This document shows positions 1-64,000 of a DNA stretch of 64,000 nucleotides, piece by piece. The translations under genes were made by a program, and so were the position numbers. The DNA is from Massalongia carnosa. Its lineage: Eukaryota. Positions within the stretch are counted from its first letter, which is position 1, and every line of letters starts with the position of its first letter. Under the pieces are notes generated by a model. The model did no database searches, was not told the origin of the DNA, and saw only the letters and a list, made by a program, of their open reading frames with translations. Where the stretch lies: the NCBI GenBank assembly GCA_965645245.1, contig OZ287068.1:434001-498000 (forward strand), given 5' to 3'.

Positions 1-959
1 GCCTAGTGGGCGTTGGGGGGTTCATCCCAACGTCCGAGCTCTCTCCAGAGCAGGTTTCCGGAAGGCTGACCATGACATTTGGCCCCCAAGGTTTCTTCGG
101 TTACGGGGTCTGCACCTCGACGCTTTTCACCCCGGCTTCTGCGTGTGAGAGTCCAACAAACGAGACTGAAACCTTAAGAGACGATACTCAAGCAACCGAG
201 ACTCTCCTAACGCAGGCTCCTAATCCTGCCGGCCCCCAAGCGGTCTGGTGGTCGACCTACAGCATTGCCGACCTCCCCGACACTAAAACCTTTGACAGAG
301 ATGACATCCGCCGTCAGCTGCGGTCCCGTCATTCCACTTGGGCAGACCCGACCATCCGTCGCATCGTCTCCACTGCTGCTATCGACTCCATCTACCCAAC
401 CTGGACGACGCCTGACCTCCCAACCTGGGGTCGAAACGGTGTGGTGCTGGTCGGTGATGCTGCGCATGCTTTGCAGCCCAGCTCGGGCCAGGGAGCATCG
501 CAAGCGCTCGAGGATGCGCAGATGCTCGCATTGCTACTCAAGCACTATATAGGCCTTTTACGACCCTCCAGCAACGGTGAAAACGATGATACAGCTATTA
601 AAAACCCACCCGATGACAATTCGAATGCGGAAAGAAATGCCATCAACCAAGCTGTGAAAGCATATTTCCAGCTCCGTAGTCCCCGCGTGAAGCGCATTGC
701 CGACCGCGCCAAATACACGGGGGATATGAAGCGGAAGAAGGGGCTGGTGGGGGAATGGTTGACGTATTTCTTCATCTGGCTTATTGGTGGGCATTCCTTA
801 TCCCTTGTTGCTTGTGCACATAAGCTCAGGGTAAATAATTTATAGTACTAATGTTTATATTGTGCAGGGAAGTTGCCATCGGACTCCTTTACCGAATTTG
901 TCGTCAACTATAGCGCTACGACGGAGGTTAAGAAGTTCTTTGCGGAGAAGAAACAATAA
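1..959 (+). CDS. FAD-dependent monooxygenase (FAD_binding_3 / salicylate hydroxylase-like), 3' part; 5' end lies outside the window
   Basis: ORF 6-845 has the motif VLVGDAAHALQPSSGQGASQALEDA. Predicted intron 787-867 (GTGGGC...TACTAAT...TGCAG) joins in frame to a last exon GKLPSDSF...EKKQ* (TAA 957-959). Confidence 0.85.
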
Positions 960-1164
960 AGCGGGCTCCTACTTGTTGGTTCCCTGTCTTTTTTTCCCCG
1001 CTGTTTCCCCTTCTTCTCTCCTCTTCCCTCTTCTTACCACATTTCTCTTATCTCCCCTCATCGCATTCAACTCCCCTGTACCAAAAACAATAAAAAAATA
1101 AAAGAACTAAATACAAATCAAATCAAAAATCCAAACCAAACCCCCATTCCCAGCCCGCTCATCC

Positions 1165-1165
1165 G

Positions 1166-1197
<32 letters not shown>

Positions 1198-1198
1198 C
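1165..1198. repeat. (GCCT)n microsatellite, about 8 units
   Basis: Direct reading: gcctgcctgcctgcct... Confidence 0.9.
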
Positions 1199-4100
1199 TG
1201 CGAAAAACCCAATACAGAATCCCCACCCTTCGTATCTGTACCTAAAACACCAGAAAAGCGATCAGAAGCTGCTCGCAACAAGTGTCTTGAGTCTAAGAAT
1301 ATACTAATCAACGAATAGTCAATCTGCGTTAAATGAAGCGATAGAAAACTTCTTTACTTAATTTCGAACTTTGATTCGACTTCTTTTGAAACCTTTCAAG
1401 ACGAGCGTTGATCGTATTTCATCGCTTTTTTCTTTCTATTTCCTTCTTCGTTTCTTATCGTCAAGTCTTCTTCTCGAAATTCAAAGTTTCTATGACTTGT
1501 TCATTCTTTTTCTATGATTATTGTCGCTCTGACTCTTCGTCGATTTTTTCTATTCTTCGTACATACATACATACGTATTATCTTCATTTGAAAATCACAT
1601 TTCATATGTACTCGTATTATGCTCAGCCTCTGTCTCGAAATCGAAATCGAAATCAGTCACACATTCTCTCTAAGATTTTTCTCTTTATCATCATCCTCAG
1701 CATCAAAATCTCAATTTTTCATTTTTGATTCTTCACTCAACTCAAATCTTTCAAATCACATCAACCTATTCGAATCCCAGCATACTCACTCTCATTCCAT
1801 GTTCATCTTCTAACTGATGCGTGTTTCCTCTCCTGATTTCATTCTTGCCTAGCTCTTCCTGCAACTTCTCAAACCCCCATTTAAGTCTTGTTTCGTATTT
1901 CCTTCCTACCTTACCTCTTTCGCTTCTCCCCTCTCTTTTCCCACCTAACCCCATTCCTTCTCTGTTCGTGAAGAAGAAAAAGAAAAACCAAATCGAAACT
2001 TAGCCCACCTCTTTCTAGCGCTCTAACCAAAACCCAACGCCTGGCTCTGGAGGTAGATGGATAGGTAGCTTAGGAGATACGATACACCCTCCCCAAAATC
2101 CATAATCTGTAAAGATGTTTTCAATAGCACCAGAGGAGGATGATGAGTGGAAAATTTACATGGTTTAGAAGAGGTTTGGATGAACTGCAAACGTTCCTCC
2201 CCCAGTCGCTTTTGTTCCTCAGTGCGGAGGTTGGAAAGGGGGATGTTTTTCCTTTCGTGGAAGCTGGATAGATTAGTTGCTGCATTTTTTTAGTGGTTCA
2301 GGGAGTGAATAGAATAAACAAAAAAACACCTAATACTAAGTCCCAACCATTAGGAGAACAGGGAAGGGGCGTGCTAGCAAGAAAGCGAGGTACGAGTACT
2401 ACAGATAAGGTATAAAGAAGATTATTCAAGCGTGGCGGTTTGATTTTAAGTTTTATCTTGTCATTTTAAACCTTTTTGGGTAAAGAGGAAGAGTTTGCGG
2501 AGAGTAAGGAAAGGGGAAGGGAAAGGAAGAGTGAGGGAACAACGGGGATGTGATGAATGTACGGGAGATAAACGCAGCTTTAGATAGTGAGGAATGGGCA
2601 GATTTCGCTCAATCCAGTCATCCGTCCAAGAAAAACTACGCCGGCATTTCCGGGATTGGGTTGCTTGGTTCCATATGTCATATCCCAAGCAGGTATCTAT
2701 CTCTCCCTCTTTCCCGAGACGGCGGGATCTAAATTCCTGCATCGATTCCTTCCTTATTCCTCTTTCTAGGGAGAAATTCAAGGAAAGGATTTTACTATAC
2801 ATAGGAGTAACTTAAGAAGCTAAAGGAGGGAGATGTTTCAGTGGGTAGGAATGGGTAGGTACTAAATAAGGGCTGCGAATAGTATCATGGATGATGATAG
2901 GGATGATACTTGGGTAAGAGAGCTCCCTGGACATATTCTAAATGGTATCTATTATTCTTATCTTGACAACGTTGACCGCTTCAGGCGTAAAAGCTCGCCC
3001 GGGAGGGGTAGAGAATGTGGAAAGGCGTAAAGGGATTGGATATTGCTAAGGTGGTTTTGTTGCGTCCTTAGGCTTGGCTTGAATAATTTCTGTGTAGTTA
3101 TAGACGAGTAGGATGGTAAGAGTAGGCAAGGAAAATATAGTGAAAGACGCGAGATGTTTTTGGGGGGGCTTGCTAATATTCATGATTTTAGGCCACTGCG
3201 TTTCTTTCTAACTATTCATAGATAACGTATTGATATTGACCATTCTTGTACGGAAGTGCGTCTTGTGCTGCGGCCTACAGCTTATGAGGGTTCGTATTCA
3301 TTCTCATACCCGACCAGGGAAAGATGATGAAGACAGAGAAGCTAGAGGGGTCCAAAGGAGCTTTTAACCCCAGATAGTATTAATTGGAGCGTAGGTAGTC
3401 CATTTTTGGTTTTTCTCAATGAATCTTTGATAGACGGATAGAAAAGGAGCAAACAGGAGAGTGTTCCGAGCATAGAATTATCGACTAGAGTTAAATTTTA
3501 CTCTGAACGGAGATTTTTGAGACACGATGTGCTTTTGTAAGGGGAGTATTTTGGTGGATGAGTATTCACGCGGTTTCTGGAAATAGTGAACCCCTGAAAA
3601 TCGAACTGAGAGTATTACTTCGACCTAGTTTGTAACGCTGGGAATTAGTTATTGACTCCGACTGGAATGAAAGAATGGAAGAACTTGGCCTTAAGAATGC
3701 TGGTGCAATTGGATCTGCTGTATCTTAACTTCTTCCATCCCCGTTTGGGGCGGGAAGGTAGAGATCTTTTCAATCAGTTCTCAGAACTCGTCATCAATCA
3801 TTTGTCTCGGCTCTGGGTACACGCTGTGCTGACTTTGCTCCAAGTCTTGTCATCGATCCTACTTTCCAACTCTTGCACCGAATGGTGTTGGTCGGCCTCG
3901 CTCCGGATCATCCATTCTACGGAGCGTGAATCTCACAGAAAGAGATGTGAAAAAGTTCTCTAGTCCTCAAATAAGGCTCCCAACATCGCGTTGTTCTTGT
4001 CGTCCCTTTATTAATACCCATAGCGCGGCGCGAGAATGATATTCCTAAGTCCGGATATAACATCCGGATGCATTTTTTCACGATCATCCAACACAAAGCT

Positions 4101-5097
4101 CTTCTTCGTGTCCCACACATCTTTCATCCAATACACATGAATCATAAACCCATACAGCCACATGTTTCGAAGCTTGAAAGTTTTTACCTGAAAGTCTCCT
4201 CTCATAATCTGTTCACTTCAGCCTCTTCTTGTTAGCATACTTCTTCATACTTGTCAGGGGAACTTTGCAGCAAACCTGATCGGATAGAGATTGTGCAATC
4301 ATTCACGCCGCGCTTGATATCCTAAGTTGGGACCAGCTACAGTCAACCAACTCAAATGTCTTTCATCTATTTCCTGTTAGACTAAGGCTTTACCTGTCAA
4401 CATATTTCTCCATAAGAACTGTTAAGTGATTTCACATCATACCTGGTCAGCAGCAAGTCATCCGAGCACTCTCACCGCGTCTATCAACCGCGAGCCAAAA
4501 CTGACAGACTTGGACTCCCCTTCTCCTATGCTTTTAGATAAACAAACTCTCCTCGGTAGCACACTTCTCCATTCTCAGATTTCAAGGGGCTTCGCGGTAA
4601 GCTGCTCTGAATGGAATTTTTTGGCATGTTGACACCGCGCCTAACAATCCACCTTGAAAGCAAAGCTACAATCATCAGACACATAGCTTTCTACCCCTAT
4701 ACAGGTTGAAAAGCCATGAAAGATTACCCTGGCTTAACAGAAAAACAGCGTCGCATACTCAAAACACACGGCCTTCTCGATGTGCTCGCTGACTGGTTCA
4801 TAAGTAAAGCCCATAAGGCTAGGCTTCAAGAATACGCCGACATCATCAAGGAACGAAGGAGAAAGAGGAAAGCTAATCTCGAGATCTCTAAAGTGTAAAT
4901 GAATTCCCATTTATTAGCACCCAGCAGCTCCAAAGAGAGAGCAAACAACTTCATAGGACCAATGACACCCACAAAGCTTCCTCATAACAGCCAAGAGTTT
5001 GACAGTAGGTTCTCTTTACAATCTTCTTCGACATCTGAAAAGAAATGATAAAAAATATAAATTATAGATAAACTGACTAAGAGTAACAGTTCCAGCC

Positions 5098-8000
5098 ATG
5101 TGGAAATGGCCAGCGGTCTTAGGTAGTGATTCACTTACGAGCATGAAGGGAAAATCCTTTAAACCTTGGTACCAGAAAGGTATTTCGCCTTCGTGCTTTG
5201 GGGTAACGCGTGAGCAACGCTTTCGTTATGATGACGCTGACTAACTGAGTTAGAACTGTTGATCGCCCCTTCGGCGATATTGACACCTCCATTCACCACC
5301 ACGCCTACCAGCGTACTCAAAGGCTCAGCTTCCAGCTATAAATTAGTTAAACCAACCAGATTACCTACATTGCCTGAACAACATCGCAGAGCACACCGGC
5401 ATCGTTCTTTCAGTTCTCCATCTATAGTAAGAATACCGGAAAAAGGCATCCTTAAATCTCCTGGCTTCGTAACCTCATCCAGTTTTAGTGCGTCTCCTTT
5501 GTCTGAAATAGGGACACACCAGAGGGTAAATGCTGATCTTTTCGACTCCGTAATTTCACCTGATTTCACACCTTCTCCTGCATTAACAACTTCTGCTTCC
5601 TCCAAAAGAAGAACAGAGCACAACCACAACGGTGATCCTTTAATAACCTCGCCTGGCATTACATCTTCTCTTGGATACGTTACCTGTTCCTCCAAGACAA
5701 GGCCACAGGATAAGGACGACGGTGATTCTTCTAGCTTTACTTCTCCATCTCACTTCACAACCTCCCCGGCAGCAATCATCTCATCTTCCATTAAAGCAAG
5801 GACTCAGGACAAGATCAACAACAGCCTCCTCCTAACCTCATCTGACCTTTTTGTCTCTTCTGAAGTCACACCTAGTAAACAGGGTAGATATCCTTCTAAC
5901 TTGATAACCTCGTCTAGCTTTACAACCCTTCCTTCTTCAAAACCAAAGGCACAGGATAAGGCTAGAATTGAGCAATCGGACTTCATCAATACTTTTGATT
6001 TTACTGGCTTTTCAGACTCCATAGTTTCTTCTTTAACCCAAGAAATAATCCAGGATACGGACAGCGTCGATTCTTCCGAGTTCGTCAGCTTCTACATAGC
6101 CAGATCAAAGGTGCAGATTGAAGATGACCTTGATGCTTCATTACAAACCGAAGGCGACGTTCAATCTTCTAGATTAAGATCTTTATCGAAACCAAGGAGG
6201 CAAGACAAAGGCGATTCTAATTCCTTGACTCATGGCAAAGTCATATCTCAATCCATACCAAGAGCACAGAACAAGGACGATGGTGGCTTTTGGATTCAAC
6301 CCAGACAGAAGGCTGATTCTTCAGATTTCATAAACTCCTACTCATCCAATCCAAAGACACCAACCAAAGGTGATCTTATTTCCTCGATACAAACTGAAGC
6401 CCAAATTCCCTCTTCAGAGTTCGGCTTGTCTTCATTCAAAGCAAGGACCCAAAATGCCAATGCTCTTGATAATTCTAAGTTCATAAACTCTCCATTATCC
6501 AAGCTAAGAACACAAAGCAAAGACTATCTTGGTCCTTCGAAACAGGCAAAGACACAAGATCATCCTTTTGGTATCGGTTCTTCTTCATCCAAAGCAAGGA
6601 CACAAACCATAAGCGACCCTGACTCTTCTAGCTTCATAGCCTCTTCATCCAAACTAAGGACCCAAACTAAAGGCAATCTTCATTCTTCTGATTTATCAAG
6701 CTCTTATTCAGCTCAAGCGGAGGTGTCGACTAAAAGCAACGTTGAAACTTTAAGCACCCTAACCTCCAGTTTCACCGACATAAAGCCGCAAATCAGAAGG
6801 GCCGTTGACGCTTCAGGCTTTACTAACACTTCTTCAATAACAGCAAGAACACATACCATAAAGGCTGATAACTTTGAATTCATAAACTCTTCATTTTCCA
6901 AGGTAGAAACACAGGTTGTAGGCGACTCCGATTCTTCCAAGAGCATAGGCTCTTCTTCATCTAAAACAATAACACAGGGAAAAGGCGTCATCCACCCACC
7001 TGGTTCCATCAGCTCACTTCCATCCCATAGTGAAGCTCTCTCATCTAATATCATAAGCTCCTCTACATCAAAATCAAAGGCATCAAAGAAGGAAAGATCC
7101 TATTCACCTGAACTTTTAAGCTCGTCCACATCCAAAATAAGAGCAGAGAATAAAATTCGAGCCCATCCGCCTGGCTCTCTGAAAGCATCTTTCTCCGAAC
7201 CAAACACACAGAACCAAGGCGACTCCGGTTCTCCTAGCTTCATAAACCCCTTGTCCTCCGCTTCAGAGACACATCCTGAAGTGAACCCACCTGATCCCGC
7301 AGGCACGTTTTCATCCAAAGCAAACTCCCAAGACGAAAGCCATATTCCTTATCCTGGTTTCATACGCCCGTCTTCGCCATCGGACAACGAGAATTACGGG
7401 GAACAAATCATCCTCCCTAGCCTTGATCCTTCCGCGCTCAGCCAACTGCCCCTCCGCCTACAGAGCTCTCTCCTAGCTATGCAACAAGAACGGGAGCAAA
7501 ATAGGGCTCCACTGGAGGGTAGCGAAACCCTCGAGGCAACTGGGCCACGTCTTGGCCCAGTTGGCTCGAGGGGGACCTTTGCGGACCGCCGCCGGGGGCG
7601 CGTCTTTGACGTCGCCCCAGACCTTGCGGCGATGAACGGTGTGACACAGTACACGCCGTTACACTCAAATCCGCCCAACGAGCGGGAAATCGCGTACGCG
7701 AGATGTAAGCATTTCCAGTGAGATAGTTTGAAAGACGACGCTGACTTGAACACCTTAGTCCTGGCGGCGCGGCGCCCGCTTCGCCCAACTCCTGAGGCCC
7801 CCCTTCCTGTTGTCCCCACGGTCGGAGCAGCCCAAGAACAGCCTTCGCCGCCAACAACTCAGCGCCGACCGGAGAATGCAATCAGGTCGGCGCTCCGGAA
7901 GAGCAAATCTTTGACGAGCCTTAGAGGCTCTAGCTCGAAGAGAGTTGTTGGGGCGAAGGCTGTGGAGGGGCTGAAGGCTGCGGGGGAGAAGATCATGGGG

Positions 8001-8105
8001 ATCTTCGGAAAAGGGAAGGGGAAAGGGAAAGAGAGGGAGATGGAGGGGAGGGAGGGGATTGAAGAGGGGATGACGACGCGGGGGAGAATAGAGGGCTACT
8101 ACTAA
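5098..8105 (+). CDS. Large Ser/Thr-rich low-complexity protein with internal ~21-aa repeats, function unknown
   Basis: 820-codon open frame 5259-7721. Predicted introns 5180-5253 (GTATTT...CTAAC...TAG) and 7705-7758 (GTAAGC...GCTGAC...TAG) join MWKWPAVLG... upstream and the 7759-8105 exon in frame. Further upstream exons are possible (acceptor-like site at 5089). Confidence 0.65.
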
Positions 8106-8706
8106 GCCCTGGTTTTCATGCTTCGTTTGGGAGTCGGTTTATTTGGGAGCGAAGGGGGCGTATAACCGATTAGATAAAGAAAAGTGTTTTCCGGTGAGTG
8201 AGTATCGCCAAGAAAGACCTCCTTATTTTGAGACATGAGTGAAGCTTAGAGGATTGAACGATAAAACACGAAATATCACAAGAAAAGGGAGCAGTCACAT
8301 ATTAACTCACATAAGATCGAGCTTAAAATCTCGTCTCAGTTAACAGTCGTCGCTATTAATATGTGGAAAGTGAGTTTGAACAATAACAGTAGTCGTGCGA
8401 TCATCGAGTAGACACTAGTTAAAGATGGGCGCTTAATTGTTTGTGAAGCTTAACTTAAACGCGGCTTGGCACTTACGCACTATTACCGGGGATTTTCGAG
8501 AGCCGCTAATTACAGAGAATTGTGAGAGTTGCGGTGCGAAGCTCTAGAATCTTTGCATTCTACCTTCAGGTTAATTCGAAATACATAAGCAACCAACGGC
8601 TTGCAAGTAGGAAGCTACAGATCAGTACCGCTTGATGACTGGTCAAATCTCTAATTTATTACATTCTCAATTAAATTTCTCGATCAGCTAAAATATCACC
8701 GCAAAG

Positions 8707-10575
8707 ATGCAGGCCCCAGTGGTGGTGATGAGTAAGATATTGACGTGATTCCCTAGTCTTCAAGGCCAAGACTTATTCTCGTTTCCTAGACACGCAATCT
8801 GGCGACAGACAAGTCGGCCGGAAAGCACAACTCTCAAATATCACGGCAGCAAAAACGTACGCTCATCAAACCAGGATCTTCAGAACTCGGTCATGAACTG
8901 ACCCCAACCAGCGTTGCGGACATAATAAGATCATGTCTTGGGCCAAAGGCTATGCTAAAAATGCTATTGGATCCCATGGGGGGCATCGTGCTCACGAACG
9001 ACGGTCATGCCATACTACGGGAGATTGAGGTCGCACATCCAGCAGCGAAGAGCATGATAGAGCTGAGCAGAACGCAAGACGAAGAGGTTGGGGATGGCAC
9101 CACTACAGTCATAATATTGGGTACTCAACCGGTTTGAAGGCTATATGATTTCTAAGCTGATGAATTGTAGCGGGAGAGATCCTGGCGCAAGCTCTACCGC
9201 AATTAGAACGAAACATCCACCCCGTCGTCATTATCTCCGCCTTTAAACGTGCCCTAGCAGATGCGCTGGAAATAGTAGAAGAAATCTCGCTGCCTGTTAA
9301 TATCCATGATGACAAGGCTATGTATAGCCTCATCTCCTCGTCTATTGGCACAAAGTTCGTATCTAGGTGGTCGGAATTAATGTGCAACTTGGCGCTGAAG
9401 GCGGTGCGGATAGTCTCCCATGACATCGGCGGAGGAAAGAAAGAGGTAGACATCAAGCGCTATGCAAAGGTGGAGAAAGTCCCGGGCGGAGAAATCGAAG
9501 ACAGCAAAGTCCTTGACGGGGTGATGCTGAACAAAGACATCACGCATCCCAAAATGCGGCGTCGGATCGAAAACCCTCGTGTAATACTGCTAGATTGCCC
9601 GCTGGAGTACAAGAAAGGTGAATCGCAAACCAACATCGAAATCAGCAAGGAGGATGACTGGAACCGTATTCTGCAGATCGAAGAAGAGCAGGTGAAACTC
9701 ATGACCGACGCCATCCTCGCACTGAAACCCGATCTCGTCATTACTGAAAAGGGCGTGTCGGACTTAGCGCAGCACTTCCTTGTCAAACACAACGTCACTG
9801 CCCTCCGCCGTGTGCGCAAAACCGATAACAACCGCATCGCCCGCGCGACTGGCGCCACGATTGTGAACCGTGTCGACGACCTAGTCGAATCCGACGTCGG
9901 CACCCACTGCGGCTTGTTCGAGATCGAGAAGATCGGCGACGAGTACTTTACCTTTCTCACCCGCTGCAAGGTGCCCAAAGCGTGCACCATACTGCTGCGT
10001 GGGCCCTCCAAGGACATTCTCAACGAGATCGAGCGCAACCTGCAAGACGCCATGTCCGTGGCCCGCAACGTCATCTTCCACCCGCGGCTCTCCCCCGGCG
10101 GCGGCGCCACCGAGATGGCCGTCTCCGTGCGACTGGCGCGCAAGGCCAAGGGCGTCGAGGGCGTGCAGCAGTGGCCGTATAAGGCCGTCGCCGAGGCCAT
10201 GGAGGTTATCCCGCGCACCTTGATCCAGAACTCCGGCAGCAGCCCCGTGCGCGTGCTCACGCGGCTGCGCGCCAAGCACGCCGAGGGCCACAGCACGTGG
10301 GGAATCGACGGGGACAAGGGCACGCTGGTCGACATGAAGGAGTACGGCGTGTGGGAGCCGGAGGCGGTCAAGTTGCAGAGCATCAAGACTGCGATCGAAG
10401 TGCGTGGTGCTTTTCTCCCCCAAGCCCCTTATATGTAAACTCCCACCAACCAGACATGCTGACGTGATTCATGGAATTCTAGTCGGCATGCATGCTGTTA
10501 CGAGTCGACGACATCTGCAGCGCCAAGTCAGCGAAACAGGCGGGTGGGAATATTGGGGGCGGGGGCGACGACTAA
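8707..10575 (+). CDS. CCT3: T-complex protein 1 subunit gamma (chaperonin CCT3), multi-exon
   Basis: MQAPVVVM start, LGPKAMLKMLLDPMGG, GDGTTTV, LLDCPLEYKKGESQT, PGGGATEM and a terminal exon SACMLLRVDDI...GDD*; several short GT-AG introns. Confidence 0.97.
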
Positions 10576-10883
10576 CCTCTGGCGTTTTTTTAATGGGAAA
10601 AAAAGAGAGAAAGGGGAGAGGGGAGGATTACGTCTCGGATGGGGATACATCGATATGTGGAAGCACGAATTTTGTATCAAAAAAAAAAAAACAAGCGAAT
10701 GATATCCCATGATGGACATGTCATCCGAAAAAAGAAAAAAAAAGAAAAAGCAGGGTTACCGTCTGCTGAGTATATTTTTACGCACGTAGGTAGGTATGTA
10801 TGTATGTATGCAAATGTGCAAAGATGTCGTCTATTGCCCATCTCCGGATTCTGCATTCTCGTGAACCCCAGAGAAATCCGCGT

Positions 10884-12386
10884 TCAAAAAACCTCCCTTT
10901 CATGATCTTTCCCATTTCTACCTCCACTACCAATACCTTCATCATCATCAACATCGCTCTGATCCCCCAACGCATCCGCCCTTGCCCGACCCTCATCCCC
11001 CGCCTCCGATAGGACTCCCTGTAGCGCCAACGCCATGCTCCGCCATACCGGCAACTCCTTCAAGCGCCTCCGCATCTCCGAGTCCTCGTCGTCGTCCTCC
11101 GACGAACCATTCTGGCTGCCTGCGCCGGAACTCGACCCGCCGCCGTCGCGGCCCGCTTTCATGACGAGGCGCGCCGTCGTCCGAAGCGGAGGGGCGGAGG
11201 GGTTATCGTCGCCCCCGTTCGCTACGAGTTTGGGGGGCTGCGGCCGGGAGGATTGTGAGACCGAGAGGTTGCCCGGTACGGCCTCGTCGACTTCCTCGGG
11301 TTTGCGATCGTGATCTGGGTTCTGAGGCGGCGCCCAGGGTGGGCCCTGCGAGAGCGGCAGGCCCTCATCCGTGAGTAGGTCCGCCGTGTTCTGCCGTCGC
11401 GCGAGCTGCCGCCGGCCGAAGCCGCCCGCGTCGTGCTCATCGCCTTCCCTCGAATCGCCCCAGCGCTTGCGCACGGGAATTGGAGACTCGGGCTGCGCGA
11501 GGGCCTCGGCCTTTTCCCGACGCAGCTGCGACCACGTGCGCAGCTGGTTCTGCAGGATGAACTTGCCGCTGGTGGGGTTGAGCTTCATGACGACAAACTC
11601 GCAGTGATTGACGTTGCGCAGGTCCTCGAAGTACTCAACGCTGAAATGGTACCACTTCATCAGAAAGACACGGGTCATGAGCCCGTGGGTAACGAGCACG
11701 CAGATACTAGCGAAATCATCCTCGCCAAAGCTGCGCCATAGGCTCTCGTTGAAGCCGCTCACGCGGTCGTAGGCGTCAGCTGCGCTCTCGCCGTTTGGGA
11801 TGCGGTAGAAGAAGTGGCCGTAGGTGGCACGCTCGTGCCACATGCGCGACATTTCGGCCGAGCTGGGCTGGAAGTTGCCAAAGTCTTGTTCGCGCAGGCG
11901 GGGCTCTTCGTACACTTTGATGGTGGAGCGGGGGAATGGAGAGGGGTTCGGCGTGGGGGAAGTTAGGGCATTGAGAATGCCTTCGGTCGTTTCGCGTGTG
12001 CGGCGGTATGGAGAAGTGAAGAATTGGAGGGTATCGGTCGGGTGGAGGAGGGAGCGGAGCTTGACGCCTGCTTCAGTAGCCTTGAACACGTGAGAAGGGA
12101 ATTAGCGGGAGAGGTTTTGAGAAAGAGTTGTTAGGGGATGGAGGGTTCACCTGCTTCCAGCCATCTGAGGTGAGTTTGACGCGGTGATCCGGCACTGTTT
12201 GGTGTATGTCGCGGTTTTCTGGCTTGGTTGGTTACTTTCGCCGTGGGTTTAAGTGAGCTTTCACGTACTATTGCCCTCGGATTGAGCGTGCCGGATAAGG
12301 ATTATCATCTGCACAATGAGGTCAATGTCTGTTTTGGTACCATACGAAGAAAACGTGGTCGCTCAACCTACTCGTGGTTTCCCCAT
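10884..12386 (-). CDS. Histidine phosphatase / phosphoglycerate mutase family protein (Det1-like)
   Basis: Short 5' exons read MGKPR-MIILIRHAQSEGN (RH catalytic motif); the main exon has FTSPYRRTRET, LREQDFGNF, GESAADAYDR and LVTHG. Confidence 0.9.
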
Positions 12387-13071
12387 GATGCATATTGAAG
12401 TCCGACTGCCTGAAAACCTAGGACTGAAATGCTAATCAACGACGAGGCTCACGCTAGATCCATCGTGTTCGGTGTCACATCGTATCGATAAGGGATGGAA
12501 ACAAGGATAACGCGCTAAACGCCAATCTTAAGCCTCACAAGCCACACAAGCCACACAAGCCACACTTTAGGATGCACTTTTGGGGCTTGACTAGTAGTAG
12601 CACGTAATCCATCAATAGCTGTTTAGTCCGAAAACACGATGAACGAGAGTGAATCCATCACGGGGAAAACGGATGGAACTCCCTGAGCTCAACTCTACTG
12701 CAAGGTTATCATTAGTCCGTCAAAGTAACATCAACGGTGACGGCATGGGTAGCGTTCAATTGGGCAATCCATAGGCATTGCTCTTATGACACGTCTACGC
12801 TATTGCACCCGCAACTTGGTTTGCAATACGATCACAGCGCGCTTCTGCCGCTCTGCCGCTCTGCCGCTCAGCCATGAGATTCCGATCTATCTACCACAAA
12901 CTTGATGACTTCCATAAATTCTCGCTCAAACTCCGAACCATGTTTACAAAATTCCGTCATTGGAAATGGCCGCTTGTTTCACCTAGGTCCCTTCATCATC
13001 ATCGGTCTCTCTACATTTTGGTTTTCTTTCCTTTTTCCTACGCTCCTTTTTGGCGTCGTCCATTTCGGAAA

Positions 13072-13896
13072 ATGCAAATCTATCTCGTTGTGTTATTTGC
13101 GGTTTCTTGTTCTGCGAGAGCCGGTCTCTTTTCTAATGATTTCCTCGTTGATCCTGGATCTGTAGACACTGGACTCTACCATCCAGGTCTAGAATTAGCT
13201 TTCAATATGAATTCTGATGGCGATGAATCGGTTTTGGGATTATCAGCTGATGGGTCAAGACTGGAGTCACCATTCGAAGGGTTTGACTTGGAATCAAGCT
13301 CAGCGCCAGTCACTAATGCTCTTCCTGGAGATCCAGCCAATTTTGACATGCTTGCTGACACCAGCGTCGGCTGCTCTCGGAGGAACAGCCAGAAGCTCAG
13401 GCGGGGGCAGACATTGTTCTGCCCCAAGAACCAGGACTCGACAACAACTGAAGAAGATCCCGAAGGCCCTCCCAGTCCGGTAAAACCGAAAACGCCAGAG
13501 AGGAAAGCTCTACCAAATATACACACGCTTAAAGACCCATGCCCTGCAACCACAGAAGAGTTAGACGCCGGCGAAAAAAAAGTCGCAGTATGCTGCGAAA
13601 ATGTAATAAGGGAGTATGACGGTAGCTATAGCGTATACGAGTGCCGGGAATGTAGGATATACGCTCCTCCCGCGATCATGTCTTTCTTCGGCGTCTCTTT
13701 ACTCCCAGCTAATTTCTGCCCGTAGGGAATGCTGACTCATTGAGCCCTTTCTGTTTCGAGCACAAACGAATCTGGTGCTGTATTACATACGCAGTGCGTC
13801 GCGGTGCAAGACGAACTTGAGATCATGGACTAACGTATGGCTCTACAGAACAGGCAAGGGCAGGACTGCCAGAACGCTTTTGGAATCATCCCGTGA
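13072..13896 (+). CDS. Secreted protein with an acidic low-complexity N-half and a C-terminal 8-Cys (C-CC-C-C-CC-C) domain
   Basis: Signal-like MQIYLVVLFAVSCSARA. Predicted introns 13652-13725 and 13794-13848 (GT, CTAAY branch, AG) give the C-terminus ...ECREWNADSLSPFCFEHKRIWCCITYANRQGQDCQNAFGIIP*. Confidence 0.7.
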
Positions 13897-14680
13897 GAGC
13901 AGCAACGGAATCTACAATCCTTGTATATCTTGTAAACCCTTGGGAAACCGACCGGATTAAGAGGGAAAACGAGATGTCTTGAGAGGTGTGGGCTCTAGAG
14001 AAGTTTAGCTTGAATATCCAACCCCTACCAGCACAATGAACACCTATCAGTTCAATGAACATAACACCGACGGCTGCCCGTATTGGGCTTAGTCCCAAGA
14101 TAAGATAAGATCACCTCGCTTAGTAGGAGGTGACCAGTAATAGGAACTCTTCATCCTTAACAACACGGTCATACATACCTTTATTATTACATAGCCATAT
14201 CGTCATAGTCATATACCTATTTCAACCGCTTATGTCAAACCCCAGGATCATACATTCCCTCTAGTCTTGCCTCATTCAAGCTCCCTCGCTTACAAAGAAT
14301 ATAATTTCCGCATCTCAACCAGAACACAAAGATACGGGATCAACCTACCTGATGCTTACATTCTCCAACAAGAAGATCCCCCAACCTGCGATGTATAGTG
14401 AACGCACCCCCCGAGCATTTCCCTAGCGATCCCTCTTCCACAGCCAAGCATTAAGAAGCTAATTTGGAGGGAAGGGAAGGTGAGGTTGCTCTTGGTTGTT
14501 GTGCCTGGGTAGACCTACGAGGTATTGGACTATAGGGTGAGCCCCACTCTTTTGGAAGCGATATTGTAGACGGTAATATTGGCGTGTGGTGACGAAACTG
14601 GAGAGTCAGTCGACGTAGTGGCCGTATGTTCCACAGCCCCCCTCATGCCCCTAGAACAGCCTCTTCATGCGACGGATCCA

Positions 14681-15319
14681 TCAATCATCATCGCAAATGA
14701 CAACCCCGGCCCCCTGCACCTCTCCCACCATCCCTACTACCTCCATCTCCTCCCCTCCACACTCTCCCGCTCCCCCTCCCGGAGCCCTATCCTCCCCCCC
14801 ACTCCCCTTCTCCCCTCCCCCTTTCCTCCCCCTCCTCTTCTCCCTCCTCCTCTTCCTCCTCTCCCTCTTCTCCCCCTCACGCCTCCCCAGCTCCTCCCTC
14901 TTTTCGAAAAACCCCCGGTCCGCCTCTTCGCGCCGCACCTCCTCCTCCATCAAGCGCACCCGCTCGTACTCCCGCCGCCGACTCGCTTTGTACACGTGGA
15001 ACTCGCCCGACCCGGCCCCCGCGCTGGACCCTTGCACGTTGGCGACGATTTCCGGAGGCGGGGGCAGGCCCGGTTTGGACGAGGACGAGGATGTGGTTGT
15101 GAGGGCGGTAGCAGATTGAGAGGAGGAAGAGAAGGTGGTGGTGGTGGAGAGGGGGGGGGGAAGGTGGATTTCACGCTCCGGGTGCGAGAATAGGGAGGCG
15201 ACAAAGGAGGCTTGCTGCGCGGTGGGGGTGGCCGTGGCGGGGCGGGCGGCTTTGGGGGGGGGCCGCAAGCGCCGCGCGGCTTGGGATTGGGGGATGGATT
15301 CGGGGATGGGTTCGGACAT
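14681..15319 (-). CDS. PRKR-interacting protein 1 / DUF1168 family protein
   Basis: Signature [32 protein letters not shown] followed by a basic coiled region. Confidence 0.9.
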
Positions 15320-16088
15320 TTCTTTGCGCTGTTTTAATTATTTCTCGTTCTTTGTGATTTGTGTTGCCTTTTTTTTTTTTGGTGGGAGGTTTTTTTCGGG
15401 CGAGTTTTGGAAGATGCCTGTTTGGGTTTAGTTCAAATCTGGTAGTTAAGCATACACGCATATTACTTACCTCCATGCACGAACTTCCATCCTCCAGCTC
15501 AGCTCAAGAACATCAAAACGTCACGTAACGAACATGAACGATTTAACTAGTCTTGTTTTCAGAGTTTCCTCTCTATCGAAACCTTGAGATCCTCCCCTCC
15601 TCCTCCGAAGAGGCGGCATACAATCTTTAAACAGACTGACAAACCAGACCTTCAGCTTGCTCCGCTTCTCTTCTATCTACTAACGAGAAGCGTTTAGTTA
15701 TATATAGCCTTTGGTTCACGTGAAAATTCCGATAATCCCTACGCCCAAATACTGCGATATATCTGGATCTTCATCTTCCCTCAGCAGGGCTATCGCTAGT
15801 TATTGTTTCGTGATTTTCCGCCTTCGCTGTTATGTAAGTGCGCCGTTGGGGGAATGGGAATTTTTTAGGGGGTGGGAGTTTCCAAGTGGTTTGATATGGT
15901 TGTGCTCGGATTTGATCTTGTCATGCTCTCCAGTCTTGTCTGTAAGGAATTATTGACACAATCAAGAAAAGGAAAAACATAGGATATTTAAAAAACATCG
16001 AAATCGAGTTTCTGGAAGCCCCATCCCCAACCCACCCTTTTATCTGTCTGATCCTTTCCTAGTCAAATGAAACCGAAAAACCAAAGCT

Positions 16089-16982
16089 TTACAGTTCCCC
16101 CTTTACGTTCCCAGGTTCCATTTCTACCCTTTCCATTCCCTCCCCCCCGCTCCCCACATCAGTCAAATTATACAACTCGGCAAAAGGATCCCAACTCGCG
16201 TTCAGATGCCTCTCGTACTCCATCTTGTCCGCCACGCCGCGCGCCGTGTCCTCGCCGAACACGTCCGCCATCCAGGCAAACAGAACGTCGATACCGGCAC
16301 TCACGCCCGAGGAACTCCAAATGTTGCCGTCGTGTACCCAGCGCGCGTGCGCGACCCAGTGCGTGCGCGGGCCTAGCGCAATCGTATCAGCCCACGCGGC
16401 CTTGTTGGTGGTGGCGTTGCGACCATCCAGCACGCCGGCTTGGGCGGCGAGGCCGGCGCCCGTGCAGACGGTGAGGAGATACCGCAGGGACGGGTAGGCG
16501 TTGGCGATGAATTGGATTTCAGGCGCGAGGTCGGGGGAGCGGGTGCCGATGCCGCCGGGGACGACGAGAACGTCGAGAGGCGGGACGGCGTCGAGGGTGT
16601 GCGTGGGCAGGACGAGCTGCGCGAAGGTGGAGTTGGCGCGGTTGTAGGCCGGGTCGCGGATCTGGGTGGACACGGGGGCGAGGTTGCGGGCGACGAGAGC
16701 GAGGGTGAGGTTGTGGCGCCAGGAGAGGAAGTTGAGGGCGTCAAGAGGGCCGAAGACGTCGAGCGCTTGGAAGCCGGGGAAGAGGAGGTAGCCGATGGAG
16801 TGGGGGAGGGGGGGAGGGGAGGAGGGGAGGAGGGCGCTGGGCACAATGGCTTTCGGGGGGGTCCGGAAGAGGTTGAGGAGCGTGTTGAGGAACGGTTCGG
16901 CTGTCGTTGGGAATGGGGCGAGGGCGAGGGCAAGGAGTAGAGGGCTTAGGAGCGCCGTTGAGTGGGCGATGAAGAGCCGCAT
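16089..16982 (-). CDS. DJ-1/PfpI family protein (isonitrile hydratase-like) with predicted signal peptide
   Basis: LFPGFQALDVFGP, DVLVVPGGIG, VCTGA nucleophile Cys, WVHDGNIWSSSGVSAGID; hydrophobic N-terminus from MRLFIAHS. Confidence 0.9.
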   Translation of the reverse strand: MRLFIAHSTALLSPLLLALALAPFPTTAEPFLNTLLNLFRTPPKAIVPSALLPSSPPPLPHSIGYLLFPGFQALDVFGPLDALNFLSWRHNLTLALVARNLAPVSTQIRDPAYNRANSTFAQLVLPTHTLDAVPPLDVLVVPGGIGTRSPDLAPEIQFIANAYPSLRYLLTVCTGAGLAAQAGVLDGRNATTNKAAWADTIALGPRTHWVAHARWVHDGNIWSSSGVSAGIDVLFAWMADVFGEDTARGVADKMEYERHLNASWDPFAELYNLTDVGSGGEGMERVEMEPGNVKGEL

Positions 16983-17091
16983 TGTGGATGGTGGAGTGGA
17001 GGATCTTGGGAGGTGGTGGTAGGCAACAAGAAACAACGGTCTTAAATGAGTTTTATGCTTACGTAAGCGTAAACAATATTCGTAGTAAAAA

Positions 17092-17307
17092 TTGCCTCAG
17101 TACCTCAGACGTGCCCGGCTAAGCCCCTTCGGGTTAGCCTTACAGAACGTTAAGCCCCTTCGGGTTAACAGGCTGACTACGCAGCGTGCTATCGCAGCCA
17201 CGTTAGTCAGCTGGGACGCTAATCCGAAGGAGCTTAGCGAAATAGGCTAACCCGGAGGGGCTTAGACGGCTTCCTAGAGCCCACGCACGTCTGAGGTACT
17301 GAGGCAA
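17092..17307. mobile_element. 216-bp non-autonomous fold-back MITE
   Basis: Perfect 23-bp TIR TTGCCTCAGTACCTCAGACGTGC (17092-17114 / 17285-17307); 8-bp direct repeat AGTAAAAA at 17084-17091 and 17308-17315; internal sequence largely palindromic. Confidence 0.9.
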
Positions 17308-17700
17308 AGTAAAAACTCACCCTAGTAAGCGCAGTGAGTCATCTCCTGTTACTAATCTTGATATCTAATGTAGAGAAATCTATTCTGCAGCGACAGCATA
17401 CTTCCCGTGATTGCGCTACTATGTCTTCCTTACCCTATAACCTGGATCCAGAAAACGTTTGGATACTGCAGAAGAGCTGAATCAGAATCAGAAAATTGAG
17501 CTGCAATGATCCCTTGAAGCAATTAAGCTATTTCTGAACGGATGCTGTGTTTGACATGCAATTGGTACCCAAAATCTCCCCAGTTGTAACATCGTAGCAC
17601 AAACATTCCCGCTATAAACTCCACAAATCCCTCATCTAAATGTCAAAAGCATTTCCTCCGGAAACACCCAGTCCGCACGCACGCGCAACATGAACCCGCC

Positions 17701-18552
17701 TTAGCCAAACACCAAGGCCCTAACCTCAATGCTCTCCCTCCCTCTCGCCCCGGGCCTCGTCCTCGGATCGACAAAAGCACTGTGCGGCACCCTAGCACCC
17801 TTCTCGCTATCGAAACACTGCAACAGGACCCTCTCGTCGTTGCCCACGCCGCTCCAATACCACCAGCGCTGGCCCTCGGTCCAGCACACCGCGGCCGTCT
17901 CGCCCACGCGATCCGGATAGCGATGCTGCACAGTGACAACGGCGTCGTCAGGCACGGAGGTCGAGTCCGCGAAAGCGAGCGGGAACGATTCGACGGGCCC
18001 GTTGAGCGGGCGCCAGACGTTGACGATGCGCACGCGACCTTGACAGAGCGTGGCGGCTTCGTCGGGCAGGTGCAGGCCGACGCGCGCAAGGGCCGAGGAG
18101 AGGGTTTGGTCGATGTGCACGCGCGTCACGGGGGCGCGGTGGGCGGCGGGGGCGGCGCGGCGGACGGTGTGGTCGAAAATATGCACGCGGTTGGCGCCGA
18201 GGATGGTGGCGAGCAGGAGCGCCTCGACTTCGGGGTAGTAAGTTTTGGCGATGGAGGCGTCGGAGGTGAAGTTGGTTTGCTCGGCCGTGCCAAGGCCGGT
18301 GACGAGCTGGAAGGCGTGGGTGTCGAGCCTGAATTGGGATTCGTGGCCGCGGGCGTCAGCGATGGGCACAGCGTGCTCGGCGTCGGTGAAGTTGCGCTGG
18401 GGAAGGCCGGCGGGGGGGGTTTCGACGTAGTTGAACGGGGGGGTGTTGTCGGGCGGTGGGGAGAAGAATTTCAGGGTGGCGGTTACGGGACCGCGGGGGA
18501 TGGTATTGTCCTCTTGGGAGGTGGAGGTGATAGTACTCGTCATGGTTGCCAT
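17701..18552 (-). CDS. AsaB/CmcJ-like hydroxylase/desaturase family protein
   Basis: Motifs HIFDHTVRR, VHIDQT, IVNVWRPL, PLAFADS, WWYWS, PHSAFVDP and RESIEVRALVF. Confidence 0.88.
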   Translation of the reverse strand: MATMTSTITSTSQEDNTIPRGPVTATLKFFSPPPDNTPPFNYVETPPAGLPQRNFTDAEHAVPIADARGHESQFRLDTHAFQLVTGLGTAEQTNFTSDASIAKTYYPEVEALLLATILGANRVHIFDHTVRRAAPAAHRAPVTRVHIDQTLSSALARVGLHLPDEAATLCQGRVRIVNVWRPLNGPVESFPLAFADSTSVPDDAVVTVQHRYPDRVGETAAVCWTEGQRWWYWSGVGNDERVLLQCFDSEKGARVPHSAFVDPRTRPGARGRESIEVRALVFG

Positions 18553-19497
18553 TCTGGAGAACTGACTTTTTTGTACGTATTACCTAGGTTATTTATCTAT
18601 CTATCGAACCACCAAGAAACGAAGAGGACCACTTCCCCTCCCTTTTATACACCCATCCCCCTCACCCATCAGTCATACAGATAGTCATACATATTTTTTC
18701 CCGGAAGAGCCGAACGGGATAGATAGATGGTCTTTGTAAGCAAGTCGATTAACAACCGCTTCCAGAATGAATTGATTTGAAATCCATCCTTTCAAGATAA
18801 AAATAAAATAAAATATCACGTCATAACGGGAGAAAACGGGTGGAGATGGAAAGGCAATCAACGGAATCACGCAATTTCTACTCTGACTAATTCAGCCTAC
18901 AGTTGCCTTGATTCATTTATTCTGTTTTCTCCTACATACTCGTATTCATGCTTATCCCCTTTCGCACTTTTTTGCACCAGCGCTAAACGCGGCCGCTAAA
19001 TTGGCGTCATTAGCTTACCTAGTCGCAGGACTGCAGGTGCAAAAGGGAAAGTAGTTAAACCCCTAGACACACATATACCTGTTTAGGAAATATACATACT
19101 ACTTCACAAGTTTGATCAAATTCAATTCCCGGTCATAATGGTTTCGTTGGACTACAGCCCCTTGGGCAGATCACAAGATGCCTAGATAGGTACCTAGATA
19201 CGAGCACCTACCCACCTACTGGCCTAGCCAAACCAGCCAGATATCCATCGAAATCTCTAACAACACAAAAGCTAGTCCCTTCTCAAGAAAAGGGCGGAGC
19301 TCCTGACCGTTCAATCTACCCCTTTTTGAGACTAAAAGACAAAACGCCCGAACCATGGGTATTTCCAGCTAAAAAAAAATATAAAAAACCCCCTTCGAGA
19401 GCAGCAAGCAACTTCTCATCATGTCTCCGTGCTTCCTTCCCTTTGACCACGGTGATGCACCATCAACCGTGTTCCTGGAGAGAGTCCTCGTTATTCG

Positions 19498-21404
19498 TCA
19501 TCCGTTCTTCCTATCATCGTCTTCGTCGCCACCGGCCAGCACCTTGCCAAAGAAATTCACGATCCGACCGTCTCCCTCTTCCTTTCCCCACACGCCCCTG
19601 CCATCAGCAAAAACCGCATCCTCGGTCCTCTTGCATACTTCCTTCCACCCCATCCATAAGTTCTTATCCGTCCACACCCCTCCCCTGCCCCCCCGCGTAT
19701 CCCACCAGTTCAGGCCCCCTTCGGCAGCCTCCCGCGCAGCAGCTGCGCCCTTGGTCGAGCGCATGTAACGGCGAAGCAAGACGCGAGAGGAGGAAAAGTA
19801 CCACATTAACGGCCACCAGTCGGCGAGAAGATGCTTAGTATCCCCGTTGAAGTGCAGCATGGTGGGAGTAGATGATGTGATGACGTTGGTGGCCAACGGC
19901 ACCTCGTACCAGGTAGGTTCTTCCTTTATGTTGTCGAGATTGGGCGAGAAAGGGAGTAGGATACTGTCCTTGGTTTCGTCGTTGCGATTCCCCGGAGCGG
20001 CATACGAGAAAGGTGGCTCAGCACGCTGAACATCTACCGGCAACGATAATGGGCGCGACGACAGTGATGGATAGGTCTCTTGAATATGTGAGACGAGCGC
20101 GCTGTCGTTGTAGGTGATGTACTCCACATCGTCGATAGAATGTGTCATGGTTTGGAACAGTTGGGACTCGTAGTCCAGGCCAATGGCAAACTCGTAGTTT
20201 TGTCCGGGCATTGCCGTCATGTTGTTGATAGTAGTATTGGCGGCTAGGGGTGACTCGGAGGTTCCAAGTGCATCCGAGAGCCAGTCAAGCCATCGTCCTC
20301 CAGTTCCTTGCGAAGACTTCCTCTGAACTTCGCGTTGATATTCCTGTTCACCAAGGATTTCGGCAAACACATACTGGTCCCCTATCGTTCCCCTACCCTC
20401 TTCCTCGGCTTTCTTGACCGCATAATCATACAGCTTCCTTACTTGGGCGACAGGGCCAATGACTGTACCCGAGTTCAAGTATCTCGGTCGCATCAGGAAC
20501 GATTGAGGATCATTGTCTGTCTCAGGGCCATATATATTCTTCGGCAAGGTTGAATAGGGGACTGCCGCACACGCTGGATCCTGTGCGCTATTTGGCCAGC
20601 AAATCTTATCCGCCGCAAACAGGACTTTTTGGCTATACTTTTGAATCATCTCCGTCTCGCCGCTCCCCCGCGACTTTTCATGAACTATCATTCCATATCT
20701 CCTTCGTAAACGTTCATTTGCTTCACTAATCAATGTGTAATATCTCTCGATCAGAATCTGTGGCGGAAGTTGAAACCATACGTCATAGCCATCTATGATC
20801 AATACCAGATCGTCGTCCTTAACTTTCTTGTCATCGCTCAAAAACTCATACACTCCACGGATCTTGCCGGTATGACTACCTTTGCCCCATTTCGACTCGT
20901 CAAAAACCTTGCCATAGTTGATCAACGTCGGAGACGGATAATTGAGGAGAAACGAAGAGAGCAACGTCTTGCAAAGGTTCGGGTTCTTTTTAGATGCAGG
21001 GATCAGAAGATGGAACGACGGTGAAGTCTTCCTAAGCCCGCTGGGCAGCGTCGTGTTATTGCGGTGGTGCGGAATGGCTTGTGGCATTAAAGGAGCTTCG
21101 GTACCATCGGCGGAATTCGAAGCAGGTAAAGACGGGGATGCTGCCAAGGGGCGGTAGGTCGAAAAGCTGGGTTTAGGAGAAATCTATAACATGAGCAATG
21201 AGGCACTTGGCTAGGTCATGAAAGGGAATAACGCACCTTCTCAGAGCCTCTCCATGCTACCACCACCAACAGGACACAGACTACGGAAAGTAAAAAAGCA
21301 GTCCGGCTCCGCCTGGTGCGAGCTAGACGCATAAACATTGGCTTTGGGGGTGATCTTCTTGGCTCCGTGATGCCGTCGAAAGCATCGTAGATGGAATTTG
21401 CCAT
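19498..21404 (-). CDS. Type II membrane protein with PLOD-like glycosyltransferase (GT-A) fold, conserved fungal family
   Basis: Exon 1 MANSIYDAF... with a TM segment AFLLSVVCVLLVVVAW; intron about 21236-21185; main exon has IIDGYDVWFQ, LFAADKICWP, YLNSGTVIG, DQYVF and LHFNG. Confidence 0.75.
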
Positions 21405-22209
21405 TATTGATCTGGTTCAGACCTGTTGATCAATATTTGTATCAAAGAAGGTTAATAGCTGTTGAAAGCTTTTGGTTGCCTCGCCCACCAGATGACGGAG
21501 GGTGTTGGATGAAGGCGGGATGGCAATGCCGAAATCCCATTTATGAGGAAAACCTGCGCGCGTGGTGGGCATTGAGAGGGTCCTGCAAACGAAGGACTTA
21601 CGCTTAAACGAATCCAGTAGAAGCAGCTAGTGCCCTGTTTGTCACTGCTGTTACGTCATGTGTGGCCCAAAGAAGATAAAGGAGGTGCAACGAATGGGAG
21701 CGAGAAGGCTTTGAAGAAGAGAGAACAGCCTTCGTGGGAACGAGGGTTGAGAAAAACTCAATGAGTATCCTCAGGATTTGCTCATGATCTCTCCGACATC
21801 ACCATGCTGATTGATGCGGATTGATGCGAGGCAAGGCACGAGGTAAGGTTCCTTTACCTTAGTTCTCAGCACGGAGCCATCGTCTCCATCCCGGACAAAA
21901 GAGATTTATTTCCCCGTTATCTCCGAAACAATCACGGGATCTCTCTGCCCGGTTCATGTCGGACCATGCTCCGTACATTGAAAAAGTACCAACTCGATCG
22001 CCATTGGCGTCTGTCATATCAAAACACATGCATCAACGCGGCACAACTCATCGTTTTGACATAACGTCAAAAACAATATGCATACGCAAGCAGTTACATC
22101 GTCTATCGATCTGTCTAAAGCTTACCACCAATGCAATGTCGCTACTATGCCATCATAACATATATACAGCTGTTCCTAATGTATTTAGCCCCCCCTATAC
22201 ACCTTCGTT

Positions 22210-23965
22210 TCACAACCAAACAATGAAGCCAAGCATAACTCCCACTAGTCCCGCGCCCATACCAGCGATTTCTCTCCCTCCTGTCGCCGAACCTTTACCT
22301 GTGGTAGTAGCTGTGGCCGCGGACCTAGTGGCGGTTGCCGTTTTGGAAGCTTGCGATGAAATGCTAGCTCGGTCAAGAACTTGCCCTAGGGTCGGTAATG
22401 GTACATCCCCATTGATTTCCCACCCGCCCACCGTGGAAGTCGGACAAGCAGGCGGTTTCTTGCTGGGCGTATAAGCAGAGCTTTTTACTCCAGCCGGTGT
22501 CAGTGTGGCCCATTGGCGTTTCAAGTTGCTATAGTCAGGTGCTATGGGTGTCGGGGTGCCTGATCTGGGGTACCCATCCAGAGCATCGGTAAATTTCTTA
22601 GGATCGACCTTAGGACCTGATGTACACATCAATAAAAGTCTTCGACAAGGAGCAGGTCAAGCATACCATAGCTAATTAGCCCATAATCATTTTCTTCGGC
22701 GATCCATTCATATATTATAGTTCCTGACCAAGTACCTGACATGTCAGAGCCGAGAATAGCTGCTTGATCCGCAAAAAGACGTGGTTTGGGGATTTTGCAC
22801 CCAGTTTCGGACACGAAAAGCGGAAGGTTGTAATCTGAAGCATTCTTTTGAAGCATCGAGTAGCCAGATCCTTCGTAAGATGATTCCCCGCACCACTCAT
22901 AAACATTCAAGGAGAAGAAGTCCGCAGACTCGGCCTCTTTATTGCCACAAGCAAGGTAATTCTGAAGCACAGGACGCAGCTCTGGGATATCCGCTGTGAT
23001 AGGTTTAGCAACCGCAAAGCAGCAGGAATAATCCTTAGTCATAGACAAGCAGATAGATTGTGAAGGGACTAGATGGTATCCTCGCTCAAAAGAAACTCTT
23101 TCGGGTTAAAAAGACATTCTCGGCACTCCGCTCCACTGAAAAGGACGTGAAATTTTTAAATAGTGTCAAGTGTGCAAATATCAAGATAATTTTTTCTATG
23201 CAGAACTTTCGAGATTTGAGCTTACCTGCTGAATAGCCAACTGGAATCTTGCGATAGCCTTTAGAATCTCTGTATGCCTTGACGTCTCTAATAGCGGCCT
23301 TTACGAAAGGGGCGGCGTCGGATTGGTTTGCTTCGACTTGATTAAAACTAAGCTCTCATGCCAGGTTGAGTAGGACGTACCAAATGTCAAAACTTCATTG
23401 CCAACAAACACACCAGCCGTATTGTCATATTTAATAAACTCATCTAGGACTGCATTGAAGGCCGAGAGCGAGCTCTCATTCCAAGAAGGGGTTTCCTGCA
23501 AAGGAAAACGGTAAGCAATTGTGATTCCAGTTACACATTATCGATACCCACCTGCGCGATCTGAGTGGTGAAGGTATCCAGATCCACAAACAAATATATC
23601 CCCATATCGGCAAAGGCATTCATACAGCCCTTGTGGTCGACCGTGGAATCTACATGATAGACGCGTATAGTATTTGCCCCTAGATCCTTCATCTGCTTCG
23701 CATCACGCTTGCATTGGTCTTCGTCAATGAGTGGGTCGAGTGAGATGAGCTGGTAAGCCACCCCTAGGAATAACGATGAACACAAGAAGCTTAGCCAAAA
23801 GACTGCGAGAGGGTCACCTTTTATGAAAAATTGGTCCCCATCTTCCGTAAAGAATTTTGCTCCAACCGCTGATATTTTGGGGATCCCAGCGGAGACCGAT
23901 CTGGTCAAGCTGATCACTACAGCGATGAAAGTGAAAATGATAACGGGGAATGGGTTCGTAAACAT
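22210..23965 (-). CDS. GH72 1,3-beta-glucanosyltransferase (Gas/Gel family), GPI-anchored, multi-exon
   Basis: Signal peptide; [54 protein letters not shown]; Ser/Thr-rich stretch and hydrophobic C-terminal tail. Confidence 0.93.
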
Positions 23966-26141
23966 TATTTTGTAGTTATCTCAAGATAGCAGCTTAACAA
24001 GTATATGCTGTGAGACGAGCAAGTTCTATCGGAGACCCGATAATGAAAGTGCAGATTAATCTAAAGGGTGAAGGACAAGCTTTCAGGATTTTAAGTATGC
24101 CGCTGGCATGAAGAAAGAGCAATGGCTTTCGAAAATAGAAGGAACGACAGGACTGCCGAGAACGACAAGCAACAGTTTATCTTTAAACTTGAGTGAAAAA
24201 TGGTGCGGAGGTTGTGACGTGCACGATGCACAGACACTACCCGCTCCGAAACAAAACAGTAGCTTAAATCAGGGTTTTGGAGGCCCCCTTTAAAGAACGA
24301 GTATGCGCTAGATGAAAAGTAAAGAAAGAGATGTATTCTAGACCGCTTTGGGAAAAAGGGTTCAAGGGTCCAGCTTCATTGTCACGTGTTTTCTAGGCTT
24401 CACATATCACCAGAGTATGGAGTCGTTAGGCTAGATTCCTTGCGCAAACAATTATTCGCTCAGCTATCGACCTGAGATACTTGCGACAAATCAGCAACCT
24501 ATTCACATATTCACCCAACCAACCTTGCGACTATTTATCTGGCTTCTCTTTGGGCCAGATTCCCGAAGATGAGGGACAATGATCCAATCCTGTCGACAAA
24601 TTGGCCGGTAACATTTAAAGTAGGAACAAGCTATCGGTATAGAGAGAAATAAAATGACAATGGGAATGGGCCAGTTGCTGCTGAGTTCGGCGATACAGCT
24701 GTCAATTCGGACGTAGTCGAAACCATCCAAACCGCATGATTGCAACCACGTCTGATGGTCTTGTATCCTGCTGTCTCCAAAATAGTTACTGTCGTCTTAG
24801 AAAGAATTTGTTGAAAAATAAAGAAGCAGGCGGGATTCTACATGGCTTTATCGCATGTTTATTTTCGTAAACTGACATATCTATTCCGAAATTCTTTTTG
24901 GCTGAGGTGCGGCTGAGAATCAAAGGGGGAGATGAAATGATGAAAGTCTTCTACTCAATTGTAAGTTTTACTGAGAAGTTAGCGCCAACAATCAAACGAA
25001 CAATATGCGATCACGACAGTCTATGCGAGGCTGTCTGGCCGAGACAATAAACCGATCCCTGTCAAATGCCCGCATCCTGACTCATCCATCGTCCATGTTC
25101 TTTGGGAATGGATTCTAGAGTCGAACTATTCCAATCACCTTACATCCTTTGAGTAGGTATTTACGGAAGCAACCTTCATCAAAACGATGGTTTCGCACAG
25201 CTGAGTTAGTAATCTTACGGAGTACATGGTGCCAGAACGTAACCTGTCACGGCTGACAAAAAATCAGCTGGGAAAATCAGGGATATCCGCACCCATCCCC
25301 ACCAAAATCCCCAGCGTTATCCTCATGATAACGTTGAGTTATGTTTCACTCATGTATTTTGACATGCATCCCTCCATTTGGTGACGAAGGCGGCATTTTG
25401 CACAAAGGGTGCAAACTCTTCGTTTCCTCTCTTTAAAGGATAACAACGCCGTATTATGTGGTCGTTCATTATGCTGAGATATTGATGTATCATGCCCATG
25501 GGATGATTGATCGCTTCATACCTGTTTGGTACAACGTCCTTGCTTCTCGGGCAGTTGTCATACAGATACACTTCCTGAATTGGGTCAACCTGCATATTCA
25601 AATTTTACGCAATTATTTCTACTCCTTTAATCTCGAACAATTCAATCTCGGTACGATCTTTCTACTTTTGTGTTTTAGCACCTGTAACTAATCTAATTAC
25701 ATCATGATATGTCACGCACAAAAACAAATGCAAATCGAAAGAGTCCTGATAATTTCAAGGGCGTTTTAATTTTATGGACACTATAGCGTAAGCATGCTGA
25801 ACACCTGGAGAGGTGCAGGATTGGGTGAAACCTTCTTGATATCTGTCATCCCGTTCTCTTCGTTTCTCCGCTATTCAGCCCTGGCTATAAGTGCATGGCA
25901 ATATACTTATCAAAATAGTCATGCCTTTCAAATATCTTCTTCAAAAACCCAGTTTATCAAATAATACCCGTTAAAATATCCCAAAATGTTGCCGCCTATA
26001 ACCTGCAGTTTTTCAGTTCTACATTTTCAGGTTTTCTATTTTGCCTGAATCATCTTCTCTTAGCAGTGTTTTCGTCTTTCGGCTTTTTCTTCACAAAAGA
26101 AAATATAATAAATCATTTACGTAGGCTCCGTATGCTATGAT

Positions 26142-27947
26142 GATGATGTATTCATACTCCGATATGAAACCGGCCATAGGCCGGCCCATGCGGGCAAAGC
26201 TATCTAAGTTATGTTACATGGAAAACCTTTCACAGGTGTAAAAACCATATCCCTTGATACCCGTCCGATGTGACTACAGGTCGACGTCGGGCGGGAGACG
26301 CAGTGCAAAAGACGTGTGGGAACTGTAATGCCTTGTGAAAAGAGAAGAAAGAAAGAAAGGTTCAACTATTGTTGATTGTACAATAATGTTGATGCTAGTG
26401 AGAATTGATTCAATAAGCCTGTTTTCATTAGCTAAGCAGTTAGTATCTTCAGAGTTTTTGATGATTCGGTCAGCTGCTGATAATCGCTCGTGCCGGCGGC
26501 GCGAAACATCTGTTCTCTATTGTCAATAAGTCTGCAGAACATGATTATATGTTCTGGAGTTTGTCTGTGCCAGCCACATGAGCAGGCCGGTGAGGTGACG
26601 GTGGGCACCCGTCGCTTGTAGAGGAAGGCAGCTAACCCGATCTTGCCAGTGCGGATTTGTGTTGTTAGAGCGCTTTCTGCCTTTTTTAGCTGCGTGTGTA
26701 TTTTCAGCCGTTTTTTGCTCAGTGGGACTGATTGTGTTATGGAGGGTTCGATGACGCGATTTTGATATGCGCACCATGAGTCGTTCCAGCCCTTCATTTG
26801 TCGTGCTTTGATTATTTGCATCTGCTTGTGTCGGGCCGTTGCCGCAACGGTAGCTTCGCGGTGCCACGCCGGGTAGACTTCGAACCATCGTGGGTGTGCC
26901 TTTGGTGGTTGAACTATTTTTGAGTCGATCAGTAGGCTTTTGGCCCAGATGTGTTTCAGCTCTCCCGGGGTGGGCTTTTGAAGTCGTTTGCGACCTGCCT
27001 TGCCTCGAAGTTTGTCAGCTATTTTGTTGCATGCGGAGGAGATGATCTTCAATTGGCCTCCGGCTCGGAGCCGGTGCCTTGCCTGTGCTTGTAGCATGTC
27101 GAGATGCGTGTCTATGGGCGCTATGAATGTCTCTGCTTCTAGTGCTGAGATGGGAGTGGCTTTAAAGGCACCGGCTATGGTGCGAAGGCAATTGTTTTGC
27201 ATGACGGAGAGCTTGCTCGTTGACGTTTTTGACTTTTTGACTTCTTTGGGCATGTGCCATACGGTTGAACCATATGTCATGGCCGGACGCACCACGGCAC
27301 TGTAAACTTGCATTGCCTTGGCGAAGGTGGCACCCAAGGTTGATGTGGAATTTTTGTCAATGCCATGTATTGTTTGACCATTTTCTCTTGCGTTTTGCGA
27401 ACGTGCGGTCCCCATTTCAATTTGGTGTCGATTTGTAGGCCCAATACTCTGATGTCCGTTTTTGGTTAAATTTCGGTGCTAGCAATATTGATGGATGCAG
27501 TCATGTTGAATCTTTTAGGATTTCTGGACAAGTGTATGAGTTCGTACTTCGTCGGAGCGAATACGGACCCGTGCCGGGAAGCCCACGTCTCACATTGTCT
27601 GTGTATTGCCTCTAGAGTTTTGTAATTTTCCTCGGTGCTTTTTCCATATGCCAAAATGTTTGCGTCATCTACGAATCCTATGGCACTTGTGTTTTTGCCT
27701 GGTCGATCACATATTTCCAATAGATCTGCGTTGTAAAATAGGTAAAGAATGGATGACAGGGGAGAGCCCTGCGGGATACCCGTTCTTACCGCAAACCGCC
27801 CGGTGACTTTTCGATTTATTGCTAAAGTGGTGCTTCGATCGCTCAGAAGCTGTTTACCCAGTCGGTGATCCATTTTAAAAATTTTCTTTTCCGTAGGTTG
27901 TGCGTTACATAGTCGTTGATGTGATACCGTATCGAACGCGCCGGCGA
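26142..27947 (-). mobile_element. 5'-truncated non-LTR retrotransposon (Tad/LINE-like), frameshifted RT plus C-terminal zinc knuckle
   Basis: Starts at RT motif (D)VAGAFDTVSH; GIPQGSPLS, FVDD, VYSAVVRPAMTYGS, IAGAFKATP, CSCG...HIIMFC. Flanked by 13-bp direct repeat CGTATGCTATGAT (26129-26141; 27948-27960); short (ATC)n-type 3' tail. Confidence 0.92.
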
Positions 27948-29003
27948 CGTATGCTATGATAATGGACGTGAAAGAACTCTATCCTTCTCAGCAGGGCTTC
28001 TTGGCGTGATATGTCGAGTTTTCACCATCGCTTACGCAACGCCTCTCATCTAACGCCTCCTGCGTATCTATTAGCAGAATACAAAGTCGATCATTCATAG
28101 CCTTCACACGATCATTCATACCCTTCACATTTTAGCAACCCTACACAACTATATTCATCCTCCTCAAACCAGCTATACCTACTGAGGGTTTAGCCCTACT
28201 TGCCTTGCTTCTCTCAAGGATTATTTCCATGTATCCTTTTCTCAATCGTTTTGACATGCCGGCACCAGCTTTAACAAGATTAGCGATCACAAATTTTGGC
28301 CGAAGCTGTCCGAAGCTGATCAAGCTGCTAGAGTTAATCGAGAAGCGTATAAAAACCAAGTGTCTCAATCCTACCTAATAAGGAAGCTTCAAACACCAAG
28401 TCATCACATGAACTCAACGCTAAGTATATCATCCAGAAAGCTCAGCTTCAAGAAGCGCCTAGGGACTCAGACGCTATAGATGTTAAAAAGCAAGAAGCCT
28501 TTTTGACTCCGCCAAACGCTTGGCTAGCAAACTGCTTCACTAGTCCTCTGTTCGCCGGCACTTGTTTTTTTTTACTGAGCAGTTCTTCATCCACCGAACT
28601 ACATCATCCAAGTTTTAATAATGATACATGCTCTGAGATTTTTGACATCCGGGCAGCAGTAAGTTATAGAACTAATGGTCTGAACTTACTTACGCACTAA
28701 AGCAGCTTTTGTCATTTCCATTAATGGCAAGGAAGCGAGAAAGAGCACGTAAAGCACTATAAGATAAATTCAAAGAGAACTTCAAAGATAACTCTAAACA
28801 CCAAAAAGAAGATTAGATGTAGAATTACAAGAGTCGTTTTATTCAGCGAATTAGTGACAGCGACTCAAACGAAGATGCCTCGCTGTTGAGTATAGGAGAC
28901 TCATTATACTATATAAATACAAAAATACTCGACTCCACTATATATTTCCTCTGAATCTCTCGGAAGGAGTTTTAGGAATGAGGACGAAATGTCGACAGGC
29001 TAG

Positions 29004-29190
29004 ATGACCACCTTGACGAAGGCGTCAGAACTAAAGCCTCCGAATGAACCAGAGGACTGGCCAGAGTGGAATCAGAAAGTGAAGGATCACCTGGGAATGG
29101 TAGGACTTTTTAAAAACCTAACTGGAGAAGTGGTCTAATCAACAGACCCAAGGGAGTTCATGGAATGGAAGGACATATAGGATAGACTGC
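29004..29190 (+). pseudogene. Copia-like gag N-terminal relic
   Basis: Reads ...PNEPEDWPEWNQKVKDHLGMVGLFKTLTGEVV*STDPREFMEWKDI*DRL, resembling the W-x-x-W...L...GL...G...W pattern of copia gag N-termini; two in-frame stops; no LTR identified. Confidence 0.5.
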
Positions 29191-30288
29191 TACCATGGCA
29201 CGAGGAGTCCTCTGCTTGCCCGTGTTGTCGCGCGCCCCTGGCTAGCATTCCCGCCAATGTCACAAAGGGCGATCCCTGCCTGAGGCCCTACTCGAGAGCT
29301 TCCGGGGTATAGTTTCACGACAGCAAGGAACTGGGCGCGGAAGTCGAGATGACTCGATACGTGCTATCTTATTTTAAAATTTCGATAATGAAGTAGCAAG
29401 TATTCTTCGGAAACCGCAAGATGATGAACGCTGTCAAAGCCTGGCTTGACCGGGTTCGAGAAGCGGCACATCGATGCTGAAACGAATCAGGTGCAGCCAT
29501 GGAGCAGGGAGTATCATTTACTGTTTCAACGCCATGTTTCTGGCCGAGCCCGGATTGGGGCTGGACGTCAGCGCTCGTTGGTCTAATGCTACTTCCTTCC
29601 TTCCTCTCTAGTATATCGGGGGCAATCATTCCGAAGCCTCCACCCTATATGATCCGGTTCGTTCTTGTTTTCTCGATCTTTGCCCGCCTGGCCTCCCTCC
29701 CCCCAATTCACCAATAGAAGCCACAGCTATATGTAGGTAGGTATTCAAGGAACAGGGATATATACTCTACATAAATCCGGAGATTTTCCCTTCCATTCGC
29801 TCAAGAAACGGCTGAGGCTGGTAACGGGTATCTTGTCACTCATCAAACAACCGAAAGAAATCTGGCCGTTGAGCCACCACCAGCACCACCAGCACCACCA
29901 GCACCACCAGCAGCAGAACCCTCAAGCAAATGAAATATTTTTCCACCTCCCCCCCCCCTTTGATGATCAAAACGCCGGGTTGGAGATGCCAGGAACATGA
30001 AATGGAATGAAATTTACCTACCTATTCTACTCTAATCCTCTCTACTGGAGGTTATTAAAAAAAAGGAATTTATGGACAAGAGTCGGCGGCCTTCAATCTA
30101 TACCTAGCTTCATATATATCTAGATCATAACAGCACGTTAACCCCCCCCCCTTTCCTCAAAAAAACAAAAAAAACTGCAGCGGCAGCAACAGCAACGACG
30201 TGAACACATCCCCGTTCCAATCCTTTCCGTAGAGGGGGGGGGGGGGGAAAGCGTGAAGACGAGAGAATTTTCTCCATAACCCTGTTCC

Positions 30289-33200
30289 CAGTGTTCGCAA
30301 TGGAGTGATTCTTAATGGATATCCACTCCATTTAATCCACTCCAATCCACTCCAAAGGTTTTTTTTTTAAATGGAGTCCATCCAATAAGGTTTTAGGCTT
30401 AATGGAGTCACTCCAATAAGGATTTATCTAATGGAGTGGACTCCATGGAGTCCAATGGATTAGGGCCTAAAAATAGGTGGTGTTTTAGGTATAGCTCCAG
30501 GGGCCTTAAAGCTATGGTAATTCCCACATTTTAAGTGATATTTCACTTGTTTTACTGCTTTTATTCGTGTCAACCTACAAATATCACTTGCTATGGACTG
30601 AATTTGCTTCTATTTAAACTAGAAACCACCAAAATCCGTCCCGAACCGTACTTGCAGTGATGTCTGATATTAGTGACGATACAACTACAACCCGCCCCGA
30701 CCCTGGCGAGACAGAGTCAGTATTTGAGCTTCCTGGAGCATGTGATATCGACGTTCCTGAACGTATTACGCGTGGCAGAAAGCGTACGGTTGGTTCAGCA
30801 GAGCTTGGGAATGAAGCTTCAAGAGTATTGATCCATATCCTTTATTTAATCAAGCTTATATATTAATATATGGCAGAGGTCTCCATCCCAGTCAGCCCTG
30901 AGCTTTTCTCGACGTTCCCCTGCACCCTCCACGACTTCCCAAGCTACGGAGCGTCCCCATATCATCCTGAGCGGCACTATATACTCTGAGAACGACAGGA
31001 ACGCTCCTGGTAACCATTCCAGCAGCCCTTCTAGGCCGTCACCTATAACCTCTATTGAAGGCAGGGTTATTGGTGGCCGGTTTTCGTCTCCTACAAGTGG
31101 AATAGCTTCAAAGAGAGCTAGAGCGAGCCGTAGTTGGATATGGGATTGGGGCACCAAGGCAGAGAGGGAGGGCAAGGCCTATTGGGTGTGTAACAAATGT
31201 AAAGTACCAGATTTATACTTATTTGCCATGTTTGCTATGAAAATTTGTATAGAACTCAGTGTAATTCCGCCCATTTTATATGTACCGAACCATCGAGTTG
31301 TCATTTGGACATGTACTATACATTTGTCCAATATCTATTTAATTTATATTAACGATTATTAAAGCTAATAAACTACAGGTGTTGCAGACGGTTCTAATAC
31401 TGAGTATATGATCACAAACGGCACTGCTTCATGTGGAGAGCACTTAAGAAAGGACCATAATCTTGTTCCACCTAAGGAAGCAGCTGCTAGGGCATCTATC
31501 TCTGTTGTTGAACATCTTCAACAAGGGGTAGTAGTTGCTCCTTTTAGTCCAGAAGTCTTTCGACAAAAGCTCTTACGATTTCTTTGTATTTGTCATATTC
31601 CTTTTGCCATTGTAGAGCAGCGTGCTTTTCGAGACCTGCTTTTATATTCAAGTCCGTATTTACGAGGCAATGATACACTCCCCAAGTCGGGCAATTCCAT
31701 TAAAGCTGCACTATTAGAGATATTTCTAGCTTGTCAACTTGTATTGATTCAGTTATTAGTGGAAAGCAACTGCCAAGTCCATATATCCTTTGACTTATGG
31801 TCGTCTCCTAATAATTTCTCTATGCTAGGTCTTTGCTGTCACTTTATTGATCGTTCCTGGCAAGCACGTACAGTGATTCTTGGCATGAAGCGTCTTATTG
31901 GACCCCATAGTGGAGAGAATATGTCAAAATTAATAGTCAAGGCCCTTGAAGTTTATAAACTAGGGGGTAGGCTCGGCTACTGTGTTTTGGATAATGCCGG
32001 TGATAATGACACTTGCTTGAGAGCAGTCGAGGAACATCTCCTTTTGCAGGGAGTTAGGTGGGACGCTGATACTCACCGACTACGTTGTTTCGGCCATATC
32101 GTTAATCTCGTGGCAACTGCATTCTTAGAGAACAAACCTACGAAGCAAGCGCGTCAACGACTCCCAGGGGAGTCCAAGGCAGTCTGGAAACGTCCAATAG
32201 ATGCTATTACGAAGCTTCATGTGATTATTGTCTTTATAATGGCCACCGCTCAAAGGATCAAGCAGTTTGAAGGGATTAATAAGACGATTCAAGACCCTCT
32301 CTTGCATCCAATTAAAGAGCAAATCACTAGATGGTTTTCAACTCTTAATATGCTTCGACGGGCCATTCAAATCAAAGACTCTCTTGATCTATTCGTCCAT
32401 CGTAACTCTGAGCAATCATTTACTGAGAAGACTCTTTTTGATTCGCAAATGACGGTTGACGATTGGAACTACGCCAAGGAAGTGATTGCTTTTATGGAAC
32501 CACTCGAAGAGCTTATGATGAGTTTACAAGGAAGAGAGATGTCTGGTATATTATATAAGCTTTAAATAACTCGATAATCACTAAGCTTTTAATAGGAAAT
32601 AATGGTTACGCTCACCAAGTGCTCCCTTCATATGATTTAATAAAAAAGGGGATGGAAGAGCAGCTATTTGGCTTTGAGCTTGATGAAGTCGATCAGTCAA
32701 ACCCACAGGAACTAGCTAGTAAACGACTGGAACTGAACATTATTAACGCCATGCAAAAGCTAGAGAAATACCGTCAACTACTCACTTCCCCTATTTATTT
32801 AGTGGCCGTCGTCCTGATGCCCTGGTATAAGTGGACTTATTTTGAGGATAGTATGAGTGCTAGTGACCTTGCTCAAGCTCGTACGAAGGTCCAAAAACTT
32901 TGGCAAGACTTATATGCAAATATAGAGGTTGCTGAAGATGATACACCGTCACCTGGAAGTCAAAATAATAAGGTATATTAACACTTATTAATATAAAAAC
33001 ACGGCTAACTATATTTGTAGCACGCTAAGCCCTCCCTTTTGAAGGAACACCTTAAAAGGAGTACAAACAAAGCTAAATCCACTGTCAGAGATGAATATAG
33101 ACGGTACTGTAATACAGAACCAGTTGATGAAGATGGTTGCGGGTTCTCTGGCCACTTAGAATGGTGGAAAGCTCACGAGCCTCACTATCCTAGACTAGCT

Positions 33201-34095
33201 CAAATGGCCAGGGATATATTCTCTGTGCCTGGCATGAGTGCAGAGGTCGAACGCTTGTTCTCTTCGTCCAAATTGATGATTCCAGATCATAGGAATCGTC
33301 TAAAACCCGACTTTATTGAGGCAGGAGAGTGTATTAGAAGCTGGGCCATGGGTGGGCTAGTTCTAGGAGACTATTTCGAGTACTTACCAGCGTACCAGAA
33401 GGCAGGAGAGAAGTTCGGGGATCAAGGGAACCCATAGGAGGTGGGATGAGTGCATGGTTGCCAAGGGGACTAGAAGTTGATATTTGCTATGTTTGATGGC
33501 AAATTTGGCATTGCTAGAAAGGTTCTTTTAGGTATCTTTTGAATTTTTCCTAGTTAATTTTAGTTGAAAGGTTCAAAAACTACTTTGAGTTCGTGGAGAA
33601 CAAATGCAAAAACACTCCTTCCTCATCACTTCAACATCGCAACCTCAATCTACCACCTATATTTCAGACTCTACCCCCTAGCCGAGGTTTACCGGGCCAT
33701 GGAAGGTGCGAAAATCCAGCCAAAATCATCAAAACACAAAGGTCGTCGTCCTCGCTTAGCTGGGTCGTCGTCTCGATTAGGCAATTTATATCTACTACAA
33801 AGTGGTTTTACGCTCGAGGGAGGTTCCGGAAAGGTTTGTACGCACTGCACTTCAGTGGAGTCCATGGAGTCCATGGATTAAATGGATTAAATGGATTTAA
33901 TCCAGTGGAGTCCACTGGATTTACTCCACTGGAGATCCATGGACTCCGATCCACTCCATCCATTAAATATTCCTTAATGGAGTCCAATCCATTAAGGTTT
34001 AATCTTAATGGACTCCAATCCATATAGGTCTAGACTTAATGGATTGGATTGGAGCGCCACTCCAATCCAATCCAGTCACTCCATTGCGAACACTG
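30289..34095 (+). mobile_element. Full-length hAT DNA transposon (3807 bp)
   Basis: Perfect 20-bp TIR CAGTGTTCGCAATGGAGTGA; 8-bp TSD CCTGTTCC (30281-30288; 34096-34103); dense subterminal ATGGAG/CTCCAT/AATGGA repeats at both ends. Confidence 0.97.
30660..33437 (+). CDS. hAT transposase with BED zinc finger, 5 exons, apparently intact
   Basis: Predicted introns 30825-30876, 31199-31378, 32546-32595 and 32973-33020 give one continuous frame: WVCNKC...HLRKDH (BED), SFDLWS, VLDNA, RLRCFGH, TRWFS, WWK...YPRLAQMARD, SAEVERLFS. Confidence 0.9.
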
Positions 34096-34433
34096 CCTGT
34101 TCCGATATGCTCTGAGCCTGCCTGGCTGGATACAGATTTTGATTTTTGGGGGGGGAGGGTTGCTGTTCTCCGCTAGGTAGTAGTTATGTATATGTCCAAC
34201 CTCCAGCTCAACTCCTCGTCCTATATAGGTATTTGTACTCCTACCCCTATCCCTTCCCTAACCTCTAATATCCCAGCACCAGCACCATCCCCAGCCCTCG
34301 CTCCCGCCCCAGAAAAACAAAACTATCACCCCACCGTTTGATCAGCGCTAACGGGAATCGAACCTGTTTATGATTAATCACAAATGAATTTGGCTCATTG
34401 CTAGGACAATACTCTTGTTCTAGCACCGTCTCC

Positions 34434-34435
<2 letters not shown>

Positions 34436-34467
<32 letters not shown>

Positions 34468-34556
34468 CTATCACCATCACCATCATCATCACTATCACCA
34501 TCATCATCATCATCACTATCACCATCATCATCATCATCATCACTATCACCATCACC
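34436..34556. repeat. Compound (CAT)n / CATCACTATCAC microsatellite
   Basis: Direct reading; it produces the spurious Met/Val-rich ORF 34265-34555. Confidence 0.9.
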
Positions 34557-34575
34557 TAAGATAATGATACATAAT

Positions 34576-35890
34576 CACGCCCCTGAAAAAAAAACTGGTA
34601 ACGTGTAAGCGAGCTTACCCCATCAAATTTTACCCCTTTTTATCAACATTTCACCTTTACATTGCGATAACTAGTCAATTGAAAGCTATTTACATCAAAT
34701 TAATGACCAGTCATGGCCCCCTCAGCTGAGATGACGTCCTTTAGCCGTTGAGGCATTGATCGTACTCTCTCATTAATAAACTCCTGACTGACTGTCGCCC
34801 AGCCCTCACAAATCAATGCTTTTAAGCTCGCTTCGTCCCAATGAGGATACTTTTTAATATGCTGCTTTGTGGGCTGCCAGCTGTTTTCAATAGGAGCCAA
34901 ATCAGGTGAAGAAGAGCAGTTGAAATAATGCTCTAAACGATGATCCTCCTTCCATTTCTTGACTGCGTTTCTCGTCCTGCCTGTGCCATGCCCGGAATCA
35001 CCATCTTCTTCGAGCACAAAATCATCCCCTCGCTCTAGCCACGGCTTGAAAACGGGCTCAAGTATTGAGTTAATGTATACTTGATGCGTCATCTTGCCAT
35101 TGCTGTTGCCCGGCACTTCGTAGAATATAATATCCGACTTGAAGTTGTAGCCTACAGCCGCCCAACAATGCAGTCTCTTTTGATCATTCTCCGCTGGCGC
35201 ATCACGATGTTGTATACAATTCCATCTATAGCGTGTGCCTGGCTGACGTATGATGCGTAATTTGCCCTCGAGCCCGTAGGAGAAATGAACTTCGTCACTA
35301 AATCGTACTCGATACCAATCTTCTGGTTTAGGATATTTGGCCAGCATTATATGAGCGTATTCCACCCGTTTTTGCATAGGAGGGTCGGCCAGCCATCCTT
35401 TGACGCAGGCTAGACATTTCTCGTAATTCAATGCAGCACGTAGCACGTTATGCATTGTACGACCCACAATATCTGCTCCAACTTCCATCGCAACTTGTTC
35501 CCATGTCAAGCGTTTTCCTTCGAGTTGTAGCTCATCTTCCTGAAGCAGCCGATCAGCCTCTCGTACTTACTCGCCTGAGATTTTTGATCGTCTTCCTCGC
35601 GTTTCTATAAGCTCTGTATGATGACGAGTACGTGTCGAAGGTCCTTTGCGAATAATTCTGTAGCCAGCTCGTTCCGAAACGCCATACTTCTTGAAAAGAT
35701 TTCGTGGATCATGTACGATGCCTTCATCAAGAAGATATTCATGAATTCCTTGAAGTTTAGCTCGAATGGGAGTATCGTAGTGAGTTGCACGTTGCTTACG
35801 AGGCATGTTGGTGTGGATGGTTGATGAAAAAGGGGGGATTTTAATGGGTAAGGTCGCCTACACCTTGCCAGTTTTTTTTTCAGGGGCGTG
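34576..35890 (-). mobile_element. Tc1/mariner-superfamily DNA transposon (about 1.3 kb)
   Basis: 45-bp TIRs with 4 mismatches (34576-34620 / 35846-35890, CACGCCCCTGAAAAAAAAACTGG...) enclosing a DDE transposase; no TA TSD. Confidence 0.9.
34700..35806 (-). pseudogene. Tc1-like DDE transposase with one in-frame stop
   Basis: ORFs 35567-35806 and 34700-35509 share a frame, interrupted only by TAA at 35567-35569 (GE*VREAD). Motifs RFSDE, EEDGDSGHG and SPDLAPIEN, with 38 residues between the second D and the E. Confidence 0.88.
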
Positions 35891-38226
35891 CCCTCTCGGC
35901 TGGTGAATTGGCACCCCCCTCCCGCACTAGCTGTTAGTCGCATAGTGTTAGTAAGCAAGAACATCAAAATTTGTTTACTTTCTACCTCAAAACAATCACC
36001 ATTATTATCATTAGAAAAATAAATCTCCTTACCATCAATTGCTTCAAACATCATATTATATTTTATTCAGCGTCATGGGACTAAATGAAGAAGAAATTCC
36101 GAGTGTTTCAGACAAATCCCCAGTTTCAGCAAAGCAACATAGGATAAATAGCAAACGCACTGTTAGAAGCATCTTGGCTGACATTCCTCCTCTTTCGAGT
36201 TACAAACCCATTTCAATTGATGATAGACCTCCAAGATCGCTGGTGAATGGTCTTGTTGATACTCCTCTTGGATTTTTTCAGCTCTTTATTACGACTCAGC
36301 CCTGTCGGACCATCGCATATCACACGAACATCAAGGCTCACGATCATACAGAGAAAGAAAAGGAGAATAATCATCGCCCATAGTATGACACCATTAGACC
36401 AGAAATTGAGGTTTTTTTGGGCATTCTTTTGTTTATGGGCATGGATCATGCGCCTGCCACGGAAGATTACTGGAATCAATGCCCCGACAAGCCCAATTTC
36501 CTATCTATTTCACAAGCCATGTCCCTCGTACGATTTCAACAAATCAAAGTGATTCTTAAAGCTTAATAATGGACGTACAGAACCTCCGCGCATGGGCAAA
36601 GGAGTCGATTGGTGGAAGAAGTTGGAACCTCTTGCTACTGATTTTCGTCAGGCCTCGTTGAAGTACTATCAACCAGGAAGCATCATATCAATTGATGAGC
36701 AGCTTATTAAATTCGAAGGTCGATCACGTCATACTCTACAAATAACCTCAAAGCAGGCTGGAAAGGGGTTTAAAATATATAGTCTTTGTCAGAATAACTA
36801 CTTGATATCTTTTTTGTTTGCCTCCAAAGTTAGTATCTTTCTAAAAAATTAAATCTCATTTTCCCTTTTTGATCTTTGAATCGTGATCTCTTTCGGACAA
36901 AATTCCATGAAACCTTGTGTTTTTGCTGTAAAAACCCTCTGTTTTCTGTCGCTTTTCCCAACATAAACTGCAATGATTAACACGTATCAGGTCACAAAAA
37001 TCAGTCAGTTAAAAACCACTAGAGAAATGGGCTTTTTAGCAAAGGATGGCCTTTCGGATAGTGCTTTGCTGGTAATTCAGCTTTGTAAAACACTTCCTGA
37101 ACCACTGAATTACACTCTTTTCTGCGACAACTTCATTACCAGCACAAAGCTATTCAAAGCTCTTCGATCACTAGGAATTGCTGCATGTGGAACAGCTAAA
37201 AAAGGCTCTGGATTTCCCGCGAAGTTGTTGGCTCTGCGGGATATGGCCATTAAATCCAAACATTGGGGACTTCGGGCCAGTACGACTGTGGATGAGGTGC
37301 TCTGTTTGGGATGGGTGGACAATAACACCGTTCAGTTGATGACTACTCGTCATCATCCTCGGGAGCTTGATGACTCGTACTATTTACATCCGCTTAAAAG
37401 GCATGGAATTCCAGAAGACTCCGTTCAGCCAATCATACCCATACCATACTATCCCTCAATGTACGCTCACATCATTTTGCTGCCTGATCAAACACCTTCA
37501 TGGCCTTTAGGCCTACCGATTCCCGCACCAGTCAGAGAATATAATCTTCACATGGGTGGGTCAGATGGAAATGCTCAGCAGGGAGCGGTTTATTCTTATC
37601 AACGCCGAAGCGATCGATATTGGTGGCCACTGTTTATTTTTTTGTTAGATGCTGCTGCGCTCAATGCATACAAGCTTTATCTAATTGATGACTTCAGAAC
37701 AGAAGGAAAAAAAATCACTCGTACGGATTTTGCTCATCATCTTGCCCTCAGTCTGATGAAGAATCCCGCTGGACAAACCCGACGACATGAGTCAAAGATA
37801 AGGATTCAGACCAACTCTGAGCCTTTAGTTTCTACCCCCGAGCACCATTATATTCATCTAGAGAAGAAGCGGAAATGCGAGCCCTGCAATGTCAATAAAA
37901 CAAGGCCCTCCAAAAGAAAAGGGGAGCCTTTGGCTGAAAGAGACGCTAATGGCAGGAAAAGAAAGCAGTGAGGTTCTCAAACAAGATGGGCGTGTGGAGG
38001 ATGTCATCCAATCAGACCTTGTTGTAAAAATCAGGCCTGCTGGGCGGCAATACATTTGAACTGAAAGAAGAAGATGGAGTTGAGGTAGATAGTAATTGAT
38101 TGGGCAATTCTTAAAAAGGGGTAGCAAGCCGCTTATTTGATTGGTAGATATTTAAGGTTTCGGGAGCTCTAAACCATCTAACTATAGCTAGTGCGGGAGG
38201 GGGGTGCCAATTCACCAGCGAGAGGG
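35891..38226 (+). mobile_element. piggyBac-like DNA transposon (2336 bp)
   Basis: 41-42-bp TIRs CCCTCTC(G)GCTGGTGAATTGGCACCCCCCTCCCGCACTAGCT (35891-35932 / 38186-38226) with CCC...GGG termini; no TTAA TSD. Confidence 0.9.
36075..38064 (+). pseudogene. piggyBac transposase pseudogene
   Basis: Motifs PLGFFQLF, ISIDEQLIKFEGRS, GFKIYSLC, FCDNFITS, CGTA, WVDNN, YNLHMGGSD, WWPLFIFLLD and a C-terminal Cys-rich domain (CEPC...CGGC...CC...CW..IH). Disabled by TAG at 36381-36383, a frameshift near 36548 and TGA at 37969-37971; probable intron about 36828-36990. Confidence 0.88.
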
Positions 38227-39521
38227 ATACCTACCACATGATATGTTGGTTGGTCGTGCCTATCGGTCACTCGGAGCCGAGGGGCGAAGTGCTATGTACT
38301 GGTAAGTACTCCGTAAATCCAGTGTACAGAAGGCCTTAGTGCTGCGTATTGTGTACTATTTACAGTGTACTCGTACTGGTACTGTACAGAGTAACAACTG
38401 CGTATAGTAAGTAGGCAACTCGCTTCGATTACTACTTTCTTGACACGATTACGGAGTATGGAGTAACTGTGCAACTACCGCGTACAGAGTACCAAGAATG
38501 GAAATGGCCACCTACGTTTGACTAGTTCGTTATAGAGTACGTGCTCGCCGTCCTCGTCGCTCGGGATTGTTAGACGTGCCGAAGAGCCTTACTGGCACTA
38601 CCCACACAGTACTTAAATTCCATCCACGGCCCCAATATCGGTTGACGAATCACGATGAACCAATCGGTATCCCACTCCTCGTCGGGCCACGCAAATGATG
38701 GGATGGGGCTGAAAGGGTTGATCGGCATCCTCGAAACGCAGATCATTCATCACCTGAAGATTATGCCATGAAACCCTCCATAACATACCGATGCGGCATG
38801 CAGGAGAATTCTTAACTATGTATCTAGAATCCATTCGGAGAGTGTGCAGTTCTACGTAACTCTGCCCGCCAGCCTTCAACTCCTTGACACGGCAATCAAC
38901 CGGTCATCCATTCTCTGACACCGGGACACCCATTTGCTTCCTCTTCCTCCCCCCCTTCCACCACCACCTTACACATCCCTTGTTTCTCCAAAACCCCCGT
39001 CTTTGGTGTGCATGTGGGCGTATTCCTCGTCAGCGTCGTTCCACCAATCTATCCTCAACGGACTCTTATGGCCCCCTTCATATTCGACGCGCGTCCAGCC
39101 GGACTGAACACGAAGAGTCCTCGTTTCATGTGGGCCAGATTTATTCCCACCCTATCTCTTTCTGTAGCAACGGTGAACGAGGATGATGCTACCATCCTTG
39201 ATGCAAAGGCTTGATCCTTAGGCCTTCTGCAGGAATTTCTCGGCTTCGATTCGACGCCTTTCGGCAAGCCGATCTCATTCAAACAATGCATGGGAGTCAG
39301 CTCATAAAACAATGCGTTATGGTCTGATACAATGACGTGCACACTCACCATACGTTATAGGATTTGCACCGAGGTTTCTAAGTGTATAAAGCTTTACCGA
39401 ATTCCCTTCACATATCATTCTGACCTTAACTGAGCAGTTCTTGACCCATACCACCCTTCCTTTAAAGAAAGCCTTTCCAAGTCACCCTTTCTCTCACTCA
39501 ACCCACACAATCGTTGACAGG

Positions 39522-39896
39522 ATGAAGACTTGTATTTTCGTCTCCCTAATTGCCCTAGTGGCTCCTATCTGTGCAGTCCCACTGGAGGCACTGGATGCGC
39601 GTCATTATAAGCATCATGGCACCGGTTATCGGTTCCACCCCACAGGAGTGCATCCCACTCGTTCTTTCCCGCATCCCACGGGGATACACCACAATCCATC
39701 GCTACCTGGAGGCCCGCGGTTTCCATCTCCCACTGGAAGGCTTTCCATTTTACCACTCCCAGTGGGCCCACCGATTCCCCATCCAACCGGCGGGCCCATC
39801 ATTCCGACTGAAGCGCCCGTAGAAAGCCTCCCTGCCGGCGGCCCGACACACACCAAGCCACTTGATCCAGAATCAACAATTCCTAGATCCGTCTAG
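39522..39896 (+). CDS. Small secreted His/Pro/Gly-rich protein with (H)PTG repeats
   Basis: Signal-like MKTCIFVSLIALVAPICA, short pro-piece VPLEALDAR, repeats FHPTG/VHPTR/PHPTG/PSPTG/PHPTG; TATAAA about 135 bp upstream. Confidence 0.7.
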   Translation: MKTCIFVSLIALVAPICAVPLEALDARHYKHHGTGYRFHPTGVHPTRSFPHPTGIHHNPSLPGGPRFPSPTGRLSILPLPVGPPIPHPTGGPIIPTEAPVESLPAGGPTHTKPLDPESTIPRSV

Positions 39897-40838
39897 CGAT
39901 TGAGTTCGAGCTACATGCCTGTCATAGCCTTGGCTTCTAGAGGCATTGAAAGCCTCGACAACGCCTTCGCCGCAGCAGATCCATAGCAGTATGTGGCTTA
40001 TGATACTGGACGGGGTGGAAGGAAATTTGGAGGGCCACAAGCCGGTACCGCTTGTCGCGAACTGCTAGTTCTGGTTTTGTGGGGTTCTGGTATATTAAGG
40101 AGGAGTTTCTCATGACATGAGCACATCAAAGACGGAGTCCCCTTCATGATTGTCGCTATGAATCGAGGAATAGTCGTGGATAACCGGTTTGAAATTTTTA
40201 TAGAAGGCTTGTGTATCGACTAAGGTGCTTTCCAATACAACGTGAACTCATCCGATCTGGTTCCTGTGCTGACTACTGCTTTGGTTTCCGCGTTAAAAGG
40301 GTGATTTAATAGAGCCTGACTGATCACGTCCAATGAATCGTGCCTCAACATTCCTAGGCTAGATAGCAAAGCCTAATCTTGCAGTCTAGACATTCTCAAC
40401 GAGAATATCGAGTCACGCAATATCCGAGGATTTAGGTCTTCATTGATCGACCTCCACGTGGCCGCCAGCAACGGGGTGAATTGGGTGAATTGGGTGAGTT
40501 GGGTGAGTTGTGTAGATGGTGGGGAGAACGGCCCCAGGGGTTGATTCCTTATCGATAACAGGCGGGTGGCGCGTGTGTTGTCAGGTGCCGAAGCAGAGAA
40601 AGCGCATCAACTGAATTGGGTAACATAAGTGACTCGACACACTTCCATCCGGCGTCGCACACCGTTCAGGACCCCAACAGAGCACCTTCTTACTGGCTTG
40701 AATTATCAAATATTCTTTCCCTTCGATCCAGAGCATTTTCCCGCCACCCCGCTTCAAGTACGCTGGTCCACGCTCCCGTCTCTTGGGTTTTCATCTCACG
40801 TTCTCAACTCGGAAGGTGATGCACGCTGAAGCGCGTTC

Positions 40839-42425
40839 ATGACGACTGCCGGCGCATCCTCATACTATCTTCCTACGCCCATGGTCTCCTACCCTCAGCC
40901 GAATGGCGCCACCACAACTCATGGTCCTCCTTCGGTCAACTCCCGAAGCGCTGCGACCCGGCGGCATCGCAACAGCCGCTCACATGCTGGTGGGGCTTCG
41001 TTTAGACCACAGAACGAGTTTCCAAACTTTTCGCAGACGGGAGATGTTGAAATCATCATTAACGCGGACGGCCAAGAGAAGAGATATAAGCTACATCGGC
41101 TGATACTGGCGCAATGTTCAGGGTTCTTCGAGGCAGGCACGAGCGAGGACTGGTCAAGAGCGCAGGCGCGGGCGCATGCTGCTGAGACAGCGACAGGGCA
41201 CGGCAATGGACTGACTCCAATTGGGGAGGATGATGAGTCAAGCAATGAAATGGGCGGGCGGAGAGGTTCAGGCACACACTCCCACGAAAAGTTTCAGTGG
41301 AGATATGAGTTGGATTGGGGAACCAATGATGACGAGGTGCCCATGCTGGTGCAAAAGGTCGTCGGATTCCGCTTTGTTGCCCAATTCTCATACTGACCGC
41401 TTCAGCAGGCTGCTTCGACTACGCTGTTCGGGGGCGATCCTGCGCCTCGGCCTCCACCTCTTCCGAGCAAACCGCCTGCGCCTTCTACGGGGTTCTTCCG
41501 CTCAATGGCTAACCTCACAGCCATGCAGTCCGCCTCCCACATACCGCAGAGCTTCCCCTCGGCAAATCCGGACAGCGATATTATCCGCGATTACGATAAT
41601 CTTTTCCGTATATTCTACAATTTCTCGCCTGCCTTGGACTCGGTCAACATTGCTGAAAGTTACATTCAATGCAAGACACTCCTTGGGTTGGCGGACATGT
41701 ACGATGCATTGGAAGTCGTTGGCCCACGCATCGACCACCATCTCCTGCAATTTCAAAGTCGGCTGTGGAAGCAAATCGCCAAATATCCTCCCAGCTATCT
41801 CAAACTTGGCTACTTGGCCCGCTCAAAAGTCATTTTTGCGGAAGCGCTCGTGCACGTCGTTGGTCAGTGGCCGTCCGGCTCCAATCAGCTGCGACATAAT
41901 GTCCCGGCGTCCGTGATCGAAGTGATCGAAGATAAGGTTAAGAATTTGAAGGAGAAGAAAGCCAAGGCTGAAGCACGTCTCTTCCGCCTCGCCTTAACAA
42001 CCCCAAGAGGCGAAAGGGTTACTCCCCAGAACTCCTATGTGGATTGGTTGGCACTCTCCTTGTTCCGTCAATGGCTCGCCGAAAACACCACCCCGCCATC
42101 GTCCGACAACAGACGGCCTGCACCCTCGCACGCGCAACCTCCACCGATCAACGCCGGAAGCCTCTACCGTGCACTCGGTGCGGGAGGATCGTCGTATCTT
42201 ACCCACGAAGAACTCAAACGCTTCCTGCGGATCAGGCCGGATGAATACAGTCGAGACAGCCTCAAAAAGTTCGAGAAACGCATGGACGAGATTAAGAATA
42301 TCGCGAGGGAAATCGTCAAACCGCTGATGAGAAACTATCTGGAGCTAGACATGGGGAGGGACGGAGGTGGGCTTGGGTATTTGACTTGCACGCGGGTGGA
42401 AGAGGCGGATTTCCCCTGGGATTAG
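40839..42425 (+). CDS. Conserved fungal protein with N-terminal BTB/POZ-like domain
   Basis: GDVEIII...YKLHRLILAQCSGFF; intron about 41358-41408; second exon YDNLFRIFYN...LADMYDAL...ALVHVVGQW...YLTCTRVEEADFPWD. Confidence 0.8.
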
Positions 42426-42980
42426 ATCGATGTGAAAAAATGCATTCTGCTTTTCATGGGCATATTTCACTTTTCATCGTTAGGGATTTCTGTTGGATCG
42501 TTTGCATATACCCTTGTTCTGTGGATTGTTTTACGGGCGTCATTGTTTGCGAGCGATGTTCACGATTGGATGAGATATATTGGAAACCAATATAACAAGT
42601 TTTCTTGCAACGAAACAATCGCCTCCACTTCAACGTGTCCGTAATGGGGTATTTGTTGTATTCTCGTGATATTCTCGTGGTGTCGATGACATTTCGAGGA
42701 CTCGTGCCGGGATTTACGGCGAAACGATGATCCGACAGTCATAAGATGATTTCGGCCATCTTGCCGCCTACATATATACACGTCCTCGGTTTACCTACCT
42801 TCAACTTACCACCATGGACAAACTTTATCTACAACTTTCCTCTTCCTCTCAATCTACTTTCGTATCCAGTTTAGATCTGATGCGGTGAATCTCGCTCACC
42901 AGCTAGCATCTGAGTCTTCCCCCCCCCAAAAAGCTCTCTCCCGCTTCCACCGGAAAAAGAAGGAAAATTTCCGTTGAAAA

Positions 42981-44314
42981 ATGCACGACCCCTTCCCCCT
43001 CCGCCCGCCCGCCTTCCTAACTGCCCTCACCACCCCTATCGCCGAGTCTCTCTCCCTGCATACCCTCCCGCTCCATATCCACGAAATCCTCCTCGCGACC
43101 CTCACCTACCACCTTATATGCACCGTCATTGCGCCTTTTCTCAGCGCCCGCCTCTTCCCTACCATCTACCCACAGCTCCCGCGGCGCACGCGGCTGAACT
43201 GGGACGTGCATGTGGTCTCCATGGTGCAGAGCGTGGTGGTGAACGCACTGGCGCTGTGGGTCATGTGGGTGGATAAGGAGCGAGCGCGCATGGGGTGGGA
43301 GGCGCGAGTGTGGGGGTACGACGGGGCGGGGGGGATGATCCAGGGCTTTGCGGCGGGATATTTTCTGTGGGATTTGCTGGTTTGTGTGAGGTGGGTGGGG
43401 GTGTTTGGGTGGGGGATGCTGGCGCATGCGGTAGCGGCGTTGGTGGTGTTTTCGTTGGGTTTTGTGAGTTTCTTTTATACTTCACGAACGAATCCATCTT
43501 ACATCGCTCGTCTCCTCTCTATCCCATCAAACTTCCCGCCCCCTACTAACCTATCTTGTCTGTCATAAAGCGGCCCTTTGTCAACTTTTACGGGCCAACC
43601 TTCATCCTCTATGAGCTCTCCTCTCCCTTCCTGAACCTTCACTGGTTCTTCGACAAGCTACGTATGACCGGCTCCCGCGCGCAATGGTACAACGGTATTC
43701 TCCTCCTTTCTTCCTTCTTCGCTTGCCGCCTCCTTTGGGGCACCTACCAGTCCGTGCGCGTCTACCAGGATGTGTGGGCAGCGCTGCACCACAACGGCGG
43801 CCTTGCCTCCCTGTACTCTTCATCTTCTGCAGCTGCATGGGGGGCGGATAAGGTTGGGGATAGAATCGCTCTTTCGTCAACAGGCGTGATGCGTTTCGCT
43901 ACGGACCCCCACGTGCCCGTCTGGCTTGCGTGCACGTACCTGGGCAGCAACGTGGTGCTGAACACCCTCAACTTCTACTGGTTTGGCAAGATGATCGAGA
44001 CGGTGCAGAAGCGATTTCGCAGCCCACCGAATAAGGGCGTGGGGGCCTCCTCCACGCAGCATCACCACCATCTTAGCGGTTGGGGGAGCGGGGTGGTGGT
44101 GGTGGAGGGCACGGAGGTTGATGGGGGGGAGGAGGAGGAGGAGGAGGAGGAGGAGGAGGAGGAGGAGGAAGAGGATGAGGAAGCAGAGAAGATGGAGGGA
44201 GAGAGCGATGAAGAGGAGGAGACGGAGGAGGAGGAGAGAGGCGCAGTAAGGGTCCTGGAAAAGGGCGTGGAGATCGAGGTCCAGAAAACCGAGATCCGGC
44301 GACGCAAAGTCTGA
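42981..44314 (+). CDS. TLC-domain (TRAM/LAG1/CLN8) membrane protein, TMEM56/Tda4-like, with acidic tail
   Basis: WDVHVVSMVQS, GYFLWDL, HAVAAL; intron about 43464-43570; FILYELSSPFLNLHWF, FFACRL, LNTLNFYWFGKMI; poly-Glu tail. Confidence 0.9.
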
Positions 44315-45348
44315 TTTGTTGGTTTCCCTACCCCTCTCTCCGTTGATTGAAGAATCCGTCTGTCCGTTCGCCCGTTCGCCCGTTCGTACAACTAATCGAC
44401 TAAGCTAGGTTAAGAAGCGGGCAGTCAGGCAGTCAGGCAGTCAGACAGTCATTATTCACTATACAAACTCGGTCGGTTGGTTGTTTCTTTTGGTTGTTGG
44501 GGGTGAAAAGGGGGGGGGGTTTATTTTGGTTCATCCATCCATCCACCATACATAGGTATTTTTCCCTCTGTTTCTCTTTCTGTCTATCTAGCGGGTTCTG
44601 TTTGGGGGGAGGGTTGGTGATATAGGGAGCCGAGAGAGATAACGGGGAGCGATGATGGGGGAAGAGATAAGCAAGAGGAGGAGGGGGTTAAGAGGGTGGT
44701 GGATATAAACATATAACATATATATATACATATGCGTGTAATAACTAATAATTTCTTTTTTTTCCCCTGGCGCTTTCCCTTTCCCTTGCCCGTGTTACGT
44801 TACGTACGTTATTATATACGTACTAAGGGGGGGGCTAGGTTTAGTTGCGAGTGAGTGAATAGGTGAGTGTTATTTTTTGCTGGTTTTCTTGCTTGGAAAA
44901 AGGGGGGAAGTTGGTATTTAGAGAGTATCTAACCTATATCACCTACCTAGTGATTGTAGCTAATCAAAACCTGGATGAATGGGGTTTGGTCCCCGTTACG
45001 GGAGGGTCCGGGTCTGGAGGGGGGAAAGGGGGTTGTTCTTTTGCAGGATCATCGTCATGATATGTATGTATGATTATTTTCCTAACTTGTCTACTACATA
45101 TCTCTACTAGGTAAATCTATCGACATTCGCTTTCCCTTCCCCACTACCGGCGCTCAAGAACCGTGCCTCGAGAATCGAACGAAGAACGAAGGAGGTAAGG
45201 AAGTGCCCACTCGGATAATGGCTGAAGGCTGGGGGGCCAGGGTAAAGCCTGAGGTGTTTGTTTTATCTTGGAGGGGTTGTGGTGTGGGTGGGTGGGTAGG
45301 GGTAGTAGTAGTAGAACTAAGTGGTAGTGGTAGTGGTAGTGGTAGTGT

Positions 45349-45737
<389 letters not shown>

Positions 45738-46039
45738 AGAGAGAGAGAGAGAGAGATGGCTGGGGGTTGGCGGTTTCGGCGGAGGCGAGTTTAGGGGGAA
45801 AGGGAGGAATGAGCGGTCTCTGTTTGGCGATGGATTAGTGGGATACTCGCCGCCTTAGAAGGGGAGGGAGGGGTCTTACGGCGGATGAGGAGGAAATGGT
45901 CTTATACAGGGGTTGGAAATGGGGTGGCGGAGCGAGTAGAGGTTTGGAGCGGGATGCATCACAACTGCGGTTGTACAATATCTCCACCCGCTAGATTTTG
46001 AATCCTCGAACAACGGTTCTCCTCGTTTTAGCAACAGCC

Positions 46040-47545
46040 TCAACGTCTCTTCCTAATCACCTCGATTCCATGCATCCACGGCCAAAGCACCTCCGGAACC
46101 GCCACACATCCCTCCTTCTCGCTCCAGCCCAGCTCCAAGAGCGCAGCAATAACCCGCGGCACCGCCACCGCGGTCCCGTTCACCGTGTACGGGAACTCCA
46201 TCTTGCCCGGCGACAGGCTCTGCGATGCATCGCGGCTGCGCACCCTCGTGGCCAGCCGTCGGGTTTGATAATCGCCGCAGAGCGACACGGACGTGACTTC
46301 CCCCCACCCGGCATCTTTTTCGCGGCGCGAAGGGAAATATGCCTCGATGTCGCGCTTGCGGACAGCGCTGGCGCCCAGGTCCGCCGATGGCATTTCCAGG
46401 ACGCGGCAGTGCAGGCCGAGGCTCTGGTGGATTTCCGTCTGGATGGCGAGCATGGAGTTGAAAAGGCTGAGGTCTTGCTCCGGCAGAGTCCATCCGAACA
46501 TTTCCACCTTGGTGAACTCATGCACGCGGTATAAGCCTTTGGTCTCAACCCCTCGCGCGCCTGCCTCGGCTCTGTAACAACGGCTAGACCCCACGACGCG
46601 CAAGGGCAGCTCCGTCTCCTCCATGGTGCAGTTAGCCTTCATGCTCGCAAAGGGAATTTCCGCAGTGCCGGCGAGGCTCAGATCGGGTTTGCCCGTTCCT
46701 TGGTGTTTATCGCTCTGCTGCATCGTGTACACTTGCTGCTCGCCGTTCTGGCTGCGCGGGCGGAAGCCACAAGCTGCGCCAATGTGCGAATATACCATTG
46801 ACGGCGGCGAGATGACTGTAAAGCCGTGCTTGACCGCTACACTTATCGCATATTGAACCAGAGCCTGCTCCAGAAGAGCTGCTTCGTTTCTGAGGTAATA
46901 CCACCCCCAACCACTCGTTGTTGCGGCGGCGGCAAAATCCAGCAGATCAAGGTCATTTCCAATGTGAACATGGTTCCTCCAGATCCGACCCGAGGAGGAA
47001 GGAGGTTCCGGGTGATCATTGATATAACCTACTACCATCGGCTCTCGGCCTACCGGCGTCTCTTTGCTCGTCAAATTGGGAAGCTCCGAAGCCAAATCAT
47101 TGATTTCCTCCGTCAGCCGTTCTTCCTTTGCCTCTATCTCCCCAATCTGCTGTTTCAGCTCCCGGGCCTCCTCCAGATGACTTTCCCGTGGGTGTTCGTC
47201 GGCCTTATCATCAGCTTCGCGCCCGCTAAAGGTTTTCGCATGGGACAGCTTGGTGCGGATATCGTTGTTCTTTTCCCTTAGACCACGGCCGTCGCGCTGC
47301 AGCGCTTTCCATTCGTCAAAGAGCTGGATGATTTTGAACGGCGAGTCGCTTAGGGGCTTGTAGTTGCGGTCAATGCAATTCTGTGAGTAGAGTTCAGGGT
47401 TTTGTCGGATGTGCTTGACGTTGATTGTGGGCTTGGGAGCTATTGAAGGAAGAGGATCTTGCCGCAATGCCGAAGTGCTAAAATGGCAGCTTCTTGGGCG
47501 TGATAGAAGCTTGCTAAAGGCTGTTGTCAGATTATAGCCTTTCAT
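46040..47545 (-). CDS. Seryl-tRNA synthetase, mitochondrial type (Dia4-like)
   Basis: Mitochondrial-type presequence; LPNLT, GWGWYYL, LAGTAEIP, CYRAEAGARG..GLYRVHEFTKVEMF, EVTSVS.CGDYQTRRL and NGTAVAVPR. Confidence 0.95.
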   Translation of the reverse strand: MKGYNLTTAFSKLLSRPRSCHFSTSALRQDPLPSIAPKPTINVKHIRQNPELYSQNCIDRNYKPLSDSPFKIIQLFDEWKALQRDGRGLREKNNDIRTKLSHAKTFSGREADDKADEHPRESHLEEARELKQQIGEIEAKEERLTEEINDLASELPNLTSKETPVGREPMVVGYINDHPEPPSSSGRIWRNHVHIGNDLDLLDFAAAATTSGWGWYYLRNEAALLEQALVQYAISVAVKHGFTVISPPSMVYSHIGAACGFRPRSQNGEQQVYTMQQSDKHQGTGKPDLSLAGTAEIPFASMKANCTMEETELPLRVVGSSRCYRAEAGARGVETKGLYRVHEFTKVEMFGWTLPEQDLSLFNSMLAIQTEIHQSLGLHCRVLEMPSADLGASAVRKRDIEAYFPSRREKDAGWGEVTSVSLCGDYQTRRLATRVRSRDASQSLSPGKMEFPYTVNGTAVAVPRVIAALLELGWSEKEGCVAVPEVLWPWMHGIEVIRKRR

Positions 47546-49129
47546 AGCTGTGATTTAGAAAGTAGATCAGTTGTAAAAGAATGCAAGAAAGAAAAGAAAA
47601 AGAGTGTGAAAGCCCGTAGATTTTGTCTTCAGCTGCTAATCATGTGGGTTAAAAAAAGGTTACCGGCGTTGGGTGATTGTTGAGGCACGTGATCAGCCAC
47701 GTACTTATCAATCCCTACGTTACATCAAACTACTATCAAGCCCATCCTTGTTGGAATGCTCTTCAATTGTGTTCTCGGAATATATATCTCACCCGGAGCA
47801 ACTCACAGACAAGTTTAAGGCGCTTTAGGTAGTAAGCGGATCACCCAAGTGGACTGGGAATTGAGTGCAGGGGAAATGGAACCCGTACTAGCAATGGCCA
47901 TTAAGCTGGTGATGTAGGATTCTCATCTATAATCGTTTCACGGACTGACTGACTGAAGGAAGCCTCAGGCTACATCGAAATCCACTAACCCTTGGCTATA
48001 ATATTATCCGGAAGTGTCAATGAACATCTTCAGGCAGTTGGACTCGTGTAGGAATCCACTTCTCTTGGCAATCTTAAGAAACTTGACCGACGTAATCGAT
48101 CTTGCGGGCATACACGCTTGGTTGGTATCATTCCCTTACGAGCGCATTAGTTATGAGCTAAAACTAACAATTTGGTGAACATATACTTTGTTCGTATGAA
48201 AAACTGTATTCCTTTCATCAATACAATCAGCCTCTCTTCATAGTTGAGAATCAATGTGTACTCATTATCCGTTAGGCCATCTTGTATTCGAATTTCTGTC
48301 ACCCTTTTCTTCTTCTCTGCTGATTAATTTGCTGTTTCCTCTTTGTAGTAGTTGATTATAGCAAGCATGAAGATGTTAACTTCAACTTATTCCAATAGTA
48401 GGAGGCTGGGAAGCGAGCAACCAACGCCTATTTACTCTGTCATGGAACCTGCTTTGAGATGCCTGCTGTTTTTTCAGTATATCGCACAAGAATCTCATCC
48501 TTCTCCTTAATGATAGGTTGCAGCAGGTTCGGCTAGAGTGATTGGACCAAAAGCCTATTTATTATACAGCTCACTTGTTGATTCAGGATGACAAGAAAAA
48601 TTTAATCTTGTTCATAATTGACCACCAGCCGCACTTCGAAACCCAAAGGTTGAAGACTTGAAACGACTGGCGGCCAAAGGGAACGTGACAATCTGATGAT
48701 TCCCCCCCAAAATTTTATACCTGTCGTAGTCAAGCTCGGTCTACTTCCGCATAGAAAAAACCTTTTTACACAAGTCTTCGTTCAGGAAGCTCGCTTCAAC
48801 CACCGATGTCCTCTTCGTTCCGATGCATCAGCGGCTCAACCTTGGCAACCTGGCTGCCCTTGCACCTAGGCGGGTGTCCTCTTATCTATTCAAAAATGTC
48901 ATTATGATCTCTGAATTCTCTGTTCTCAAGCGTTTGGGTGTTTATATGCTTGCAATGTTATTTTAACGATAAAAATCTATCTTAACGATACAAATACTCT
49001 GAAGCTTGAATTTTGCTCCTTCATTGCCATGTTTTGATGCATAGTTTTGCTTACATGAAATCACACTGCATCATCATACATTTATCTAGAATTGACTGGG
49101 TGATTTTCGATCCTAGTCGAGTTATTTAT

Positions 49130-50976
49130 ATGTTTATCATGACTAAGACGCTGTTGGTTTTCTTCATTATGTTTGCTACGCTCATAAAGATGCCAATGGC
49201 TATCCCTTATATCCATACACGTCAAGAGATATGGGGGAATATTGAATGGGGAGGTCTGATAGAAAATACGATCAATACTTTGGGTACATTAGGCACTGGA
49301 GTTGGCAACTTCTTTCAGGACCCAAACCTATCGGATTCATCAGCAATACAGAAAAAGCAAGGCGCGGGCCCCCTTAATGAATTGGATATAGAAAATAATC
49401 CTCCCCAGGCTCCATCGGATGTTCCAATAGGTGGACTAGGCTTCACTGGAACAGGGCTTGCAGGTGGGGACGATTGTGATCCTACCCAGGTAAGTACCCG
49501 TTGCTCTGGCAACTTCAGGTGATCTATGGGAAGCCCAATACATATAACTTCAAAGCCCGAAGGGCTAGCCATAGCTAATGCTTATATCGCCTTCCCAAGG
49601 TAAATGCAGGTTGTGGCGTGGCCACGGATCAACTTGTTTTCACTTCAAGTTGCGCACATATAGAACCTGGTCAAGTTGCTACCGAGGAAGTTAAGGCTCA
49701 AAATCAAGTTATTCAAGACGAACTAACTGCAATGGTTGAAAAGAACAAACGGGCCGCCATGACCGGATTAGGTCTTCGCATATCCACGTCCACGCTCTGT
49801 GACGTGATATTCTTTGCAGGCCAACTGACGCCGGCGCAAATCGAGACTGCAAAGAAACTCCCTGGTGTTGAAGCCATTGTGCCCAACCAATCCATTGAGC
49901 TTGGCGACTCCTCATCAACCTCAGAACATGATATAAAAGATCCTGTAGGGGCGCCTCTTCCGTTCAAGAGAAGCCATCTTGAGAAGCGTGACCGGGTTAT
50001 AAGGGACTCGGCTGCCTTCGAGGATCTGAGGTTCATCTCGACTCCACCTAAAGTTCCTGTTCTCTCAAATGATTACTCATATTACGATTACGCTGGTGGG
50101 GGTGTAGTAGTAATAATGATTGATGCTGGCGTGAACATTCTCCATGAAGAGTTTAAATCCCGCCCACGTCCTGTCATTCAACACTATATTTATGCGCTTG
50201 ATACTAGCCAGGAGCCGGACGAGCATAGCAAAACTGGTTCATGCCGTGTCTCGAAGGTCGTCGGCCCCAAATATGGAGTCGCTAAGGAGGTGGATGTGGT
50301 TATTGCGAAAATTTTGAAATCAATGGGCTCTGTCATAGATGCAATAAGTAAAGTTTGCGAATTTCTCAAGAGCAAAGCATTTGAGGGGCAAAGTGTTGCT
50401 GGATACCACGTTATGACAATGACAATACATTGGCCATCCATGGACGCGTTACCTAGGCATCGATTCGAGTTGTTTCTGTCCATCCTGGTGAAATACTATC
50501 AGGTTGTGGTGGTCTTCAACGCTGGTTCGGATCCAACTCGTACCAACGCAGAGGTCTCCGAATGGCCTGCAATCCTTTCCAAAACTTATGATGTCATCAC
50601 TGTCGGAGCCGTCAACGCAAAAACGGGGAAAACATATCCATGGACACCGACCGGGACGGGCCTAATCACGAGCGCACCTGGCAACGTTCAGTGTGCATGG
50701 TACAGCCCTGGAGATGGGCCCATCGATTACCAGCAACCGTATTATAAGTCAGGGACAGATGTTGCCGCGGCCCAAGTTGCTGGATTGGTGGCCTATATCC
50801 TCTCTCTCCCCGATGAAGGCCCCTTTGTCCGCTCCGACCCGGATGGTGTCCCGAGGGCGATGAAAGGGCTGATTCGCAGCCGTTACGCCTATATAAGGGA
50901 AGGAGCCACTGAACCAGCTATCTGGAATTTACTAGGAGACAATCTCCCAGGGGTACCTACACAGCCCGAGGAATAG
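49130..50976 (+). CDS. Secreted subtilisin (S8)-fold protein with degenerate catalytic triad
   Basis: Hydrophobic N-terminus; intron 49490-49599 in phase 0; I9-like prodomain end (LPGVEAIVPN); Kex2-like KR; IDAGV, YGVAK, FNAGS, ITVGAV, SAPG and SGTDVAAAQVAGLVAYILSL. Confidence 0.82.
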
Positions 50977-51239
50977 GACCAACGGGTCAATGAAGATGAC
51001 TGCTGGCCAAATCGACGTCAGGCAGAACTACTTTGAAAAAGTTTGAGCCCTCCCTGAAAGCATGGCTAAACCAAGGTGCTACGCCATTAACTTACTTTCG
51101 ATTTTAACTCCTCAAAACCACCCGAAGCCATCTCCGTACCTCGAGAACTTAGCCCCCATTCTTTTCGTCTCTGTCTTAACTCTATTAAGCTTATATTCCT
51201 CTCCCTTTCCTCCTTCGTTTCCCTCCTGCTTTTTCTTCG

Positions 51240-51651
51240 CCTCTCCAAAATTCTTATCGATCCAAACAACCTCCCACACATGCTCGTCCTAATTCGCGAA
51301 ATTCCGCACATACAAGGTCACCATATCCTGTTTCGTCGCCACATTCGCCTTCCCACCCTCCCTGCCACGCCGTCTCCACCATCGCATCAAACCTCCTCCC
51401 TAGAAGGCTTGGAAACGCAAGGACCTGCGTCGTGGCGGTGGTATCGGCGATGTTGCGGTCGGGAGAAAAGAGTGGAAGCGTGCGGGGGTGAGGAGCATGA
51501 TATTGGGGGTGGGACAGAGGGACAGGAGCATGGTGGTCAGGTCGGAGAAGTTGGGGTTGAGGGTGAAGCTGAGGGCAGTGTAGAAAGCTATGAAGGCATT
51601 AAGGGAGGCGACGGGAAGGTTGACGAAAATCCGAGGAACGGGGGCGGACAA
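51240..51651 (-). pseudogene. Glyoxalase/VOC-family (COG3607-like) pseudogene
   Basis: RIFVNLPVASL..FYTALSFTLNPNFSD...MLLT..RFHSF, then across frameshifts SREE..DAMVE...QD...LYVRNFAN*DEHVWEVVWID; no ATG in frame. Confidence 0.6.
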
Positions 51652-54600
51652 GGTAGGTTGAGAGCTAGTTTAGTTAGGGGACCAGAGGGAATGGCTGTGT
51701 AGGTAGGTCGCGAGCTCTTGGACGGTGTAAGGCTTGCTCAATCAGTGATGCGGATGTTATAGATGTCGAGTATGGATGATCTGGTAGAGTAAAGGCTCCC
51801 CAAACCACGCGGTTTTGAGAGATTCGGCTTGCGACACTCACTAACTATATACCTATGCACATAAAAGAGATATATTACCCAATTTGTCCTGCTAGATCAG
51901 CTTTCCTTTAGCTGCCTGGTTAGTTAGATGTCACAAGATACCTAGAGATGAAACTGGTTCTCATAGGACTTAACCCTATGGAGACACCGCTTACACCAAT
52001 TATAGGTGGCCCGCGCCCGGTACGTCACCGTACAAGGTACCTACCACCCTACTTAGGCGCTATGTAATACGCCCGCTGCTAGCAGTACTACTTACGCACC
52101 CACTATAACGCTAGCTAACTAAGTATTGACGATGCTTTTCACCCCCCGGATTCGAATTACCTAATGATCAGCAAAGTAGCCGCAAAATCTCGTTAACCCT
52201 AATTAATAATACAAAGAATAGCATAGTCGGAGCAGCCGTAATGCCTCCTGCGAGTAAATGTTGGAATACTCGCTTAGCCCCATTGGCTCTAGCTCAGCCC
52301 TACAGGCTGCCATGACCTGCTACAAGCTGCTTATTCAACAAAGTACCTCTCCACGGAAGATTTAGAGTAGTCTCGTGCTTTAATAGATGCATTTCGGTTG
52401 AAAAGGTATAGGTAGGCGCGGGTGAGGGCTATATCTTAGGGAGGGGAGACTGAAACAGCCCTTATTGAAAATCTACAAAGAGACTTCTGGACTCTAACAG
52501 GAATAGCAGGTGCATCAATAGCGACCGGATTACACGACATCAATCAAACCATGTTGCTATTAAAGCTCACTCTTGCAAAGTCTCCTTGAGCCTGAATGTA
52601 TCTAGTTATATCTCTTGTTGTGCAGAAGAATGAGCATGACTACCTAACCGAGAACAATGGCCAAGGATGATGCTCTATCTACGAAGTACTTAACTCTACT
52701 CTACTTGGACAAAGACCGATCATCTCCGGAACTGTAGTCCTAATCTAAACATCCATGATTATGATGAACGGCCACGTACGATCAGTGGCAGCTGATATTC
52801 TAACTCGATTTTGGTTCGACTCTCCCACGTGGCAATAGATTCGGGGAACAATATCGGATGAGAACTGTCACTTTACCGCAGGAATGTCTTCTGAATGTGG
52901 CTTGAGGATAATGAATCAACCTTCTGACTGGGCTTTCCGTCAAACTCATCAAACCTAGTATTGCGTTAATTGCGCTCGTTTCTTTTATACTGTTATCATC
53001 TTCTGTTCTACCCTTTTACTTTTGATATTGACAGGTGGTCTCATCGAGGGAGAAAATGGTGATCTGAGGCAAATCCTGCTGCTTTTACCTATGCCTTTTA
53101 GGAAATATTTTCACGTCTCGCTTTGGTATGCTATGTTGCTCCGACAGATTCAGATGTATCGCCTGCTGCGTGTTTCTATTTTATGCTGCTTCAAATATCA
53201 CAGAATCAGGACAACTCCTTTTTTCAAAAGATATCCAGATCTAGCCCTCCCTCCTCCCCCTTCTGAAGTCTATCGACGCTCCAGTACATTGATTTCTTAA
53301 CTAAAGTTAATGAACCTCAATGCTTCCACCCCGTCTTTTTCAACCCATGACGGCATACAATCGATCAAATTGTCGAATTCTATTGGCCGTTAATGAGAGG
53401 ACCATGCTTCGCGCGGCCTTGATTAGCCTACTGCACCACATTTATATGTTTTCCAATGGATCACCTATGGTATCCAATCACAAGTTCATACCCTTCTTTC
53501 ATAATCACTCCCGGCGAGTTGCGGTTTATTTGCAGGAAGTCCTCTGCTTTAGATTTTTTTTTCTTAGAAGAAGAGGATATCCAATTTTCAAATCCAAGGT
53601 AGTAGAGACATCTAGCTAATAACTGGAGTCGGGGACAGAGGGGTGTAGGTTTCCTAGGTCGAAGCCTTCGCAGGGCTTGTTAAAACTGCATTCATTTCCA
53701 GTAACACAATTTACGCTATACCCTTAGTACCCAATTACCATAAAAACATTTGATAGATCGTCAAGTTCATCGATTGAAAACAGTTTTGTATATCCAAAAG
53801 CTCATCTATCCCTGCTTCTAGCTCATCTGTACTTGCTGTGTTCGCTGCAGCGACCATTCCAGACCTTTATATCTACTGTGAGAAATCTCTTTTTCCGTAC
53901 TTCAGCTTGCAAACGACTAAACGTGTCTTTCAAGTTTGACAGCCTACCAGGCAGCTCGATAAGTGGTAGCCTCAGTTAACCTATCGTGGGCCCTGCCGAC
54001 GGCCGCAAACTTTAGACTTTAAGTGTTCGCGAAGATGGCCCAACCGCCTACTTAACTACGATCAAGAGCGTTAGCTAAAAATATATATCGATAGCGTAAC
54101 AATCAACAAAATTCTCCAAGGAAACAGGCCCACCATCTCTTTCAAACATAGCGATACCTCTGTAATCGGCTATGGCGCCTCGACCGAAATCAATACCGGT
54201 GTCGCTGTGGAGTGTTCAGAAGCACCTAGGCTAACGGCGACGCAGTTACACCACAGGCCTACGATTATATGCCTCTTGTGGGCAATACGGTGCTTCCGAA
54301 GGCTTCAATGAAGTTGGGTTTATTATCATAGCCGTGAAAACCACGTTTTCAATCTCGCCCACGACGGTTTTCGTCGAAAACCTGCAGCATACGAATCTGC
54401 ATTCGTCTTGAAGGCCAGAGCAAGGCAACAGCCAGCCCCGCAGCAGAACTCCGAGGCGGCGAGGACAGAGAGGAGGTCACTTATTTGGTTGGAAGGGAAG
54501 TTTTCTGAACGTAGGAATGTGTTGTTTGAGGATGAAATCGCACGAACGAGAGGTCGCGCTACATGTTTCAGAGTTAGAGCTGAGTGAAGGAGAATCTCTA

Positions 54601-55182
54601 AAGCACCACATGCTTTAATAGATCAATCTAAACTGTTTAAAGAAGGCCACTCGAAATGAACGATAAGATTTCCGATCTACCCCTATCTTACGGTGGATTG
54701 ACGGATCACACTACAAACAACAGTGCTGCCATCATGCCAAGCCAAACATATACGTCGTGGGATCTTTCATTTCATTTCATTATATTCTATCCTAAATTGC
54801 ACTCGCAAGAATTGATAGATAGATACATAATTGTGTTGATTGGAGAAGAGAGGAGATTGCGAGTCAGTCTTACTTCGGCGACTTCCCAAACATTCATTGC
54901 CTGAAGCAGTTCCAGTTTCTTTGAGTATCCAAGTAGCAGGTCACTGAAATACCAATACGCCTCGAAGTCAGTCTGTTTCTACTACTTCCTAGGTAAAACA
55001 CTCTACAACTAGCGTTTTGATTTTTAGGCCCTTGATAAGGTTTTCACGGATAGTCTCTGAATATTTGAATTTTTCTGTGGTAGGGACAAGAGGAAGTTTT
55101 ACTTAAGTAACTTGAGTAGAGGCTGTTATGCCGTCGGAGTACTTGTGCTGAGTTGCCCATTTCAATCCGATTTTCATTCGTC

Positions 55183-55902
55183 ATGCGCTTCGCTCTCCTC
55201 TTCATCGCAAATTTCCTTCCGGTCATCACGGGTACTACGATAGCCACAGAAGATAACACTCTAAACCCATGGATAACCCCATTGGACACTTCAAATACTG
55301 TCCCTCTCGCAGAGAACCTTGACCTGAACACCAACGTGTTGCTTTCCACATATGATGCCAGCAACAATGGTGTCGGGCTTCCAGATTTTCCCAACGTGGA
55401 GAGCATGGACACCACTCCTGACGCGATCGCCGCCGATGATATGAGCATGCACCATTCACCTTGCCCATTTAGCCTGACCACAAGGGACGAGCAAGCAGAT
55501 ACCCCATCGAGCGGGCTCTGCACTCTTCCGAAAGATAACACTTCTCCGGAAGGCAGCACCAAGCCGCCGAGCGCAGGCGACCGCCAGCCTATCAAGCTCC
55601 CTAACATATATGATGGCATCATCAGGGAGTGGAACAAAGTTCCATTTCTTCCTCCGAAGCTTGGACCAAAGCCCAAATGCCCGGAGAGAAAATGGGTCGC
55701 ATGCTGCAAAACCACACCCGGCCTGTTTCCGTATCTCGGTCGTCCAGCAACCGAGCCTCGTGCGAAAAATTGCGAGTGGTGGCCAAACCGGAAATGTTTT
55801 AACATATACGTCTACTGCTGCCTCGCTATCTATGATTACTACGATCCGCAAACAAAGACAGACGAGCATCTCGGCATCGACTGCATCCCCCTTGGGCCCT
55901 GA
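55183..55902 (+). CDS. Secreted protein with an acidic N-half and a C-terminal 8-Cys (C-CC-C-C-CC-C) domain
   Basis: Signal-like MRFALLFIANFLPVITG; single ORF ending CPERKWVACC...NCEWWPNRKCFNIYVYCC...GIDCIPLGP*. Confidence 0.75.
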   Translation: MRFALLFIANFLPVITGTTIATEDNTLNPWITPLDTSNTVPLAENLDLNTNVLLSTYDASNNGVGLPDFPNVESMDTTPDAIAADDMSMHHSPCPFSLTTRDEQADTPSSGLCTLPKDNTSPEGSTKPPSAGDRQPIKLPNIYDGIIREWNKVPFLPPKLGPKPKCPERKWVACCKTTPGLFPYLGRPATEPRAKNCEWWPNRKCFNIYVYCCLAIYDYYDPQTKTDEHLGIDCIPLGP

Positions 55903-56710
55903 TAAGAATAAAAGGGTTGCCGCAATCTGAAAGAAAATCCCAGGCCATTTATCGCTTTTTTGTTTCATCAGTTATCCATTTCAAGTTCATTGCAAATAGT
56001 AGGATTTATTTGTCGGAACTCATTTTGGGGCTCAAGGTCATATCCATGTACTCCTCGATATTATTTTACCAATGGGCCTCAATGGAGATGTGGCGATTTT
56101 TCATTACGATACCTTTCCAGTCACCCATTAACCCATCTCGTACCCTCCGCTGACCAATCTGCTACTCGTTCGGCTCGATATCCCTCCAGCCTCCGTTTCT
56201 GGAACTTGTCAAGTTACATGTCTAGTTGAAAGACGAAACTATCAGAAGATGAAATCGGATACTTGGCAAAGAAGGCTAGTGGAGAGATTCGCAAGTGAAC
56301 GGGGGGGAGCAGTTAGCTGACTGGCTGCATATATGTATCTAAATGGGTGATTAGCTGAATAGCTACCTAAATACATCATATGCGAAGCTGCAAGAGAGTT
56401 CTCTACTTGCATATATACCTGCAGACCTATGCGTATCCTTTAAGTAGAGATTTCCTTTGGAAAGGTTAACATAGATATTAGAAGAATTATATGTGTCTCT
56501 TGATAGTTAACTTCTCATGATGGTCGAATGGTTTGTTGTTTATATAGTTTCTTGGAGTGTTCTCAACTTCTCAAGATCGTATCCTCTCGTTATTTGACCT
56601 AACGATAATTCGTCTAAGAAGAAAGTGAAGAGCTTTCTCATGAATTAAACATTGCAAGTCTTCAACATCTCAAGCAGCGCCGGCCGAATGGAAGATTATT
56701 CAGTTAAGTC

Positions 56711-58330
56711 ATGACTGATCCGCTCTATGAGCTACTTGCTCCCTACTTTGACAGTCCTGCCTCCCCTCACCCGATCCCCAACATCCAAGATCCGGTTACT
56801 TCAAAATATCTGAACCGTCTCTCAACCCTCCCATTAGCCTCCCTCACCACCAGCGAGCCCCAATCACTAAGCCAAGCATCCCACTCCACCCTTCTGTCCC
56901 TTCAATCGCTCTCCGCAAGGTCCAACGCAGCTATCGTCGCTTCAGCAGACCATCTCTCCAACCTGACGCAAACCCTTCCTCGCCTAGCAAAGGAAGCAAA
57001 AACGCTTCAAGATGACATCCCCAAGCTCGACGAGGAGGCCGTCGCTTTCTCGACCAAATACAGCCGGACAGCAGAGAACGAGGTACTGGATCGGCGGAAA
57101 AAGGCCTTGATGATGGCTAGGAACGTGGACCGTCTATCTGATATTTTAGACCTTCCAACTCTTCTCTCGTCCGCCATATCATCCTCTTCGTCCACGGCAC
57201 AACAAGCTGTATCGAGTAGCACCACCAATTATGCCACTGCTCTAGACCTCCACTCACACATCAAGCGCCTGCACCTTCTGCACCAAGATTCCGCTCTCAT
57301 AGCAGCTATCTACGCACAAACGGAAACCGCTATGCGCGAAATGACCACCAGCCTCATCGCCAGCTTGCGCGCCCCCAATATCAAGCTTGCTGCGGCCATG
57401 CGTACAATCGGCTGGCTCCGGCGCGTGGCTCCTGAACTCGACGCTTCTCATCCAAATACAAATACACACACCAGCATTATAGCGCGAGTGAATAATAGAG
57501 AAGGAAACGCCCTGGGGGCGCTCTTCCTTGTCTGCCGCCTTGCAACTCTAAATTCCATGCTCGCAGCCCTGTCCCCCCTCCGCGATCTGGCCGATCAAGA
57601 ATCCGCCCTTCGCCAGCGGTCCATGCCCAACGCCACCCGAAAAACAATAAACCTCGCTTCTTCGTCTTCCTCCGCCTGGTCCGGTGGCCAACAAACCGAG
57701 CGCTATCTGAAGCGCTACATCGAAATCTTCCGTGAGCAATCCTTTGCCATAATCTCCATGTATAAAAGCATCTTCCCCGCACTCCCCGAGCACCTCACGC
57801 CTACCGCCTCGGACCTAGGCCCTAAATTCCGCTCCCTGCAGGCGGATTACGCGCCCGGGAATAAACTTCCGCTAAAGGAGCAGGAGGCGGATCCGCTGTA
57901 CCCCCCGCCGTCCGCGCTCTCGACATTTCCTCTGCACCTCATCGGTTTGTTGACGGCGACGCTGAAGCGTTACCTGCCCAACGTACGCGACAGGTCGTCA
58001 AGAGAGAGTCTGCTGACGCAGGTTCTCTATTGCGCGGGAAGCCTGGGCCGGCTGGGCGGGGATTTCGGCCTGACGCTGGGGATGCTGGAGGAGGATGTGG
58101 TGGCGGAGGGACATGGCGACGGCGGAGATGGAGAGCGTGAGCACGGGGAGGAGGCGGGGGTCGAAGGAGGAGAAGGGGAACAGGAGGAAGCGGGTGAGGC
58201 GGCGGAGGCGGAGTGGGTGGAGGTGATGCGGAAACATCGGGTTTTGGCAGGGAAGTTGGAAGCCCTTGCTAGTGGGGGAGGGTCCGTCGGGAGGGGGGCC
58301 GCGACGGCTTCGTCACTAGGCACAACCTAA
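56711..58330 (+). CDS. COG8: Conserved oligomeric Golgi complex subunit 8 (Dor1 family)
   Basis: ILDLPTLL, NYATALDL, IKLAAAMRTIGWLRR, LFLVCR, YLKRYIEIFREQSFAIISMY and LLTQVLYCAGSLGRLGGDF. Confidence 0.9.
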   Translation: MTDPLYELLAPYFDSPASPHPIPNIQDPVTSKYLNRLSTLPLASLTTSEPQSLSQASHSTLLSLQSLSARSNAAIVASADHLSNLTQTLPRLAKEAKTLQDDIPKLDEEAVAFSTKYSRTAENEVLDRRKKALMMARNVDRLSDILDLPTLLSSAISSSSSTAQQAVSSSTTNYATALDLHSHIKRLHLLHQDSALIAAIYAQTETAMREMTTSLIASLRAPNIKLAAAMRTIGWLRRVAPELDASHPNTNTHTSIIARVNNREGNALGALFLVCRLATLNSMLAALSPLRDLADQESALRQRSMPNATRKTINLASSSSSAWSGGQQTERYLKRYIEIFREQSFAIISMYKSIFPALPEHLTPTASDLGPKFRSLQADYAPGNKLPLKEQEADPLYPPPSALSTFPLHLIGLLTATLKRYLPNVRDRSSRESLLTQVLYCAGSLGRLGGDFGLTLGMLEEDVVAEGHGDGGDGEREHGEEAGVEGGEGEQEEAGEAAEAEWVEVMRKHRVLAGKLEALASGGGSVGRGAATASSLGTT

Positions 58331-58634
58331 ATTTCGATTTGATTGTAAAGAAACCGTGCTGCAACGCTCACGTCAAGAAGTCTTTTTTTTTTTTTTTTTT
58401 TTCCATTCGGACCACGCAAATAGCTTCCTATTCAATTGCAGACAAGGCAAGATCTCGGTATATATATAATACACTCCAGGTGTTATAACGAACTCCCACC
58501 CTGCTGGCGGACGCCACCGCGAACCGAGCAAGGACCGCAACGTACGCCATAAAGCAGCAGAAACCTCCCTGATTAGCAGACGCATTTTCGGTCTTTCGCT
58601 CTACCCTCTCTGCATCTCACAATTTCTCACCCAA

Positions 58635-59889
58635 TCACTCCTCCTCGCTTTCGCTCGAGCTTTCATCATCCACCACCACTCGACTCGTCTCCATCTCCAT
58701 CCTAACCCCATTCACCCCAAGCCCGTTAACAGCTACGCCATTCCCGTAAACCCGCACGCCCCCATCTTCCTCATCGGCCTGCGACTCCAACGCCTGCTCC
58801 AGCTCCGCCTCCAAGCTCCGCTCGTCGTCATCATCGTCCTCTTTTTGCTCACCCGGTGTCAATGCCGCGCCGCGGCCGCCGCCAGCCATGTCCATCTCCT
58901 CGTCTTCCTCCTCGTCCTCCGCGGCTTCTTCTACGGCTTCCGCTTCGGCAAGCTGCAGCTCCTCCACATCCTCGTCACTCTCGCTGCTTTGCTCCGCTTC
59001 GGGGGCCGGGCTGACGGAGCTGGCTGCCGACCGAAGCGAAATTGGCCCGTTACGGATGTCATGTGTGAATGCGGGCTTAAAGGCGCGCCGGCGGGTGTCG
59101 GGTTCCATTTCGATGGTCAAGGCGTCCGGGTCGGAGTCTTCATTGTCGGCGTCGGCTTCTTCGCGGGCAGGAGGCGGCGAAGGAGCGCGTTTAGGCTGTT
59201 GCTGCGGACGGTACGGGCGTGGTTTTGGTTTCAGACGGGTGGGTACCCGACGGGGCGGGGACGCGGCGGGGGCGACGAGAGCGGTGGAGGGAAAGAGCGG
59301 TTCGGGCGATGAGGTGCGGCGGCGTTTAAGGAAGTGTCGGTAGTCATAGGGGTTGTTGATGTCAGCTCCCGTGGAAGGATCGTTGGCGTCGTCGAAGAGG
59401 CCATCTGGTCGGGAGTCGGCGGTTGGGAGATAAGGAAACTGGGCGTCGAGCGATTTGGAGTTTTTGTCATCGGGGGTAGCGCGGAGGTTGAAGGTGAAGC
59501 CTGTGCCTATTTTGTCAAGGATGAGGGTTTGCGATACGGGTTCGTAGATTAGGGCATAAGCTTCAGACGGTTGCTGCGTGCCGGAGTAGAAATAGTTGTT
59601 CCCATCTTCGTCAACTTTAACGCAGAGGTCGTAGTTGTTACCAGACTTTGACTGCGACGGGGTGATAGTGGTTTTGTTTGGAACGCCAGAGAGGTTCGGC
59701 TTGTGGTTGACTGAGCCTAAGCAGTCAGCAACTAGACATCACACAGGGCGCCGTCAGTTACCAACATTGGATCAGAGCGTTCTGTTTCCTCGCTTTGCCC
59801 GTATCCCTCAAATGATCCCCGATAAGGACTGGGTACTTTGCTGCTTTCACCGGATCGATTGCAAAAGAGGGGGCCGCAATTGCAGCCAT
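58635..59889 (-). CDS. RNA polymerase II elongation factor EAF (ELL-associated factor)-like protein
   Basis: Exon 1 MAAIAAP...KYPVLIG; intron about 59765-59714; NHKP, YFYSG, YALIYEP...LILDKI..FTFNL, NPYDYRHFL; continuous with the acidic ORF 58635-59120. Confidence 0.7.
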
Positions 59890-60137
59890 GTTAACGTTTG
59901 GAGTTTCCTTGAAAAGTGTAGGCACAGAGAAGAGAATGGAACAGGAACAAGAAGTTTATGCGTCGAGACCGACGCATCAACATGGGTGTTTGAACTGGGC
60001 TAAACCCATTCTGGACTAGCGATCTTGACCTGTCGAAGAAGGGAAAGCGCCCCGTAGTTGATTACCCTGTCACGTACCTGTATGGGTGTTTCGGCACTCA
60101 GTCCGCAGGACACAGATGCAGGGTACAAATGAGTACA

Positions 60138-60240
60138 TACAGAGTACAGTGTACAGGGAACAATGTACAGAGTACAGTGTACAGGGAACAATGTACAGAG
60201 TACAGTGTACAGGGAACAGTGTACAGAGTACAGTGTACAG
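60138..60240. repeat. 28-bp tandem repeat, about 3.7 copies (TACAGAGTACAGTGTACAGGGAACAATG)
   Basis: Units at 60138, 60166, 60194 and a partial unit at 60222, in the divergent intergenic region. Confidence 0.9.
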
Positions 60241-60493
60241 TGTGCAAGTATTGAGTACCTTCTTTACAGGGAAATGCCGCATAAGAATCCGGTAATCCGG
60301 GGCTAAATTAGTGCGGATAGGTATCCGTCTTCGTAATTTATCCCCAGAGATATCTTACTATGCCGACCGCGTCAACGAGAGAACAAATCGTCCTTTCTAC
60401 TTTGTGCATGGACATTTACTTCCTAAACCTTTGCTTTCCATTACTACGTGGCCGTTAGTCTTGGCCTTATTCAGAGAAGCATCATACCACAGC

Positions 60494-63400
60494 ATGCAAA
60501 ATGTAAAGCTTCTTTTCTCACATGCTCACAGCCTTAATGTGTGCTTATACTTCCATAGTTCTTTATCGATGACCTGTGTGCTTTTAAGAGCGATCCTACA
60601 ATCAAGGGGACGGTGGAAGTAAGCCTAGTCATCCTTGACTGCACCGAAACTCGATGCTAGTCTGACCCGCTCGCAGTACACATGGCGTGATGTATATAAA
60701 CCTTTTGGTCTTCCAACTCTGGGGCTGTTGACTGATGGTGTGGATCAGATCGATGAAGACAGATTCGATGATCTCGACAACTGCTATGTACACCAGGATT
60801 GCCCGTGGAGGAAAACTGCACAGTTCGTCGATAGGGCAAGGGTAAGCTTTATGTGTTCTAGAACACGAACGAGGAGCTGACAAACGCTTTTCCGTACAAG
60901 CCGCCTCACGGATACGTGATACTTGCCTTCATAGATTCCGTAGATGGTTATTGCCTCATCGCCGAAGACCATTTAGACCTGGTCGATAGATCACTCACTG
61001 TTGGAGACGTGGTCAAAAGGAATCTGTTAAACGCGCAAAGCGGGATAGTATTAAGTACCTTACTCTTGTGTGACTTACAACCACTGCTCACTCCACGCGT
61101 TGGTGAATTCCTATCCTCGAGTTCGGCGGAGGTTCCAATCCTAGGTGTAAGGGAGCCAAACGAGAACATTACGATCTCTAGCGTTCCTGCTCATGAGCTA
61201 CGTTTCTGGCATTCATATCGCGATGGCGACTATGTTATCTATCAAGATTGGGTTGGACGCGTGAAAGACGTTTATGATGACGTCACGCTCCGTTTACAAA
61301 ACGGAAGCATAGTGGTGGTTGATCGTCCGGAGGAGCTGGAGGAACCATTGTGTATACCGGGAACGGAAAGACACACCCTCAAGCAAAAACTTGAGAGAGT
61401 TGGCTATCATAAGTATCAAACTGTACATTTATACAAGGAGGGTTACAGGCCAAACGCATTCCCTGCTCAGCCTTGCTATCCAGGGCAAATGGTCCAGACC
61501 AAGAAAGACAACTTACGCCGAGGGCAGTGGATATATGGAGCATATGATCCCAAGATTCGTCCTGCCGGAGTTGTGGTAAGAGTTCAGTGCGTTCAACTGG
61601 AAATATCGTGGTTTTTCCCGAATATCTTTAAACCATACCGAGAACAGGTGTTACCTCCACCGCGGCTAATTGATGGGGATTTGCTTGATAGCGGAATCAT
61701 CAAAGTTTATGATCATAGCAACTTGCCGCGAGATCTCAACAAGTATACTTTACCAGGCGCAACCTACAGCCCCGATATTGGATTTGGTCACCGTGCGAGA
61801 TTCAAAGACAAAGCCGGTGCCGCGATTAAATACAGTTTTAGAAGACCAACGTCTCGGGAGGGATTGCGGTCGAGCGACGCCGCACAGGGATATGATATGA
61901 ATTTATTTCTTGTGGTTAATACACGAACCAAGATACTTGTTCAGTGGCAAGATTCAACCATAACTGAGGAGGCTGCTATTGCTGTTTCCCCATACCTCAA
62001 TGTGGACGAATATGATGTATGGCCTGGGGATCTTGTGTCACAAAAAGACGGTGAGGAAGCTATGCTGGAAATAGGGACAAACATCTTTCGTACTCGCAAC
62101 ATTGCTGTTGTGCAATCGGCCAATGCGGCTGAACGCGTAGCAAAGGTTCGGTGGTTTGAAAATACCGACGTTTTGATTGGAGGGGACGACCAGTCCTTGC
62201 TACTATCTCAGGGTATGATTGGCTCCATAGGGAAGAGGCAAAGTGAAGTCTCGCTGTACGAGATTGCTGCATACCCAGCTTTGGCAAAGAATAGAGGGGA
62301 CATTGTGATTGTCATACCCTATCCATTACCACCTCCTGACGCCCTTGATATCCCTGAACAAGCCTCCACCTATCAAGCTCTAGTCACCCAAGCTCGTAAT
62401 GCAATTCAACTTGGTCAACCTGACCTGATTGCCTCTGACCCAGTGGATGTCGGAACCTCGGAAGGCTTTGAATGGGTTGGAGAAGTTGTGCACGTTACCC
62501 TAGATGGCCGTGTAGTGGTTCGCCTTGGAGCATTGTCAGAAGCTCGAGATATTATCCTGCCTTTGGAGAGGATTATGGTTGTGGCTAGCAACGACGACGA
62601 AAGTAGCGCTACGCTATCGGAGGAGGAGGACGGAGATGACTCAGGTGGGAGTGATTCCGAGGCAGCTAGCAACTGGAGTACAGAGAGTGGCTCTGTCGAA
62701 ACGATCAGCGTAACTGTAGAGTACGAAGGTGGAAGGAGATTAGACGAGGATCAAGACGATAGCATGTGGACAACGGAGGACGAAGAACTTGCGACTACAG
62801 ACCCAAAAGTCTCGACAGCTCTTGCGGCCGATCGAAGCCCGCAACTCGCCGTTGGTTTACTTGGATCCGAGGCGATGGACATCGAGTCGAAAGTTATTGC
62901 TGCCGGAAATCAAAAGGTCCTTTGCTTCTCAGACTATCCTACAATGCCTCCTCAATTTGATGTTTTGGAGAGCCCTGTTCCGAATGATCATCACTTTTAT
63001 GACTGCAGTGGAGGCCTGACTGCTGCGGCGATGCGTCGCGTCGGCAAGGAACACGAGATTTTGAGATCTTCTCTACCTGATGGCATCTTTGTGAGGACAT
63101 GGGAAAGTGCGCTCAATTTGCTCCGCGTCGTGATAGTTGGTCCTCGCGATACACCCTACGAGCTCGCACCCTTTGTCATCGACATTCAGCTAGACTCGCG
63201 CTTCCCAGCCTCTCCTCCAAACGCTTTTTTTCACTCTTGGACGAATGGCATCGGCCGAATCAATCCCAATCTGTACGAAGACGGCAAAATTTGCCTCAGC
63301 ATTTTAGGCACCTGGCCTGCTGATGAGAGAAACGAAGGGTGGACCGCAAAGGGCTCCAGCATCTTGCAGGTCCTCGTTAGCCTGATGGGTCTCGTTTTGG

Positions 63401-63798
63401 TCAAAGAGCCCTATTACAACGAAGCCGGCTTCGACGTTTTAGTTGGCACTGAAGAATCCCACGTTACCTCGGCGCAATACACCGAAAAGGCCTTCGTCAT
63501 GGCCAAGGGCTTCGTCAAGACAGCGTTGGCTCAGCCCCCTAGTGGTGTGGCGGACATAATCAATTGGCTCTATCTGCCTTCGCAGCCTGGTCCTCATCTT
63601 CTCGAACTTATCGTTAAAGAATCGAAGGCGCTAATCCCTGACTCGACACCAGTCCCGTCCCTGGATAGGAGTGCGAGCGCAGGAAGTGGCCAGGCGGCCC
63701 GTAGACTAAGTGCGGGCGCATTGGTGCTCTTGAAGCGAAGCGTTGAGTGGCTAGAGTCATATCTTCAGCATGAAGAGGTGGCTGCAATTCAGGCTTGA
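60494..63798 (+). CDS. Large ubiquitin-conjugating enzyme E2 (UBE2O-like)
   Basis: C-terminal UBC domain SLPDGIFVRTWE...GPRDTPYE...NPNLYEDGKICLSILGTW...EPYYNEAG. Predicted 5' introns 60503-60558, 60619-60677 and 60842-60900 join in frame. Confidence 0.92.
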
Positions 63799-64000
63799 AG
63801 GACCAGGCAGGCATTTTCGATCCGACGGCGGGGTTGGGATCCTTGGGGAAGGTTGTTATGATATCCCTTATACTTGGGCATAGCAAGGGGCGTTAAAAAT
63901 ATCCATTTCATAGCGTAAGTAAACGTTGGCCAATCTCAAGGCCATTTTATCGTTCCTCGGCCATCAGCCCAAAAGAATTGATGAGATCCGGTCAGTCGTA

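Follow-up and report, generated by a model that had tools for sequence, protein, structure and literature searches.

How did two DNA transposons of different superfamilies, a Tc1-like and a piggyBac-like element, come to meet with nothing between them, and why does neither carry the target duplication of its superfamily? The question is raised by the following features in the 64,000-nucleotide stretch of DNA that was analysed (the window).

34560..34575: left outer flank, ...GATAATGATACATAAT, with terminal AT; nearest TA at 34572-34573, ATAC at 34567-34570
34576..35890, minus strand: Tc1-like DNA transposon, 1,315 bp, both termini intact, 5'-CACGCCCCTG...CAGGGGCGTG-3'
34576..34628: left arm of the Tc1-like inverted repeat, on the 3' side of the transposase gene
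34700..35806, minus strand: Tc1-like transposase gene, natural stop at 34700-34702, interrupted in frame by a TAA at 35567-35569
35838..35890: right arm of the Tc1-like inverted repeat, on the 5' side of the transposase gene, its final base at the junction
35890..35891: junction, G at 35890 (end of ...CAGGGGCGTG) followed by C at 35891 (start of CCCTCTC...)
35891..38226, plus strand: piggyBac-like DNA transposon, 2,336 bp, termini CCCTCTCG...CGAGAGGG
35891..35932: left arm of the piggyBac-like inverted repeat, 42 nt, with one extra G
36075..38064, plus strand: piggyBac-like transposase pseudogene, natural stop at 38062-38064, from ORF pieces and relatives
38186..38226: right arm of the piggyBac-like inverted repeat, 41 nt
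38227..38235: right outer flank, ATACCTACC; the first bases are AT, not TTAA

The two elements meet terminus to terminus and head to head, with zero spacer. Position 35890 directly abuts 35891, the 5' ends of the two transposase genes point at each other (Tc1-like on the minus strand, piggyBac-like on the plus strand), and in the arm alignments the similarity of both elements ends exactly at the junction bases, with all four termini complete. No TA adjoins the ends of the Tc1-like element and no TTAA adjoins those of the piggyBac-like element; the left flank terminates in ...GATACATAAT and the right flank opens with ATACCTACC. The zero spacer, the divergent transposases and the absence of both canonical duplications had been put forward in a preliminary description of this DNA, and all three were borne out. 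Complete termini, with arm similarity ending exactly at the junction, point to precise transposase-type ends and not to random breakage. TA accounts for 6.3% of the dinucleotides in the local 4-kb flanks and TTAA for 0.55% of the 4-mers; two independently defined termini would not be expected to abut exactly by chance. Insertion of the piggyBac-like element inside the Tc1-like repeat, or an outward extension of that repeat, was rejected because the right-hand sequence does not continue the Tc1-like arm.

An inverted-repeat search paired the Tc1-like arms (34576-34628 and 35838-35890) over 53 nt with 87% complementarity; identity is perfect over the outermost 23 nt and a gapped alignment extends to about 84 nt. 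The repeats enclose a single transposase gene of the DDE_3 type (PF13358; E 8.1e-09 for the 288-aa ORF piece), as in Tc1/mariner elements. The protein is 96% identical to P0051, an intact relative of 368 aa, whose residues 1-368 map onto 35806-34703 (tblastn). The in-frame TAA is X at residue 97 of the read-through, and its counterpart is Q80 of P0051. Of the catalytic triad, the second D and the E align to the Sleeping Beauty SB100X catalytic domain (5cr4), with 4 residues more between them than in Sleeping Beauty; the alignment shown does not include the first D. The Sleeping Beauty triad spacing is DD34E, by which the element would be named DD38E. Relatives in ascomycetes number in the hundreds (374 matches), and clusters of Tc1-like relatives with 18 to 43 members make the family multi-copy. 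The likeness to the Tc1-like branch of Tc1/mariner extends to the 5'-CA...TG-3' termini, the long imperfect repeats and the length of about 1.3 kb. However, this copy differs from that branch in its D-to-E spacing and in having no TA at either end; on the left it adjoins AT and on the right CC, with which the piggyBac-like element opens.

The piggyBac-like arms have a core that is perfect over 34 nt (35899-35932 and 38186-38219), and their outer ends are CCCTCTCG at 35891-35898 and GAGAGGG at 38220-38226. The extra G of the left arm is absent from the right arm and from another copy, the one behind P0172. Both arms (42 and 41 nt) open with the first cytosine (CCC...GGG) that the available text of PMC5381638 describes as conserved in piggyBac-like terminal repeats. 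The pseudogene is interrupted by a TAG at 36381-36383, a +1 frameshift at 36549-36552 and a TGA at 37969-37971, and contains an intron-like stretch of 162 nt at 36829-36990 (GTTAGT...CAG). The relatives P0013 and P0046 read continuously across both the frameshift and this stretch; P0003, to which the protein is 97% identical, has R at the position of the TGA. Three of the four ORF pieces match Pfam DDE_Tnp_1_7 (PF13843) above cut-off (E 8.8e-11, 3e-08 and 3.4e-17). In addition, the family profile matches piggyBat (9c0f, E 3.3e-19) and the T. ni piggyBac (6x67, E 8.9e-17). The DNF motif with the second catalytic D and the MGGSD motif with the third align to both, and the Cys-rich C-terminal tail aligns to piggyBat; the first D was assigned, without a printed alignment, to the SIDEQ motif, which lies within the Pfam match of piece 36553-36849. 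The likeness to the piggyBac superfamily (T. ni piggyBac, piggyBat) therefore comprises DDE_Tnp_1_7, DNF and YN..MGGSD, the Cys-rich C-terminal domain and the CCC/GGG termini. A piggyBac-like element of Paracoccidioides brasiliensis has a 50-bp terminal repeat according to the part of PMC5381638 available, and the repeats of the window's element are likewise long. The superfamily is known from Pezizomycotina-type fungi (PMC5751038; PMC8773270), and the window's piggyBac-like element belongs to fungi of this type. The 97% piggyBac-like relative (P0003) and the 96% Tc1-like relative (P0051) are encoded on one 2.02-Mb contig.

The neighbourhood provides a control for decay of the flanks, in the form of a further transposon 480 bp upstream of the pair.

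30281..34103: hAT element together with its target duplication
30289-34095, plus strand: hAT element, perfect 20-nt terminal inverted repeats, Pfam Dimer_Tnp_hAT E 5e-21

The hAT target duplication is a perfect 8 bp (CCTGTTCC at 30281-30288 and 34096-34103). Within 12 kb, a reverse-transcriptase fragment and the hAT, Tc1-like and piggyBac-like elements form a transposon cluster. RIP indices were normal (TpA/ApT 0.71 and 0.66; (CpA+TpG)/(ApC+GpT) 1.37 and 1.53), and RIP was rejected as an eraser of the duplications since, besides these indices, TA and TTAA contain neither C nor G. Decay by point mutation is an unlikely cause of the missing duplications, because the nearby hAT duplication is intact, a RIP signature is absent and the two proteins are 96-97% identical to their relatives. 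The setting is a small transposon pocket in a fungal (ascomycete-like) chromosome, and both elements are recently inactivated.

The outer flanks agree only in the dinucleotide AT, which has a local frequency of 7.9%, and this match is weak evidence. The preliminary description named three options, of which two were that one element targets the terminus of the other and that an adjacent deletion fused them. The remaining option was that the 3.65-kb pair moves as a single piece and duplicates AT, which is present at both outer ends. A 2-bp match is within chance, however, the outer termini come from different superfamilies, and none of the 9 inverted pairs found links 34576-34628 with 38186-38226. 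Further copies of the arrangement were sought at the protein level, with the following ORF as a probe.

35608..36054, minus strand: antisense ORF P0171, 149 aa, starting in the piggyBac-like 5' region, crossing the left arm and the junction and ending in the Tc1-like element

The ORF is probably not a gene. It found two further piggyBac-like left ends, P0172 and P0173, about 95% identical over the internal 50 residues or so. In both, similarity ceases at the terminal repeat and the left end adjoins unrelated sequence; neither has a Tc1-like neighbour. Among 5.8 billion clustered and 1.84 billion representative proteins the junction ORF was found only as the window's own record. These searches covered predicted proteins, and a gene caller would skip the antisense ORF where the Tc1-like gene is intact; the failure to find it elsewhere is weak evidence. 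The search of representative proteins returned the ORF itself, the 43-aa P0174, which stops before the terminal repeat, and the unrelated repetitive P0175. Inside the window no second copy was seen among the 7 direct families and 10 inverted pairs examined, and each of 12 relatives compared with the window by tblastn matched this locus alone. A 23-nt stretch from the terminal repeat of each element had, as expected, no match among contigs of bacteria and archaea. Movement of the pair as one unit is hardly credible on this evidence, given the unrelated outer ends and the unrelated neighbours of both other left ends.

piggyBac owes its use in genome engineering to its hallmark, the targeting of TTAA together with seamless excision. 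As deduced from codons and read outward, the first flank bases are A-(T/C)-A-A in P0172 and A-A-(A/G)-G in P0173, and the right end of the window's element reads A-T-A-C. None of these three free ends carries TTAA, nor does the left end at the junction, with its neighbour ...GCGTG, so that the count over all ends stands at 0/4. The preliminary description had reasoned that a unique junction, combined with ordinary TA or TTAA flanks at other copies, would speak against its account; the junction was indeed not found elsewhere, but TTAA is present at neither of the two other piggyBac-like left ends. Because all three free ends are without TTAA, its absence seems a family trait, and judged from these flanks it is probably a property of the piggyBac-like family, or of how copies get fixed, and not local damage. 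The flanks of the other copies are two in number and read at the protein level, and the end of P0173, with its terminal GGG altered, may be damaged. In 13 sequences of the family the equivalents of Y439 and N440 are nearly invariant, and they align to 6x67. The available text of PMC7351741 describes these residues as contacting TTAA in the T. ni enzyme, and their conservation argues for ordinary TTAA targeting, counter to a family trait. Non-TTAA flanks are rare one-offs in the survey of PMC5381638, whose available part counts only 5 unique elements with such flanks among 157 piggyBac-like elements, whereas here the window's element and both other left ends are without TTAA.

Conservation of these TTAA-contacting residues and of the catalytic D also favours an account in which both families are canonical, with TA and TTAA as targets. 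Two separate nearby insertions would later have suffered deletions from the element ends, by abortive one-ended transposase cuts and end-joining repair, which removed the intervening DNA together with the duplications. Within a cluster of this density both elements could have been close neighbours. In Paracoccidioides, moreover, TA was the target of only 61.6% of Trem insertions, and for one family, whose repeats are 42 bp long, no target could be defined, as stated in the available text of PMC2836289. This account requires at least three separate events, each exactly at a terminus and without loss of a terminal base, while the adjacent hAT duplication remained untouched, and it leaves the absence of TTAA at both other piggyBac-like left ends unexplained; we consider it unlikely. 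The preliminary description was right that a single deletion cannot account for the two non-canonical outer ends. Paths by canonical insertion alone (the Tc1-like element using the TA inside a flanking TTAA, or the piggyBac-like element going into a TTAA overlapping a TA) were rejected, as the predicted junction TA or TAA is absent.

Assemblies go wrong most often at repeats, and both elements come from multi-copy families, as the Tc1-like relative clusters illustrate. An artefact that joined two repeats is nevertheless very improbable. The window's own protein lies on a 3.6-Mb contig, a length that suggests chromosome-scale assembly from long reads; the two ends have no common k-mer for mis-joining, and a mis-join at 35890 leaves the non-canonical outer flanks unexplained.

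A more specific history starts from the ATAC directly to the right of the piggyBac-like element (38227-38230), which recurs at 34567-34570, 5 nt to the left of the Tc1-like element. The piggyBac-like element would have arrived first, with ATAC as a 4-bp duplication; its left end would later have been cut, and an excised Tc1-like element captured there by end-joining, with ATAAT as a 5-nt filler. This filler repeats a motif 10 nt upstream (34561-34565), A-rich non-TTAA flanks are also present at the other piggyBac-like copies, and the T. ni enzyme cuts its own ends whichever flank they have (PMC7351741, in the text available). However, the flank is AT-rich, and ATAC would turn up by chance at one of about 9 offsets with a probability of about 5-10%, estimated from composition; no prediction had specified the offset beforehand. 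This history also assumes that the Tc1-like element was captured with both termini intact, and we regard it as distinctly unlikely.

The reverse order of arrival makes use of AT instead. If the piggyBac-like element is taken out, AT stands on both sides of the Tc1-like element, and its length fits a Tc1/mariner duplication; the Tc1-like element would have inserted first at a non-canonical AT, and the piggyBac-like element would then have entered, duplication-free, between the Tc1-like terminus and AT. Sleeping Beauty used AT in 894 of 2,018,489 mapped insertions; AT is among its rarest targets (available text of PMC5801840). Two flanking dinucleotides match by chance in about 7% of cases, and the 4-bp stagger of the known piggyBac enzyme does not allow duplication-free integration, according to the available part of PMC7351741. 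Taken together, this order of events is improbable.

The reading that we prefer, tentatively and with a probability of roughly 0.4, is that the two elements are independent and not composite, that the absence of TTAA is probably of the family type, and that one non-canonical, duplication-free joining took place at a transposase-defined terminus. The Tc1-like and the piggyBac-like element, the latter with repeats of about 42 bp, would be independent cut-and-paste transposons of different superfamilies, and the zero spacer and missing TA would reflect a single non-canonical joining, without target duplication, at a precisely transposase-cut terminus. Either an aberrant integration may have placed one element right at the end of the other, or transposase-cut termini may have been ligated by host end-joining; how the ends were joined and which element came first are inferred. 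Canonical enzymes seldom miss their targets; two independent misses next to each other would be improbable, which makes a shared cause likelier. Against the preferred reading, no mechanism is known that steers either superfamily to the terminus of another element, and base-exact end-joining that keeps all four termini would be unusually clean.

Partial precedents are found in other systems. About 1.4% of Sleeping Beauty insertions are at non-TA sites, some of them aberrant and without duplication (available text of PMC5801840), and such integrations resemble the present case in placing a Tc1-family element on non-TA DNA, sometimes duplication-free (PMC5801840 and PMC7987939, in the parts available). 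They differ in being rare experimental events whose targets resemble the Sleeping Beauty end, whereas here an unrelated superfamily supplies the neighbouring terminus. Spy elements, related to PIF/Harbinger, are likewise cut-and-paste transposons without target-site duplication but belong to another superfamily; the comparison is by description only, from the available text of PMC4122938. In Teratorn, as described in the available part of PMC10175614, a piggyBac-like element is also physically combined with a second mobile element. However, that partner lies within the piggyBac ends and the whole moves as one unit, whereas here the partner lies outside the ends.

A junction that joins unrelated elements exactly end to end preserves a natural trace, rarely seen, of the fate of transposase-cut ends; if the junction is a one-off rearrangement, it is an annotation curiosity only. 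A broader possibility, which we hold to be doubtful, is that a young, low-copy ascomycete piggyBac-like family integrates at non-TTAA sites despite contacts of the Y439/N440 type, perhaps without a fixed duplication and perhaps with a preference for pre-existing DNA ends such as cut transposon termini. If this is true, mining pipelines that require TTAA (PMC13461360) would overlook such a family, and TTAA-filtered surveys under-count the piggyBac superfamily. A natural family with the piggyBac core and termini but no TTAA would then offer a ready-made system for how target choice is set.

The Tc1-like and piggyBac-like elements lie in a transposon pocket that spans about 26 to 38 kb of the window. 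The members of the pocket are as follows.

27469-27978, minus strand: reverse-transcriptase fragment (RVT_1, Pfam)
30289-34095: hAT element
34576-35890: Tc1-like element
35891-38226: piggyBac-like element

The element coordinates of the preliminary description proved correct to the base, as did its zero spacer: base 35890 is the last of the Tc1-like repeat and base 35891 the first of the piggyBac-like repeat. The left outer flank ends in ...GATACATAAT and the right one starts with ATACCTACC. From the flank and junction bases it follows that there is no TA at either Tc1-like end and no TTAA at either piggyBac-like end, confirming at all four ends the reported absence of the canonical motifs. 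The transposase genes are divergent, as had been described (Tc1-like on the minus strand, piggyBac-like on the plus strand), which means that the two elements meet at their 5' ends. This end-to-end junction without canonical duplications is real and exceeds chance, and at this locus each element lacks its target duplication.

By protein and termini, both elements are unexceptional new representatives of Tc1/mariner and piggyBac. The Tc1-like arms are 53 nt long with 87% complementarity; identity covers the outer 23 nt, and imperfect similarity reaches about 84 nt. Its transposase (minus strand, 35806-34703, by tblastn of the relative P0051; Pfam match DDE_3) has a sole in-frame TAA at 35567-35569, where P0051 carries Q. 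P0051 is an intact protein of 368 aa with 96% identity, and its cluster numbers 18 member sequences. Among ascomycetes the family has relatives in the hundreds (374 hits), the nearest named ones being from Dothideomycetes, Leotiomycetes, Colletotrichum and Orbilia (43-49% identity). Compared with Sleeping Beauty (structure 5cr4, aligned to P0051), the stretch from the second catalytic D to the E is 4 residues longer, and the spacing of the transposase (34700-35806) would thus be DD38E-type, not DD34E.

The piggyBac-like arms have a perfect 34-nt core plus outer CCCTCTCG / GAGAGGG, with one extra G in the left arm. The plus-strand transposase gene begins at ATG 36075, with DDE_Tnp_1_7 matches in 3 of 4 ORF pieces. 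Three lesions disrupt it: TAG at 36381-36383, a +1 frameshift at 36549-36552, and TGA at 37969-37971, where the relative P0003 (97% identical) has R. The frame is also broken by a 162-nt GTTAGT...CAG stretch (36829-36990), which looks like a spliceosomal intron. Two further relatives (P0013 and P0046) are contiguous across that position, and the stretch could be a lineage-gained intron or a small insertion. The longest contig given for P0003 and for P0051, the closest relatives of the two elements, is 2,020,593 nt in both cases, so the same pair might co-occur in another assembly.

The window is an ascomycete-like eukaryotic chromosome segment, with Pfam matches to housekeeping genes (TCP-1 chaperonin, seryl-tRNA synthetase, a Dor1/COG8-like protein and a UBE2O-like enzyme). 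The RVT_1 match (E 5.7e-12) in 26435-27978 (minus strand) comes from a retroelement remnant at the pocket's left edge; the 348-aa ORF adjoining it had no Pfam match. An imperfect CAT/CAC trinucleotide microsatellite of about 120 bp (34437-34556), translating as poly-His, poly-Ser or poly-Ile depending on frame, ends 20 bp short of the Tc1-like element. GTACAG/GTACTG-rich sequence immediately right of the piggyBac-like element (38290-38500) resembles a GTACAG-rich 14-nt periodic repeat (6 copies, 60119-60244), and the two may form a dispersed short repeat family. A tandem array of 9/12-nt period (45215-45900, at least 43 overlapping register copies, 97% identity), preceded by a GAG/GGA-rich repeat (44091-44250), lies within ORF 45086-45838 and is probably a low-complexity coding repeat. 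An 826-aa ORF (5241-7721; no Pfam match) contains 14 internal repeat copies with a period of ~48-63 nt and 60-77% identity.

The terminal repeats of the hAT element, 480 bp left of the pair, are 20 nt long and perfect, and a perfect 8-bp duplication (CCTGTTCC) flanks it, showing that duplications persist in this neighbourhood. With its duplication it covers 30281-34103; the terminal repeats start with CAGTGTTCGC... and subterminal short repeats carry GGAGTCCA / AATGGA motifs. Introns or frameshifts divide its transposase into several ORF pieces (31372-32565, 32559-32981 and 33021-33437), and the C-terminal hAT dimerisation domain has E 5e-21. The RIP indices of both elements of the pair were in the unmutated range and did not differ from those of the housekeeping genes; C-to-T mutation cannot destroy TA or TTAA in any case. 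Given 96-97% protein identity to relatives, both elements are young. Decay of four flanks by point mutation is therefore not credible.

Other copies were sought by listing the ORFs that cross each boundary. A 149-aa antisense ORF (P0171; 35608-36054, minus strand), running from the piggyBac-like interior through the left repeat and junction into the Tc1-like element, was searched against protein collections; in Tc1-like copies whose transposase gene is intact, this ORF would not be called as a protein. From 7 candidates the word-indexed search gave 3 proteins: that of the window itself, P0172 and P0173, the latter two from contigs 1.86 and 2.43 Mb long. P0172 and P0173 match the piggyBac-like part alone (3 and 2 residue differences, respectively, over the internal ~50), and similarity is gone exactly where the terminal repeat ends, with no Tc1-like continuation beyond the repeat (0/2). 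In P0172 the post-repeat codons D-N-W give an outward flank of A-(T/C)-A-A-(T/C)-T-G-G, where TTAA would give V-(K/N). P0173 is in a different frame because its G run differs by 1 nt, and its terminal GGG reads as E (GAA or GAG); the codons that follow, K-V-E, give A-A-(A/G)-G-T, where TTAA would give L. TTAA was thus found at none of three free piggyBac-like ends (these two and the window's right end, ATAC), all of which start with A; the two additional ends are both left ends and one has an altered terminus. An exhaustive representative search with P0171 returned only itself, an unrelated repetitive protein and a 43-aa fragment that stops short of the repeat, and the terminal repeats of either element had no match in a scan of a prokaryote genome collection.

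These copies bear on two explanations raised in the preliminary description. Movement of the pair as a composite unit is unlikely, as the outer ends are unrelated and the two other piggyBac-like copies have no Tc1-like partner. That deletion alone would not suffice was rightly noted: three deletions, with the start exactly at a terminus in each case, are unparsimonious though possible, and leave the missing TTAA of the other copies unexplained.

The target rule itself was considered against published work. The T. ni transpososome reads TTAA in single-stranded form: N440 contacts it base-specifically, and a pocket is formed by Y439, V414 and L416; excision tolerates non-TTAA flanks, but nearly all integration is at TTAA (PMC7351741). 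In a 13-sequence alignment of our family, Y and N, lying seven residues ahead of the catalytic D, are almost invariant, and the family profile aligns Y, N and D to Y439, N440 and D447 of the T. ni structure 6x67 (V414, L416 and the omega loop fall outside the alignment). The family therefore retains at least part of the TTAA-reading apparatus, and this conservation counts against a changed target rule. Among 157 piggyBac-like elements, TTTT, ATAG, TTAT, ATAT or ATAA flanks occurred in 5 single-copy elements only and were blamed on mutation; a 50-bp terminal repeat from the fungus P. brasiliensis in that report is the closest anatomical match to our 42-bp repeat (PMC5381638). The largest piggyBac mining study retained only elements with TTAA-type motifs, which would remove non-TTAA families (PMC13461360). 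For Sleeping Beauty, 28,794 of 2,018,489 insertions (1.4%) were non-TA, 894 of these at AT (PMC5801840), and some recovered sites without duplication were termed aberrant (PMC5801840; PMC7987939). In Paracoccidioides, TA was present at 61.6% of Tc1/mariner-type insertions, and no target could be defined for one family with 42-bp repeats (PMC2836289). The literature searched contained no report of a fungal piggyBac-like family without TTAA, nor of a Tc1-like/piggyBac-like end-to-end junction.

Canonical-only routes were ruled out, since they predict a TA or TAA at the junction and none is there; this applies to Tc1-like insertion into the TA of a flanking TTAA as well as to piggyBac-like insertion into a TTAA overlapping a TA. 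Target duplications arise solely from staggered strand transfer by a transposase. Four intact termini without duplication point to ends that were precisely transposase-cut and joined non-canonically to their present neighbours. Our tentative reading (probability roughly 0.4) is that the two are independent elements: the transposases would have cut the ends precisely, a cut terminus would have been joined to its present neighbour in one aberrant event without duplication, and the absent TTAA would be a trait of the piggyBac-like family.

Two orders of events are both compatible with the bases. The piggyBac-like element may have come first with a 4-bp ATAC duplication (38227-38230 and 34567-34570), the Tc1-like element being captured later at the cut left end with a 5-nt ATAAT filler that repeats 34561-34565. 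Conversely, the Tc1-like element may have been the earlier arrival, with a 2-bp AT duplication, and the piggyBac-like element would have been joined exactly at the Tc1-like terminus afterwards, without duplication. Because each rests on short matches with a chance probability of roughly 5-10% (from base composition), we consider either order improbable. A piggyBac-like family that lacks the target duplication at every readable end is a possible variant of a known superfamily.
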